Shown piece by piece: positions 1-56,911 of a DNA stretch of 56,911 nucleotides. Position numbers and translations under genes: made by a program. The stretch's first letter is position 1; the number at the start of each line of letters is the position of its first letter. The notes under the pieces are model-generated. The model ran no database searches, was not told the origin of the DNA, and saw only the letters and a list, made by a program, of their open reading frames with translations. Origin of the DNA: a virus (Duplodnaviria > Caudoviricetes); IMG/VR virus record IMGVR_UViG_3300023179_000128, positions 1-56,911 of that record, one strand, 5' to 3'.

Positions 1-492
1 TTTGATGGTGTTTATAATATTATAAGATGGATGCCTACTATTTACAAAGATAAAGATTGGGATGATTATTATATCACTAAAATACTTCAAAAGAAAATTG
101 AACATCAAAGAAAGTATTTAGTTGAAGCAAATCGTCATACACAAGTAGATCAAGATAATTATTGGATGACAGTTGTACTTAATTTAATTGAACGTGAACA
201 TGAAGAATATTATGGATGTGAATATATGGATTATATTAAACGAGATATGATATTTACACCAATAGAAGGTACAGATTCAAGCTCACTTGATTTTGAAACT
301 AAATGGGAGAATTTAGATGAGTACCTTAACAAATACCCAGGTATAAAATATAGAGTAATTAGAGAAAATAAAGGAATAGATTTTACAGAAAAAGATAGAT
401 TGGCTATGTATATGGCTCAATATAGACAACGTAAATGTAGAAAATTAATATTTGAAATTTTAAAAAATAAATCCATCTATTGGTGGGATTAA
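1..492 (+). CDS. Hypothetical phage protein, 5'-truncated by the window edge
   Basis: Frame is open from base 1 (FDGVYNIIRW then MPTIYKDKDWD); stop at 492. Confidence 0.7.
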   Translation, partial: FDGVYNIIRWMPTIYKDKDWDDYYITKILQKKIEHQRKYLVEANRHTQVDQDNYWMTVVLNLIEREHEEYYGCEYMDYIKRDMIFTPIEGTDSSSLDFETKWENLDEYLNKYPGIKYRVIRENKGIDFTEKDRLAMYMAQYRQRKCRKLIFEILKNKSIYWWD

Positions 493-504
493 AACTAAAG
501 AGTT

Positions 505-678
505 ATGACAACAGTTTTTATTACCATGTTTGTACTTGTAGCTATACTTTCATATGCATGGGTGAAAGGAATTAGCAACATGAAAAAAAATCATCCTGAT
601 TATAAAGGAGAAGAATTTCTTAATTGGGATAGAAAAAATGATGATTGGGATAAAACCCATACTGAAGGAGATCTTTAA
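505..678 (+). CDS. Small membrane protein (57 aa), missing from ORF track
   Basis: Manual translation MTTVFITMFVLVAILSYAWVKG...EGDL*; N-terminal hydrophobic helix; fills the intergenic gap. Confidence 0.7.
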   Translation: MTTVFITMFVLVAILSYAWVKGISNMKKNHPDYKGEEFLNWDRKNDDWDKTHTEGDL

Positions 679-679
679 T

Positions 680-904
680 ATGGAATTAAAACCAGTATAT
701 CCAAAAGACGATCCTGAGTATAGAAAACAAGTACTAGAGGAGTTTTATAAGAAAGTTAGGAATACAAGATGGGATGACATTGATGAAGATACTCCTAGAA
801 AACCAAGAGGTAGAAAACCTAAAGTAGTTGAGAAACCAGTTTCAAAAGCTAGAACTAAGAGTGAACAACAAGCAGCAAATAAATTTTTTAATTATAATAA
901 ATAA
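680..904 (+). CDS. Hypothetical basic protein with PRGRKPK motif
   Basis: Start more likely ATG 680, right after the upstream stop, than 638. Confidence 0.65.
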   Translation: MELKPVYPKDDPEYRKQVLEEFYKKVRNTRWDDIDEDTPRKPRGRKPKVVEKPVSKARTKSEQQAANKFFNYNK

Positions 905-907
905 AAT

Positions 908-1159
908 ATGGCTAGTATAAGTATTGATGTTGATATAGAAGAGGTGTTATGGGGAATGAGTGATCGTGAGAAACAAAAATTAGTAGATGAACTTTATGAT
1001 GATGGATTTACTCCTAAAGAATTAGAGAAAAAATTAGATCCACCTACACATGCTGCTGAAAGTATATTTAATGAAGCCTTAGATAAAATAAAAGGTAAAT
1101 GGAATATGTTAACAGAGGAAGAAGAACAAATAATTATTAATATATCAAAACGTTTTTAA
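908..1159 (+). CDS. Hypothetical protein
   Basis: Tightly packed ORF. Confidence 0.7.
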   Translation: MASISIDVDIEEVLWGMSDREKQKLVDELYDDGFTPKELEKKLDPPTHAAESIFNEALDKIKGKWNMLTEEEEQIIINISKRF

Positions 1160-1160
1160 C

Positions 1161-1430
1161 ATGATACAATTTTTTATTAAGCATTCTAAAGAATTAACTA
1201 TAGCGGGTGCATTGTCAGTATTAACTATATGTTATTTTCAACAACGTGAATTAACCAAATTAAGAACCGAGACACAAACTCAAACTCAAATTATTGACTC
1301 ATTAATTGGTGAGAATTTTAATAGTAGAGTTGAAGCTGGTAGGTATGAATTAACTTTAGATCATTTAAAAGAAGTTAATCCTAAAGTAGGAAAAGAAATG
1401 GAAGAGTGGATGTCACACGAAACCGAATAA
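1161..1430 (+). CDS. Hypothetical membrane-anchored coiled-coil protein
   Basis: N-terminal hydrophobic segment then a helical region. Confidence 0.6.
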   Translation: MIQFFIKHSKELTIAGALSVLTICYFQQRELTKLRTETQTQTQIIDSLIGENFNSRVEAGRYELTLDHLKEVNPKVGKEMEEWMSHETE

Positions 1431-1431
1431 A

Positions 1432-1857
1432 ATGAAAAAAATATTATTAGTATTATTACTATTAATTAGTAATATCTCATTTAGTCAAAAAGTAGTTACA
1501 TTAGATGAATTTATCATAGAATGGAAAGGTGTTCCTTATCGTTTAGGTGGTCATTCAAAAACAGGTATTGATTGTTCTCAATTCACTAAACGTTTATATA
1601 AAGATGTTTATAATAAACAATTAGAGAATGTAGCTTGGAGACAATGGAACCAAACAAAACGAGTGTCTAAAGCTAGTTTAGAAGTAGGTGATATAGTATT
1701 CTTTGATAGTAAAATTTCACCATCAGGATGGCATTGTGGAATTTATATTGGTAATAACAAATTTGTTCATTCATCTAATAGAAGAGAAGGAGTAAAGATA
1801 AGTGATTTAAGTGAATATCCTTATAACAGAAGTTATAAAGGTGCTGGGAGACTTTAA
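1432..1857 (+). CDS. NlpC/P60 (C40) cell-wall peptidase with signal peptide
   Basis: GVPYRLGG, GIDCSQF (catalytic Cys), GDIVFF, HCGIY, FVHS; MKKILLVLLLL leader. Confidence 0.9.
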   Translation: MKKILLVLLLLISNISFSQKVVTLDEFIIEWKGVPYRLGGHSKTGIDCSQFTKRLYKDVYNKQLENVAWRQWNQTKRVSKASLEVGDIVFFDSKISPSGWHCGIYIGNNKFVHSSNRREGVKISDLSEYPYNRSYKGAGRL

Positions 1858-1878
1858 TATATTTAAAATAAAAAGGTT

Positions 1879-2730
1879 ATGAATATACATTATGATATTA
1901 ACTCTGAAACAGGGTTAATGAGTTTAAAATTTAAAAAAACTATTCTAGATCCATTAGGTGATAATAAGGAAATATTTGAAAAATATATTCTTCCTATGTT
2001 AGCCATGAATGAGAAATTTGTATTAACAGGTAGTTTATCTCTTAAATTATTAGGTTTTGAACCTATGGATAAAGTAGGTGATTTTGACTTTGGTCTATTA
2101 GATACATTTACTGAAGAAGAGTATGTATCATTAAAGAATTTCTTTAACTTACATGACACAGTTCATGGATATGGTCGTGAAGCGTTTCCTCAAGAAATTA
2201 CTCCTAAACCACAATTTTATCCTAAAGCCCATATGTGGCAGTTTTCTAAACGATGGAGTGAACCAGTTGATGCTGATTTAGCTAAAGAATTATTTTTTAA
2301 AATGGATATCTTTAATGATGAAATGCTTCGTAAAAAAGATATTATTACAATTTATTATGATGAATTTCCAGTTAGATTAGTTCATCCAAGTATTACTTTA
2401 AGTTATAGAATGAGATATGCTTTAGATGTTAGATCAAGTACAACATTTAAATATTGGGAAAAAATGAAAGCATTTATGGATAATGCTAAGTCATATTATA
2501 ATCAAATTAGAGCAATAGCTAAAATGCAAGCTCGTATTCATGAACATAATGCTAATATTGAAGGTGATAAAGGCAAAATAGCGTATCTTAAAAATTTAAT
2601 TAATACAAGAGAAGCAAACGCTGAAAGTTTTTTTGAAAAAGTATTTAATGAAACACTTGATCCATTTACTTTAATAATAGAAAAAGAACAAGAAGAATTT
2701 ACTAAACAACGAAACGCAAATGGTAAATAA
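1879..2730 (+). CDS. Nucleotidyltransferase-fold protein (Pol beta superfamily-like)
   Basis: FVLTGSLSL...GDFD plus later MDIF matches hG[GS]-x-DhD...D. Confidence 0.55.
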   Translation: MNIHYDINSETGLMSLKFKKTILDPLGDNKEIFEKYILPMLAMNEKFVLTGSLSLKLLGFEPMDKVGDFDFGLLDTFTEEEYVSLKNFFNLHDTVHGYGREAFPQEITPKPQFYPKAHMWQFSKRWSEPVDADLAKELFFKMDIFNDEMLRKKDIITIYYDEFPVRLVHPSITLSYRMRYALDVRSSTTFKYWEKMKAFMDNAKSYYNQIRAIAKMQARIHEHNANIEGDKGKIAYLKNLINTREANAESFFEKVFNETLDPFTLIIEKEQEEFTKQRNANGK

Positions 2731-2763
2731 CATAGATAAACAATACCATTATCAAACTAGGTT

Positions 2764-3024
2764 ATGAAACAAATACTATTAGTATTAGCAACATGTTTAT
2801 TAACGTCATGTTGGACAGCACACCCATTAAGATGTCATAAAACAACTTCACTCAAAGTTGAAGTAATATGTGTAGCACCTGGTGAAAATGACATGTGTAT
2901 CTATTCACTTAAAGGAATTAAGGGTAGTGGATTAAAAGGACGTTTCTACATAATAGACAACAATAACAAGTATGTATTGGGGACACGGTTTAAATTATTA
3001 TTATTAAAAACAGAACAACTATGA
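2764..3024 (+). CDS. Putative lipoprotein
   Basis: MKQILLVLATCLLTSC lipobox-like leader. Confidence 0.55.
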   Translation: MKQILLVLATCLLTSCWTAHPLRCHKTTSLKVEVICVAPGENDMCIYSLKGIKGSGLKGRFYIIDNNNKYVLGTRFKLLLLKTEQL

Positions 3025-3605
3025 GAAAATTATTATTTATTTTATTGCTAATACCAGTTTTAGCGACAGCACAATTAAGAGATTCAGTTAAAATAAATGC
3101 TGGGATTTATGAAGCTATTTATAGTGAAAAATTAGAAAGTCCATTATTAGTTAAATATACTGTGTTATGTCCTAATGGAACAGCGTCTAGAGCAGGAATG
3201 GATTTTTATACTAACGACTCAGTTAAGACATCCAGTAATGAAGACTATATTAAAAATGAGTGGGACAAAGGACATATGGCCCCAGCAGCTGATTTTAATT
3301 GTGATAAAGAGATGTTATATAAAACATTTAGTTATTTAAACTGCGCTTTACAAAACCAATATTTGAATAGGGGAGTGTGGCGTATGCTTGAGTTACAAGA
3401 ACGAGAATACGCTAAAAAAGAACCGACCACAGTTATTATAAAAGTTATATTTAGTAAAACTAGTTATAAACTACCAACTGGAGCAACTGTACCGGACGGT
3501 TTTTTTAAAATTATACAATTAGAAAAATCAGGTAAAACAATTAAGTTTTATTTCCCAAACATAACTCCTACAAAAGAAAAATATACAGACTACGAGATTA
3601 AATGA
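3021..3605 (+). CDS. DNA/RNA non-specific endonuclease (NucA/EndoG type) with signal peptide
   Basis: WDKGHMAPAAD, NCALQ...LNRGVWRMLE, VPDGFFK; signal peptide ending ATA-Q. Confidence 0.9.
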   Translation: MRKLLFILLLIPVLATAQLRDSVKINAGIYEAIYSEKLESPLLVKYTVLCPNGTASRAGMDFYTNDSVKTSSNEDYIKNEWDKGHMAPAADFNCDKEMLYKTFSYLNCALQNQYLNRGVWRMLELQEREYAKKEPTTVIIKVIFSKTSYKLPTGATVPDGFFKIIQLEKSGKTIKFYFPNITPTKEKYTDYEIK

Positions 3606-3628
3606 CCCAAGTAGATTACTTATATTTA
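3603..3628 (+). promoter_or_regulatory. TGACC-N13-TAWMTTTA element
   Basis: TGACC caagtagattact TATATTTA; TGA is the upstream stop. Confidence 0.65.
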
Positions 3629-3632
3629 AGTT

Positions 3633-4391
3633 ATGAAAACAGTAGTATTAGGTGACACACATGGTCGCTCATTTTGGAAATTAATAGTTAATATAGAAAA
3701 TCCAGACAGGATTATTTTTATTGGAGATTATTTTGATTCGTTTGATATTAAAGGAGAAGAACAAATAAACAATTTCCTTGATATAATTGAATACAAAAAA
3801 TCAAGTAGTAAGGAAATTATCTTACTGATTGGTAATCATGATTATCACTACATGAGAGGAATTACAGAAGATTACTCAGGTTATAAAGCACATCTAAGAC
3901 CACAAATTGAATTTTTATTAGAAGAAAATAAACAACATCTTCAGATGGCTTACCAAATGGATGAATTTTTATTTAGCCATGCTGGTGTGAGTAGTAAATT
4001 TATGGATTCTGTATTTGGAAAGGATGGATGGAAAGTAGAAAATATAGTTGATTTATTAAATGAACAATTTAAATATAAACCATTAACATTTGGTTTTGGA
4101 TTAGCCGTTGATATAAATAAAGCATTTTATTTAGATCCATATGGTGATAATGAAGAACAGTCTCCAATTTGGATTAGACCTAGATCATTAATGGCAGTCA
4201 ATAAGAAACATGATAAAGGATTAAAGAAAAAATATATTCAAATAGTAGGACATACTCAAGTAAATAAATTAGATTTAGTAGGTGCTCAAAAAGCAGCTGG
4301 TGGAAGATACTATTTAATTGATTGTTTAGGAACAAGTGGTGAATATATGATTATTGAAAATGGTTTTATAAATAAAGGTTCTATTAGATAA
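3633..4391 (+). CDS. Calcineurin-like metallophosphoesterase
   Basis: GDTHG, GDYFD, GNHD, HAG and GHT motifs. Confidence 0.9.
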   Translation: MKTVVLGDTHGRSFWKLIVNIENPDRIIFIGDYFDSFDIKGEEQINNFLDIIEYKKSSSKEIILLIGNHDYHYMRGITEDYSGYKAHLRPQIEFLLEENKQHLQMAYQMDEFLFSHAGVSSKFMDSVFGKDGWKVENIVDLLNEQFKYKPLTFGFGLAVDINKAFYLDPYGDNEEQSPIWIRPRSLMAVNKKHDKGLKKKYIQIVGHTQVNKLDLVGAQKAAGGRYYLIDCLGTSGEYMIIENGFINKGSIR

Positions 4392-4600
4392 TGGCTAAGA
4401 AAAAGAAAAAAGAAGAAAAACGAGATTGGTTCATTGTTATGAACTCACAATTAGAATATTTTTGTGGGATGGCTTATGGTGGTCAATTAGTATGGTGTAG
4501 TGATTATAATGAAGCGAAACCTTTGGACCACCCAAATAAATTTAATACCTTAAAATATCTCTGTTATAACGAGGAATTAATAATGGATTATATAAAATAA
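4391..4600 (+). CDS. Hypothetical protein
   Basis: Overlapping stop/start with upstream gene. Confidence 0.65.
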   Translation: MAKKKKKEEKRDWFIVMNSQLEYFCGMAYGGQLVWCSDYNEAKPLDHPNKFNTLKYLCYNEELIMDYIK

Positions 4601-4603
4601 ATT

Positions 4604-5491
4604 ATGAGCAAACAACATACATTATGGGTTGAAAAATTTAGACCCGATACGTTGGAAGGTTATTTAGGTAATGAAGAGTTTATTAATGGTCTACAAGAGT
4701 GGATTGGTAAAAATGATTTTCCTAATTTATTACTTCATGGTCCTGCTGGTACAGGTAAGACAACAGCTGCTAAATTAGTAGTTAAAAATATTAATTGTGA
4801 TTTTATATATTTGAATTGTAGTGATGAGAATGGTATTGATACAATTAGAGATAAAGTAAAACAATTCGCTTCAGGTGCTACATTTAAACCACTTAAAGTT
4901 GTTATATTAGATGAAGCTGATTTCTTAACTATAAACGCTCAAGCAGCACTTAGGAATGTTATTGAATCATTTAGTTTAACTACTAGGTTTATATTCACTT
5001 GTAATTTTACAGAACGTATTATTGATCCATTGCAATCCAGATTAACATCATTCCATTTAATCACACCTGAACCAAAACAAATAGCTAAACATTTAAAAGG
5101 TATATTAGAACAAGAACAAGTAGAATTTGAAGTAAATGATCTAGTCAATATTGTTAAAAAAACTTATCCTGATATTAGACGTGCGTTAAATATATTGCAA
5201 AGCAGCATTAATAAAGGTAAATTAACACCTAAAAATATAACTGACAATAATTATACTGATCAAATTATAGCTGAAGTAAAATCAGGTAAAAAACAGGCAT
5301 TTAATAGTGTTAGACAGATTATAGCTGACAATAACATTTCAGATTTTACAGGTATATATAAAGAATTACATAATGCTTTATCAACACCTGAAGCAACTAT
5401 AGTGATAGAAGAATATTTATTTCATTCAACTACTATTCCAGACAAAGAAATTTGTTTTTGCGGATGTGTAGCTAAACTTTTAAACATATAA
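4604..5491 (+). CDS. gp44: Sliding clamp loader AAA+ subunit (T4 gp44/RFC-like)
   Basis: LWVEKFRP, GPAGTGKTT Walker A, ILDEAD Walker B, PLQSR, DIRRALN. Confidence 0.93.
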   Translation: MSKQHTLWVEKFRPDTLEGYLGNEEFINGLQEWIGKNDFPNLLLHGPAGTGKTTAAKLVVKNINCDFIYLNCSDENGIDTIRDKVKQFASGATFKPLKVVILDEADFLTINAQAALRNVIESFSLTTRFIFTCNFTERIIDPLQSRLTSFHLITPEPKQIAKHLKGILEQEQVEFEVNDLVNIVKKTYPDIRRALNILQSSINKGKLTPKNITDNNYTDQIIAEVKSGKKQAFNSVRQIIADNNISDFTGIYKELHNALSTPEATIVIEEYLFHSTTIPDKEICFCGCVAKLLNI

Positions 5492-5492
5492 T

Positions 5493-5723
5493 ATGAACCA
5501 AGAACAACCGAGACTAAACATCTCATTAGACAAAACAGCAGAAATTACATGTGATGAATGTGGTCATAATGTATTCCAAGAAGGATTAATGCTTAGAAAA
5601 GCAAGTAAATTTTTAACAGGTACTCCACAAGATGCTCTTATTCCATTACCAGTATTTAGTTGTTCTAAATGTGGTCATGTTAATACAGAGTTTTTACCTG
5701 AACCACTTAAACCAACTGAATAG
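5493..5723 (+). CDS. Small zinc-ribbon protein
   Basis: CDEC...CSKC. Confidence 0.7.
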   Translation: MNQEQPRLNISLDKTAEITCDECGHNVFQEGLMLRKASKFLTGTPQDALIPLPVFSCSKCGHVNTEFLPEPLKPTE

Positions 5724-6130
5724 TGACATTATTTGATTGGTTAAATGAAATAACATATAGTAAGCGTCCATGGGATAGCTTTACTGATGAAGATAAAAAT
5801 GAGTTTAATCTATATATGATTAATCGTTTCATCAGTATGGAACCTGCTTATATTAATGTTGTTAATTTAATTCAACGATACCCTAACTGTTCAAACAGAT
5901 GGGTTTATAAATTCTACTGTGATATGTTACCTAAAAAGAAATCATTCTTTAGGTATATTAAATCCAAAATTAAATGGGATAAAGAAACAGTAGATAAAAT
6001 AGCTGATTATTATAAATGTAGTACTAGAGAAGCTAAGGAATATATTAGTGTACTTAGAGATGATCAATTAGAAGATATACTTAACGTGGGGACGTCAAGT
6101 ACAAATAAAAAAAGGAGAAACAAAAAATGA
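5723..6130 (+). CDS. gp62: Clamp loader small subunit (T4 gp62-like)
   Basis: LFDWLNEI, YMINRFISM, IADYYKCSTREAKEY; adjacent to gp44-like gene. Confidence 0.75.
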   Translation: MTLFDWLNEITYSKRPWDSFTDEDKNEFNLYMINRFISMEPAYINVVNLIQRYPNCSNRWVYKFYCDMLPKKKSFFRYIKSKIKWDKETVDKIADYYKCSTREAKEYISVLRDDQLEDILNVGTSSTNKKRRNKK

Positions 6131-6468
6131 GTACATTTATCTTAGGCGTTTCAGCTGCTATAGTGGTTGGGATGTTTGTTTGGTTCACAATTGATACTAT
6201 TAAACAGTTAAAAAGGATCAAGCAATTAGAAACACAAAAAAGTCAGTTATGGAGTGAAATTGAAAACCGTTGCAATTCAATTGAACGTATGTTAGACCAA
6301 ATGATTCGAGATGTAAACAGTCGAGTAGATGAAAATTACAGCTACACTGATTCACGACTTGATAAAATGGTTAACATGATTGAACGTGATTATGTTACAA
6401 AGAAAAACAAATTAGACAATTCAATAGATTATAACAATTAATAATTAACTTGGCGTCCCCCATTAAGT
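6079..6468 (+). repeat. Long-range inverted repeat enclosing ORF 6127-6441
   Basis: GGGGACGTCAAGT (6088-6100) pairs with ACTTGGCGTCCCC (6448-6460), 13 bp with one G-U; plus ACTTAA 6079-84 / TTAAGT 6463-68. Confidence 0.75.
6127..6441 (+). CDS. Membrane-anchored coiled-coil protein flanked by inverted repeats
   Basis: N-terminal TM helix; flanks pair with each other (see repeat feature). Confidence 0.7.
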   Translation: MSTFILGVSAAIVVGMFVWFTIDTIKQLKRIKQLETQKSQLWSEIENRCNSIERMLDQMIRDVNSRVDENYSYTDSRLDKMVNMIERDYVTKKNKLDNSIDYNN

Positions 6469-6480
6469 TACTTATATTTA
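6450..6480 (+). promoter_or_regulatory. Bacteroidota-type promoter without TGACC box
   Basis: TTGG at 6450 and TATATTTA at 6473 (23-nt offset); same geometry at 21367/21390. Confidence 0.55.
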
Positions 6481-6498
6481 AATTATAAAATTATTCAT

Positions 6499-6858
6499 AT
6501 GGGATCAATAACATCAATGTGTCGTGATTTAGAAGACGACAATAAAGGTTTATCACGATGTGCTGAAGAAGTACCTAAACACAAGTATGCTATGGAAGAT
6601 AAAACTGATGATAAAATAACAGAAGCTGTAGTAGCTGATTTACGTTTACGTAGTAAGGTAGGTATTAAAAAATATAATACAACTTTAGATAAGAATAATA
6701 AAGATGATTATATGATTCATTTATATCAAGAATTACTTGATGCTGCTCAATATGCTAAAAAGGAGATGTCATTTATTCCTATGATAAAACAAATGATTAA
6801 AGATTATCCTAATGACATGGAATTAGGTAAAAAAATAAGAGAAACATTTAATGGCTAA
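6499..6858 (+). CDS. Hypothetical helical protein, possibly NTP-pyrophosphohydrolase-like
   Basis: GIKKYNTTL...HLYQELLDAAQY pattern. Confidence 0.45.
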   Translation: MGSITSMCRDLEDDNKGLSRCAEEVPKHKYAMEDKTDDKITEAVVADLRLRSKVGIKKYNTTLDKNNKDDYMIHLYQELLDAAQYAKKEMSFIPMIKQMIKDYPNDMELGKKIRETFNG

Positions 6859-7792
6859 GCTAAAACTAACTGAGATTGAACTTAAGATAAAAACAACTAC
6901 TCCAAAAGAAGTTGATTACAGATACCAAGGTACAGTATCTTACTCTCAGTACTCAATATGGCGTAAATGTCCTCATCAATGGTATTTAAATTATTTTAAA
7001 GGTTTATCTACCTATTCACAATCAATTCATACTATATTTGGAACTTCAATTCATGAAGCACTTCAACATTATTTAAAAGTAATGTATGCTGAAAGTGGAG
7101 CAGCTGCTGATAGAGAAGATATAATCACTATATTTAAAGATAAATTTAGAATATTATATAAGGAAGAATTTGAGCGAACTAAACAACATTTTTCATCACC
7201 AGATGAGATGAAAGAGTTTCATGATGATGGAGTTACTATATTAGAGTATTTTAAAAAACATCGTAATCAATTTTTCTCAACTCGTAATGTAGTGTTGTTA
7301 GGTATTGAAATGCCTTTAATGGTTGGATTATCTAAAAATTTATTTTTAAAAGGTTATATTGACTTTGTTTTATATGATAAAGATTTAGATAAAGTTTATA
7401 TCTATGATATTAAAACAAGTAGACAGGGTTGGGGTGACAAGGATAAAAAAGATAGTATTAAAATATCTCAATTATTACTTTATAAAGAATACTTCTCTAA
7501 ACAATATAACATTGATGTAGATAAAATTGAAGTTGAGTTCTTTATTGTTAAACGTAAGGTATGGGACAGTCCAGATTTTGTTATACCACGTATTCAATCA
7601 TTTAAACCAGCAGCAGGCAAAATTAAAAGAAAACAAGCAGCTGAAGCATTTAGTGCTTTCTTAAATGAATGTTTTAATACTGAGGGTAAAATGGTAGATA
7701 AAGAATATTCTAAAATAGTAAGTAAATCATCTTGTACTTACTGTCCATTCAATAATGATAAAACACTTTGCGATAAAAATGTCGCTTTATAA
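6851..7792 (+). CDS. PD-(D/E)XK exonuclease, Cas4/AddB-like with Fe-S cysteines
   Basis: SYSQ...CP, GTSIH, GYID...DIKT, QLLLY, C-terminal CTYCP...C. Confidence 0.85.
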   Translation: MAKLKLTEIELKIKTTTPKEVDYRYQGTVSYSQYSIWRKCPHQWYLNYFKGLSTYSQSIHTIFGTSIHEALQHYLKVMYAESGAAADREDIITIFKDKFRILYKEEFERTKQHFSSPDEMKEFHDDGVTILEYFKKHRNQFFSTRNVVLLGIEMPLMVGLSKNLFLKGYIDFVLYDKDLDKVYIYDIKTSRQGWGDKDKKDSIKISQLLLYKEYFSKQYNIDVDKIEVEFFIVKRKVWDSPDFVIPRIQSFKPAAGKIKRKQAAEAFSAFLNECFNTEGKMVDKEYSKIVSKSSCTYCPFNNDKTLCDKNVAL

Positions 7793-7832
7793 TCTCCGTA
7801 TATATTTATATATGCAATAAAAGCAATATATT

Positions 7833-8027
7833 ATGGACAAAAACAAATTAACAAGTGTAAAAGTAAAAGATGACTTGTTTGAAGAATTTAAAGTGTTATG
7901 TGTTAGAACAAAGTTCTCACTACAGAAGTTAGTAGATAGAAGTATTCATATGTACTTAACAGAAGAGGATTATAGAAAAACAATACACAATCATACAAAT
8001 TTATCAATATCAGGTAGTCAAAGTTAA
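7833..8027 (+). CDS. Ribbon-helix-helix DNA-binding protein
   Basis: LTSVKV strand then two helices (DLFEEFKVLC, SLQKLVDRSIHMYL). Confidence 0.6.
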   Translation: MDKNKLTSVKVKDDLFEEFKVLCVRTKFSLQKLVDRSIHMYLTEEDYRKTIHNHTNLSISGSQS

Positions 8028-8047
8028 AAAAATTAATTAAAACTGTT

Positions 8048-9478
8048 ATGAAAGAAGGTTACGTTCCAAAGGAACAAAGAAAAAAAATTTTATTATTATG
8101 TGATGATATTAGATTCACATCTGGTATTGCTACAATGGCAAGAGAGATAGTAGTAGGTACATCACATAGATTTAATTGGGTAAATTTAGGAGGCGCTATT
8201 AACCACCCAGAACAGGGACAACGCCTCGATATTAGTCAAGACACAAACACACATAATGGTATAACAGATGCTAGTGTATTTCTTTATCCAGTAAATGGAT
8301 ATGGTGACGCTCAAATAGTTAGACAACTAATTGATGCTGAAAAACCAGACGCATTAATGTTTTTCACTGATCCAAGATATTGGATTTGGTTATTCCAAAT
8401 TGAAAATGAGATCAGAAGAAAAATACCTATGATTTATTTAAACATATGGGATGATTATCCCGCTCCATTGTATAATGAATCATATTATGAGTCATGTGAT
8501 GGATTAATGGCTATATCAAAACAAACACTTAATATTAATAAAATAGCTTTAGCTGATAAAATTGAGAATAAAATATTAAGTTATGTACCACATGGTATTA
8601 ATGAAAATGTGTTCTTCCCAATTGATAAAAATAATCCTAAATTAATTGAAGCTAAAAAAGCAATATTCAAAGATAAAGAATATGACTTTGTATTAATGTT
8701 TAACTCAAGAAACATTAGACGTAAATCAATTCCAGATACATTAGCTGCTTTTAAATTATTCTTAGATAAATTACCTAAAGAGAAAGCAGACAAATGTGCT
8801 ATATTATTACATACTCAACCTGTTGATGAACATGGAACTGATTTATACGCGGTACGTGATATGTTATTTAATGAAGAACAATGTTCTCAAATTTATTTCT
8901 CAGATCAACGATTATCATCACCTGATATTAATTTATTATATAATTTAGCTGATGCTGGTATACTATTAAGTTCTAATGAAGGATGGGGATTATCATTAAC
9001 TGAAGCTATGATGTGTGGTAAAATGATTATAGGTAATGTTAGTGGTGGTATGCAAGACCAAATGAGATTTTCTCATAATGGTAAATGGATTGATTTTGAC
9101 GCTGATTTTTGTTCTAATCATTTTGGTACAGTTAAAGACTGTGGTGATTGGGCGATACCAGTATTTCCAAGTAATATAAGTATTCAAGGTTCAGTACCTA
9201 CACCTTATATCTATGATGATAGAGTTGATTTTAGAGATGCAGCTACTGCTATTATGGAAGTATATGAATTAGGAGCTGAAGAAAGAGAACGTAGAGGTAA
9301 ATTAGCTCGTGAGTGGGTTACATCAGAAGAATCAGGTATGTCTGCTTCAAATATGTGTAAAAATGTTATAAAACATGTTGATGAAGTTTTGGCTATCTGG
9401 GAACCAAAACCTAAATTTGAATTTATTAAAACAGAAAAATTAAAAAGAAAACATTTACGTCATAAATTAACATATTAA
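8048..9478 (+). CDS. Glycosyltransferase, GT-B/GT4-like
   Basis: SGIATMARE, VPHGI, RNIRRK, EGWGLSLTEA (EX7E). Confidence 0.9.
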   Translation: MKEGYVPKEQRKKILLLCDDIRFTSGIATMAREIVVGTSHRFNWVNLGGAINHPEQGQRLDISQDTNTHNGITDASVFLYPVNGYGDAQIVRQLIDAEKPDALMFFTDPRYWIWLFQIENEIRRKIPMIYLNIWDDYPAPLYNESYYESCDGLMAISKQTLNINKIALADKIENKILSYVPHGINENVFFPIDKNNPKLIEAKKAIFKDKEYDFVLMFNSRNIRRKSIPDTLAAFKLFLDKLPKEKADKCAILLHTQPVDEHGTDLYAVRDMLFNEEQCSQIYFSDQRLSSPDINLLYNLADAGILLSSNEGWGLSLTEAMMCGKMIIGNVSGGMQDQMRFSHNGKWIDFDADFCSNHFGTVKDCGDWAIPVFPSNISIQGSVPTPYIYDDRVDFRDAATAIMEVYELGAEERERRGKLAREWVTSEESGMSASNMCKNVIKHVDEVLAIWEPKPKFEFIKTEKLKRKHLRHKLTY

Positions 9479-9484
9479 TAAGTT

Positions 9485-10762
9485 ATGAAACCATTATTAT
9501 TTATAAGTTGTCCAGTAGAGACAATGTCCGGTTATGGAGCAAGATCAAGAGATATTATTAAAGCTATTTTAAAGTATGATAAATATGATGTTAAAATTAT
9601 TTCACAACGTTGGGGTAATACATCATATAATGCTTTAGATTTAAATAATCCAGAAGATAAACAATTGTATGATTTAATTTGGAGACAACCACAACTGCCT
9701 AAACAACCAGATGTATGGATTCAAATCACTGTACCAAATGAATTTCAACCAGTAGGAAAATATAATATTGGTATTACAGCTGGTATTGAAACAACAGTAT
9801 GTGATCCAAGTTGGTTAGAAGGTATTAATAGAATGAATTTAACATTAGTGTCATCTAATCATGCTAAACAAGTATTTGAACAATCAACATTTGAAAAACG
9901 TAATCAGCAAACTCAACAAGTTGAAGCAGTTATCAAATTAGAGAAACCAGTAGAAGTATTATTTGAAGGAGTTGATTTAAATAAATATTTTCATATATCT
10001 GATTCTGAATTAGAAGAAACTGATTTAGTATTATCATTAGATAAAATTAAAGAAGATTTTTGTTTCTTATTTGTTGGCCACTGGCTACAAGGACAAATAG
10101 GCGAAGATAGAAAGAATGTAGGTTATATGCTTAAAGCGTTCTTAGAAACATTTAAAAATAAAAAAATAGCACCTGCTTTAATTTTAAAAACATCTCAAGT
10201 AACTAATTCTATTATGGATAGAGATGAGATATTAAAGAAAATAGATGCTGTTAAACAAACAGTTAAAGGTGACTTACCTAACATTTACTTAATACATGGT
10301 GATTTAGAAGATAAGGATATAAATGATTTATATAACCACGGTAAAGTAAAAGCAATGGTATCATTAACTAAAGGTGAAGGATTTGGAAGACCATTACTTG
10401 AATTTAGTTTAAGTAAAAAACCAATTATAGCTAGTAATTGGAGTGGTCATTTAGATTTCTTGAATTTAGAATTCACTGTTCTAGTAGGTGGATCATTGAC
10501 TCCAGTTCATCAGTCAGCTCAATCTCAAAATATGATATTAGCTGAGTCACAATGGTTTACCCCAAATGATGCTAGTGTAGCTGATGCTTTTAAAAATGTT
10601 TATAATGATTATAAAAAATATTTTGAACTAGCTAAACGTCAAGCACATCATGCTAAAACAAATTTCTCATTTGATGAAATGGCTAAGGTATTAAATAATA
10701 TATTTGAAACAAAAATACCTAAACAAGTAGAATTAAAATTACCTAAACTTAAAAAATTATAA
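9485..10762 (+). CDS. Glycosyltransferase, GT-B/GT4-like
   Basis: SGYG, FLFVG...RKN, EGFGRPLLE (EX7E), SGHLDF. Confidence 0.9.
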   Translation: MKPLLFISCPVETMSGYGARSRDIIKAILKYDKYDVKIISQRWGNTSYNALDLNNPEDKQLYDLIWRQPQLPKQPDVWIQITVPNEFQPVGKYNIGITAGIETTVCDPSWLEGINRMNLTLVSSNHAKQVFEQSTFEKRNQQTQQVEAVIKLEKPVEVLFEGVDLNKYFHISDSELEETDLVLSLDKIKEDFCFLFVGHWLQGQIGEDRKNVGYMLKAFLETFKNKKIAPALILKTSQVTNSIMDRDEILKKIDAVKQTVKGDLPNIYLIHGDLEDKDINDLYNHGKVKAMVSLTKGEGFGRPLLEFSLSKKPIIASNWSGHLDFLNLEFTVLVGGSLTPVHQSAQSQNMILAESQWFTPNDASVADAFKNVYNDYKKYFELAKRQAHHAKTNFSFDEMAKVLNNIFETKIPKQVELKLPKLKKL

Positions 10763-10763
10763 A

Positions 10764-11192
10764 ATGGAAGATAAATTAACAACATGTTCTAGATGTGAAT
10801 CAGATGCTTGCTATGAACATAACCATCAAGGTATAACAATATGGAGCTGCATGGGTTGTGGTTTTACAACTAATGAATTAATGATTGATGAAAGTGAATT
10901 AGTTAAAGCAACTGAAGAAGTAATGCCTGAGTTATATAAAGATCTTAGATTCATAGATTATAAAAATCAAGTATGGTATCCAACAGTTGTTAATATTGAA
11001 GATAAAGGTACTGTATTTATAAATGGTACTACTAAAGAAAATTGGGGTTGGGCGGGAATTAAAGCAATAGAAACAACAGAAGAAGAAAAAGAAAAATTTA
11101 AAGGAGCTAAGTTTAAATCAGATCCTAAAACATTAAAAATGTTCGATAAAAAATCATTTGATGAAGCTTGTTCTTATATTGGATTAATTTAA
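10764..11192 (+). CDS. Zinc-ribbon hypothetical protein
   Basis: CSRC...CMGC. Confidence 0.65.
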   Translation: MEDKLTTCSRCESDACYEHNHQGITIWSCMGCGFTTNELMIDESELVKATEEVMPELYKDLRFIDYKNQVWYPTVVNIEDKGTVFINGTTKENWGWAGIKAIETTEEEKEKFKGAKFKSDPKTLKMFDKKSFDEACSYIGLI

Positions 11193-11202
11193 AAATACAG
11201 TT

Positions 11203-11829
11203 ATGACAACAATTAGTTTTGCAATTACAACTTGTAATGAACATATTGAGTTAGAACGACTATTAAAACAAATAATCTCAATCATCAAACCAGGTGATGA
11301 AATAATAGTTCAACTAGACAATACAGCTACTCCTAAAGTAAAAGAAGTAGCTGAAAAATATAATATTGGTTATAAATTTGAATACCATAGGATATATGCC
11401 TCATTGAATGGTGATTTTGCTACATTTAAAAATAATTTAAAAAAACATTGTACACGTGATTGGATTTTCTTTATTGATGCTGATGAATTTTTAGGAGATG
11501 ATTTAGCTAATAATATTCATGAAATATTAGATGTAAATCATAATATTGTAGATGTAATAGCAGTACCTAGAATTAATACAGTTGAAGGACTAACTCGGAA
11601 TCATATTGATAAATGGAGATGGTTTGTAGATGATAATAATTGGATTAATTACCCAGATTATCAAACTCGCATATGTTCTAACAAACCAGAAATAAATTGG
11701 GTAAATAAAGTACATGAACATTTATCAGGTTGGAAAACAATAGCTAATTTACCTCATGGGTATGACTTAATACATCCTAAAACAATTGATAAACAAGAAA
11801 AACAAAATAATTTTTATGACACATTATAA
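11203..11829 (+). CDS. Glycosyltransferase family 2
   Basis: ISFAITTCNE, WIFFIDADE (DxD), VHE. Confidence 0.88.
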   Translation: MTTISFAITTCNEHIELERLLKQIISIIKPGDEIIVQLDNTATPKVKEVAEKYNIGYKFEYHRIYASLNGDFATFKNNLKKHCTRDWIFFIDADEFLGDDLANNIHEILDVNHNIVDVIAVPRINTVEGLTRNHIDKWRWFVDDNNWINYPDYQTRICSNKPEINWVNKVHEHLSGWKTIANLPHGYDLIHPKTIDKQEKQNNFYDTL

Positions 11830-12709
11830 TAGAATTTTTATAACTGGGGCTAATGGAATGTTAGGTACAACATTAAAAAGTCTTATTGATAATAATAAAC
11901 TTTTTTTAACTGATAAAGAATTATCTGAAAATATAGTTTACTGCGATATCAGAGATTTAAATCATACATCCCAACTAGTCAAAACTTACCAACCAGATAT
12001 TATTTTAAATTTTGCTGCTATAGTAGATTTAGAATATGCTGAACAAGAAAAAGATGATTGTTATTTAACAAATACAATAGCCGCTATTAATTTATTTAAT
12101 TTATCTAAAGAATTAAATATACCATATGTGTTTATTAGTACAGCTGGTATATTTGGAGATGATAAAGAATTTTACACTGAAGAAGATAAACCATATCCAC
12201 TTAGTGCTTATGGTAAAAGTAAATATTATACTGAACAACTAATGCTAAATCAAAACTATGAAAAGTATTGGATATTCAGAGCAGGATGGATGATGGGAGG
12301 TGGACCAGATAAAGATAAAAAATTTGTTAATAAGATAATGAAACAAATTAACTCAGGAGCTAAAGAATTATATGTGGTGGATGATAAATTAGGAGTACCT
12401 ACTTATACTAAAGACTTCGCTCAATCTATTTTGAGACATATAGAAGAAGACTTACCTTATGGTTTATATAATATGGTTAGTCAAGGTGAAGCAAGTAGAT
12501 ATGACACAGCAGTTGCTATTAAAGAACATCTTAATTTAGACATTACAATTCATAAAGTGACAAGTGATCATTTTAAACAAGAATATTTTGCTCATAGACC
12601 ATATTCAGAAAAATTAATTAATAATAAATTAAATAAGCTAAATAAGAATTATATGAGAGAATGGAAGGTGTGTTTGCATGAATATTTAGATGAACATTTT
12701 AAAAAATAA
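11816..12709 (+). CDS. rmlD: dTDP-4-dehydrorhamnose reductase (RmlD-like SDR)
   Basis: ITGANGMLG, FISTAGIF, YGKSK, VVDDKLGVPTY; likely start ATG 11816. Confidence 0.85.
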   Translation: MTHYNRIFITGANGMLGTTLKSLIDNNKLFLTDKELSENIVYCDIRDLNHTSQLVKTYQPDIILNFAAIVDLEYAEQEKDDCYLTNTIAAINLFNLSKELNIPYVFISTAGIFGDDKEFYTEEDKPYPLSAYGKSKYYTEQLMLNQNYEKYWIFRAGWMMGGGPDKDKKFVNKIMKQINSGAKELYVVDDKLGVPTYTKDFAQSILRHIEEDLPYGLYNMVSQGEASRYDTAVAIKEHLNLDITIHKVTSDHFKQEYFAHRPYSEKLINNKLNKLNKNYMREWKVCLHEYLDEHFKK

Positions 12710-12712
12710 ATA

Positions 12713-13813
12713 ATGTACGATTACTTAATAGTTGGAGCTGGGTTGTATGGACTTGTTAATGCTCGTTTATTAACAGATGCTGGTAAGAAATGTTTAGTTA
12801 TAGACAAACGAGATCATATTGGGGGAAATTGTCACACTGAAGATGTAGATGGAATTAAAGTTCATAAATATGGTCCTCATATTTTTCATACTGATATTCC
12901 TGAAGTATGGGAGTTTATTAATAAGTATACTACTATTAATCATTTTTCATGTAGACCTAAATTACGTTATGAGGATAAAATATACTCATTTCCTATTAAC
13001 TTATTAACATTACATCAAGTATATGGAGTACTTACTCCAGATGAAGCTAAAGTTAAAATTGATGAAGTAACTAAACCATATAAAGAATTATACCCTGAGC
13101 CTAAAAATGCTTATGAGTATGGAATGCAATTAGTAGGACCAGAATTATATTCTATATTCTATGAAGGATATCTTAAAAAACAATGGAAAAAAGATCCTAA
13201 AGATATACCAGCAGATATTTTACAAAGACAAATATTCAGATTAAAATTTGAAGATAGTTACTATCATCATTCACATCAAGGTATTCCTAATTATAATTTA
13301 TTGTTTGATAACTTAAGTAAAAATATTGATGTGATTACTGATGTTGATTATTTAAAAGATAAGCAATATTGGGACAGTAAAACTAAAGAAATAATTTATA
13401 CAGGTCCTATAGATAGATATTTTAATTATCAATTTGGTCCTTTAGAATATCGTTCATTAATCTTTAAACATGAACGCTTAGATATACCTGATTACCAAGG
13501 TACATTCATGATGAGTTACCCAGAACCAAAATATGATTTTACTAGAATTATAGAACATAAACATTTTGAATTTGGAACTCAGCCATTCACTGTCATAACA
13601 AAAGAATATCCTGATGATTGGAGTATAGGTAAAGAATCATATTACCCAGTCAATGATGAAAAAAATCAATTAATATATAATAAGTACTTTGAATTAATTA
13701 AAAATGAATCTAATGTTTATTTTGGAGGACGAATGGGAAGTTATAAATATCTAAATATGGATGAAACAATAGATTTAGCTTTAAGATTATCAAGTCAAAT
13801 ATTAAACAAATGA
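12713..13813 (+). CDS. glf: UDP-galactopyranose mutase
   Basis: YDYLIVGAG, HIGGN, HKYGPHIFHT, LEYRSL, YYPVN, GRMGSYKYLNMD. Confidence 0.95.
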   Translation: MYDYLIVGAGLYGLVNARLLTDAGKKCLVIDKRDHIGGNCHTEDVDGIKVHKYGPHIFHTDIPEVWEFINKYTTINHFSCRPKLRYEDKIYSFPINLLTLHQVYGVLTPDEAKVKIDEVTKPYKELYPEPKNAYEYGMQLVGPELYSIFYEGYLKKQWKKDPKDIPADILQRQIFRLKFEDSYYHHSHQGIPNYNLLFDNLSKNIDVITDVDYLKDKQYWDSKTKEIIYTGPIDRYFNYQFGPLEYRSLIFKHERLDIPDYQGTFMMSYPEPKYDFTRIIEHKHFEFGTQPFTVITKEYPDDWSIGKESYYPVNDEKNQLIYNKYFELIKNESNVYFGGRMGSYKYLNMDETIDLALRLSSQILNK

Positions 13814-14772
13814 AAAAAATAGTATTCCAATCACAAATGGGTTTTGTAGGTCAAATACCTAGAACTCATACTAATATGAGAGTAGAATTTGCTCAAATGT
13901 GTGCTTTACAAGCAGATCATTATCCATTATTATTTGATACTAGTAAAGTAACTAAAAAATATGATATAGCAGTTCTATTAATACCTAAAACTCCAGCTGA
14001 TAGAGATAGATTATATAATGTAGATGTAGTAGCTGAGGCAAGGAAAATAGCTGATAAAGTGTTGTTTATGCAAGAGGGTCCAAGTTGGATTTATCAAGAC
14101 TTACCTGTACATCAACAAATATGGCATTATAATTTATTAACCAGTGTAGATGGTATTTTGACTGAGAATGAAACTGATATACCTTATTTCAAAGGTATTA
14201 ATTCTAAAGTATCAATTCAAGATATACCTTCATTAATGATTGAGGATAGTGTTTTAAATGCTAGACTAATTGAGAAACAAGATAAGATTATAATTGGAGG
14301 TAATTTTACTAGATGGTATGGTGGATTTGATAGTTATGTTATTGCAACTGAATTTGATTTACCTATATATTGTCCTAGTATGGGACGTAAACAACCAAAT
14401 GAAGAACAATTAGTTACTCATTTACCTTACTTACAATGGAATGAATGGATTAGTGCTTTAGCAGAGTTTAAATATGCTATACATTTAATGCCTACAATAG
14501 CGGCGGGCACATTTGCTATGAACTGTGGTTTCTTAGGCATACCATGTATTGGATATAATGAAACTGATACTCAAAGAAAAATACACCCTAAGTTAAGTGT
14601 TGGTTTAGGTGATTTAGAATCAGCTAGAAAATTAGCTATTGAATTAAAAAATAATGAATCGTTCTATAAAGAATGTTCTATTGATGCTAAAGATAATTAC
14701 AAAAATTTAATTAGTGAAGCTCAATTTTTAAGTAAAATGGAAAATTACTTTAATCAGTTATGCAAAAACTAA
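13810..14772 (+). CDS. Putative GT-B fold glycosyltransferase
   Basis: C-terminal AAGTFAMNCGFLGIPCIG; cluster context. Confidence 0.55.
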   Translation: MKKIVFQSQMGFVGQIPRTHTNMRVEFAQMCALQADHYPLLFDTSKVTKKYDIAVLLIPKTPADRDRLYNVDVVAEARKIADKVLFMQEGPSWIYQDLPVHQQIWHYNLLTSVDGILTENETDIPYFKGINSKVSIQDIPSLMIEDSVLNARLIEKQDKIIIGGNFTRWYGGFDSYVIATEFDLPIYCPSMGRKQPNEEQLVTHLPYLQWNEWISALAEFKYAIHLMPTIAAGTFAMNCGFLGIPCIGYNETDTQRKIHPKLSVGLGDLESARKLAIELKNNESFYKECSIDAKDNYKNLISEAQFLSKMENYFNQLCKN

Positions 14773-15437
14773 ATATAATAGTAGCTATAGATGATACACA
14801 CCCAGAACCAAATTGGGGATGTGAAGGTGATCAATCAGTAGAGTATTTAAAAGAACTAAATAAAGAATTTGGATGTAAATTTGTTTTATTTACTCCATCC
14901 AACTACCATAATAAATTTCCTTTATCACAACATAAAGATTGGGTTGATTATTGGTTACAATATAATTGGATTGAATTAGCAGGACATGGTCATTACCATA
15001 AACGTACTGTTGTAGACCCAGGTTGTCGTGAATGTGAGTTTGTAGAATTAGATTATAATCAAGCTAAAGCTAGGCTACAAGATAGTTTAAATGAATGGAA
15101 ACAAGCAGGATATGTACCAACAGGATGGAGAATGCCAGGTTGGTTAGCTACACAAGGTAGTTTTGACGCTGTTAGTGAATTATTTGGTTACACAGCAATT
15201 CATTCGTATCTTAATGATAATATGAAAGTAAATAATAGAATATTCAAAGGTGAAAGTTCAATCCATAATGATGAATCAGTAACAATAATTGATAATACAA
15301 TTTATTTTCAATCTCATATATGGGGTGAATATAATAAAAATAATTGGACTGAAGAAAATTATTTAAACTTTAGAACCATATTACTCTATTTAAAAGATAA
15401 TTTTAAATTAGAATATAAACTATTTAATGAATTATGA
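14760..15437 (+). CDS. Polysaccharide deacetylase-like (NodB/DUF2334 type)
   Basis: IDD, ELAGHGHYH, GWRMPGW motifs. Confidence 0.75.
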   Translation: MQKLNIIVAIDDTHPEPNWGCEGDQSVEYLKELNKEFGCKFVLFTPSNYHNKFPLSQHKDWVDYWLQYNWIELAGHGHYHKRTVVDPGCRECEFVELDYNQAKARLQDSLNEWKQAGYVPTGWRMPGWLATQGSFDAVSELFGYTAIHSYLNDNMKVNNRIFKGESSIHNDESVTIIDNTIYFQSHIWGEYNKNNWTEENYLNFRTILLYLKDNFKLEYKLFNEL

Positions 15438-16321
15438 GAAATATAATTTTTGTAGGGCATAGTACATCTGGTGCTTGTAAAATGAGAGGTGTACAGACTG
15501 TACAAGCATTAGAAAAATATAGTAGTTTAAAACCATCTTATATATTAGGAAATATATTTGTAAAAGAAATTAACACAATCAAAAATTCAGTAATTATTTT
15601 TGTTGGTGAGCCATTACATATAGTTGATATACAAATGTTACAAACATTACATAAAAATAATAATATTCTAATATATGATGTGATTGATAATTTTTGTTTT
15701 GAACATACTAATTTATTTTATAATAATGACTTAATAGATCATTATCAGAATTTAGATGTTATTATACATACTAATTTATATTCTAAAAATAAATTTGAAG
15801 AGTATTTACGTGATGTTAAACATACTGTTATTCCTCATCAGTGGGATATAGATAATGAAAACTTATTAGTACCTAATATTACTAACACTAATATTGCTTC
15901 TTATATAGGAGGTTTAAGTGGTTTTCAATTAGATAAAAATAAATTAATAGGTTATGTTGATGTTTTTGATAATCCATTAGATGGAAATAACCAACAATCA
16001 AAATATAATATACATAGTAGTTTTAGATCAAATTTATCATTAGATTATTTTTTTAAACCATGTACTAAATTAGCTATATCATCTTGTTTTGGAGCATTAT
16101 TAATAACTAGTAGAGAAGAATCAGTGGTTGATATTGTAGGTGAATCTTATGAGTTTTATGTTAATAATGAAGATGATTTTAAAAATAAAATAGATAAAAT
16201 TAGAGGAATGAGTATGAATCAAATTCATCATTATAGAGATAATATGTTGAATATTAAAGAATATTTAAGTCCTAAATCTACAGTTAATAGATATAATAAA
16301 TTAATAAAAAAATATATATGA
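15434..16321 (+). CDS. Putative glycosyltransferase-like protein
   Basis: IIYDVID-like motif, KPCTKL; cluster context. Confidence 0.45.
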   Translation: MRNIIFVGHSTSGACKMRGVQTVQALEKYSSLKPSYILGNIFVKEINTIKNSVIIFVGEPLHIVDIQMLQTLHKNNNILIYDVIDNFCFEHTNLFYNNDLIDHYQNLDVIIHTNLYSKNKFEEYLRDVKHTVIPHQWDIDNENLLVPNITNTNIASYIGGLSGFQLDKNKLIGYVDVFDNPLDGNNQQSKYNIHSSFRSNLSLDYFFKPCTKLAISSCFGALLITSREESVVDIVGESYEFYVNNEDDFKNKIDKIRGMSMNQIHHYRDNMLNIKEYLSPKSTVNRYNKLIKKYI

Positions 16322-17238
16322 AAGTATTAGTAACAGGTGGTGCAGGTTTTATAGGCTCCAATTTAGTAGATGCCTTAATAGATAAAGGGTATGAGGTAGG
16401 AATTATAGATGATTTTTCTACTGGTAAACGAAGTAATGTTAATCCAAAAGCAACATTATATGAAGTTAGTTTACATAAAGCATCAACAGATGAGTTAGTA
16501 AGTATATTATCAGGTTATGAAAAAGTATTTCACACTGCAGCATTTGCTCGTGTACAACCAAGTATTACAGACCCAATCTCATTTAATGATGTAAATGTGA
16601 ATGGTACTCTTAATTTATTATTTGCTTGTTATAAAGCAGGAGTGAAAAAAGTAATTTACAGCGCTTCAAGTTCAGCGTATGGTGATACTAAAATATTCCC
16701 AACTCCAGAAACAGCAGGTACTGATCCAATGTCACCTTATGGCTTACAAAAATATATTGGAGAACAATATTGTAGAATGTTTAGTTTAGTATATGGTTTA
16801 GACACTGTTAACTTAAGATATTTTAATATATATGGTCCTAGAATGAATTTTGAAGGTGCATATAAAACAGTTATCGGAGTATTTGGACAACAAAAATCAT
16901 TAGGTAAACCACTTACAATAACTAATGATGGTGAACAAAGTAGAGATTTTACTCATGTTTATGATGTTGTAGATGCTAATATTAAAGCGGCTGAATATGA
17001 GACTAAATTAAATGGAGAAGTATTTAATATTGGAAATGGTAGAGATATTACTATTAATAAAATAGCTGATTTAATTAGTGATCAAAAAATATACACTGGT
17101 GATGTTTTAGAACCTAGAAAAAATAATGCTGACAATACTAAAGCAAAACAAATATTAGGTTGGGAACCAAAATATAATGTTGAAGATTTTATATTAAATG
17201 GGTTAGATGAAGAAGTAAAAAAACTAAATATAGTATAA
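16318..17238 (+). CDS. NAD-dependent nucleotide-sugar epimerase/dehydratase
   Basis: VTGGAGFIGS, SASSSAYG, YGLQK, RYFNIYGP, RDFTHV. Confidence 0.93.
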   Translation: MKVLVTGGAGFIGSNLVDALIDKGYEVGIIDDFSTGKRSNVNPKATLYEVSLHKASTDELVSILSGYEKVFHTAAFARVQPSITDPISFNDVNVNGTLNLLFACYKAGVKKVIYSASSSAYGDTKIFPTPETAGTDPMSPYGLQKYIGEQYCRMFSLVYGLDTVNLRYFNIYGPRMNFEGAYKTVIGVFGQQKSLGKPLTITNDGEQSRDFTHVYDVVDANIKAAEYETKLNGEVFNIGNGRDITINKIADLISDQKIYTGDVLEPRKNNADNTKAKQILGWEPKYNVEDFILNGLDEEVKKLNIV

Positions 17239-18413
17239 TGAATAAAATAACATTTGTATTACCAAGTAGAAATAATTTAGAGTTTTTACAACTAGCTTAT
17301 AAATCAATACGTGACTTAGAAACTAAACATGAAGTATTAGTTTTAGATGATGCTAGTACGGACGGTACTCAAGAATGGATTAAATCACTTAATGATGAGG
17401 ATTTAATTACTTATTACAACCCAGGACCAGAACGTATTGGTATTGTAGGTATGTTTGATAAAGGTATTGAAATGGCTAGAACAGAAATTATATTTGCATT
17501 TCACGCTGATATGGTCGCGTGTAAGGATCTAGATAAAAATATTTTAAAACATCTTAAACCATGTACAGTAGTAAGTGCGACTAGGATAGAACCACCATTA
17601 CATCCAGCGGGACTAGAAAAAATAACTGTTGATTTTGGAGTTGAAGCTGATCAATTTGATTTTAGTAAGTGGTATAATGAAAGTGAATCATTAAAACAAG
17701 ATAAGACAACAGAAGGTATATTTGCTCCTTGGTGTATGTACAAATCAGATTATTTAGCTGTAGGCGGACATGATGAATTATTTGCTCCACAATCAAAAGA
17801 AGATAGTGATTTATTTAATCGTTTTGTTTTAAATGGTTATCAAATACTTCAATCATGGGATGCTTTAGTTTATCACTTTACTAGTCGTGGTAGTCGATTT
17901 AATAAACATGCTGGTGGAGCAGCTGGTAAGAATAGTGAGGAATGGCTTTACACAACAAATAAAAACGCTAGAAACTTTATTCGTAAATGGGGACATTTTG
18001 TTAAACATGATGCTTTTATGAAACCAATTATACCTCACAAGTATAATATTGGATTTGTAGTTCACACTTGTAATTTAGAAAAATTAGCTGTTTTAGAACC
18101 ATGGTGTAGTACAATTTATATTGAAGATACAGATGTATTAACATCACACTATTTAGATTTAGAACAACAACATACAACAATAAACTTAGCTGATAAAATT
18201 AAAGTAATAGGATATAGTGCTCCTGACAATGATATAGTAGTTGAGTTTGAAACTACCAAATTAAACCAAGAATCATTTAATATATTAATGCAACTACCAG
18301 AAATAATTGCTGAATCAGGTGAGATAGGAACATTTGAATTAGATATATTTAAAATTACTATTAACAATATGACTACTTATGAACATGATCTTATCCATAT
18401 TTATAACAAATAA
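17238..18413 (+). CDS. Glycosyltransferase family 2
   Basis: LDDASTDGT, FHAD, GGHDE...KEDSD, VYH. Confidence 0.88.
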   Translation: MNKITFVLPSRNNLEFLQLAYKSIRDLETKHEVLVLDDASTDGTQEWIKSLNDEDLITYYNPGPERIGIVGMFDKGIEMARTEIIFAFHADMVACKDLDKNILKHLKPCTVVSATRIEPPLHPAGLEKITVDFGVEADQFDFSKWYNESESLKQDKTTEGIFAPWCMYKSDYLAVGGHDELFAPQSKEDSDLFNRFVLNGYQILQSWDALVYHFTSRGSRFNKHAGGAAGKNSEEWLYTTNKNARNFIRKWGHFVKHDAFMKPIIPHKYNIGFVVHTCNLEKLAVLEPWCSTIYIEDTDVLTSHYLDLEQQHTTINLADKIKVIGYSAPDNDIVVEFETTKLNQESFNILMQLPEIIAESGEIGTFELDIFKITINNMTTYEHDLIHIYNK

Positions 18414-18419
18414 AATATT

Positions 18420-18737
18420 ATGGCTAAGAAAACAAGAACTATCCCTACAGTTATGTTTAATATAAATGGTGAAGGGATCATTGATATTGAAGCACTTTGC
18501 AATAATGAATCCTTTACTAGAGCAGTTTATAAAGAAACAGTAGCTGGAATTAAAGATGCTATTGATAATAAAAGAAAAATAGCTGTATTATTTGAATTAG
18601 ATAAAAGTGATTATTTTGTTGAAATAAATAAAACACAATGGAAAACAGCTTTACAATCATGTATTGATAAACTTATAGAAAGTGAAGCATATGAAGCTTG
18701 TAGTGAAATAAAAGTGCTAATGGATAAAATAAAATAA
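18420..18737 (+). CDS. Hypothetical protein with UVR-like C-terminal helix pair; paralog of 23340-23633
   Basis: QWKTALQSC...EAYEACSEIK. Confidence 0.55.
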   Translation: MAKKTRTIPTVMFNINGEGIIDIEALCNNESFTRAVYKETVAGIKDAIDNKRKIAVLFELDKSDYFVEINKTQWKTALQSCIDKLIESEAYEACSEIKVLMDKIK

Positions 18738-19151
18738 ATGAACTCAAATAATAGTTACGATGATATAAAAAAAGCAATAGATGCTTTACTTAAAATAAAC
18801 TCAACAGTCAAGAGAAAGAAAAAAGCATATGTTGATAAACAAAAGGATTTATTTACAGGTATTATAATGGCTTTACAGGCAGTTCAAACTAGGACTATCT
18901 TGACCCAAACTGAATTAAAACTTGATTTTAGTAGTTATGATGAGATGTTTTTACAAGTGATAGATTCACTTATACTTTTACATTTCGGAAAAGAGGGTTA
19001 TGAAGTAATTAGTTTCTACTTATGGGAGAAATTTAACCCAGATGGTTCAATTAATGATTTATATGATGAGGATGAAAATATAATTCCATCTGAGACAATT
19101 GAAGACATTTGGAATATATTACTTAAAATAAAATTGAACAATGAAAAATAA
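18738..19151 (+). CDS. Hypothetical protein
   Basis: Contiguous ORF. Confidence 0.7.
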   Translation: MNSNNSYDDIKKAIDALLKINSTVKRKKKAYVDKQKDLFTGIIMALQAVQTRTILTQTELKLDFSSYDEMFLQVIDSLILLHFGKEGYEVISFYLWEKFNPDGSINDLYDEDENIIPSETIEDIWNILLKIKLNNEK

Positions 19152-19154
19152 GTT

Positions 19155-19784
19155 ATGTTACCTAAACCATTACTCAAAAGTGATATAGAAAGAGCAATGG
19201 CGATGACTAAGTCAAATCGCTCAGCTGCTAGATATTTACATGTCAGTTATATTCATTATAAAAAATATGCTAAGAATTTCACTGATGATAGTGGAGTAAC
19301 ATTGTTTGATAAACATAAAAATCAATCAGGTAAAGGTATATCTAAGTTCTTATCTAATAAAGGTAAGGAGCCAGCATTAATGGATATAATAGAAGGTAGA
19401 GTACCTATTGATTCATACACACCTGAGAAATTAAAGAATAGATTAATACAAGAAAGTTACTTACAAGAATGTTGTTCCAAATGTCAATTTAATGAACGTA
19501 GAGTACTTGATTATAAGGTACCACTTATACTTAATTTTAAAGATGGTAATAAGAAAAATTGGACATTAGAAAATTTAGAGTTATTATGTTACAATCATTA
19601 CTTCTTATATGTTGGAAATATATTTACAACTAAACAAATACAACACTTAGAAGATTATAATCCATCAACATTTCAAGGTAAAACAGATTGGGAATTAGAT
19701 GATTACTATAAAGAACATCTACAAAACTTAGGAGTAATTGACCAGGATGAGGATCCAGGTAGCGAATTTATCTCTAAAGTCTGA
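19155..19784 (+). CDS. HTH plus degenerate HNH-like domain protein
   Basis: SNRSAARYLHVSY (HTH); CSKC...LNFKDGN...LENLELLCYNH. Confidence 0.65.
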   Translation: MLPKPLLKSDIERAMAMTKSNRSAARYLHVSYIHYKKYAKNFTDDSGVTLFDKHKNQSGKGISKFLSNKGKEPALMDIIEGRVPIDSYTPEKLKNRLIQESYLQECCSKCQFNERRVLDYKVPLILNFKDGNKKNWTLENLELLCYNHYFLYVGNIFTTKQIQHLEDYNPSTFQGKTDWELDDYYKEHLQNLGVIDQDEDPGSEFISKV

Positions 19785-19807
19785 CCGCAGCTCCCTACTT
19801 ATATTTA
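19782..19807 (+). promoter_or_regulatory. TGACC-N13-TAWMTTTA element
   Basis: TGACC gcagctccctact TATATTTA; TGA is the upstream stop. Confidence 0.75.
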
Positions 19808-19829
19808 ATTATAAATAAAAATAAAGGTT

Positions 19830-20909
19830 ATGAAATTAAGCACGTTATATAAACGAACCGTGAATGGTAAGGTATCTGAGTATACTATTGAAGTCAAGAA
19901 CAATTGTTTTAGAACAATAACTGGTTATATAGATGGTATCAAAACAACATCCGAATGGACATGTTGTGAAGCTAAAAATGTAGGTAAGAAAAACTCAACC
20001 ACATCTGAAGAACAAGCCACATCTGAAGCTAAAGCAATGCATCGTAAACGTATTGAGTTAGGTTCATTTGAAAATATTAAAGACATAGACAAGCCAGTTC
20101 ATTTTAAACCAATGCTTGCTCATGACTACAATGATTATAAGGATAAAATTGCATATCCAATTTACTCACAACCAAAATTAGATGGAGTCAGATGTATAAT
20201 AAGATCAGATGGTATGTGGTCTAGAAATGGTAAACAAATCATTTCAGCACCCCATATATTTGAATCACTAAAACCACTATTTGAACATGATCCACATTTA
20301 GTATTAGATGGAGAGTTATATGCTAATGGTGATGTAGCTGATTTTAACACAATTATATCTTGTGTTCGGAAAACAAAACCAACTAAAGCGGATTTAGAAA
20401 CATCTAAGAAGATACAATATTGGATTTATGATATACCAAGTGACAATAATGTGTTTACTAAACGCTTTAAGACGTTAAATAAACTAAAATTACCTGAATG
20501 TTGTATTGTGGTACAGACAGATCAAGTTGATAATAGTAATGATATAGCGGCTTACTATTCTGATTATATGAGTAGTGGGTTTGAAGGACAAATGTTAAGA
20601 ACTGATTCATATTATGAAAATAAACGCTCTAAAGGTTTATTAAAACATAAAACATTTGAGGACGCTGAATTTGAAATATTAGGTATTGAAGAAGGTAAAG
20701 GTAAATTAGCTGGTAAAGTAGGTAAACTACAATTTGAAATTAATGGCAAACCATTTGATTCAGCTGTTAATGGTGATCATGAATATTTAGAACAATTATT
20801 CACAACAGGTAATTTAATTGGTAAGAAAGCAACTGTTAAGTATTTTGAATTAACTGAAGATGGATTGCCTCGTTTTCCTAAAGTGATAGCAATTAGAGAT
20901 TTTGAATAA
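19830..20909 (+). CDS. ATP-dependent DNA ligase
   Basis: KPMLA, QPKLDGVR (active Lys), LDGELY, FEGQMLR, LLKHK, PRFP. Confidence 0.95.
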   Translation: MKLSTLYKRTVNGKVSEYTIEVKNNCFRTITGYIDGIKTTSEWTCCEAKNVGKKNSTTSEEQATSEAKAMHRKRIELGSFENIKDIDKPVHFKPMLAHDYNDYKDKIAYPIYSQPKLDGVRCIIRSDGMWSRNGKQIISAPHIFESLKPLFEHDPHLVLDGELYANGDVADFNTIISCVRKTKPTKADLETSKKIQYWIYDIPSDNNVFTKRFKTLNKLKLPECCIVVQTDQVDNSNDIAAYYSDYMSSGFEGQMLRTDSYYENKRSKGLLKHKTFEDAEFEILGIEEGKGKLAGKVGKLQFEINGKPFDSAVNGDHEYLEQLFTTGNLIGKKATVKYFELTEDGLPRFPKVIAIRDFE

Positions 20910-20935
20910 TGACCTTAATTAGGTTATTATATTTA
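20910..20935 (+). promoter_or_regulatory. TGACC-N13-TAWMTTTA element
   Basis: TGACC ttaattaggttat TATATTTA. Confidence 0.75.
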
Positions 20936-20955
20936 ATTAAATAAAAATAAAGGTT

Positions 20956-21387
20956 ATGCTGTGGCAAGTAGATATTGTATATGATGATGGTCGTTCAACA
21001 AGTGAATTAGTTCATTCAACAGAACCAATTACATTATTTCCTAAACGTGATGGTATTAAATCATCTATGGTTAGTAGATTTTCTTATGAAGTAGAATATC
21101 ATATAGCACCAACATTATTTAACGCTAATGGTAAACGATATATTATTCCAATGTGGCAGGAAGTTCATCCTGATACTGGATTTGAAGATCTAAAATGGAT
21201 TAGGCCAGTTATTAAAGAAAAGAAAATAACTGAAAAAATACAAGGTAGTATGGGTGAATATAAAACCACATATGATCCAAGTAAGAAAACTTATAAGTGT
21301 ACATGTATGGGATTTTGGAGAAGTAAAGGTAATTGTAAACATGTTAAAGCACTTAGAGAAAAGAATTTGGCTACTAAAGTTAAATAA
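20956..21387 (+). CDS. SWIM zinc-finger protein
   Basis: CTC...CKH. Confidence 0.8.
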   Translation: MLWQVDIVYDDGRSTSELVHSTEPITLFPKRDGIKSSMVSRFSYEVEYHIAPTLFNANGKRYIIPMWQEVHPDTGFEDLKWIRPVIKEKKITEKIQGSMGEYKTTYDPSKKTYKCTCMGFWRSKGNCKHVKALREKNLATKVK

Positions 21388-21401
21388 CTTAAATTTAATA
21401 T

Positions 21402-21686
21402 ATGAGTGAAATATTTTTAGGTAACGGAAGTAATCTTACAATTCAAACATCTAAGAATGTTGAATTAAGAGAAACATTAGAATTAAAGGTATGGGGTGAA
21501 GAGCATGGTTCTTACTCTTTAGATGTAAAAATTATAGCTGACTTTGACTCAATACCAGAAAAGTATCATGAGATATTTCTTAATATGATGACTTCAAAGT
21601 ATTATGGTAGAACATCATTTGGTGATAATCCATTTAGTAAGTGTGTTCCTCCTAAAATAAAAAAATGGTATCAATTTTGGAAGTAA
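21402..21686 (+). CDS. Hypothetical protein
   Basis: ORF ending KKWYQFWK; TTGG-N19-TAAATTTA upstream. Confidence 0.65.
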   Translation: MSEIFLGNGSNLTIQTSKNVELRETLELKVWGEEHGSYSLDVKIIADFDSIPEKYHEIFLNMMTSKYYGRTSFGDNPFSKCVPPKIKKWYQFWK

Positions 21687-21699
21687 AATAAATATTTAT

Positions 21700-21912
21700 A
21701 TGAAATTAGAAGAAACAGTTATTAAATTATTAATTGAAACATTCGCAGATGAATGTCTTGAAGAAATTAATAAAATGAAACATCCAGAAGTGACTGATGT
21801 TTTTAATTTTGGGTTAGGCTCAGCAGACGCGGCTGTTAGAAGAGTAAAAACAAAATGGATTGAAAAATTAAAAAAACAAAACGAAGAAAATGTTAACAAT
21901 AAAATATTTTAG
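21700..21912 (+). CDS. Hypothetical protein
   Basis: Packed ORF. Confidence 0.6.
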   Translation: MKLEETVIKLLIETFADECLEEINKMKHPEVTDVFNFGLGSADAAVRRVKTKWIEKLKKQNEENVNNKIF

Positions 21913-22144
21913 TGCCCCATGGTGTGGTCCTTGCAAAATGTTTGGACCAACAGTAGATAAAGTATCAATGGAAACCGGAGTAATGGTTAGTAAAATTGAT
22001 GTTGATATTAGTAGAGATTTAGCTATACAACATAGTGTATCAAGTGTTCCAACATTAATATTTGAGCGTGATGGAGTAGTTGTACATAGACATACAGGAG
22101 TAATGTCATTTAATCAATTAAAAGACGCCGTTAACAGGTATTAA
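21890..22144 (+). CDS. Thioredoxin
   Basis: FSAPWCGPCK, SVPT. Confidence 0.92.
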   Translation: MLTIKYFSAPWCGPCKMFGPTVDKVSMETGVMVSKIDVDISRDLAIQHSVSSVPTLIFERDGVVVHRHTGVMSFNQLKDAVNRY

Positions 22145-22175
22145 TTGGTTGACCCGGGTTCTCATGCTATCTTTA
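22145..22175 (+). promoter_or_regulatory. TGACC-N13-TAWMTTTA element
   Basis: TTGGT TGACC cgggttctcatgc TATCTTTA. Confidence 0.75.
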
Positions 22176-22198
22176 ATTATAAATAAAAATTAAAAAAT

Positions 22199-22441
22199 AT
22201 GGGAAGACATGTAAATTACGCAGACGAGCAAGATCGTTGGTTGAACAAAGCGGATAAAATTAACCGCAACAACAGACAAAGAGAAATACCTTTGGAGGAC
22301 CGAGACCCAGGTACATTAAGTTTACTTGAACAGATGGAGTTAGTTAAACGACGTCATGTAATTGAGAAACAAAAAGCCGAAATCGAAGCCCAAAAAGCTA
22401 AAACCAAACAAACTTATTTTAGTCATTACAGACCTAAATAA
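22199..22441 (+). CDS. Hypothetical early protein
   Basis: Downstream of TGACC element. Confidence 0.7.
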   Translation: MGRHVNYADEQDRWLNKADKINRNNRQREIPLEDRDPGTLSLLEQMELVKRRHVIEKQKAEIEAQKAKTKQTYFSHYRPK

Positions 22442-22444
22442 GGT

Positions 22445-22470
22445 TGACCCGGATTTGGTTACTATATTTA
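22445..22470 (+). promoter_or_regulatory. TGACC-N13-TAWMTTTA element
   Basis: TGACC cggatttggttac TATATTTA. Confidence 0.75.
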
Positions 22471-22499
22471 ATTATAAATAAAAAATAAAAATAAAGGTT

Positions 22500-23291
22500 A
22501 TGAAAAACGTATTTACAGAAATGTCAATGGAGGACATTAAAAACTCAGCTCCATCAATTTTTCAGAAAAACCAAAAATCAGGTTTGAGTGAACATTATGT
22601 TCATATTCCAACTGATATGGTTATTAAAGACATGATTCAACTAGGTTGGAAACCATGTCAAGCGGTTGAAATTAAAGCCCGTAAGAAAAATACAATGGGT
22701 TATCAACGTCACATGATTAAGTTTTTTAATCCAGACATTACTATTGAAGGTGATAATGGTGATAATGTGTTTCCACAAATCCTATTAACAAATAGTCATG
22801 ATGGTTTAAGTTCATTTAAATTTCAAATTGGTTTGTTCCGTTTAGTATGTTCAAATGGAATGGTTGTTTGTGATACCAATTATGGTGACTTTAAATTACG
22901 TCACATGGGTTACACATTTAGTGAACTACAAACAAAAATTAATGAAGCAGTTGAATCGTTCCCAGGTCTGGTAAAAAAGATTAATGAGTTTCAAAATATT
23001 GAGTTGAGTGATATTCAAATAACTGAATTTGCTGGTAAAGCAGCTATGATTCGTTTTGGTGAAAATGTAGCCGTTGATTTAGATGAATTGTTACATGTTG
23101 AGCGTAATGAAGATGCTGGTAATAACTTATGGGTTGTATTCAACCGAGTTCAAGAAAAATTGATTACTGGTGGTTGTAGCTACCGAATGGGAGCTAAGAT
23201 GCGTAAAGCTAGAGCCGTTAAGAATTTTAGCCAAGATCTAAAGATCAATGAGGCGTTATGGGAATTAGCTGAAGAGTATGTTAGCTGTTAA
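22500..23291 (+). CDS. DUF932 (DUF945) family protein
   Basis: SEHYVHIPT, LTNSHDGLSSF, GLFRLVCSNGMV, NLWVVFNRVQE. Confidence 0.85.
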   Translation: MKNVFTEMSMEDIKNSAPSIFQKNQKSGLSEHYVHIPTDMVIKDMIQLGWKPCQAVEIKARKKNTMGYQRHMIKFFNPDITIEGDNGDNVFPQILLTNSHDGLSSFKFQIGLFRLVCSNGMVVCDTNYGDFKLRHMGYTFSELQTKINEAVESFPGLVKKINEFQNIELSDIQITEFAGKAAMIRFGENVAVDLDELLHVERNEDAGNNLWVVFNRVQEKLITGGCSYRMGAKMRKARAVKNFSQDLKINEALWELAEEYVSC

Positions 23292-23298
23292 TTAAATT

Positions 23299-23323
23299 GG
23301 GGGGTAATATCCCCCCGTTATTT
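23299..23323 (+). terminator. Probable intrinsic terminator
   Basis: GGGGGG-TAATAT-CCCCCC then GTTATTT, 7 nt after stop. Confidence 0.65.
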
Positions 23324-23339
23324 AAAATATTTATAGGAA

Positions 23340-23633
23340 ATGAACGCTATGGTATTTAAATTTGACTCTCTTAACAATGTTAAGTCGGCGGTGGAGAATA
23401 AAGATATAAATATATCCATTGAGGTATATAAGCAGATAAAAAAAGCGTTCTACAGTAAGGTAAAGCGTAATAAAGTAATAGCATTTTCTATCCAGTTGAA
23501 AGACAATATAGTTGACTTTGAACTAGGTAGGGACCAGTGGAAACAATCACTTACAACATGTATGGATGTATTTGCTGTAAATGATATGTTTGAGGAGTGT
23601 ATTGAAATACAAAAAATATTAAAAGAATTATAA
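23340..23633 (+). CDS. Hypothetical protein, paralog of 18420-18737
   Basis: QWKQSLTTC...DMFEECIEIQK. Confidence 0.6.
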   Translation: MNAMVFKFDSLNNVKSAVENKDINISIEVYKQIKKAFYSKVKRNKVIAFSIQLKDNIVDFELGRDQWKQSLTTCMDVFAVNDMFEECIEIQKILKEL

Positions 23634-23634
23634 T

Positions 23635-24024
23635 ATGAACAAGATAGAGATAAGTAGACAAAACGCGGTTAGAGTATTTGAATGGTGTAAAAAAACATTC
23701 GGTGTTAGTACTATAAATGGAGCTTATCCTAAATTAGTGTTTCATAGAGTAGGTAATAATGTAGCTGGATATTATGATCCATGGAAAAATGAGATACATG
23801 TATTTAAAGCTAAACACAGAACGTTTATGGGGTTCATAGGAACTATTATTCATGAGTTTACCCATTATCATCAAAGTGTAAAACGACAATATCAAAAATT
23901 AAATAAAATATATAGTTATAAAAATCATCCACTAGAACGTGAAGCTAATAAAATGGAAAGAAAATATAAGTGGATGTGTTATTATGAAGTTTTTAGCCCT
24001 AATGAGGCAATGCAAGATATTTAA
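23635..24024 (+). CDS. Zinc metallopeptidase-like (HExxH) protein
   Basis: AGYYD, TIIHEFTHYHQ, HPLEREA. Confidence 0.75.
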   Translation: MNKIEISRQNAVRVFEWCKKTFGVSTINGAYPKLVFHRVGNNVAGYYDPWKNEIHVFKAKHRTFMGFIGTIIHEFTHYHQSVKRQYQKLNKIYSYKNHPLEREANKMERKYKWMCYYEVFSPNEAMQDI

Positions 24025-24052
24025 GATTTCATACTTTTAATTTTTATTTACC

Positions 24053-24083
24053 GCCCAGGTGTGTCTACACCAGGGCTTTTCTT
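24053..24083 (+). terminator. Intrinsic terminator
   Basis: GCCCAGGTGT-GTCT-ACACCAGGGC then TTTTCTT. Confidence 0.8.
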
Positions 24084-24110
24084 ATCTATATTTATATAAA
24101 ACTTTATCTA

Positions 24111-24464
24111 ATGAAAAAGAATCCATTTGAAAAATTCGCTGATAGATTACTTAATACAAAAGATAAAGGTGAAGCACTTAAAAAATATAATATTGATTTA
24201 AATGGAGTGTTAGGTGGAGGAATTGATAATGAAGAAATACAACATAATGAAAATAGAAAACTAGTTGGCTTAACTAAAACATGTTTATTAAACCAATTAC
24301 ATTTCTGGATAAATAAATCAGGTGACCATTCATCTCGTATCGCTTACATGGAACGAGATATTAAAACAGCTAGTAATATATGTGAACGTATTAATAAGAA
24401 AACATATGTGAAATCTGATATAGATACGTTAAAATCAATACTTCGTAAACATAGTTGTATTTGA
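24111..24464 (+). CDS. Hypothetical protein
   Basis: ORF after TATTTATA motif. Confidence 0.65.
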   Translation: MKKNPFEKFADRLLNTKDKGEALKKYNIDLNGVLGGGIDNEEIQHNENRKLVGLTKTCLLNQLHFWINKSGDHSSRIAYMERDIKTASNICERINKKTYVKSDIDTLKSILRKHSCI

Positions 24465-24491
24465 TTGACCCGGGCTCCCTTACTATCTTTA
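24461..24491 (+). promoter_or_regulatory. TGACC-N13-TAWMTTTA element
   Basis: TTGAT TGACC cgggctcccttac TATCTTTA. Confidence 0.75.
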
Positions 24492-24515
24492 TTATATAAG
24501 AAAATAAAGAAAGTC

Positions 24516-24785
24516 ATGAATAGCAAAAACATAAATAGAGCAATTAAATTACAAACCACAATTAATAACCAAATTGAAAGTAAAGGAATTGCTGATATTG
24601 AGTTGGTTGATGATTTAAACAATTTACTTGAGTCACTTAATTCTCATGAATGTGAATTATTATGTGAATGGTATAATAAACAACCTAAACATAATGAAGA
24701 AGATGAATATGTTCAGATGGAGATTGACCATTTGAGAGAACAAGAAGCTCAAGAAGCAATATTGGCTCAATGGGACATGGCTTAA
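24516..24785 (+). CDS. Acidic hypothetical early protein
   Basis: Likely start ATG 24516; the track start 24465 lies in the promoter element. Confidence 0.7.
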   Translation: MNSKNINRAIKLQTTINNQIESKGIADIELVDDLNNLLESLNSHECELLCEWYNKQPKHNEEDEYVQMEIDHLREQEAQEAILAQWDMA

Positions 24786-24786
24786 T

Positions 24787-24812
24787 TGACCTGAACTCAA
24801 TTACTATATTTA
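24787..24812 (+). promoter_or_regulatory. TGACC-N13-TAWMTTTA element
   Basis: TGACC tgaactcaattac TATATTTA. Confidence 0.75.
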
Positions 24813-24835
24813 ATTATAATAAAAAATAAAAGGTT

Positions 24836-25705
24836 ATGAACACAAAACAGGTTTTGTATAATGCAATCGCAGCTCAGTTAGAAGCTAAAAAAATCGAAGC
24901 AGAAAAATATAGTACTGAAGTATATGAAACTGCTTTAACAGATCTAAAGAGTGAAGTATTAAACTATTTCACAGACAAAGTAAAGAATTTTGAAACATTT
25001 AATTTTAATGGAAGTAGTATTCGTTTAGAAATGGGTTCTAGTTGGCATAATAAAGTTGAAATATTAGTAAGTAATTCTTGGGATGATGGTGCTAAAGCAA
25101 TTAGGGATATTAAAATGGAATGGAATAGTGGTAATATTTCTAATAAAAATAATAAAGGATATGATTATTTAAATCTAATACAAGCTGTTTATACTAATTT
25201 TAAAGAAATCACAGATAATTATCTAAATAATTGGTATCCAACTTATAAAGATATTGAAAAAAATAATAACGACGCTTGGAGTGAGCATAATGATTTAAAA
25301 CAAGCACTAGATAATCTAAGTAAAGAAATTAAACAAGATAGTACTGATGCTATGAAAAAGATTGGTTTTGAAGTTAAGAAATTTAAAGATGATACTCATC
25401 TTGATTGGAACTATAAAGATAGTGATCGTGTTTATACTATTATAACTAGTTCAAAAAGTATTAAATTACAACACGGTCGTTCACAATATGATACAACATA
25501 TGTTGAGGGTTTTAAAGTATTAGGTAAAAAGGGAAATAAATATAGTGTTGAGATTTATAGAGAAGGAACACCAGCTAGAACGTATGATATATTAGAAAAG
25601 AAATTTGAATCGTTTATTGAAGATGCTAGTAGATGGGAATATGAAGAAGCAGATAGACGTAGTAAAAAAGTTAAACATGACTTTGAAGAACGTGCTAAAA
25701 AATAA
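24836..25705 (+). CDS. Hypothetical early protein
   Basis: 289-aa ORF after TGACC element. Confidence 0.75.
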   Translation: MNTKQVLYNAIAAQLEAKKIEAEKYSTEVYETALTDLKSEVLNYFTDKVKNFETFNFNGSSIRLEMGSSWHNKVEILVSNSWDDGAKAIRDIKMEWNSGNISNKNNKGYDYLNLIQAVYTNFKEITDNYLNNWYPTYKDIEKNNNDAWSEHNDLKQALDNLSKEIKQDSTDAMKKIGFEVKKFKDDTHLDWNYKDSDRVYTIITSSKSIKLQHGRSQYDTTYVEGFKVLGKKGNKYSVEIYREGTPARTYDILEKKFESFIEDASRWEYEEADRRSKKVKHDFEERAKK

Positions 25706-25741
25706 TTTGTTAACCTAAACTAAAATCACTATATTAATCAT

Positions 25742-26026
25742 ATGGCTAAAAGATCAACACCAGAAATAATAGTGAGAACAATAATAGATAAAATGTTCGA
25801 AATAGCAGGTCATAATGTTGTTTATGATGATATAGTAGGTAGACAAGACGCTTGGTATCAAGAATGGACAATGACTGAAGCACAGAATAAAGAATGGATG
25901 GATTGGATGGAGAAATATTTTAAAAAAGAATGTAAATATTATGTTAAAGTAGCAAAAACAGAAGCAGCAATGTGTTCGTTAATGTGGGGTTTAAAAATTA
26001 GTGATTTAAAACAAAAAGATAAATAA
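25742..26026 (+). CDS. Hypothetical protein
   Basis: ORF with variant promoter upstream (TTGT 25707, TATATTAA 25730). Confidence 0.7.
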   Translation: MAKRSTPEIIVRTIIDKMFEIAGHNVVYDDIVGRQDAWYQEWTMTEAQNKEWMDWMEKYFKKECKYYVKVAKTEAAMCSLMWGLKISDLKQKDK

Positions 26027-26027
26027 T

Positions 26028-26183
26028 ATGATAAAGAATATATTAAAACAAATGTGGGAACACAAATTAGGAACGTTTGTATTGTTAGCAGGATGTTTTA
26101 TGATGGTAGCGGGTGATTTAATTATTGGTTGCGTACTTCTAAGTATTAGCTTACCATTATTTGATAACGATGACAAAAATTAA
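26028..26183 (+). CDS. Small membrane protein (51 aa), missing from ORF track
   Basis: MIKNILKQMWEHKLGTFVLLAGCFMMVAGDLIIGCVLLSISLPLFDNDDKN*. Confidence 0.65.
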   Translation: MIKNILKQMWEHKLGTFVLLAGCFMMVAGDLIIGCVLLSISLPLFDNDDKN

Positions 26184-26188
26184 TTATT

Positions 26189-26320
26189 ATGAATAACGAA
26201 AATCAAGGTAGAAATAATAAAAGAATAGAACGTAATACTAAAGTAGCCGTGTGGGCTGTTTGGGGATTGTTTATTACATTTATTATTTTAATGACATTAA
26301 GCGCATTTAATATTCTATAA
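26189..26320 (+). CDS. Small membrane protein (43 aa), missing from ORF track
   Basis: MNNENQGRNNKRIERNTKVAVWAVWGLFITFIILMTLSAFNIL*. Confidence 0.6.
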   Translation: MNNENQGRNNKRIERNTKVAVWAVWGLFITFIILMTLSAFNIL

Positions 26321-26580
26321 TGAGAGGTAGACCAAAAGAAATAATACAAGAACCTAAACCAACAAAATTCATCCGTATATACGAAGATGATGAAATGGTT
26401 GAGACTTGGAAATTTGACTTGAAAAAGTTTGATAAGGGACCTATAGAAGTAGATATAAAGTATAAGGCGGGAGCGGAAAAAGCAATTAAACAACGAGCTA
26501 AAGACGCTAAACAGCAAAAGCGAACCGCTCGTCAAATGAAAAAAATTAATGAGGTACAAGCAAATAAACGTAAAAAATAA
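26320..26580 (+). CDS. Basic hypothetical protein with N-terminal RGRPK (AT-hook-like)
   Basis: MRGRPKE. Confidence 0.6.
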   Translation: MRGRPKEIIQEPKPTKFIRIYEDDEMVETWKFDLKKFDKGPIEVDIKYKAGAEKAIKQRAKDAKQQKRTARQMKKINEVQANKRKK

Positions 26581-26586
26581 ATAGTT

Positions 26587-26964
26587 ATGATACCAAGTTT
26601 TCAATCACCAGAGGAGTATTTACATTTATTGATAAAAATATTACTTGAAAGTGAAAAAACAATACCAGAAGATCAACAAATGCCAATTAATTTGCTAACT
26701 TACTTAACAGAACATATTGAAACATTAGTTGAAACAAAATGGAACGGTTATTTAGTTGGTAAAGAAGAAACGTTCATGTTAAGTGAAGGTGAAATGGAAA
26801 TGTGCTTTAATAAAGCAGGCGAACAATACACCAGTGATGTAGTTGATGATTTAGTTGATAAGGATATGTTAGATACGTTTGTAGGTGAGGATGGTGAAAT
26901 ATTATATGGACTAAGCGAATTAGGTAAAAAGATATCAAGCAAATTAAAAGACAATGATAAGTAA
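26587..26964 (+). CDS. Acidic hypothetical protein
   Basis: Packed ORF. Confidence 0.7.
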   Translation: MIPSFQSPEEYLHLLIKILLESEKTIPEDQQMPINLLTYLTEHIETLVETKWNGYLVGKEETFMLSEGEMEMCFNKAGEQYTSDVVDDLVDKDMLDTFVGEDGEILYGLSELGKKISSKLKDNDK

Positions 26965-27018
26965 TTGGCAAGAGTATATAGAATACTATTATAAATTAAT
27001 GAGACAATCAGGACATCA

Positions 27019-27324
27019 ATGAGTAAGTCAAAGAATACAATAACAGGAACGGTAAGCAATACAATAACAACAACAGGTACTCCAATTTATAATACAACAT
27101 CGGGTACAACAACAAATACAACTATAGTATCTAATCCATACTTGTATTCATCACCAATAATTGAACCAACACCATTTATGATAACGTTTGCTTGGGATGA
27201 TAAAGATGTTACAGTGAGTTTAAAAAACGGTAAAGATATATTTAAATTGGCTAGAATATTTACAGAAATATTAGATGCAAATAATGTAGAGTATAATATT
27301 AAAACAAATAAAAAACGTAAATAA
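27019..27324 (+). CDS. Hypothetical protein with Thr-rich N-terminus
   Basis: ORF track. Confidence 0.6.
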   Translation: MSKSKNTITGTVSNTITTTGTPIYNTTSGTTTNTTIVSNPYLYSSPIIEPTPFMITFAWDDKDVTVSLKNGKDIFKLARIFTEILDANNVEYNIKTNKKRK

Positions 27325-27329
27325 CGTAT

Positions 27330-27530
27330 ATGACAAGTCAAACTAAAAACAAAATCAAAGCAGCAGCAATTATAGCTACGATTGGTGTAGCTTTATATGC
27401 CGTGATTGGCATTATTAAATTTTTAGGTATCAAAGGTTTATTTGTACTAGGTGGACTATGGGGCGGACATAAGGTATGGAAATGGGTATACGAGGAACTA
27501 GAAAGAAAAGATAATAAAACGAATAAATAA
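27330..27530 (+). CDS. Small membrane protein
   Basis: Two hydrophobic segments. Confidence 0.65.
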   Translation: MTSQTKNKIKAAAIIATIGVALYAVIGIIKFLGIKGLFVLGGLWGGHKVWKWVYEELERKDNKTNK

Positions 27531-27545
27531 TAATCCAGGAACAAT

Positions 27546-27785
27546 ATGACAAAACTAACCAAACAACCATACGGCGAGACGATCATGATCAACCCACAGT
27601 ATGTGACGGTGATCGAGGAGATGGCTGACGGAACAAACATAAACATGATGATGGGCGGGACATGTTTGGTTAAGGAGTCGATAGATAAGGTATCAAAGTT
27701 AGTTAGTAACAGCGGGTGGATCACAACATACAATGTAAGTGACACGCAAACAAACGCGCGACAAACGCAAGATAATGCGTTATAA
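27546..27785 (+). CDS. FlbD-family-like small protein
   Basis: KLT...IMINPQYVTVIEE...GTNINM..G..LVKESIDKV pattern. Confidence 0.55.
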   Translation: MTKLTKQPYGETIMINPQYVTVIEEMADGTNINMMMGGTCLVKESIDKVSKLVSNSGWITTYNVSDTQTNARQTQDNAL

Positions 27786-28069
27786 CAAACGATTAAACGG
27801 ATGACAAACAGGTGGCGTATGGGAACAGTAATCGAGTTAAACGCGGGTATGGAGTGTATAGGACAAGTCAAATGCGCTATGGTAGGTGACAAGTTGAGGA
27901 GTGTGGGTGGCGTGGCACATGTCACATGTATGCCCCTTTTGTGGGTTAAACAAGCCTTCCCCAACACGGGACCTATATACTTATATATTTAAAGGTTTGG
28001 ATGCCTAAAAAAAAGATGTTATATTATATTATATAAAAAGTTTTAAAAACAAAACAAAAACAATTAGTT

Positions 28070-28303
28070 ATGAGTTACCAAACGAAGGTACGTGCGAATT
28101 ACCTTAACCGCACAGCAAAATTATCATTCTTTAACAACCGCAAACGCAATGGCGATGTAACCCGCATTGCAGATGAGACTGGATATTCAGTGTCTCACAT
28201 TTCAAATATGATCAGCGGTGTGCGTAGAGTAACTGATGTAGCAGCAAATGCTATGTACAATTTGACTCGCCGTCGTGTTAAGAACAGCGAATACTTCGCT
28301 TAA
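28070..28303 (+). CDS. Helix-turn-helix DNA-binding protein
   Basis: VTRIADETGYSVSHISNMISGVRR. Confidence 0.75.
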   Translation: MSYQTKVRANYLNRTAKLSFFNNRKRNGDVTRIADETGYSVSHISNMISGVRRVTDVAANAMYNLTRRRVKNSEYFA

Positions 28304-28306
28304 TCA

Positions 28307-28379
28307 GGTTACGTTAGACTGCCATGGGTTAGCGGCGCTCCGTTACGGAGTGGCCGCTTCCCTACTATGGTATGTGACC
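28307..28379 (+). other. 73-nt GC-rich multi-stem hairpin (terminator or ncRNA)
   Basis: Nested pairs GGTTAC/GTGACC, TGCCAT/ATGGTA, GGG/CCC, AGCGGC/GCCGCT, GCTCCG-TTA-CGGAGT. Confidence 0.7.
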
Positions 28380-28382
28380 CGT

Positions 28383-28489
28383 TTGATTGACCGGGACATG
28401 TTCAGTATCTTTATTATATAAGAAGAAACGGGAAACAGGTGATGAGGGGATAAAAGGATTGAATGACCGCGACTCACTTAGTATATTTA
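28383..28489 (+). promoter_or_regulatory. Tandem pair of TGACC elements, 76 bp apart
   Basis: TGACC at 28388 and 28464, boxes at 28406 and 28482. Confidence 0.75.
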
Positions 28490-28501
28490 AATATAAATAA
28501 A

Positions 28502-28948
28502 ATGACAGAAAATATGAACATGATTAAGAAAAACGAAAGTAAATTAGGTGGTGATGTGTTTTATGGTAACATCACAATTAACAATAACAACGTGATGGTG
28601 TCAGACCTTATTAAAAATGAGGAACACAACTTCCGTATGACAACTAAATGTAAAGCCGGGTTTCAGGTGATACGTGATTATAAGGGTACTGTTGAGGGAT
28701 TGATCGATTGTATGGGTAAACACACAACCGTAGTAGAATTAGAACGTAAACATGATAACGGTACATCAAGTTGGTTTCATGTATTCGCTACTAAGGGTAG
28801 TAAATGGTATACGATTGATAAAGCGATATTAGAAGCATTAACCGTAGGTGACATGCACCAGTCGTTCAGTAAAATGGTTGATTGGGCTATGTGGAAACAA
28901 TTGAACACTAAGACATGGGCGTCAATGGCATTTGTAATGAATAAATAA
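28502..28948 (+). CDS. Hypothetical early protein
   Basis: Start ATG 28502 or 28514 after tandem promoter. Confidence 0.7.
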   Translation: MTENMNMIKKNESKLGGDVFYGNITINNNNVMVSDLIKNEEHNFRMTTKCKAGFQVIRDYKGTVEGLIDCMGKHTTVVELERKHDNGTSSWFHVFATKGSKWYTIDKAILEALTVGDMHQSFSKMVDWAMWKQLNTKTWASMAFVMNK

Positions 28949-28949
28949 T

Positions 28950-28980
28950 TTGACTGACCGAACTAAACATAGTATATTTA
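28950..28980 (+). promoter_or_regulatory. TGACC-N13-TAWMTTTA element
   Basis: TTGAC TGACC gaactaaacatag TATATTTA. Confidence 0.75.
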
Positions 28981-29019
28981 ATTATAAATAAATAATAACA
29001 AAAAACAAAAATCAAGGTT

Positions 29020-29250
29020 ATGAGTAACAAAAACAACACTCCAACAACACAGACAGCTAAACGTGGACGTCCAATCGTAGCAGGTTCTAAACGCCAAGCA
29101 GTAATGGCAATGCGTGACGCAAAACGCAACTCAGGTATTGAGATCAAACGTGGTCGTCCTAAAAATCCAATTACGGTTCAAGTAGACGTTAAAGCTAAAA
29201 CACGTAAAGTAACTAACAGCGTAGCTGTAGTTGACGTTAACGAGGCTTAA
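29020..29250 (+). CDS. Small basic protein with two AT-hook motifs
   Basis: KRGRP twice (AKRGRPIV, IKRGRPKN). Confidence 0.75.
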   Translation: MSNKNNTPTTQTAKRGRPIVAGSKRQAVMAMRDAKRNSGIEIKRGRPKNPITVQVDVKAKTRKVTNSVAVVDVNEA

Positions 29251-29270
29251 TTAATACATTTAAGGGTTAA

Positions 29271-29296
29271 GAAACGCTCCTAATAGGGGGCGTTTC
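29271..29296 (+). terminator. Hairpin, probable terminator
   Basis: GAAACGCTCCT-AAT-AGGGGGCGTTTC. Confidence 0.65.
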
Positions 29297-29335
29297 ATTA
29301 TAAAGCACAATACGTATTAGAAAAAATAATAGACG

Positions 29336-29584
29336 ATGAATAACTTAACACAGTACCTAACTGAGATTAAAACCGAGTTACAAGAACTATATGAGGATCT
29401 AGACCATGAACTAATGAATAGTGATAATCAGGATCTAATAGACGACTCATATCATAACGTAACATCTAAGCTCGAATCAGCACTATCCGAATTAGAAACA
29501 CTAATTAACGATGTTGATAGCGGTATATATGATAGTGACATAAACAGGTTTGAAGACGACGAGTCGTTAGAGGTCGACGAATAA
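29336..29584 (+). CDS. Highly acidic small protein
   Basis: 25 D/E versus 3 K/R in 82 aa. Confidence 0.7.
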   Translation: MNNLTQYLTEIKTELQELYEDLDHELMNSDNQDLIDDSYHNVTSKLESALSELETLINDVDSGIYDSDINRFEDDESLEVDE

Positions 29585-29843
29585 TAAAGGTGTGTTAGAG
29601 GTCCTCTCGCGGATGTTAGAGGATCTGTCTTGTCAAAGGACCCCCGGTAATTGAGGTCCATCGACGGGAGAGGTTGACCGCGAAAAGAAGGGCATGTGTT
29701 CTTCGATCGTACACACCTCTTCACATCGACGCATATATACTTATATATAACCATTTCGACATACATTCCATGGATTGTAAAGAAGAGATTTTTATAGTCT
29801 TTTTAGTCGACGCAAGGTATATACATATATTTTAAGATCCGGA

Positions 29844-29941
29844 CATTAATAGACTAAGATCAACCAATTGCTTCTTCGGTAGGTCTATTAGTGGAAACAA
29901 CCAGTCACTGTATATCCTAAGGGAAGGTGTGATCGAAGAAG
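29844..29941 (+). ncRNA. Candidate pseudoknotted RNA
   Basis: 12-bp stem 29844-55/29882-93; loop CTTCTTCGGT 29871-80 complements ATCGAAGAAG 29932-41. Confidence 0.5.
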
Positions 29942-29945
29942 ATAT

Positions 29946-30044
29946 AGTCAAGTAGCGGAATGGTAAACGCAGGTCGTAGGTAGCACCACTCACATCCAGC
30001 CTTAAACGTGGTGAGTAATACAGGTTCGAATCCTGTCTTGACTA
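29946..30044 (+). tRNA. tRNA-like RNA with aberrant anticodon arm and long extra arm (isotype undetermined)
   Basis: Acceptor AGTCAAG/CTTGACT; D-arm GCG-GAATGGTAAA-CGC; T-arm ACAGG-TTCGAAT-CCTGT; no canonical 5-bp/7-nt anticodon arm; no encoded CCA. Confidence 0.75.
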
Positions 30045-30045
30045 C

Positions 30046-30074
30046 TATAGTGTATTGATTATTAACGCACTATA
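30046..30074 (+). other. Hairpin immediately 3' of the tRNA-like RNA
   Basis: TATAGTGT...GCACTATA stem. Confidence 0.5.
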
Positions 30075-30086
30075 AAAATGAGCGGC

Positions 30087-30112
30087 TGACCGCGACTTTT
30101 ATGTTATCTTTA
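30087..30112 (+). promoter_or_regulatory. TGACC-N13-TAWMTTTA element
   Basis: TGACC gcgacttttatgt TATCTTTA. Confidence 0.75.
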
Positions 30113-30124
30113 TTATATAATAAA

Positions 30125-30367
30125 ATGACAAAAGATATGAATAACACGAAAGAAAATTTAAAGACATTAATACAGTTACCTATACACCAGTATAATGCAA
30201 TTATTAAGTTAATTAACCCAAAATTAACAAATGAAGATCTACAACCAATGTTTCCAGAAGGTTGGGATGATAATAATAAATGGCCTAAGTTTACAAACAA
30301 TTATGAATCGTTTCGTAAATATCAAATTCAAATTGATGAAGAATTAGAACGCCAAATGGGTTGTTAA
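30125..30367 (+). CDS. Hypothetical early protein
   Basis: Start ATG 30125 or 30137 after TGACC element. Confidence 0.65.
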   Translation: MTKDMNNTKENLKTLIQLPIHQYNAIIKLINPKLTNEDLQPMFPEGWDDNNKWPKFTNNYESFRKYQIQIDEELERQMGC

Positions 30368-30368
30368 T

Positions 30369-30394
30369 TGACCCGGATTCGCTCACTATATTTA
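30369..30394 (+). promoter_or_regulatory. TGACC-N13-TAWMTTTA element
   Basis: TGACC cggattcgctcac TATATTTA. Confidence 0.75.
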
Positions 30395-30412
30395 ATTATA
30401 AATAAAGAAAAT

Positions 30413-30574
30413 ATGAACATAGAATTTACAGGAGCAGAAAAAGTATTATTTAAAGCAACTTATGAGTTTGCAGTTAATATTGAAAAATTAAGTCATGAAG
30501 ACGCAACAGAAAAAGCGATGAATAAAGTGATTATGAAACGTGCATTTTCAAACAAATTAAAATATAGACACTAA
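30413..30574 (+). CDS. Hypothetical early protein (53 aa)
   Basis: Likely start ATG 30413; track start lies in promoter element. Confidence 0.65.
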   Translation: MNIEFTGAEKVLFKATYEFAVNIEKLSHEDATEKAMNKVIMKRAFSNKLKYRH

Positions 30575-30585
30575 ACTAAAAAACT

Positions 30586-30813
30586 ATGGATATGAAAAAT
30601 TTAATGACAAGATTGAGACCAGAAATGGTTGAAGTATTTAACAAACGTAAGGAGTTATATCCACACACAGCAAAATGTTTAGAGAAAGAGTTGGAAACTA
30701 ATTATGTGGTTTCAGATATTAAGTATTCTAGTTTTGTTGAGTTGGAAAGTATAGCTTATGAAGCTAAAGTTGATTACAACAACGGTTGGGATTTTTTTAA
30801 CAATATAATATAA
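30586..30813 (+). CDS. Hypothetical protein
   Basis: Packed ORF. Confidence 0.65.
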   Translation: MDMKNLMTRLRPEMVEVFNKRKELYPHTAKCLEKELETNYVVSDIKYSSFVELESIAYEAKVDYNNGWDFFNNII

Positions 30814-30817
30814 TTTT

Positions 30818-31045
30818 ATGCGAGTAGATTTATGCCAGAGTGAGTTAAATGAGCTTATATACGCCTTAGGTGTAGCTCAACGTGAAGGTAAATTGTTAGA
30901 TAAAAGAATTGCTGACCGAGTAGATATTCAATTACGTAAGGCCCTTGATGCTGAAAATGAACGCCTGGAAAAGGTATTAGAGAAAGATCAGCTTGATCAT
31001 GATATGAATTTTAAATATGCGTTCGCTAAACTTGGTAATTATTAA
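30818..31045 (+). CDS. Hypothetical protein
   Basis: Packed ORF. Confidence 0.65.
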   Translation: MRVDLCQSELNELIYALGVAQREGKLLDKRIADRVDIQLRKALDAENERLEKVLEKDQLDHDMNFKYAFAKLGNY

Positions 31046-31048
31046 TTT

Positions 31049-31300
31049 ATGAATTTTTATCATCTACAAGCATTCATTAACAAAATAAAAAATAAAAAAA
31101 TGGTATTTGAAATTACCGACAAACAAATTTATCGTACAATTCATTGGACGGTTGAAACTGGAGAAGATACTTATTTCGTTCAATGTCAAGAAGATGAAAT
31201 AATGGATTTTTGGCATATTATAAGTGATAATGATGGTATAATTGATCGTGAATCTGAACTTGGTAAACAACTAATTGAGTTGTGTCAAGATGACCTATAA
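31049..31300 (+). CDS. Acidic hypothetical protein (start may be ATG 31100)
   Basis: A-rich leader precedes the internal ATG. Confidence 0.6.
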   Translation: MNFYHLQAFINKIKNKKMVFEITDKQIYRTIHWTVETGEDTYFVQCQEDEIMDFWHIISDNDGIIDRESELGKQLIELCQDDL

Positions 31301-31326
31301 TTGTATATACATATATCTATAAGAGA

Positions 31327-31452
31327 ATGGCAAAGAGAAAGTCGAAAGCAGAACCTAAAATAACCGTTATCAAGCGAGTAGGCAAACCATCTAAATATCA
31401 TCGCTCAAGATTAAAATTAAATAAAGACGGTTCAATAACAGTTTATGAATAA
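31327..31452 (+). CDS. Small basic protein (41 aa), missing from ORF track
   Basis: MAKRKSKAEPKITVIKRVGKPSKYHRSRLKLNKDGSITVYE*. Confidence 0.55.
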   Translation: MAKRKSKAEPKITVIKRVGKPSKYHRSRLKLNKDGSITVYE

Positions 31453-31555
31453 GAGAAAAATTGAAGATTTTTTATATTTCCTAACACTTTGGTTTTCCAC
31501 ATCGGTAATTGTGTTATGGTTAATTGGATTTATTTTTACACTAACAACTAAATAA
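31445..31555 (+). CDS. Small membrane protein (36 aa), missing from ORF track
   Basis: MNKRKIEDFLYFLTLWFSTSVIVLWLIGFIFTLTTK*. Confidence 0.55.
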   Translation: MNKRKIEDFLYFLTLWFSTSVIVLWLIGFIFTLTTK

Positions 31556-31560
31556 AGTTT

Positions 31561-31722
31561 ATGACTTACATCAAACAACTATTGGGTATTAAAACCCATG
31601 TACAAACCAAAATCCAAACTACATTTAGAACTGTAGGTACACATCAACTGCCATATGAAGAGTGGTGTAAAGAGTTGAGAGTTAGTATGTTACACGGAAG
31701 AAGTGTTGTTTACATGGACTAG
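31561..31722 (+). CDS. Small protein (53 aa), missing from ORF track
   Basis: MTYIKQLLGIK...SVVYMD*. Confidence 0.6.
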   Translation: MTYIKQLLGIKTHVQTKIQTTFRTVGTHQLPYEEWCKELRVSMLHGRSVVYMD

Positions 31723-31763
31723 AACGTTAATAATTAATTGTCTATAGCAGGGATGTCCGGGAC

Positions 31764-31870
31764 TTGATTGACCCGGGCTACCTTGCTATCTTTATTATAT
31801 AAGAAGAAACGGGAGAAAAGCGGAACAGGAATAATAGAATTGATTGACCGCAACTGTTTTGATAAATTTA
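31764..31870 (+). promoter_or_regulatory. Tandem pair of TGACC elements, 76 bp apart
   Basis: TGACC at 31769 and 31845, boxes at 31787 and 31863. Confidence 0.75.
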
Positions 31871-31882
31871 AATATAAATAAA

Positions 31883-32722
31883 ATGACAAAAAATATGAAC
31901 ACAAGTATGAAAAAACGTGGTAGACCAAGTAAAAAACAAGTAACTGAGTATCAAGTATCAGTTCCAACATTAATTGATTTTGATATTGTTAAGTTGAACA
32001 ACTTAGATATTGATCCACGAATGATGGAAACAATGAAAAGTGGTATGTCAATTGATGATTTGATTTCACACGAAGGTGGTATACCATGTGCAACTAATAT
32101 TATGTGTATAGGTGATCCAGGAGTTGGTAAAACAACTGTGTTATTGGATTTGTTAGCTGGTGTTCAGAATCGTGGTAGAAAATGTTTGTTCATTTCAGGT
32201 GAAATGGGTAAAAAACAAATGTTCAAATACACACAACGTTTTCCACAATTCGGTAACATTCAAACATTGTTTATGTCTGATTATTTAGAACATAATACTA
32301 AAGATGTAATTGAACAAGTTATGAATATGGGTTGGGATTTGATTTTGATTGATAGTATAGCTGAGATTATTGAAGGTGTTCGTGATGACAATAAATGGGA
32401 TCGTAAGCAAGCTGAATCATGGTTAGTTGATTTGTGTGTTAAGAATAATAAAGGTGAAAATAAACAAGATAAGTTCACATCGTATTTATTGATTCAACAA
32501 GTTACTAAACAAGGTGATTTTGTAGGTTCAAATAAATTAAAACACATGACAGATGCAATGATGGAAATGCGTAGAAGAAGTGATCGTGATGGTGGTGGAA
32601 CATATATGAATTTTATGAAGAATAGAAATGGTAATGTGGATATGCATTTTAGTTATGAACTACAAAACGATTACATTTACTACGGTACAATATCAAAATC
32701 TGAAGTTGGGGAAGATGAATAA
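31883..32722 (+). CDS. RadA/Sms-like RecA-fold ATPase with N-terminal AT-hook
   Basis: KKRGRPSKK; GDPGVGKTT, FISGE, LIDSI, QVTKQGDFVGSNKLKHMTD, KNRNG (cf. RadA KNRFG). Confidence 0.8.
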   Translation: MTKNMNTSMKKRGRPSKKQVTEYQVSVPTLIDFDIVKLNNLDIDPRMMETMKSGMSIDDLISHEGGIPCATNIMCIGDPGVGKTTVLLDLLAGVQNRGRKCLFISGEMGKKQMFKYTQRFPQFGNIQTLFMSDYLEHNTKDVIEQVMNMGWDLILIDSIAEIIEGVRDDNKWDRKQAESWLVDLCVKNNKGENKQDKFTSYLLIQQVTKQGDFVGSNKLKHMTDAMMEMRRRSDRDGGGTYMNFMKNRNGNVDMHFSYELQNDYIYYGTISKSEVGEDE

Positions 32723-32725
32723 TCT

Positions 32726-32751
32726 TCACCTCAGCTCTTTAATTAAATTTA
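32726..32751 (+). promoter_or_regulatory. Variant element (TCACC) overlapping a terminator-like hairpin
   Basis: TCACC tcagctctttaat TAAATTTA; hairpin 32704-32736. Confidence 0.6.
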
Positions 32752-32775
32752 TTATATAAATAAAAATAAAAAAAT

Positions 32776-32937
32776 ATGCAAGTAAAAGAATCAAAAACAA
32801 ATTGGCACTTCAGGATTAGTTTATTTAAATCATGTCTTCGAATTATGGCTGGAGTGACAATGATTAGGGGTGAATTAGTAATATCAGGAGTATTGTTTAT
32901 ATTAGCTGAATTATTAGGTATTATTGAAGAACTTTAA
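32776..32937 (+). CDS. Small membrane protein (53 aa), missing from ORF track
   Basis: MQVKESKTNWHFRISLFKSCLRI...AELLGIIEEL*. Confidence 0.7.
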   Translation: MQVKESKTNWHFRISLFKSCLRIMAGVTMIRGELVISGVLFILAELLGIIEEL

Positions 32938-32949
32938 AAAATAGAAATT

Positions 32950-33174
32950 ATGTATACGAAAAAAGATTTTAAATGTGTTGATGGATTTTATTACATAGGA
33001 AATGTAATTGATGTGGATGGTAATCCGTGGGTTGAAGAAGAACAACTTGAATTGATTATAATGGAACTAAATAATGGTTCTGAAATTGAAGAAATGAAAT
33101 TAGAAAAAAGTGTTGCTTTTGTTCAGTTTACAAACAACATAAACGATTCATTAAATTATATACACTTAAATTAA
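32950..33174 (+). CDS. Hypothetical acidic protein
   Basis: Packed ORF. Confidence 0.6.
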   Translation: MYTKKDFKCVDGFYYIGNVIDVDGNPWVEEEQLELIIMELNNGSEIEEMKLEKSVAFVQFTNNINDSLNYIHLN

Positions 33175-33182
33175 TTACAACT

Positions 33183-34301
33183 ATGAATATAAAAATGAAC
33201 AAGGTATTGCCTGTTATTATTGAACAGCCTTACACTAAAAACACTCCAGAATGGAGAGTTCAAAACTGGTGGAGTTGGGAAAAGTATTTTATTGAAGAAG
33301 TAGAGGCTAATAAAATCTATACTTTGATTGACTTGATTAAGTCACAACCTAAAATAACACCTAAAAAAGGAGATATTATCTATGCTTCTAAAGCAAGTGA
33401 AATACCACGTTTTAAACTTAAAGAGTTTATCAAGGATAATAACTTAAAAAAGACATCTAGAGTTGGAATGGCTAGTGTAGTTATAATTAATAAAGGATAT
33501 TTTAATGAGTTAATTAGTAAATTAAAACGTGATGAATGTAATTTTATTAAAGAAGATTTCATGGATGTTATTATAAAAAAGAGTAAAAATAATTTAAGTG
33601 AAGGTGTTTATAACATTTATAAAAATGCTATTGATAAAAATAAAGTTGGATTTGTTAGACAGGATACCAATCAGTTAAAAGATCTTTTAAAGAAATACCC
33701 AAACCTACTTAATGAGTATACTAATAATACTTTTAAATTAAAAGGAATATCAGTTGATCTTTATCGTGAAAATAGATTGTTAGAGTTATTAAACACTATT
33801 GTTGATAATGAGGTACTTATACAAAGCGGAAAAATGAAATTTGTATTTGATGAAGAGTTATTTGTTGAGTTGAATAAAGAAGGAATTGAACTGGATGATG
33901 ATTATTTAAAAACACTCCGTGATATGCTATTCAGTTCTGATAAATCAAATGTTAAGTTAGGTTTTGAAATGATGTCTAATCTAGTAATTGACCAACCAAC
34001 ACTTTTATCAATGTCATTTTTGTTGAATGAACTATATCATACAACTAATTTTAGACCAAGTTATTATGTATCGTCTAATTCAAATTTAAAGAGTTTATTG
34101 AAGGTATTTAAGACAAAAGGTATACGTTGGGAAAGTGATTGGAAGACATTTGGTACTGGATTGAGAATAAATTTTAAAGATGGTAAGGAAGGAGAAATTG
34201 TTAAGAAGTTTTTGTTAGACAATATTAACCGTGAATTTAAATTAAGTAATTCAGCCGCTGAGAGTTTAGTTGATATTGTTTTTACGACCGAGGCTCAATA
34301 A
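33183..34301 (+). CDS. Hypothetical protein, possible BRCT-like segment
   Basis: GDIIYAS..SEIPRFKLKEFI...ASVVII; precedes VWA/MoxR pair. Confidence 0.55.
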   Translation: MNIKMNKVLPVIIEQPYTKNTPEWRVQNWWSWEKYFIEEVEANKIYTLIDLIKSQPKITPKKGDIIYASKASEIPRFKLKEFIKDNNLKKTSRVGMASVVIINKGYFNELISKLKRDECNFIKEDFMDVIIKKSKNNLSEGVYNIYKNAIDKNKVGFVRQDTNQLKDLLKKYPNLLNEYTNNTFKLKGISVDLYRENRLLELLNTIVDNEVLIQSGKMKFVFDEELFVELNKEGIELDDDYLKTLRDMLFSSDKSNVKLGFEMMSNLVIDQPTLLSMSFLLNELYHTTNFRPSYYVSSNSNLKSLLKVFKTKGIRWESDWKTFGTGLRINFKDGKEGEIVKKFLLDNINREFKLSNSAAESLVDIVFTTEAQ

Positions 34302-34310
34302 TTAAATTTA
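34285..34310 (+). promoter_or_regulatory. Variant element (CGACC)
   Basis: CGACC gaggctcaataat TAAATTTA. Confidence 0.65.
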
Positions 34311-34325
34311 TATAAATAAAAAGAT

Positions 34326-35567
34326 ATGATAAATGATATGCACGGCGACATCGCCAAACACGCCAAAACGTTAATGTTCAAGGAACCGTTTTATGGATTG
34401 TTCCTGATTAGTTTGAATAAAGAAATTAGTGATACTGTTTCAACTGCTTGTGTTGCTAAAGATGGTATTAACACTAAATTAGTTATTAGTCCTAAATTTT
34501 GGGAGACAATATCTGATAGTTGTAAAGTAGCTGTTTTGAAACATGAATTGTTGCATATAGCGTTTAAACACTTACAAATGTTTGATGAGTTTACAGAAAA
34601 AGAATTGTTGAATGTAGCGGCTGATTTAGAAATTAATCAGTATATTGAAGACACTTATAAAGACGAAACTTGGGAGGGCTTAGAAATTGATAAAGCACCT
34701 TGGGCTGCTCTTAATTTACCTATTAAAGCGGGTACTAGAAAATATTATGAGTTGATTTTACAAGAATGTAAAAATAATCCGAATGGAGATGTTTGTAAGT
34801 TTTTAGACGCTATGAAAGATGCAAATGGTGATGGTGAGTCAAGAAAAATTACATTAGGTGATGGTACTGAAGTTGAAGTAAAAGCATCTCATGAGTTTTG
34901 GAAACAGTTTGAGAACATGGATGAGGCAGAAAAAAAATTGATGGAAAAACAAATTGAACATCAACTTAAAGACACTGCTGACCAAGTACAAAGACAAAGA
35001 GGACATATACCCGGTGAATTGAAAGAATTGATTGATAGTTTATATGTGAGTGAAGAGCCAGTACTTGATTGGAGAGCTTATTTGAGACGTTTTAATGGTA
35101 TGGCTAGTAAAGTTTATACTAAGAAAACAAGACGTAAACCAAATAAACGTTTTTATGGTAATCCAGCTCTTAAAATCAAACAAAAGAAAAACACATTAGT
35201 TGCTATTGATACATCAGGTTCAGTTAGTAAAGATGATTTGAAAGAATTTTTAAGTGAAATTCATCATATCTGGAAGACAGGAACTCAAATGACTGTAGTT
35301 GAGTGTGATGCTGCAATTGGTCGTGTTTATGAATATAAAGGTAAAACACAAGAAGCATTAGAAGTAACAGGACGTGGTGGAACAAGTTATGAACAAGTAA
35401 TAAGATATCTTAAAGATCATAAAGACAAATATCAGAATTTGATTTACTTAACTGATGGTGAATGTGAGGTTGATACACAACCATGTAAACCAACTTTATG
35501 GGTTCATTGTTCAGGAAGAAAAATTAATGAGTCATTACCAGGTGCTAAGGTACAAATTAATTCATAA
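34326..35567 (+). CDS. Metallopeptidase-VWA protein (DUF2201-like)
   Basis: KHELLH, NVAADLEIN, VAIDTSGS (MIDAS), GRGGT, YLTDG. Confidence 0.88.
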   Translation: MINDMHGDIAKHAKTLMFKEPFYGLFLISLNKEISDTVSTACVAKDGINTKLVISPKFWETISDSCKVAVLKHELLHIAFKHLQMFDEFTEKELLNVAADLEINQYIEDTYKDETWEGLEIDKAPWAALNLPIKAGTRKYYELILQECKNNPNGDVCKFLDAMKDANGDGESRKITLGDGTEVEVKASHEFWKQFENMDEAEKKLMEKQIEHQLKDTADQVQRQRGHIPGELKELIDSLYVSEEPVLDWRAYLRRFNGMASKVYTKKTRRKPNKRFYGNPALKIKQKKNTLVAIDTSGSVSKDDLKEFLSEIHHIWKTGTQMTVVECDAAIGRVYEYKGKTQEALEVTGRGGTSYEQVIRYLKDHKDKYQNLIYLTDGECEVDTQPCKPTLWVHCSGRKINESLPGAKVQINS

Positions 35568-35593
35568 TGACCTCGATTCTTAACTTAAATTTA
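35568..35593 (+). promoter_or_regulatory. TGACC-N13-TAWMTTTA element
   Basis: TGACC tcgattcttaact TAAATTTA, abutting upstream stop. Confidence 0.72.
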
Positions 35594-35629
35594 ATTATAA
35601 ATTAATAACGCAAAAAAATAATAAAGGCT

Positions 35630-36820
35630 ATGGCAAAAACGTCGAAAAAAACAAACGCAAGTGTTTCATTAAATGTTAATGAACTAAAAGATTTCTTGAA
35701 ACACATTATTGACAACAACCGTTACTTACAAGAAAATAGTAAGCCAATGGTTAGTACAGAAGTAATTGGTGATTCAGGTATTGGTAAAACATCAGCTATT
35801 GTTCAGTTAGCAGATGAGTTAGGATTGAATTTCGTTAAATTGAACCTTGCACAAATTGAGGAAATTGGTGACTTGGTTGGTTTTCCAATTAGACAATTCC
35901 AAATGAATGAAGGTAAAAAAACTGAATGGGTAGATGAGAATAGTGTTGAAGATTATAGAAAGAAAGGTTTTGAATCAACTGGTCTAAACCGTATGAGTTA
36001 TTGTCCACCAGAATGGATTAGTGGAAAATCTAATGGGGGTATTTTATTACTGGATGACTGGAATAGAGCTGATATGAGGTTTATTCAAGCTGTAATGGAG
36101 CTAATTGATAGACAACAATATATAAGTTGGAAATTGCCTAAAGATTGGCATATTATTTTAACCGCCAATCCTGATAATGGAGATTATTTAGTTAACAGTA
36201 TTGACAACGCTCAAAAAACGAGGTTTATTAGTGTTAATTTGAAATTTGATCTTAAATGTTGGGGTAAATGGGCTGAACAGTCTAAACTAGATGGCCGTTG
36301 TATTAACTTTATGTTGATGCATCCGGAACTAGTAACTAAAGAAGTTAACAGTAGAAGTGTTAGTATGTTCTTTAATAGTATTAGTTCACTTAAATCGTTT
36401 GAGGAGTCATTACCACTAATTCAAATGATTGGAGAAGGTTCAGTTGGTAGTGAGTTTAGTACTTTGTTTACAATGTTCATTAATAATAAATTGGATAAGA
36501 TGATTTCACCAGAAAACATCATAACACAAGATGAACAATATGTTATGAATACACTTAAAGGATTAGTTGGTAAAGATAAAGCTTATAGAGCAGATATTGC
36601 CTCAACATTAGGTACAAGGGTTGCTAACTATTTAGAGTTCTATGCTAAAGAAAATGCGGTTGAAAAACCACTTATTGAACGTATAAGTAAAATTGTTACC
36701 GAGAAAATATTTGCTACGGATGTAAGTTATAATATGGTTAAATCAATTTATAATAGTAATCCAGGTAAATTTAAATTGATGATGTTGAATAAAGAATTAG
36801 TAAAATATATAACTAAATAA
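35630..36820 (+). CDS. MoxR-like AAA+ ATPase
   Basis: GDSGIGKT, DLVGFP, LLLDDWNRA, ILTANP, AQKTRF. Confidence 0.88.
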   Translation: MAKTSKKTNASVSLNVNELKDFLKHIIDNNRYLQENSKPMVSTEVIGDSGIGKTSAIVQLADELGLNFVKLNLAQIEEIGDLVGFPIRQFQMNEGKKTEWVDENSVEDYRKKGFESTGLNRMSYCPPEWISGKSNGGILLLDDWNRADMRFIQAVMELIDRQQYISWKLPKDWHIILTANPDNGDYLVNSIDNAQKTRFISVNLKFDLKCWGKWAEQSKLDGRCINFMLMHPELVTKEVNSRSVSMFFNSISSLKSFEESLPLIQMIGEGSVGSEFSTLFTMFINNKLDKMISPENIITQDEQYVMNTLKGLVGKDKAYRADIASTLGTRVANYLEFYAKENAVEKPLIERISKIVTEKIFATDVSYNMVKSIYNSNPGKFKLMMLNKELVKYITK

Positions 36821-36822
36821 TT

Positions 36823-37125
36823 ATGAAATTACAACTAACAAAAACAACAGAATTAGAATTAAACCGTCTTAATAATATATATGGAGATGAAAAGTCACCA
36901 GAATATGATTATTGGGATAAAATGTCTGAATTAGAAAGACTAATTACAGACGCAGGAATGTATGTTGAAGGAGCGTATGAAGAAAATATATTTAATGACT
37001 TAAATGAATGGTGTAGGATTGTAGGTCCTATGGAATATCAACAAACATATCTTAACACACATCCTAATGTTGTTAGAGAGAAAATTGATAGAATGCTAAG
37101 AGAAAATATAATTCAAATAGTATGA
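36823..37125 (+). CDS. Hypothetical protein
   Basis: Packed ORF. Confidence 0.65.
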   Translation: MKLQLTKTTELELNRLNNIYGDEKSPEYDYWDKMSELERLITDAGMYVEGAYEENIFNDLNEWCRIVGPMEYQQTYLNTHPNVVREKIDRMLRENIIQIV

Positions 37126-37616
37126 AACCGTTAAAGAAAATAACACATGAAGATGCTCACTTCTATAAAGTGTTAGACAGTAATAAATTATCACCAGAAC
37201 AAGTTTGCGACAAAGCCACAGCGTTCACTTTGACTCCTGACCCGGTTAATCCGGGTTGGGACTTAGTGACTTACTATCAAGATAGTCCCTTAGATAGAGA
37301 TGGCAATTTAGTTCCTACCGAGTATGTTTATGTTCTAGTAAACAAATCAATGCCAGACATGGTTAAAATAGGAATGACAGTACGTGAAGTAGAAGAACGA
37401 GCAAAAGAAATTTCAGGAGCAACAGGTGTACCTACTCCATGGATACCAATTTATTCATTTAAATGTTTTAGCTCTTATAAACTAGAACAAGAAATTCATG
37501 AACATTTAGATGCAGTTCGTGTATCAGGTAATCGTGAAATGTTTTATATGCATTCAAAAGATGCTATTAGTATCGTTAATCAGTTGGGCGTTAAATACAC
37601 TATATCCCCGCTTTAA
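37122..37616 (+). CDS. GIY-YIG family (T5orf172-like) protein
   Basis: YVYVL...VKIGMT...ERAKEI...LEQEIH...REMF. Confidence 0.85.
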   Translation: MKPLKKITHEDAHFYKVLDSNKLSPEQVCDKATAFTLTPDPVNPGWDLVTYYQDSPLDRDGNLVPTEYVYVLVNKSMPDMVKIGMTVREVEERAKEISGATGVPTPWIPIYSFKCFSSYKLEQEIHEHLDAVRVSGNREMFYMHSKDAISIVNQLGVKYTISPL

Positions 37617-37782
37617 ACGGTTAAAAAATGATGTTCGTATATATTTATATAGAATCGCTTATCCACGTTAAATCCCGGGTAAAGGCCGTTGGAAATATTT
37701 GGTTGACCTCAATAAGTAAGTTTGGCCTCCCAGGATATTTTCCATATTTTTTATAAAATAGTAAATAAATTAATAATTACTT

Positions 37783-38118
37783 ATGAGTACTAAAGAGATG
37801 AAGGAAGTAAGAAATGGGAAGAGAGAGATAGGAGTTAGATTGTTAACATTAAGTAACTGTGATTACTGTACATGGCTGAAGAGTGAACTAGATGCAAAAG
37901 GGATATTCTACACTAACATTGACGCTGACCAATTTTCCGAATTCGCTGATGCAATCGAAGAAGAATATCAAACTGAAGTTTACCCAATTGTATTCCTTGA
38001 CTTAGGAAATGATGAAATAACTATTGTATCTGAAACGAGTTTGGAGACATCAAAAACATTACGTACATTTGACACAATACCACATTTAGTAGGTATTATA
38101 AAATCATATATAAAATGA
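37783..38118 (+). CDS. Glutaredoxin-like protein
   Basis: CDYC, VYPIV. Confidence 0.7.
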   Translation: MSTKEMKEVRNGKREIGVRLLTLSNCDYCTWLKSELDAKGIFYTNIDADQFSEFADAIEEEYQTEVYPIVFLDLGNDEITIVSETSLETSKTLRTFDTIPHLVGIIKSYIK

Positions 38119-38291
38119 GATATAAACAACCAGTCCAATATAAATTGGATCAATTAGAAAATATGTTAAACGGTTTTGGCTCTCGCTTCTCAGATCCTAA
38201 ATTTAATATTATGGAAGCTAAAGAAATGCTTTCAGTTATGAAAGATAAAATTGAAGAAATTAGATCATTGATCAATGGCGAAACTGAATAG
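38115..38291 (+). CDS. Small helical protein (58 aa), missing from ORF track
   Basis: MRYKQPVQYKLDQLENML...LINGETE*. Confidence 0.65.
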   Translation: MRYKQPVQYKLDQLENMLNGFGSRFSDPKFNIMEAKEMLSVMKDKIEEIRSLINGETE

Positions 38292-38814
38292 TAAATATAG
38301 AGATATAATTCAAACTATCCAGCTTAATCCTAAATTTATTTTAGGCGGCAGTTGTGCTTTACGTCTTTTAGATTTACTTGATCGTGAAACTGAAGATATA
38401 GATATTAACGTTACCCAGGCTTTAACTTTAGAAGATGTAAATATATTAGTTGAACAACATGGTTTCATTACTCCTAAAATAGAAGTAATAAATCAATCAA
38501 CTAATGAACTTGAAATACAACCACAACCACTTTCTCTATTGCCTAATTATCATCATATTAAATTAGAGAAAGATGGTGTTGTGATTGATATTTTTAATCA
38601 TGTAGAACTTGATAATAAAATATTAGGTGTTGAACCTAAAGACCAAATTATGGTTATTGATGGTATTAAAGTATTACACCCATTACTAGTCATTTTCTTT
38701 AAAACAAGATCTGTGTTATTAAAAACACCAGATAATATTACATATAAAGGAATAGAAGACCTAAAAACAATATTCACTAACCCAGATCAATTATTAAAAT
38801 ATAAGTTATGTTAA
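38275..38814 (+). CDS. Nucleotidyltransferase-fold protein
   Basis: FILGGSCAL...RETEDIDI...IDIF...K...KGIED. Confidence 0.65.
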   Translation: MAKLNSKYRDIIQTIQLNPKFILGGSCALRLLDLLDRETEDIDINVTQALTLEDVNILVEQHGFITPKIEVINQSTNELEIQPQPLSLLPNYHHIKLEKDGVVIDIFNHVELDNKILGVEPKDQIMVIDGIKVLHPLLVIFFKTRSVLLKTPDNITYKGIEDLKTIFTNPDQLLKYKLC

Positions 38815-39584
38815 CACCAGAACAAATTCAAAAGAATTGGCAACAGTTTGAGTTTTATATTAAACATTATATCAGTCAAGAACGAGCTGATAAATTATGG
38901 GCGTTCTATAAGAAATATGAAGACCGCTTTGTAATGATGCCCGCGTCTCATAAGTCACAATACCACAACTGTTTTCCAGGTGGATATATTGATCACGTAA
39001 ATCGTGTTGTTGAAGCAGCTCTTAAAATAGATAATGTATGGAGAGAAATGGGTATGGTTGATACTTATACAACCGAAGAACTAGTATTTTCAGCTATTAA
39101 TCATGACTTAGGTAAGTTTGGAGATGAGCAAAACGAGTCATATATTGAACAGACAGATCAATGGAGACGAGATAAACTAAACGAAACTTATATGTTTAAC
39201 GATCGTTTAGAATATATGACAGTACCTGATCGTGGTTTATTCTTATTAATGACTAATGGTATTGAATATAATAAAAATGAATTCTTAGCAATTAGAACTC
39301 ATGATGGTTTATATGAAGATGCTAATAAAGCTTATTTGATGGGTTTCACACCTGAAACTAAACCACGAACTTCAATTATGTTTGTTCTACATCAGGCTGA
39401 CTTATTGGCTGCTCGTATTGAATTTGAAAAAGAATGGTTACCTAAATTATTAGGACCACGTGTTGAAAAACCTACTAAAGAAACTAATTTTAAACTAAAT
39501 AAAAACGCTAACCCATTAATCAAACAAAAGGCATTAAAGAAATTGTCTAACCCAGGTTTAGCGGATTTAATGAAAAACATATAA
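38808..39584 (+). CDS. HD-domain phosphohydrolase
   Basis: PASH...YH...GGYIDH, NHDLGK, THDG, LHQAD. Confidence 0.85.
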   Translation: MLTPEQIQKNWQQFEFYIKHYISQERADKLWAFYKKYEDRFVMMPASHKSQYHNCFPGGYIDHVNRVVEAALKIDNVWREMGMVDTYTTEELVFSAINHDLGKFGDEQNESYIEQTDQWRRDKLNETYMFNDRLEYMTVPDRGLFLLMTNGIEYNKNEFLAIRTHDGLYEDANKAYLMGFTPETKPRTSIMFVLHQADLLAARIEFEKEWLPKLLGPRVEKPTKETNFKLNKNANPLIKQKALKKLSNPGLADLMKNI

Positions 39585-39585
39585 T

Positions 39586-39858
39586 ATGATATTAGGAATT
39601 ATTTCAATTATTTTATGGGTAGCAACAGTTGTAGGCTATATTATTTGGAATTTAAATCAAAAAGTAGCTAAACTAGAAGCAATTGCTACTAAACAACAAA
39701 TTATTATTGACAGTGTAGCCGCTATAGTTGAAGAATCAAACAAACAATTAACCCAAGCTGACTTAACTGAGGCATTTAAAGCGGATGACCAGATTGGTTT
39801 CTTCTTCCGTAACCTTCAGAATATACAAGATTCATTAACTCACTATCTTAAAAATTAA
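39586..39858 (+). CDS. Membrane-anchored hypothetical protein
   Basis: N-terminal TM helix. Confidence 0.65.
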   Translation: MILGIISIILWVATVVGYIIWNLNQKVAKLEAIATKQQIIIDSVAAIVEESNKQLTQADLTEAFKADDQIGFFFRNLQNIQDSLTHYLKN

Positions 39859-39859
39859 T

Positions 39860-40618
39860 ATGGCTGAAGAAGAAGTATTACTTACTAAGAAAGGGACTGT
39901 CCGTAAACGAAAACCAAAAAAAGCAAATGTCTATTTTACCCAAGACACTGAAGATGCTATCTTAGAGTATTTAAAATCAAAAAATACTAAGAAACGAAAT
40001 CAAATATTTAACGAAAGAATTAACTATGCGTTTCATAAACTGGCTGAGAATATCATTCATACTTTTAAGTTTTACTATACAGAGGTGGATACAATTCCTG
40101 AGTTACAACATGAAGTAGTAGCATTTTTATTAGAGAAATTACACTTATATAAACAAGAAAAAGGTAAAGCATTTTCTTATTTTGGCACAATTACTAAGCG
40201 TTATTTAATATTATACAACAACGCTAATTATAAGAAACTAAAAGATAGAGCGCCTGTAGAGGCAGCAGATGAAGATAAGACAATATTAGTAGATCTAGTT
40301 AAAAATAGTGAAGCAGATGGTGATCAAGTTTATGAGACATCTTCATTCCTGAAACAGTTTACCAAATATGTTGACGCTAAGTTATTTGATTTATTTCCAA
40401 AACAACGTGATGCTCAAATAGCAGATGCTATAATGGAATTATTTAGAAAAAATGAAAATATTGATATCTTTAATAAAAAGGCATTATACATCTATATTAA
40501 AGAAATAACAGATGCATCAACCCCTCAAATAACTAAGATTATTAAGCGTTTAAAAGTAGTATACGTTAAAAAATATAATGAATATTATGAACATGGTCAT
40601 GTAACTATGGCTAATTAA
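39860..40618 (+). CDS. Phage sigma factor for late transcription (T4 gp55-like)
   Basis: YFTQDTEDAILEY, KLAENII, EKGKAFSYFGTITKRYLI resemble gp55 region 2; directly upstream of structural genes. Confidence 0.7.
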   Translation: MAEEEVLLTKKGTVRKRKPKKANVYFTQDTEDAILEYLKSKNTKKRNQIFNERINYAFHKLAENIIHTFKFYYTEVDTIPELQHEVVAFLLEKLHLYKQEKGKAFSYFGTITKRYLILYNNANYKKLKDRAPVEAADEDKTILVDLVKNSEADGDQVYETSSFLKQFTKYVDAKLFDLFPKQRDAQIADAIMELFRKNENIDIFNKKALYIYIKEITDASTPQITKIIKRLKVVYVKKYNEYYEHGHVTMAN

Positions 40619-40633
40619 CTCTTTCTACTCTCC

Positions 40634-40642
40634 ATATTTATA
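40634..40642 (+). promoter_or_regulatory. Putative late promoter ATATTTATA
   Basis: Before first structural-module gene; TATTTATA core also at 7803, 18398, 23328, 24089, 37642. Confidence 0.55.
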
Positions 40643-40663
40643 TATAACATTATATAACATAAT

Positions 40664-41023
40664 ATGGATTTTAATCAAGTTTTATTTAAAGACAAGACTT
40701 TCGCTAGTTTACTTGAAGACATATACAAGAACGCTGGACGTAAAGAAAAAGAAATTAAAGCATTAATCGATCAACTGAAGCCTATGATACAGGAACCAGG
40801 TGACGCGATGATGCTTGTTCCTTTGTTAAAGGAATATATGGAATTAGCAATTAAGAATGATGATGCCTTAATTAAAATGGCAGGTATTGTTCAACGTGCT
40901 ATGTCCAACTCAAGTGAAGGTAGTGATAGTGGAATGTTAAGTGATCGTGATAAAGAATTGTTATTCCAAGAAATTAACAATACTGGTCAAAACATTGAAG
41001 TAAAACAAATAGGAAATGGGTAA
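40664..41023 (+). CDS. Hypothetical helical late protein
   Basis: After TATTTATA motif. Confidence 0.65.
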   Translation: MDFNQVLFKDKTFASLLEDIYKNAGRKEKEIKALIDQLKPMIQEPGDAMMLVPLLKEYMELAIKNDDALIKMAGIVQRAMSNSSEGSDSGMLSDRDKELLFQEINNTGQNIEVKQIGNG

Positions 41024-41480
41024 AGAAAACAGTATAACAACAGGTACAACTAGAGCTCGTAGAGTAGCAGGATTATCTAATTCATCTACTTTATCTTCTA
41101 TATTACCTACATCATCACAGAACTATGGTATTGTTCAAGCTGTTAACCCCACAACTAGAGAAATTAGATACACCCCTATTATAAACAACTTAGCTTCAAA
41201 CAAAACAGGAGCAGCTATTCCTAAATCAACAAATATGGTTCATTTACCTAAACCAGGATATGTAGTTCGTCTTGAAGTAGGACCTAATACAGATATAACA
41301 GTTCCTGGTTCATCAGGTGCAAATGTTGTTTATTATGATCCTAATCCTGTTGGTATATGGGGCTCAATAGATGATAATAAGGTTGAAGTAGCTCCTTCAA
41401 AATCTCCAGCCACTCCAGTATCAGATTTAAGTTTAAAAAATATTAATCAAGCTCAAATAGGTATTCCTAATGGTGGATAA
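41016..41480 (+). CDS. Putative baseplate hub/spike N-terminal (OB-fold-like) fragment
   Basis: YGIVQAV...LPKPGYVV; context. Confidence 0.4.
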   Translation: MGKENSITTGTTRARRVAGLSNSSTLSSILPTSSQNYGIVQAVNPTTREIRYTPIINNLASNKTGAAIPKSTNMVHLPKPGYVVRLEVGPNTDITVPGSSGANVVYYDPNPVGIWGSIDDNKVEVAPSKSPATPVSDLSLKNINQAQIGIPNGG

Positions 41481-42696
41481 AATATATCCTTTTAATATTA
41501 ACCCAACAGATATTCTTATTCAAAATGAGAATGGAGGAGGTATGCTAATGAATGATCAATTTGTTAGTATTGTAAGTAATATGTTATCTGATGAGAAAAA
41601 ATTATTAGATGGACAAAATAATACTGATGCGGTTAATGTTCAAACAAATAAATTTTCAAGTGGAATTTTTATAACCAATGGAAATAATGAAAACCCAACA
41701 TCAGTAAATGATTTAGCAAGTAATAACTTTGACTCATTATCACCAGCTAATGATAATGTAGTTCTTCCTAATCAAAATATAATACCTACTCCATCAATTA
41801 GTATATTAACTACCCCAACCCCCCAACCAACACCTCAAACAACACCACAACCAAGTCCATCACCATTAACTTCTGAAGAAATAGAAGAAGGACTTTATGA
41901 AGCTAATTTTTTACCTGCTCAAGAAGCACCAGGATTTACAATATATGAGTTCATTGATGTAACAAATAATGATAATGATATTATTACTTTTAATGATTTA
42001 ACTGAAATTAATAAAATTGAAAATCAAATCAGAGTAAAAAATGGACAACCACCCGTACCTCCAGTTAAAAAAACAGGAACTGTAGTATCACTTATTTCAA
42101 ATAATGATCCTACATATGGTAATTTAGGTGATTTATATTATTATCCAACATCATTGTATAATCAAAATGATTCAAGTTGGGGTAGTTTAAATAGTGGACT
42201 AAAAATGAGTAGTCATGGATGTGCTTATAACACAACATGTATGTTATTAGGTAATGCTACTAAAGATCCTAATAAATGTACTCCATTAAATATATGGAAT
42301 AATGGAAACAAATCTGTAATGGTATATTGGGATAAAATGGCAGCTACTGTTAACAAAAAAATAACTTTAACTCAAGGTAGTATGGCTCAAATTGATAAAA
42401 TATTACAAACTAAACCAGTTGGTTTTGAATGGTATGGTGGTATAATATATAAAAATAAAGGATGGGATAAAGGATATAATTTGTATAAAGGAAATGTAAA
42501 AGTTAGCCCTAGTGGAAAAAAAGTAACTACTAAAGGTATAAGTTATACATCTTCAAAACAACACTGGATGGTAATAACTGGTAAAAATTCAGATGGAACA
42601 TATACAATATTTGATCCTGCTGGTGGTGTGATTAGAAAAAATCAAACAACTGAACATATAGAAGCTGGATTAAATAGAATTATTTATATCAATTAA
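41470..42696 (+). CDS. Baseplate-associated protein with C-terminal C39-like cysteine peptidase
   Basis: YNQND..W, HGCAY, QHWMVITG, IFDPA; Pro/Thr linker. Confidence 0.65.
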   Translation: MVDKIYPFNINPTDILIQNENGGGMLMNDQFVSIVSNMLSDEKKLLDGQNNTDAVNVQTNKFSSGIFITNGNNENPTSVNDLASNNFDSLSPANDNVVLPNQNIIPTPSISILTTPTPQPTPQTTPQPSPSPLTSEEIEEGLYEANFLPAQEAPGFTIYEFIDVTNNDNDIITFNDLTEINKIENQIRVKNGQPPVPPVKKTGTVVSLISNNDPTYGNLGDLYYYPTSLYNQNDSSWGSLNSGLKMSSHGCAYNTTCMLLGNATKDPNKCTPLNIWNNGNKSVMVYWDKMAATVNKKITLTQGSMAQIDKILQTKPVGFEWYGGIIYKNKGWDKGYNLYKGNVKVSPSGKKVTTKGISYTSSKQHWMVITGKNSDGTYTIFDPAGGVIRKNQTTEHIEAGLNRIIYIN

Positions 42697-42706
42697 AAAT
42701 TAACAA

Positions 42707-43159
42707 ATGGCAGCTAATGACATAAAACAACATACTGGAGAACAAATAATTTTATCATCAGGACGTTTAGTTCTTAATTCACGCTCTAATGATGTTTATT
42801 TAAATTCTAAACGCTATATTAACTTATCAGCGGGTGATAAAGTAACAATTGATGTTGGTGCTATAGATAGTGATAATGAGGAAAATATGTTTTTAGTTAA
42901 TGCTCCTAGAGTACAATTTGGATTAGATAAAAATGGAGTTGCTGAACCTATAGTTAAAGGTGAACAATTAGATCAAATAATAACTCAATTAATGGAAGCA
43001 ATTTCTACTTATACTGATATGGTCCAATCAGCAGCTCTAACACCAGGACCAATTATGTCCGCTATGTTAGGACCTGCTAACTCATTTTTGAAAAGTAGAT
43101 TTCAACAGATAAAATATAATTTAGATAATTTTAAATCAACTAATTCCTTTACAATATAA
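42707..43159 (+). CDS. Putative baseplate spike C-terminal protein
   Basis: GEQIILSSGRLVLNS, EPIVKGEQL. Confidence 0.5.
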   Translation: MAANDIKQHTGEQIILSSGRLVLNSRSNDVYLNSKRYINLSAGDKVTIDVGAIDSDNEENMFLVNAPRVQFGLDKNGVAEPIVKGEQLDQIITQLMEAISTYTDMVQSAALTPGPIMSAMLGPANSFLKSRFQQIKYNLDNFKSTNSFTI

Positions 43160-44271
43160 TGGCTGTAGGAGATAACATATCAAATATAAATTCCCAAGCT
43201 ACTGAAGCAGCTAATAAAGCTAAAGAAAAAGCAGCTCAAGCGGCGGCCGCAGCGGCTACAGTAGCCGCTACAGCACGCGCTGCTCAAAAGAAAGCTAAAG
43301 AATTAGCTGATAAAGCTAAAAAAGTAAAAGAAGTAGCTGAAAAACAAAAAGAAAAAGCAGCACAATTAAAAAAATCATTATCTGATAAAAAGAATTTTTT
43401 AAAGGATCAAACAAAAATAAGTCCTGCTGACGCTAAAGCAGCGGTTATGTCTGCTGTTTTACCAATATTAATGAAATTTATTGACGCTGAAAAAGCAGCT
43501 AACTTATTAATAAATTCACTCATTAATGATACAAAAACTAAATTAAAAAATAAAGGACGTGTTGTGGTTGTAGATGGTGCTATTACTTTTATTCCAAAAG
43601 ATAAAGCTAATTATGATCAGTTTAAAGCAGATTTTGAACGTAAAGTTAACCGATTAAAAGCAACAATAAAAATTCTTAAAGACGCTATTAATCTTTTAAT
43701 GACAATACTTAAAGTAGTTAAAGCAGCTGTTGTTGCTTTTAAAGTATATGCTAAAATATTACAAATAAAATTAAAGATTCAAGCGGCAGCTTCAGCGGCG
43801 GAATTAGCATCACCATCTCCATCTAAACCTATAACAATTAAATATCTTATATCTAAACAAACATATGATGATGTTATAGTTCCTTTAAATGAAAAGATAA
43901 CTAATTATGGTTTAATTGCTTTATCAATCTCTTCAATATTAAAAGTATATCAAAGAATAATTAATAATATTAAAGTAAAATTAGATACTTTAAAATTAAC
44001 TATTGTAACTTCATCAAGTAATGATAACGCGTTAGCAGTAGCTAGTGGGTTAACTAATATAATTGATCAAACAACTAATGATGAATTAACAGATACTGAA
44101 TATAGTAATGGAGAACAAACATATATTATTAGAGTAATAACAACACCATCAGGTGCTTTACAAGCTGTAGCATATGATTCATTTACTAACCTAAAAATAA
44201 CTCAAACAGCTCCAAGTAAATTTCGCAAAGCTGATGAATTAATTGACGAACTTAAACAAATACTAGGATAA
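43159..44271 (+). CDS. Ala/Lys-rich coiled-coil protein
   Basis: Composition; structural module context. Confidence 0.6.
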   Translation: MAVGDNISNINSQATEAANKAKEKAAQAAAAAATVAATARAAQKKAKELADKAKKVKEVAEKQKEKAAQLKKSLSDKKNFLKDQTKISPADAKAAVMSAVLPILMKFIDAEKAANLLINSLINDTKTKLKNKGRVVVVDGAITFIPKDKANYDQFKADFERKVNRLKATIKILKDAINLLMTILKVVKAAVVAFKVYAKILQIKLKIQAAASAAELASPSPSKPITIKYLISKQTYDDVIVPLNEKITNYGLIALSISSILKVYQRIINNIKVKLDTLKLTIVTSSSNDNALAVASGLTNIIDQTTNDELTDTEYSNGEQTYIIRVITTPSGALQAVAYDSFTNLKITQTAPSKFRKADELIDELKQILG

Positions 44272-44275
44272 TAAA

Positions 44276-44284
44276 ATATTTATA
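44276..44284 (+). promoter_or_regulatory. Putative late promoter ATATTTATA
   Basis: Intergenic, before 44288. Confidence 0.5.
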
Positions 44285-44287
44285 AAC

Positions 44288-44764
44288 ATGAAAGCCGATA
44301 CTTTTATAAAATTATTACGAAAAGTTGTACGTGAAGAAGTACAACAAGTTGTGCGTGAAGAATTAGGTCTTATATTAGAAACACCTAAATCTGAAAAAAC
44401 TATAGCAGAAACAATAAAACCTGCTGTAAAAAATTCAATGGTTGAATCAATCAAACCAGTGAAACCAATACAACCAACTAAATCAATGGGATTTACTAAT
44501 AACAACGTTTTAAATGACATTTTAAATGAGACAGCTAACGGTAGTGAATGGCGCTCAGTAGTTGATGCAACGTCTCAAATAGCGCCTAATTTTGGTCCTA
44601 TGAACGGAGCTTATAGTGGGATAACAGAAACAACTGTAGTAAACAGTGTAGACCAAATGTTATCGTCAGCTAGACCCGCTGGAGATGTTACACATGTTAA
44701 AATAGATGCGGTCCCTGATTTTAGTGCGTTAATGAGTAAAATGAAAGAAAAAGGACAAATATAA
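44288..44764 (+). CDS. Hypothetical late protein
   Basis: KVVREEV repeats; after TATTTATA. Confidence 0.65.
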   Translation: MKADTFIKLLRKVVREEVQQVVREELGLILETPKSEKTIAETIKPAVKNSMVESIKPVKPIQPTKSMGFTNNNVLNDILNETANGSEWRSVVDATSQIAPNFGPMNGAYSGITETTVVNSVDQMLSSARPAGDVTHVKIDAVPDFSALMSKMKEKGQI

Positions 44765-45183
44765 TGTTAAAAAGACCTACATATACTTTAAATCCTATAG
44801 ATATCGGACAAAAACGAGGTATTGGAATTAATGTACTTTTTAATAATGATACTAGTGTATTTAATCAAACATTTACTACTAAAGAACAAGTTAAAGCTAA
44901 TTTGATTAATTATATATTAACAAATAAAGGTGAACGTTTCTTTGATCCAACATTTGGTGGTGATTTAAGAGCATCTTTATTTGAACCAGATTCATCATTT
45001 GATTCTGTAGCAGCTAGATTAGAAAATGAGATATATGCTTATGTACCTAATATTATAATTAGAAATATTATAATTACACCATACTCAGATAGTAATTTAG
45101 TGAGTATAACTTTAGATTACTCTATTAATAACCAACAAGATAATTTAGTAATAAATTTATCTACAACTGATTTAACTCAATAA
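44764..45183 (+). CDS. gp25: Baseplate wedge subunit (gp25-like)
   Basis: NLINYILTNKGERFFDPTFG. Confidence 0.88.
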   Translation: MLKRPTYTLNPIDIGQKRGIGINVLFNNDTSVFNQTFTTKEQVKANLINYILTNKGERFFDPTFGGDLRASLFEPDSSFDSVAARLENEIYAYVPNIIIRNIIITPYSDSNLVSITLDYSINNQQDNLVINLSTTDLTQ

Positions 45184-45185
45184 GA

Positions 45186-47060
45186 ATGGCAAATGTACCT
45201 GATATAAAATACTTTGATAAAGATTTTAATTCCTTAAAACAGGATTTAATCAATTATGCTAGAACATATTTCCAAAACAGTTATATGGACTTTAGTCCAT
45301 CTGCTCCTGGTAATATGTTTATAGAAATGGCTGCTTATGTAGGTGATGTTTTATCATTTTATACAGATACTCAGTTACAAGAAACATTATTATTATACGC
45401 TCAAGAACGTAAAAATATCATTGCTTTAGCTTACGCATTAGGTTACAGACCTAAAGTAACAACAGCTGCATCTGTAATATTAGATATATTTCAATTGATA
45501 CCTTCAGATGGAGCTCCTAATTATAATCCAAATTATAGTTATGCTTTAAAAGTAAATAAAAATTCTACTATTAAATCAATATCAAATCCTGATATTACAT
45601 TCTTAACCCAAGATTCAGTTGATTTTAAATTTTCATCATCATTTGATCCAACTGATGTTACAGTTTATCAATATTATACAAGTACAACCAATCCACAATA
45701 TTATTTACTTAAAAAACAAGTAGAAGCAATATCAGGACAAATTAAAACAACAACGTTCACATTTGGTAATCCTGAACAATTTCCTACAGTTACTATTAGT
45801 GATTCAAATATTATTGAAGTATTACAAATAACAGATAGTAGTAATAATACATGGTATGAAGTACCTTATTTAGCTCAAGATACTATATTTGATGAATCAC
45901 TTAACTTACCAGTGAACGAACCTAATTATTACAATCAAGATAATGCTGCTCGTTTCTTATTACGTTTAAAAAAAGTAGATAGACGTTTCACAACACGTTT
46001 TGATGATGATAATAATTTAATATTAGAATTTGGTAGTGGAGTTACTTCATCACCAGATGAAGTTATTATTCCTAATCCTGACAATGTAGGTATAGGATTA
46101 GTAGATGGAATTAGTAAGTTAAATATGGCTTATGATCCATCTAACTTTCAATATACAAATGAATATGGTGTTGCCCCTTCAAACACTACTTTAACAGTAT
46201 CTTATTTAGTAGGTGGAGGCTCAACATCAAATTTACCTTCAGACGATATTGGATTAAATGATAATGTCTCTACTGTTATTAATAATTATAATTTAGATCC
46301 TACTATTGTTAATATAGTTCAAGGTTCAGTTAGATTTAATAATCCAACCCCTTCATCAGGTGGAGGACCAGGTGAGACAACAGAACAAATTCGTTTACAA
46401 GCATTAGCTAATTTCCCAACTCAAAATAGAAATGTTACTAAAGCTGATTATTTAGTTCGTGCTTTATCTATGCCCGCTAAATTTGGTTATATAAGTAAAG
46501 CTTATGTGGCACAAGATTATTTAGTGTCAAATGATATTGATAAACAAAATTTTATAAATAGTAATCCATTAGCAATCTCAGTATATGTTTTATCAAATAA
46601 TATTGATGGTAATATAACTCAAGCGTCTAATGTTGTTAAACAAAACTTAAAAACATACTTATCATATAATAAAATGATGAGTGATGCTGTTAATATTAAA
46701 GACGCATATTATATTAATATAAAAGTTAATTTTGACATATCTATATTACCAGCTTATAACTCACAAGATGTATTATCTAGTTGTATCAATGTTTTAAAAG
46801 ACTATTTTAATATAGTTAAATGGCAAATTAATCAACCAATTATTTATTCAGATGTATATAACTTAATAGGCGCTGTTAAAGGTGTTCAATCGGTTATTAA
46901 AGTAGATCTAACTAACTTATCAGGTGGTAATTATTCAACTTATAGCTATGACTTAAAATCAGCAACAAAACAAGGTGTTATTTATCCATCATTAGATCCA
47001 ATGATCTTTGAAGTAAGATTCCCTGATGATGATATTTATGGTAAAATTGTAACTTATTAA
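45186..47060 (+). CDS. gp6: Baseplate wedge subunit (gp6-like)
   Basis: KDFNSLKQDL...AYVGDVLSFY, LEFGSG, QNRNVTKADY. Confidence 0.88.
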   Translation: MANVPDIKYFDKDFNSLKQDLINYARTYFQNSYMDFSPSAPGNMFIEMAAYVGDVLSFYTDTQLQETLLLYAQERKNIIALAYALGYRPKVTTAASVILDIFQLIPSDGAPNYNPNYSYALKVNKNSTIKSISNPDITFLTQDSVDFKFSSSFDPTDVTVYQYYTSTTNPQYYLLKKQVEAISGQIKTTTFTFGNPEQFPTVTISDSNIIEVLQITDSSNNTWYEVPYLAQDTIFDESLNLPVNEPNYYNQDNAARFLLRLKKVDRRFTTRFDDDNNLILEFGSGVTSSPDEVIIPNPDNVGIGLVDGISKLNMAYDPSNFQYTNEYGVAPSNTTLTVSYLVGGGSTSNLPSDDIGLNDNVSTVINNYNLDPTIVNIVQGSVRFNNPTPSSGGGPGETTEQIRLQALANFPTQNRNVTKADYLVRALSMPAKFGYISKAYVAQDYLVSNDIDKQNFINSNPLAISVYVLSNNIDGNITQASNVVKQNLKTYLSYNKMMSDAVNIKDAYYINIKVNFDISILPAYNSQDVLSSCINVLKDYFNIVKWQINQPIIYSDVYNLIGAVKGVQSVIKVDLTNLSGGNYSTYSYDLKSATKQGVIYPSLDPMIFEVRFPDDDIYGKIVTY

Positions 47061-47069
47061 AATTAAAAT

Positions 47070-47663
47070 ATGAAATTAGATAAATTAAAAGGACACGTTC
47101 CAGACTCAGTTATTAGCCAGATTCCTGAAGTAATGCAAAAATTTGGCATTGATACACCAGTTGAATTAGCTCACTTTTTAGCTCAATGTGGTCACGAATC
47201 AGGTGGTTTTAAAGTAGTTAATGAAAACTTAAATTACAGTACTAAAGGATTAAACGGAATATTTAAAAAATATTTTCCAACAGCTCAATTAGCTGAAGCA
47301 TATCAAAGACAACCACAAAAAATTGCTAACAAAGTTTACGCAAATAGAATGGGTAATGGTAATGAGGCATCAGGTGAAGGATACAAATTCCGTGGTCGTG
47401 GTTATATCCAATTAACAGGTAAAGATAACTACACAGCATTTGGTAAAGCTATCAATGAAGATATAGCTGCTAATCCTGACTTAGTTGCCACAAAATATCC
47501 ATTATTATCAGCTGCTTGGTTCTTTAGTAAGAACTGCTTAGGCAAATGTAAAGATGCTTCTGACGCTTCTGTATTAGCTGTTACTAAATGCGTTAATGGT
47601 GGTACAATTGGTTTACCTGATCGTCAAAAACACTTTAAAGAATATCACGCATTGTTAGCTTAA
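47070..47663 (+). CDS. Endolysin, glycoside hydrolase family 19
   Basis: AHFLAQCGHESGGF, ENLNYS, FRGRGYIQLTG, VNGG. Confidence 0.92.
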   Translation: MKLDKLKGHVPDSVISQIPEVMQKFGIDTPVELAHFLAQCGHESGGFKVVNENLNYSTKGLNGIFKKYFPTAQLAEAYQRQPQKIANKVYANRMGNGNEASGEGYKFRGRGYIQLTGKDNYTAFGKAINEDIAANPDLVATKYPLLSAAWFFSKNCLGKCKDASDASVLAVTKCVNGGTIGLPDRQKHFKEYHALLA

Positions 47664-47679
47664 ATTTTATATTTAGCCC

Positions 47680-47688
47680 ATATTTATA
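47680..47688 (+). promoter_or_regulatory. Putative late promoter ATATTTATA
   Basis: Intergenic, before 47708. Confidence 0.55.
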
Positions 47689-47707
47689 CTAGAATAATAC
47701 TAATATA

Positions 47708-48829
47708 ATGGGCGTATACAAAATATTTCCTTCACAGGATACAACAATTTATACTGACTATAACACGTTGAATACGGGGTTAGATTCTATTCTAGACTTG
47801 TCTAAGAATATGTCTAACCTTTATCCTTCGTCATCTACTAGCCGTGTATTGATACAATTTAGTAATACTGATATTACTGATGCTATTTCTAAAATAACAG
47901 GTGGTTATACTGCATCTTTAAAATTATACAACGCTAACGTTGAAGGTATTCCAACCAACTTCAATATTAATGTCAATCCAGTATATGAAAGTTGGGACAT
48001 GGGAACCGGACGTTATGGTGAACAACCAGAACCTAATAATGGATGTAGTTGGAAGTATAGAAGTGCTAATCAAACAAACGCTTGGACTATAACTGGTTTA
48101 CCAGGTGGTGTAGCTTCTAATTATTTTTTAGCAAATGGTGGTGGTGCTAATTGGTATACTACTTATGGTGTTACTCAATCATTTAATTTCTTTTCAAATA
48201 AAGACATTGATATAAATGTAACATCAACTGTTAACGCTTGGGCTAGCAGCTCTATTGTTAACAATGGTTTCATTATAATGAATAGTACTTCATCTTCACC
48301 AACTGGTACTGGTTCATTTGAATTTGATCCTAGTTATGAATACACATTTAACTTTTTCTCAAGAGATACTAACACAATTTATCCACCTTGTTTGGAGTTT
48401 AAATGGAATGATAGTACCATTACCACGTCATCAGCCGCTGTAACAGTATCTAATGAAGAAATAAACATAGCAATTGCTAATAACAAAAATATATTCTACG
48501 ATAATGAATATGTAAGATTTAGAGTTTATGCTAGAGAAAAATATCCACAACGTGTTTATTCTTCTCAATCTCTTTATAAGTATAATAAAATATTACCTGT
48601 AGCTAGTACTTATTATTCACTCATTGATTTAACTACAAATAATATTGTAATTGATTTTGATAATATAGCAACTAAATTAAGTGCTGATGATACAAGTAGT
48701 TACTTTAGATTATATATGAATGGATTAGAACCAGATCGTTATTATAAAATACAAATTAAGTCTATCATTGATGGTGGTACTTACATTTATGATGATGATT
48801 ATTATTTTAAAGTAGAACAAACTGTTTAA
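47708..48829 (+). CDS. Virion structural protein
   Basis: Beta-rich S/T/N protein in baseplate module. Confidence 0.6.
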   Translation: MGVYKIFPSQDTTIYTDYNTLNTGLDSILDLSKNMSNLYPSSSTSRVLIQFSNTDITDAISKITGGYTASLKLYNANVEGIPTNFNINVNPVYESWDMGTGRYGEQPEPNNGCSWKYRSANQTNAWTITGLPGGVASNYFLANGGGANWYTTYGVTQSFNFFSNKDIDINVTSTVNAWASSSIVNNGFIIMNSTSSSPTGTGSFEFDPSYEYTFNFFSRDTNTIYPPCLEFKWNDSTITTSSAAVTVSNEEINIAIANNKNIFYDNEYVRFRVYAREKYPQRVYSSQSLYKYNKILPVASTYYSLIDLTTNNIVIDFDNIATKLSADDTSSYFRLYMNGLEPDRYYKIQIKSIIDGGTYIYDDDYYFKVEQTV

Positions 48830-48831
48830 TA

Positions 48832-49179
48832 ATGCCTGAACAAGTACAAATACAAAAAACTATTTATAGTTTACAAAGTTTTAATAATGTTATAGATACT
48901 AATTTCTCACAATTAGTTAATGTAGCCCCAACTAGTAAACCTATTACTCCAGATAAATCTGTAGCTGAGTTTTTTAATGATTATAATACATTATTTTATG
49001 ATATTCCTTTATCAGGTTCAGATGAATCTCATTTAGGTTTAGCTACAAGAAGTTTAGATTATTTAGGTATATCTTTAGAAGATTTACAAACAGAAATAAG
49101 TAATTTACGTGAAGATAATATTGACTTAAAAAATCAAATTTTAATATCTTCTCAAATTAATATAGGAACACAAATATAA
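48832..49179 (+). CDS. Hypothetical structural-module protein
   Basis: Packed ORF. Confidence 0.6.
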   Translation: MPEQVQIQKTIYSLQSFNNVIDTNFSQLVNVAPTSKPITPDKSVAEFFNDYNTLFYDIPLSGSDESHLGLATRSLDYLGISLEDLQTEISNLREDNIDLKNQILISSQINIGTQI

Positions 49180-49180
49180 T

Positions 49181-52100
49181 ATGGCTACAACAGTTTCAAA
49201 AATATTAAACAATAATAATATCCTATCAGGATCATCTTCTCAGTTAGTTGTAACTAGAAATATGGTTCGTAATTTTGGTTCTCCTGAAGACTATGTTGAA
49301 TTACATATAGCTGATCCCTCTGGAAAGACTATTTACTCAGTAGTTCCTTTTACTAATTATCAAATACCTGGTAATTTTCAGACAATAACTGAGATACAAG
49401 ATTTAGTATTTGATCCTGCTACTGATATAAAGAATTTAGGTATCCAATATGGTGATTATAATTTAACTTATAATATTTTAAGACCTAAAATTGATATATC
49501 ATTTAATCCAAGTTTATTTGTTAAAGAAATATCTGGTGATAGAACTGAGCTTAGATTAAGTACTAATAATATATCTAATAATGATGTTATAAATAATACC
49601 ACAACATTTATAAATGAATTCCAATCAACAGCTTATTTTAAAGAATTCTATTTAAATTTTGGTAAAAATATACTAATACCCGCAATTAATATTGCTTTAG
49701 ATTTAGGACCATCAACATTAAATGTTGTTGATAATTCTGTTGTATCTAATCCATCACAAGCAGCTACTATATTAATAAAATTATTAAATCCATTACCTTT
49801 AAATTATAAAGTTAATGACTTATTAAATATTGTTGATGAAATTTCTAATCCACAAGTATTTGATGTCAATGTAACAATTGACCCAGTTCCTGTAGTTTAT
49901 CCTACTTTACGTAATCCTAACTTTGATTTAGATTTAGATAATTTAAGAGTAGGACCTACTCCTTATTATAACTTTAATCAAATAACTACTTTTAGTGGTG
50001 CTTTTGCTCCTCAATTACAACAATTATTAGGACAATTAAGTGCTTCTAATTTTGCTATTAATGTTGATTATACTGATTATGAAAACTTTGTTCATTTCTC
50101 ATCTGCAGCTCGTAGAGTAGAAGGATTTAAATATAAGTTAAGTAATATTGAAACGTACGCTTCAGCATCTTCTTCAGCTGCGACAAGTACATCTCCAACT
50201 GCTCAACTTGACGCCCAATCATATCAAGCTAAAATAAATACAACAATTCAAAGTTTTGATGGTTGGGAACAATATTTGTATTATGAAACAGGCTCATATT
50301 CTTGGCCTAAACAAAATTCAACTAAACCATATATTATCCAATCAATAACCTCATCTGCTTCTCAGATTTGGTATAGTGGTAATTATAATTCAGCTTCATT
50401 ATACGATGATAATAATCAAAATTATATGTTATATACCTTACCAGGTTATATAGCTGAAAATGGAGATAATGAATTAGCATTTAAGTTTGTTGCTTCTGTA
50501 GGTCAAATGTTTGATGATGTTTGGATTCATATTAAAGCGATATCTGAATTATATCAAGCTAAAAACTCATTAACTGAAGGTATATCTAAGGATTTAGTGT
50601 ACTTTGCTTTACAGTCAATGGGTATTAATACTTATACTGATCAAGATGGTGATAATCAATTCCAATACTTGTATGGTGTAAATGAGAATGGTACTTATAA
50701 ACCCATAACAGGCTCTTATGAAACACTAATTAGTGCTTCTAATTATCAATTATCAGGACAAGATCAACAAAAAGGAATTTATAAACGTTTATACTCAAAC
50801 TTACCTTTATTACTTAAATCAAAAGGTACAACACGTTTTATTCAATATTTAAACACTATATTTGGTATTCCTGATACAGTGATGAGTTATACTGAATATG
50901 GTGGGGTAGATAAATTAACATCTTCATTTGAATATTCATATGATAGATTCACTTATGCTTTACAATCATCAGGATCAAATCGTATAACTATTCCTTGGAA
51001 TTATACTTCACAAAGTTTAACTAGGACAGGATATAATGACATTGTACCTAATGGTATTGAGTTTAGATTTAAAGCATACCCAACCGCATCAAATATATTA
51101 GCTACTACTTTTGCTACTCAATCTTTATTTTATAGTGGTTCAGTAATACAATTTAATTTATTATATAGAAATACAGGATCATCTGATTCTATATATTCAG
51201 GTAGTGTAGGAAATTTTGGATATTTCCAATTTAAATTAGGTGGATTATCAGTGACATCTTCTACTGTACCTATTTATAATACAGGTTCAAATAGTGATTC
51301 TGATAATGATACTGATTGGTATTCTGTATTAGTACAAAGAACAAAACCAGATTTAAGAATAGGAGATGTTAGTACTTCTCAAACATATACTTTTTATGTT
51401 AAGAATAATGTTTGGGGAGAAGTAGGACATGTAGCAAGTGCTAGTTTAACTACAGCTACAGCTGCTACTAACTCATTATGGTACCGTCAAGGAGCTATGA
51501 CTTTTTTAAGTGGTAGCAATCCATTTTCTGGTTCAATCCAAGAAATAAGATTATGGTCTAATTATATATCTGAATCAGCATTTGATTCACATGTATTAAA
51601 TCCTGAATCAATTGAAGGTAATTATACTTCATCCGCGTTTAATGATTTAGCAACTAGATTTACTTTAGGTAATAATCTATACACTTATAATCATAGTCTA
51701 ACAAGTAGTGTAGCATCAACACATCCAGATCAAAAAACTCAAATATTAAACGCTACATTTGCTAATTTTCCTAACAGAAATAACTATTCATCATTTACTG
51801 AAATATATTACGCTGATGTAGCTAATTCAGGATTTGCAAATCCAGTGACTGATAAAATTAGAATTATAAGTGGAAGTACTTATGGTACTCAATTATTACC
51901 TAATAAGAGTATTGAAATAACACCAATAACCCCATTAACTAAAGATATACATTTCCTTGACGCGAGTTTATCTCCACAAGATGAAATTGATAAAGATATT
52001 ATAGCACAGTTAGGTTCAACTTATGATATTGATCAAATAATAGGTGATCCAACTGGTAATGGATATCTTGAATTAGAAAAATTAAGAGAATCATATTTTA

Positions 52101-54058
52101 AAAAATATACAAAAAGAAACAATTATAAAGATTATATTCGTTTAATTGATTTCTTCCACAACTCATTATTTAGAACATTAGGTGATTTTACTCCGGCTAG
52201 AACAAATTTAGCAACAGGTATTATCATCAGACCTAACTTACTTGAAAGATCAAAATATGAAATTGAAGATCCACAAGTAGATTCTAACAATAACTTAACT
52301 GGTTCTATTGACTTACTTTCTATTACAGGAAGTAATGGTGGTGACTATACACAACCTACTTATAGTTATGATGTTAATACAAATGTAGGTCGTATATCAT
52401 TAACATCAGATGGTAGAGATTTCTTTTATGGAGAATTACCTAGCGCATCTATTAATGCTCATTTTACATCATCTAACCCATTTATTTATTTTAACTCAGA
52501 TAATACAAGTTCATTTTCATCATCAATATGGAATGTAAATTATAATCCATTATTAAATAATGTTGAATTAAATCAAACTTCAAGTATTAGACGTAAATTA
52601 ACTCTTATAGGCGGTAATGCTGGATTTGTTTCTGGTAGTCAATATATAAGTGAAAGTATTCAATTACAAGATTTCACTTACAAATACACACGTCATATAA
52701 ATGGAAGATATGAAGGATCTAAAACAACCAGTCAAACATATAACGCTTATTCAAGCGGTGACTTAACATTTGGTAAATCAGCAGCTATTGATACTAATAC
52801 TATACGTTTTGCTTTCTTCTCAGAAGCATACGCTACAGGATCTGATTTAATAGCGATGCCTGAACGTACTAATTTATATATTCGTTATTTAATTGATGTT
52901 AGTGGCTCATTAACTGAATTAACTAAACGTAATTATGATACATTAAAAGAAAATCAAAAAACTAATTTATACGAAGTACAAAGAATATTCAAATCAGGAG
53001 AAGTAGTGAATGTTGGTTTATTTGATAATCAAAATCCAACTAAACAAGTTGATTTAGATGGTAATAAACTTATATACCAAGGTGGATTTAAATATGAACC
53101 TGTTTTATGGAAACAATATGATAGTGCGTCTTTAACATATACTGTTAGTCCTTCTATTATTGCTACACAATCAAACGGGTATAATATTCAGGTAACAAAT
53201 GTTAATTATCAAAACTATAATAACCCTAATAACTATGGAGGTGGAGGTCCTTATGGAGTTGTTACTTTTGATATTTCAAACGCTGCCTCTTTAACTCTAA
53301 CAGGTAACGCTATTGTTACACTCCAATTTATTGTTGATATATATGGACAAGGTCCTCAAATTTATAATGTTAGTGTTACTATACCTCAAGGACAAACTTT
53401 TAGTAATCAATTTCTAATAACAGCAGAAGTAAACACTATCAACTCAGTTGGGGTAACTAATATAACACCTCCATCAGGTGGTTCTCCTTCACAGTTTATT
53501 TCTTCAATGCTTAATAGAACAGATTATACTCCAAATTTAAAACAACATTCTGCTACAGTAATATCATGTTCATACTCACAATCTATGTTTTTTGGTAATC
53601 TTAATTATCACTCATACGAATTTCAAGGTTCAACAACATTTGTGACAAGTTCTATTGATTATGGATTTGATTTAAATCCTGGAGACGTTGTTAGATTTGC
53701 CACACCAGGTACTATACCTATAGTATTTTTATATCCACAATTTGAATATACTATTATGAGTGTAAATAAACCAGTAGCATTTCCTAACGCTGGCTCTAAT
53801 TTTAAACATGTAACATTCACTATTGATAGACCTTTAGATTCAACCTTAGCTCTTCAAAATGGAGAAATTCCGCTTTATATATTTTCTCGTAAAATAGCCA
53901 ATGAAACAAATATAGTAATTGAACATACTAAACTTCCAGGTAGCACATCTGGTGGTATTGCTAAAAATACTAATCTAGCTGTTGACATTGATAATCAAGT
54001 AGCTAATATCACAAGTGAACTTAAGAGTAAAATATTTAGTACAGTTCTCATTCCATAA
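49181..54058 (+). CDS. Large baseplate/tail structural protein (1625 aa) with LamG-like region
   Basis: LLKSKGT...FGIP (gp7-like), FSGSIQEIRLW; context. Confidence 0.65.
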   Translation: MATTVSKILNNNNILSGSSSQLVVTRNMVRNFGSPEDYVELHIADPSGKTIYSVVPFTNYQIPGNFQTITEIQDLVFDPATDIKNLGIQYGDYNLTYNILRPKIDISFNPSLFVKEISGDRTELRLSTNNISNNDVINNTTTFINEFQSTAYFKEFYLNFGKNILIPAINIALDLGPSTLNVVDNSVVSNPSQAATILIKLLNPLPLNYKVNDLLNIVDEISNPQVFDVNVTIDPVPVVYPTLRNPNFDLDLDNLRVGPTPYYNFNQITTFSGAFAPQLQQLLGQLSASNFAINVDYTDYENFVHFSSAARRVEGFKYKLSNIETYASASSSAATSTSPTAQLDAQSYQAKINTTIQSFDGWEQYLYYETGSYSWPKQNSTKPYIIQSITSSASQIWYSGNYNSASLYDDNNQNYMLYTLPGYIAENGDNELAFKFVASVGQMFDDVWIHIKAISELYQAKNSLTEGISKDLVYFALQSMGINTYTDQDGDNQFQYLYGVNENGTYKPITGSYETLISASNYQLSGQDQQKGIYKRLYSNLPLLLKSKGTTRFIQYLNTIFGIPDTVMSYTEYGGVDKLTSSFEYSYDRFTYALQSSGSNRITIPWNYTSQSLTRTGYNDIVPNGIEFRFKAYPTASNILATTFATQSLFYSGSVIQFNLLYRNTGSSDSIYSGSVGNFGYFQFKLGGLSVTSSTVPIYNTGSNSDSDNDTDWYSVLVQRTKPDLRIGDVSTSQTYTFYVKNNVWGEVGHVASASLTTATAATNSLWYRQGAMTFLSGSNPFSGSIQEIRLWSNYISESAFDSHVLNPESIEGNYTSSAFNDLATRFTLGNNLYTYNHSLTSSVASTHPDQKTQILNATFANFPNRNNYSSFTEIYYADVANSGFANPVTDKIRIISGSTYGTQLLPNKSIEITPITPLTKDIHFLDASLSPQDEIDKDIIAQLGSTYDIDQIIGDPTGNGYLELEKLRESYFKKYTKRNNYKDYIRLIDFFHNSLFRTLGDFTPARTNLATGIIIRPNLLERSKYEIEDPQVDSNNNLTGSIDLLSITGSNGGDYTQPTYSYDVNTNVGRISLTSDGRDFFYGELPSASINAHFTSSNPFIYFNSDNTSSFSSSIWNVNYNPLLNNVELNQTSSIRRKLTLIGGNAGFVSGSQYISESIQLQDFTYKYTRHINGRYEGSKTTSQTYNAYSSGDLTFGKSAAIDTNTIRFAFFSEAYATGSDLIAMPERTNLYIRYLIDVSGSLTELTKRNYDTLKENQKTNLYEVQRIFKSGEVVNVGLFDNQNPTKQVDLDGNKLIYQGGFKYEPVLWKQYDSASLTYTVSPSIIATQSNGYNIQVTNVNYQNYNNPNNYGGGGPYGVVTFDISNAASLTLTGNAIVTLQFIVDIYGQGPQIYNVSVTIPQGQTFSNQFLITAEVNTINSVGVTNITPPSGGSPSQFISSMLNRTDYTPNLKQHSATVISCSYSQSMFFGNLNYHSYEFQGSTTFVTSSIDYGFDLNPGDVVRFATPGTIPIVFLYPQFEYTIMSVNKPVAFPNAGSNFKHVTFTIDRPLDSTLALQNGEIPLYIFSRKIANETNIVIEHTKLPGSTSGGIAKNTNLAVDIDNQVANITSELKSKIFSTVLIP

Positions 54059-54059
54059 C

Positions 54060-54068
54060 ATATTTATA
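54060..54068 (+). promoter_or_regulatory. Putative late promoter ATATTTATA
   Basis: Intergenic, before 54085. Confidence 0.55.
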
Positions 54069-54084
54069 TAAAACATATACACAG

Positions 54085-54753
54085 ATGTCATTTTTAAACA
54101 ACCAATTAGTAACAATTGACGCGGTTCTTACAAAGAAAGGCCGTGAGTTAATGGCTCGTAATGATGGTTCATTTCAAGTAACACAATTTGCATTAGCAGA
54201 TGATGAAATTGATTATACTCTATATAATCCAACACACCCATCTGGTTCAGCATTTTTTGGTGAAGCTATTGAACAAATGCCTTTATTACAAGCATTTACA
54301 GACGAGACTCAAAACTTAAAATATAAACTTGTAACACTTACTCGTGGAACAAGTAAACTACCAGTATTAAATGTTGGATACGCAGCTATTTCATTACGTC
54401 AAGCTGCTTCTATCAATATCACACCTCAAACATTAAATTATTTAGGTGCTGTTTCAACATTTGAACCTTCTGGTTATCAAATGACTGTGGGAGATTCAAG
54501 ATTCCTTAGTACATTCACAGGTACAGGTATTGATACAACTGGATTAAACATAACAAGCCCAATTCCAAACTCAGCTGGTTCTAGTTTATCAGCAAGTCAA
54601 ATTGGTACATCATTTAGTTTAATTGCAACAACAATTAATACTTTATTTGGTACAAATGCTTTACCTGGTGCTTCAATATCAACAACTATAACAGTAATTG
54701 GTAGAGACAGTGGTGCTAGAATTACTATACCTTTAACAATTATTAAAACCTAA
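54085..54753 (+). CDS. Baseplate/tail structural protein
   Basis: DAVLTKKGRELMAR...QFALADDEIDY. Confidence 0.6.
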   Translation: MSFLNNQLVTIDAVLTKKGRELMARNDGSFQVTQFALADDEIDYTLYNPTHPSGSAFFGEAIEQMPLLQAFTDETQNLKYKLVTLTRGTSKLPVLNVGYAAISLRQAASINITPQTLNYLGAVSTFEPSGYQMTVGDSRFLSTFTGTGIDTTGLNITSPIPNSAGSSLSASQIGTSFSLIATTINTLFGTNALPGASISTTITVIGRDSGARITIPLTIIKT

Positions 54754-54760
54754 TTAATAT

Positions 54761-55807
54761 ATGTCTTTTACAGCTTTCAACCCTGAAGACTCAGTAATAA
54801 GTTCAGATGCTACCATTGCCCCTATGTGGACAGGTGATGTGACTACGTTAACTACTTTTTTTACTAGTTCAACCCAAGAATCAGCAGCTCCTGGAAAATT
54901 CTATTTAGATGTTTACCAAACTGCTTCTGCTTTAAGTAGCGCTGAAGTTCAATTTTCAGTAGCGTATGGTCATATAAGTGGTTCAGGTTCAGCTTATTTT
55001 AATGCTTCTATACCATCTAAAACTCCTACAAGAGATATATATGGTCAATTTAGATCATTGATATACGGTGATGAAAATACTTCATTCACTTTTGGAACAT
55101 CAAATAATCCATCTAAAGATATTATTATAGTATCAATTAATAGAGCTCGTTTTAAAGAATCATTTAATCCTGGTTCATTAACACTTAGAATTACTAGTGG
55201 TAGTAACTCAATTACTTTAACTGACGATTCTACAGTAACAACTACTTCAACTTATATTGGTACATCTCGTGTTTATCAATTATTAAGCGGTTCATCTAAT
55301 AATGTGTCTTCTTCTAACTATACAGTTAGTGGATCTTATGGTTTAATGATTCCTGATGAAGGATTAATTATCTTAAACCCAAGAGCATTAGCTTTAGCAC
55401 CAGGTGCTTTAGGTGGTGTTAGTGCAGTATTCAATGAATTTAGTTCATCTCAAGTTTCAGATGCTAATTTAACTTATAATATTAACAATAGAATGATATA
55501 TACTATGATATCATCATCTGCTGTTACAACACCTACTTTTAGTTTACAAAACTATGAAACAATTTCTTCACGCTACTTCTTTGTTAGAGTAAAAAATGGT
55601 GATTATAATTATACAACTAACCCAACTATAATTGATTCAAACGGTAATTTATTATATACTCAATTAGTTTATAATCCACAAACTTATATCACATCTGTTG
55701 GTTTATATAACAGTGGTGGTGACTTAGTCGCTGTGGCTAAATTAAATAAACCATTAGTTAAAGATTTTACTAAAGAATTATTATTAAGAGTTAAATTAGA
55801 CTTCTAA
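54761..55807 (+). CDS. Baseplate/tail-fibre attachment structural protein
   Basis: C-terminal TYITSVGLYN..GDLVAVAKL.KP. Confidence 0.65.
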   Translation: MSFTAFNPEDSVISSDATIAPMWTGDVTTLTTFFTSSTQESAAPGKFYLDVYQTASALSSAEVQFSVAYGHISGSGSAYFNASIPSKTPTRDIYGQFRSLIYGDENTSFTFGTSNNPSKDIIIVSINRARFKESFNPGSLTLRITSGSNSITLTDDSTVTTTSTYIGTSRVYQLLSGSSNNVSSSNYTVSGSYGLMIPDEGLIILNPRALALAPGALGGVSAVFNEFSSSQVSDANLTYNINNRMIYTMISSSAVTTPTFSLQNYETISSRYFFVRVKNGDYNYTTNPTIIDSNGNLLYTQLVYNPQTYITSVGLYNSGGDLVAVAKLNKPLVKDFTKELLLRVKLDF

Positions 55808-55817
55808 TGTTACGCCC

Positions 55818-56911
55818 ATGTCATCTTTTAAAAGAATTAATGTATCTGACTCGTTTGTAGTTCCTTATGTAGCAAATAAGAACTGGGACATTTTATCTAG
55901 TTCTTTTGCTGAGAAACAAATAACAGTCAATGTAGGCGTTAACATAACCAGTTCAGTATTTGATCCAATTGATGAGAATAATACTAATGGAAGTTATGAT
56001 CGTTTAATATACGATGTTGTTAACTCCACTTATTATCCTAACTTTTTACCATCAGGATCTGTAGTAACAGCTTCAAGACAAAGTACTATCTTAAATGATG
56101 GTACCTTATCAACATCATCATATTATAATGGATTTGTTGAATTAGGAAACTTAGATACTATAAAGTATTTTCCTACACAATCAAACTCAGTCATTTACAC
56201 TATAAACATCCCTCGTCAGTTAACTGGTGAAGGAGTTTTACCTACTACATTTGAAATATATTTTAATAAACAAGCTACTTGTGAAAATTTTAGTATTACA
56301 AATACTGGATTTGGACCCGCGGATGTAGAGTATGTTTTATGTGGTGAAACAGGTTATACATCAGAAACAATATTAACATCAACTACAGTTTATAGATGTA
56401 TTGATAGTAGTGTTCCTATTAATGTTATTAATGGAACTGTAACTACATCTTCTTTAGGTTCTTGTACATCATCTCTATCAACATATAGTAAAATATATGA
56501 TGATGGAAATTATAACTTATTATATAGTGGAAGTAATGTGAGTTCATCTATCAATACATTATTATCTCAAAGTTCATATGTAGGTAATGTATTTTATGAA
56601 CAAAATATTGCTATTTTAACTATTATACCTAACAATATTAGATTAACAGGATGGAGAGGAATTAATCCTTATTGTGTCCAAACATCACCATCACCTACAC
56701 CAACAGTAACACCAACTAAAACACCAACACCAACTGTAACACCAACAATAACAATAACACCAACTAAAACACCAACACCAACTGTAACACCAACAATAAC
56801 AGTAACACCAACAATAAGTGTCACACCTAATGTCACATCTACTCCAACACCAACTATAACACCTACTGTAACACCAACAATAACTGTAACACCAACACCA
56901 ACTGTAACACC
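55818..56911 (+). CDS. Structural/fibre protein with Pro/Thr-rich repeats, 3'-truncated
   Basis: Open from ATG 55818 ([11 protein letters not shown]) to window end; absent from track because no stop. Confidence 0.8.
56682..56911 (+). repeat. Mucin-like (TP/TPT) coding repeat
   Basis: [22 protein letters not shown]...; ~47-bp unit duplicated at 56707 and 56755. Confidence 0.9.

Follow-up and report, generated by a model that had tools for sequence, protein, structure and literature searches.

The GC-rich tract at positions 29566-29811 of the viral DNA analysed here contains what we tentatively regard as a lineage-specific, single-copy, non-coding element, one that would act through its primary sequence, with protein assembling on the DNA to control initiation locally. 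The element most probably works as double-stranded DNA, and the initiation that it controls would be that of transcription, or that at a promoter-type origin. A nucleoprotein assembly site fits the observations best, because the sequence is constrained, the spacing is rigid, change occurs by whole units, there is a single copy, a promoter-like module is present, and no fold is found.

The window, i.e., the whole stretch of DNA that was analysed, is an IMG/VR virus record of 56,911 bases with an estimated completeness of 35%; the full genome would accordingly measure about 160 kb. Its GC content is ~29% (71% AT), and its long ORFs lie essentially all on the + strand. Shine-Dalgarno sequences are absent at the gene starts, which sit in A-rich leaders. 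Among cultured phages, the nearest relative to come up is Flavobacterium phage vB_FspM_immuto, a baseplate wedge protein of which is 47% identical at the amino-acid level. With a Flavobacterium phage as nearest cultured relative, and with genes that lack Shine-Dalgarno sequences, a Bacteroidota-type host is likely; PMC6847099 describes this host type as one in which Shine-Dalgarno sequences are not used. The tract belongs to a group of small genes clustered at 27-32 kb, where the GC content is raised (0.37-0.39); it is flanked there by an acidic 82-aa ORF and a tRNA-like gene (29946-30044), and the GC content at 29525-29749 is 0.47-0.49, against ~0.29 windowwide. The principal features of the tract and its immediate surroundings are these:

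29336-29584, + strand: ORF82, encoding an acidic 82-aa protein of no family, directly upstream of the element
29608-29757 (about), + strand: conserved non-coding core block, with peak pairwise identity at 29638-29682 (ACCCCCGGTAATTGAGGTCCATCGACGGGAGAGGTTGACC)
29594-29622, + strand: copies 2 and 3 of GTTAGAGG (29594 and 29615), exact, on the array's 5' side, which is variable
29617-29701, + strand: array of five phased units, each 17 nt long with RAGG at its head; the heads were listed relative to a conserved anchor
29659-29666, + strand: copy 1 of CATCGACG, with a second copy 65 nt 3' (29724-29731), from the repeat family and the conserved columns
29675-29702, + strand: promoter-like module TGACCGCGA-N11-TGTGTTCT (29675-83, then 29695-702), a divergent class-A copy
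29720-29750, + strand: box B1, CACATCGACGCATATATACTTATATATA, nearly invariant (CACATCGACGCATATATACNTATATA), set at a constant distance from the array
29806-29831, + strand: box B2, GTCGACGCAAGGTATATACATATAT, a second TCGAC-plus-TATATAC box preceded by a T-run (29789-29805) and kept in most relatives

A search with ORF82 returned eight viral loci with 63-76% amino-acid identity, and in all eight the DNA just 3' of ORF82 matches the tract at 77-83% nucleotide identity. When the best-conserved 22-mer was used as an exact pattern, 17 viral contigs matched, and each of the 17 has one copy; the window record, too, has a single core. When metagenomes were scanned with the ORF82 alignment, 36 further loci were obtained, 31 of which are matched by the core profile, and the core lies 3' of ORF82 in all 31 loci that retain downstream DNA. 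The contigs of the other loci (L046, L053, L054, L061 and L062) stop at the ORF or within ~25 nt of it. Removal of duplicates left 37 distinct core sequences. Among 29 sequences with wide flanks, mean pairwise identity reaches 0.69-0.89 in the core block, as against 0.64-0.74 for most of ORF82 and 0.2-0.5 for the flanking DNA. By this measure, the core block is conserved, and more strongly constrained than the adjoining protein gene. A blastn search of 29300-30100 in a set of 50,697 phage records found no match, and tblastn searches with ORF82 and with the 408-aa protein gave none either; phage immuto thus matches neither the element nor ORF82. A literature search on Flavobacterium phage replication origins and iterons found nothing relevant among the papers listed. 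For uncultured aquatic phages of the Flavobacterium-phage type, hardly any non-coding control site has been mapped.

The core is organized as an array with a period of 17 nt. In the window, heads start at 29618 (AGAGG), 29635 (AAAGG), 29652 (TGAGG), 29669 (AGAGG) and 29687 (GAAGG); extra heads form a two-unit series at 29569 and 29586, and one more copy, out of phase, stands at 29597. Of the 28 RAGG pairs at 29560-29700, seven lie at multiples of 17, a result obtained in 10 of 20,000 trials when eight sites were placed at random, and mono-nucleotide shuffles yield 2.3 RAGG sites in this interval as against the 8 observed. Across the 37 sequences, distances between RAGG sites fall 110 times at 17, 71 times at 34 and 36 times at 51, and self-identity is maximal at lag 17 (0.39 vs ~0.25). 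Chains of in-phase heads have a length of five in 21 sequences, six in 5, seven in 2, four in 1 and three in 8; at least three regular direct repeats in the same orientation, the pattern expected of iterons, are accordingly present in all 37 (3-7 heads at 17-nt spacing). The consensus units, in register, read tAgAGGat..., tAaAGgaCCCCcGnTAA, TtGAGGTCCATCGAcgg, gAGaGGnTGACCc..., and then AAaaaggataTgTgTTt. Spacers are invariant in the central units, and only the heads are kept in the 5' units; the base that follows the GG of the heads varies (GGA, GGT or GGC). One extra block of ~17 nt is found on the 5' side of the array in eight of the 37 sequences (L004, L005, L015, L036, L052, L055, L057 and L058), and L009 has at its 5' edge, instead, 7.5 tandem copies of a 22-nt unit that contains the complement CCTCT.

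The original prediction did not describe this array, of which the repeats that it listed are part. Those motifs and repeats are all in place, and they are clustered far beyond chance. Three copies of GTTAGAGG occur in the whole window (29566, 29594 and 29615), all inside 57 nt, where 0.93 would be expected per window and a count of three anywhere was reached in 4 of 100 shuffles; the first copy (29566-29573) lies inside the last codons of ORF82, and the copies are the best-preserved heads. On the + strand, TCGAC is found five times in the window, every time within 29574-29807. The minus strand has seven copies, two of which are palindromic GTCGAC sites at the same places. TCGACGCA occurs twice (29726 and 29807) against an expectation of 0.14, and none of 100 shuffles gave two. 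TCGA, which lies inside both copies of CATCGACG, is ~5.5-fold depleted in the window (27 observed vs ~150 expected), and 6 of the 27 are within 29560-29850. The proposed k-mer comparison thus finds the repeats enriched, and they are also phased, conserved and single-copy; on these grounds, the idea of an iteron-like, repeat-bearing, functional non-coding element is borne out. A DnaA-box reading of GATCCTCT matches the familiar consensus at only 5 of 9 positions and is unsupported, and mimicry of a CRISPR repeat was dropped as equally unsupported.

The array runs into a promoter-like module. Throughout this group of phages there is a class-A early promoter motif, TGACCGCRACT-N9-TAnnTTTA; a relaxed class-A-like pattern was found in 91 distinct contexts on the + strand and in one on the minus strand over all loci compared, and those of the contexts that were printed lie mostly 15-40 nt 5' of an ATG. 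The module is present in 36 of the 37 cores, with a spacing of N11 in 34 and N10 in 2, and its T-rich octamer, TGTGTTCT in the window, is TGTGTTTA in 18 of the 36. The TTGACC at 29674 had been noted as an orphan without its downstream box; the hexamer is indeed there, but it is followed, at a fixed spacing, by a box that is degenerate and conserved. Since the same TGACC box and a conserved T-rich octamer occur at a fixed spacing, the element is, as far as its sequence tells, one that embeds a divergent copy of the phage's early promoter. Like the class-A promoters, the core has the TGACCGCGA box on the same strand and a T-rich octamer at a fixed spacing; unlike them, it has N11 in place of N9, an octamer TGTRTTYN without the TA, no ORF within 40 nt 3', and the RAGG array where they have an upstream TTGAT. 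Flavobacterial sigma-A promoters carry an upstream TTG at about 19 nt. Their -7 consensus is TAnnTTTG according to PMC9723704, and the class-A octamer TAnnTTTA fits this consensus. Compared with the same promoters, the core has the TTG of TTGACC, and its octamer is without A at position 2. The core module may not be an active promoter, its -7-like box being without the consensus TA.

Further 3', 30-45 nt beyond the last unit, the core has an invariant ATATATACNTATATA box. AT makes up 71% of the genome, and this box is also found repeatedly as a promoter-like motif. Box B1 belongs to the recurring TATATACNTATAT box, the invariant box of the core being CATCGACGCATATATACNTATATA, and C-containing boxes of the TATATACNTATAT type are found on the + strand of the window at 27974, 29734, 29818 and 31304. 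Because in the relatives an ORF often begins 20-45 nt 3' of such a box, the TATATACNTATAT-type boxes also look like promoter or leader elements.

Repeats, a promoter and an AT tract together resemble promoter-type and iteron-type origins, and a replication origin is for this reason the closest rival to the regulated-promoter reading. The repeats would then be iterons, and either the AT box would serve as the unwinding element or the transcript from the embedded promoter would form the R-loop that primes synthesis. Direct repeats in the same orientation, with regular spacing and a variable number of units, are consistent with such an origin, as are the one copy per contig, the conserved AT-only box directly 3', the promoter-like module within the element, the 22-nt tandem repeats (7.5 copies) that L009 has at its 5' edge, and a + strand that is purine- and G-rich (GC skew +0.31 at 29525-29674). 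In L008 and L060, moreover, a homologue of a RecA/RadA/DnaB-like ATPase is located directly upstream of ORF82. However, the best matches of this ATPase are RecA and RadA and not a replicative helicase, and no initiator is recognizable nearby: none of the Rep, DnaA or primase families was found among the neighbours in Pfam, NCBIfam or PHROGs, or in a PDB sequence search with the 372-aa ORF. The cumulative GC skew climbs evenly past 29.6 kb without a turn, which is little informative where all genes are on one strand, and an AT tract of 18 nt is unremarkable at a genome GC of 29%. We consider it unlikely, on balance, that the tract is an origin.

If the tract were instead the folded non-coding RNA of the original prediction, with its nested stems and a pseudoknot, the helices should recur in the relatives. 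Window RNA 29585-29725 does fold at -53.0 kcal/mol, compared with -41.1 +/- 4.0 for shuffles (z -3.0), and the drawn helices can be read in the window, namely the closing stem AGGTGTGT (29588-95) with ACACACCT (29711-18), the hairpin AGGTCCTCT (29599-607) with AGAGGATCT (29618-26), and the pairing of loop CGCGG with CCGCG. None of the three is kept in the relatives. Over 15 sequences, the share of cells that pair is 38% for the closing stem, 52% for the hairpin and 53% for the pseudoknot, and the drawn helices taken overall pair in 47%, vs 48% when the partner is slid by one column; the 5' arms of the drawn stems are absent from most relatives. The RNAalifold consensus of these 15 sequences has an energy of -2.8 kcal/mol, with six invariant pairs and no compensatory change, so that the covariation check that had been proposed returned no covarying pair. 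Three more helices (AAAGG/CCTTT with TGTGTT/AATACA, ATGTG/CACAT, and GGACC/GGTCC) were tested in 35 sequences, and none went beyond shuffles. Folds of the 110-nt core in 37 homologues, compared with dinucleotide shuffles, gave a mean z of 0.03, with none of the 37 below -2 and the window segment itself at -1.67.

These calculations were made with a method that has power here, since the same method detects a terminator hairpin in 19 relatives. This hairpin, with its T-run, lies ~100 nt downstream and shows 80% pairing; it has 29 double-change cells vs 8.6 +/- 2.7 in shuffled alignments, and none of 500 shuffles was as high. An Rfam scan of 29000-30400 gave nothing overlapping 29566-29811, either at the gathering score or at E up to 10, its sole match being the tRNA at 29946-30044, and ARAGORN, run on the window and eight loci, found nothing in the tract. 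The comparative data contradict a structured RNA, which we now hold to be very improbable, and the core is to all appearances without conserved RNA structure. The case shows that one sequence can fold convincingly (z -3) even when the fold is confined entirely to its own lineage.

Nor does the core appear to encode protein. Among the 37 sequences, no frame is conserved across it on either strand; the longest stop-free stretch over the core is 21-85 codons on the + strand and 34-137 codons on the minus strand, and single-base indels occur within it in L005 and L008. The minus-strand ORF at 29452-29766, which had been put forward as a possible counter-explanation, exists (104 aa), but it is unconserved, and its open stretch shrinks to 34-35 codons in six of the 37 sequences (L003, L044, L047, L041, L055 and L019).

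An unstructured core is also what a single-stranded platform would have, and this points to another reading, in which the element acts at the RNA level through its primary sequence: the 3' tail of the ORF82 mRNA, or a short RNA that stops at the terminator further 3', would be unstructured, and its heads would bind an RNA-binding protein as a decoy or platform. All RAGG heads lie in sense orientation in a genome whose transcription runs one way, and a terminator scan found none between ORF82 and the core; for these two reasons, the tract is probably also transcribed. The covarying terminator hairpin with its T-run indicates that in 19 relatives + strand transcripts end there. Transcript sequence comes from the contigs of four metatranscriptome runs, which give neither strand nor ends. 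Two contigs, short and of low depth, cover 29693-29927 and 29758-29979 with one mismatch each, so that RNA libraries from two studies contain sequence that bridges both boxes and reaches the tRNA-like gene. These contigs could be DNA carry-over, and their bridging of both boxes is a poor fit to a clean transcript start at either box.

Because the sense-strand bias and the ~17-nt spacing would follow equally well from a protein-binding RNA without structure, this RNA-level reading is a possibility to be taken seriously, although a doubtful one. The ~17-18 nt spacing resembles that of CsrB-type sponge RNAs, and the contigs over 29693-29979 are in keeping with it. On the other hand, no transcript was seen over the heads in the contigs of the four low-depth runs, where cover is nil over 29412-29692, an uninformative result at this depth given that ORF82 is equally uncovered. 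In the central units, the spacers vary no more than the heads do, a degree of constraint for which a simple sponge has no need; the third base, after GG, is variable, unlike that of the CsrA motif A(N)GGA; the extra repeats of L009 carry the complement, CCTCT; and the host type, according to PMC6847099, is without Shine-Dalgarno use. A more specific version, that the SD-like RAGG heads of the ORF82 message tail form a multivalent RNA decoy in a non-SD host lineage, is improbable; such a decoy could target an RNA-binding regulator, or else the anti-SD end of 16S rRNA, which is normally hidden. If true, the decoy would amount to a phage-encoded sponge RNA of a new kind, and any true RNA element here would be an unusual, unstructured and phased protein-binding RNA.

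The original prediction had also allowed for a packaging signal. A recognition site of the pac or cos type shares with the tract a generic resemblance, in that short repeats are clustered at a single-copy site, and nothing further was found to speak for it. No terminase gene was recognized among the scanned neighbours, and the genes around the site are small and of early type, each having a promoter of its own. The ends of several contigs fall within a few kb of the element, which we judge to be roughly chance together with assembly breaks at repeats; contig ends are not consistently at the site, which is mid-way in the window contig and at varying positions elsewhere. We give packaging the least credence of the readings considered, and regard it as barely plausible.

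We return, then, to a nucleoprotein assembly site, and to the genes around it that may take part:

28070-28303: 77-aa ORF, weakly HTH-like, syntenic in relatives
29020-29250, + strand: gene whose small, basic product carries two KRGRP motifs and is a candidate to bind the element
29946-30044, + strand: tRNA-like gene (Rfam tRNA model, 46.4 bits; family comparison)
31844-32722: RecA/RadA/DnaB-like ATPase, 85% identical to the L008/L060 homologue

In the proposed mechanism, a sequence-specific protein would bind the phased RAGG heads cooperatively, the array serving as the platform for its assembly, and the bound protein would control initiation at this single locus. The event so controlled would be transcription of a short downstream unit, which would end at the covarying terminator hairpin in the 19 relatives and would lead toward the tRNA-like gene in the window. 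Candidates for the binder are the products of the small genes upstream, namely the basic KRGRP protein and the acidic ORF82 protein. We infer all three of protein binding, the identity of the protein, and an output in transcription rather than in replication priming; the choice of candidate binder is a guess from the gene neighbourhood. At 17 bp, or 1.6 helical turns, successive sites face different sides of the DNA, which speaks against the platform model, and a spacing of 1.6 turns is unusual for simple cooperative operators.

The KRGRP motif of the 29020-29250 product is one that we take to be AT-hook-like, and the protein has no match in Pfam. A homologue of its gene is found 5' of ORF82 in 16 of the 19 longer loci, directly adjoining in 15, and in L008 and L060 the ATPase homologue takes its place; the ATPase copy in the window begins KKRGRPSKK. 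ORF82 belongs to no known family, and a look-up in the ESM Atlas led only to unnamed viral clusters. The tRNA-like gene is the first recognizable product 3' of both boxes in the window. In it, a 44-nt stretch replaces the 17-nt anticodon arm, and ARAGORN leaves the gene uncalled. Splicing at the 44-nt joint (29974/30019) was considered and set aside, as the shorter side has 27 letters only and may derive from other tRNAs.

The element offers a concrete, testable architecture, consisting of a 17-bp register, homology to a promoter box, an invariant AT box, and candidate binders nearby. If it is a true origin or a master switch, it would provide a handle for replicons and reporters in this phage group.

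Several known systems share parts of this architecture. Like the centromere arrays of ParR-parC, the element consists of contiguous short repeats with small genes adjoining; it differs in that no partition ATPase or ribbon-helix-helix protein was recognized, and in that a lytic-type phage of ~160 kb has no obvious need for partition. In CsrB-type sponges, multiple sites with the CsrA motif A(N)GGA are spaced ~17-18 nt apart, and the element, like CsrB and RsmZ, has a GG-containing purine motif every ~17-18 nt on the transcribed strand. Its motif, however, is not A(N)GGA in hairpin loops, and its spacers are invariant; this host type is not known to carry CsrA. At oriF and oriG of T4, the transcript of a promoter forms the primer R-loop. 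The element resembles these origins in having a promoter-like module followed by an AT-only tract at a fixed distance, with a purine-rich non-template strand, and differs from them in its boxes, TGACC and a TAnnTTTA-like octamer of the flavobacterial kind, and in an upstream phased array that has no T4 counterpart. Iteron origins, such as lambda ori, the plasmid Rep-iteron systems and T4 oriE, consist of regular direct repeats in the same orientation, spaced about 22 bp apart, with an adjacent AT-rich tract. The element has contiguous units of 17 bp (1.6 turns) rather than ~22 bp, a shared head of only 5-8 bp and no recognizable initiator gene; what it has in common with the iteron origins is the regular array of repeats in one orientation, the AT-rich tract next to it, the single copy, and the variable number of repeats.

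Besides the conserved non-coding core (29608-29757), an early-promoter motif of highly regular form, TGACCGCRACT-N9-TAnnTTTA, was found at the following window positions as well as at many of the relatives' loci.

22445, early-promoter motif
28388, early-promoter motif
28464, early-promoter motif
30087, early-promoter motif
30369, early-promoter motif
31845, early-promoter motif

With a relaxed pattern, the window and the relatives' loci together hold 91 distinct contexts on the + strand versus 1 on the minus strand; two of the printed + strand contexts are the core's own divergent copy of this promoter. An ATG usually lies 15-40 nt downstream of the motif, a spacing that implies that the leaders behind it would be very short. 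In the upstream regions at window 19830, 20956, 22500 and 24836, four genes share a near-identical stretch directly 5' of the ATG (consensus about TTATATTTAATTATAAATAAAAATAAAGGTT).

Against NCBIfam, a 252-aa ORF of the window (39860-40618) weakly matches an RNA polymerase sigma factor, its E of 0.003 falling far short of the cut-off; it is possibly a phage sigma-like protein, and as such a candidate reader of the promoter-like TATATAC boxes. A 79-aa ORF (27546-27785) matches Pfam FlbD, a flagellar and swarming motility protein, with 30.2 bits against a curated cut-off of 24.7. This is an odd gene for a phage with likely hosts that glide and do not swim. Across the 6-kb stretch analysed, word depth in metatranscriptome contigs, a poor measure of expression, is highest over an HTH-like ORF (28070-28303; about 20-40) and the small basic KRGRP ORF (29020-29250; about 5-8).

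About 20-110 nt past box B1, which lies downstream of the array, relatives carry a short unit whose 5' part is C/A-rich and which includes a long GC hairpin followed by a T-run (for example, L002 3420-3480 and L005 3430-3490). This hairpin covaries, with 29 double-change cells versus 8.6 in shuffles (19 sequences), and the unit could be a small RNA or else form the 3' end of the message of ORF82, the acidic ORF upstream of the core. The strong hairpin is absent from the window. On the 5' side of the core, a directly abutting tandem array was seen in one relative, L009, in which a 22-nt unit (TCCTCTGTAGTTCCGGTAATGT) is repeated in 7.5 copies (220-392); the unit shares CCGGTAAT with the core and also includes the AGAGG head in complementary form.

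The tRNA-like elements listed below form one family, and several copies sit just upstream of ORF82 in relatives.

Window, 29946-30044, tRNA-like element
L004, about 2900-2969, tRNA-like element
L004, 5166-5244, tRNA-like element
L004, about 5440-5575, tRNA-like element
L007, about 2620-2756, tRNA-like element
L008, 2946-3038, tRNA-like element
L030, L048 and L062, further tRNA-like elements

The acceptor stem, the start of the D-arm (AGTCAGGTGGCGGAAT...) and the T-arm/3' end (CAGGTTCGAATCCTGTCCTGACTA) are near-identical across the family; the middle is wholly different between members, whose total lengths are 69, 69, 74, 92, 95, 99, 128 and 132 nt. The Rfam tRNA model gives 46 bits for the window copy, in which 44 nt replace the 17-nt anticodon arm, and ARAGORN makes no call for it. 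Positions 29974 and 30019 are joined in two RNA contigs, a weak join whose shorter side is 27 letters.

Lastly, two tetranucleotides are strongly depleted across the whole window: about 150 copies of each are expected, but TCGA occurs 27 times and TGCA 58 times. This scarcity of TCGA and TGCA looks as if it had arisen under restriction pressure. GTCGAC occurs at only two sites in the window, 29573 and 29806.
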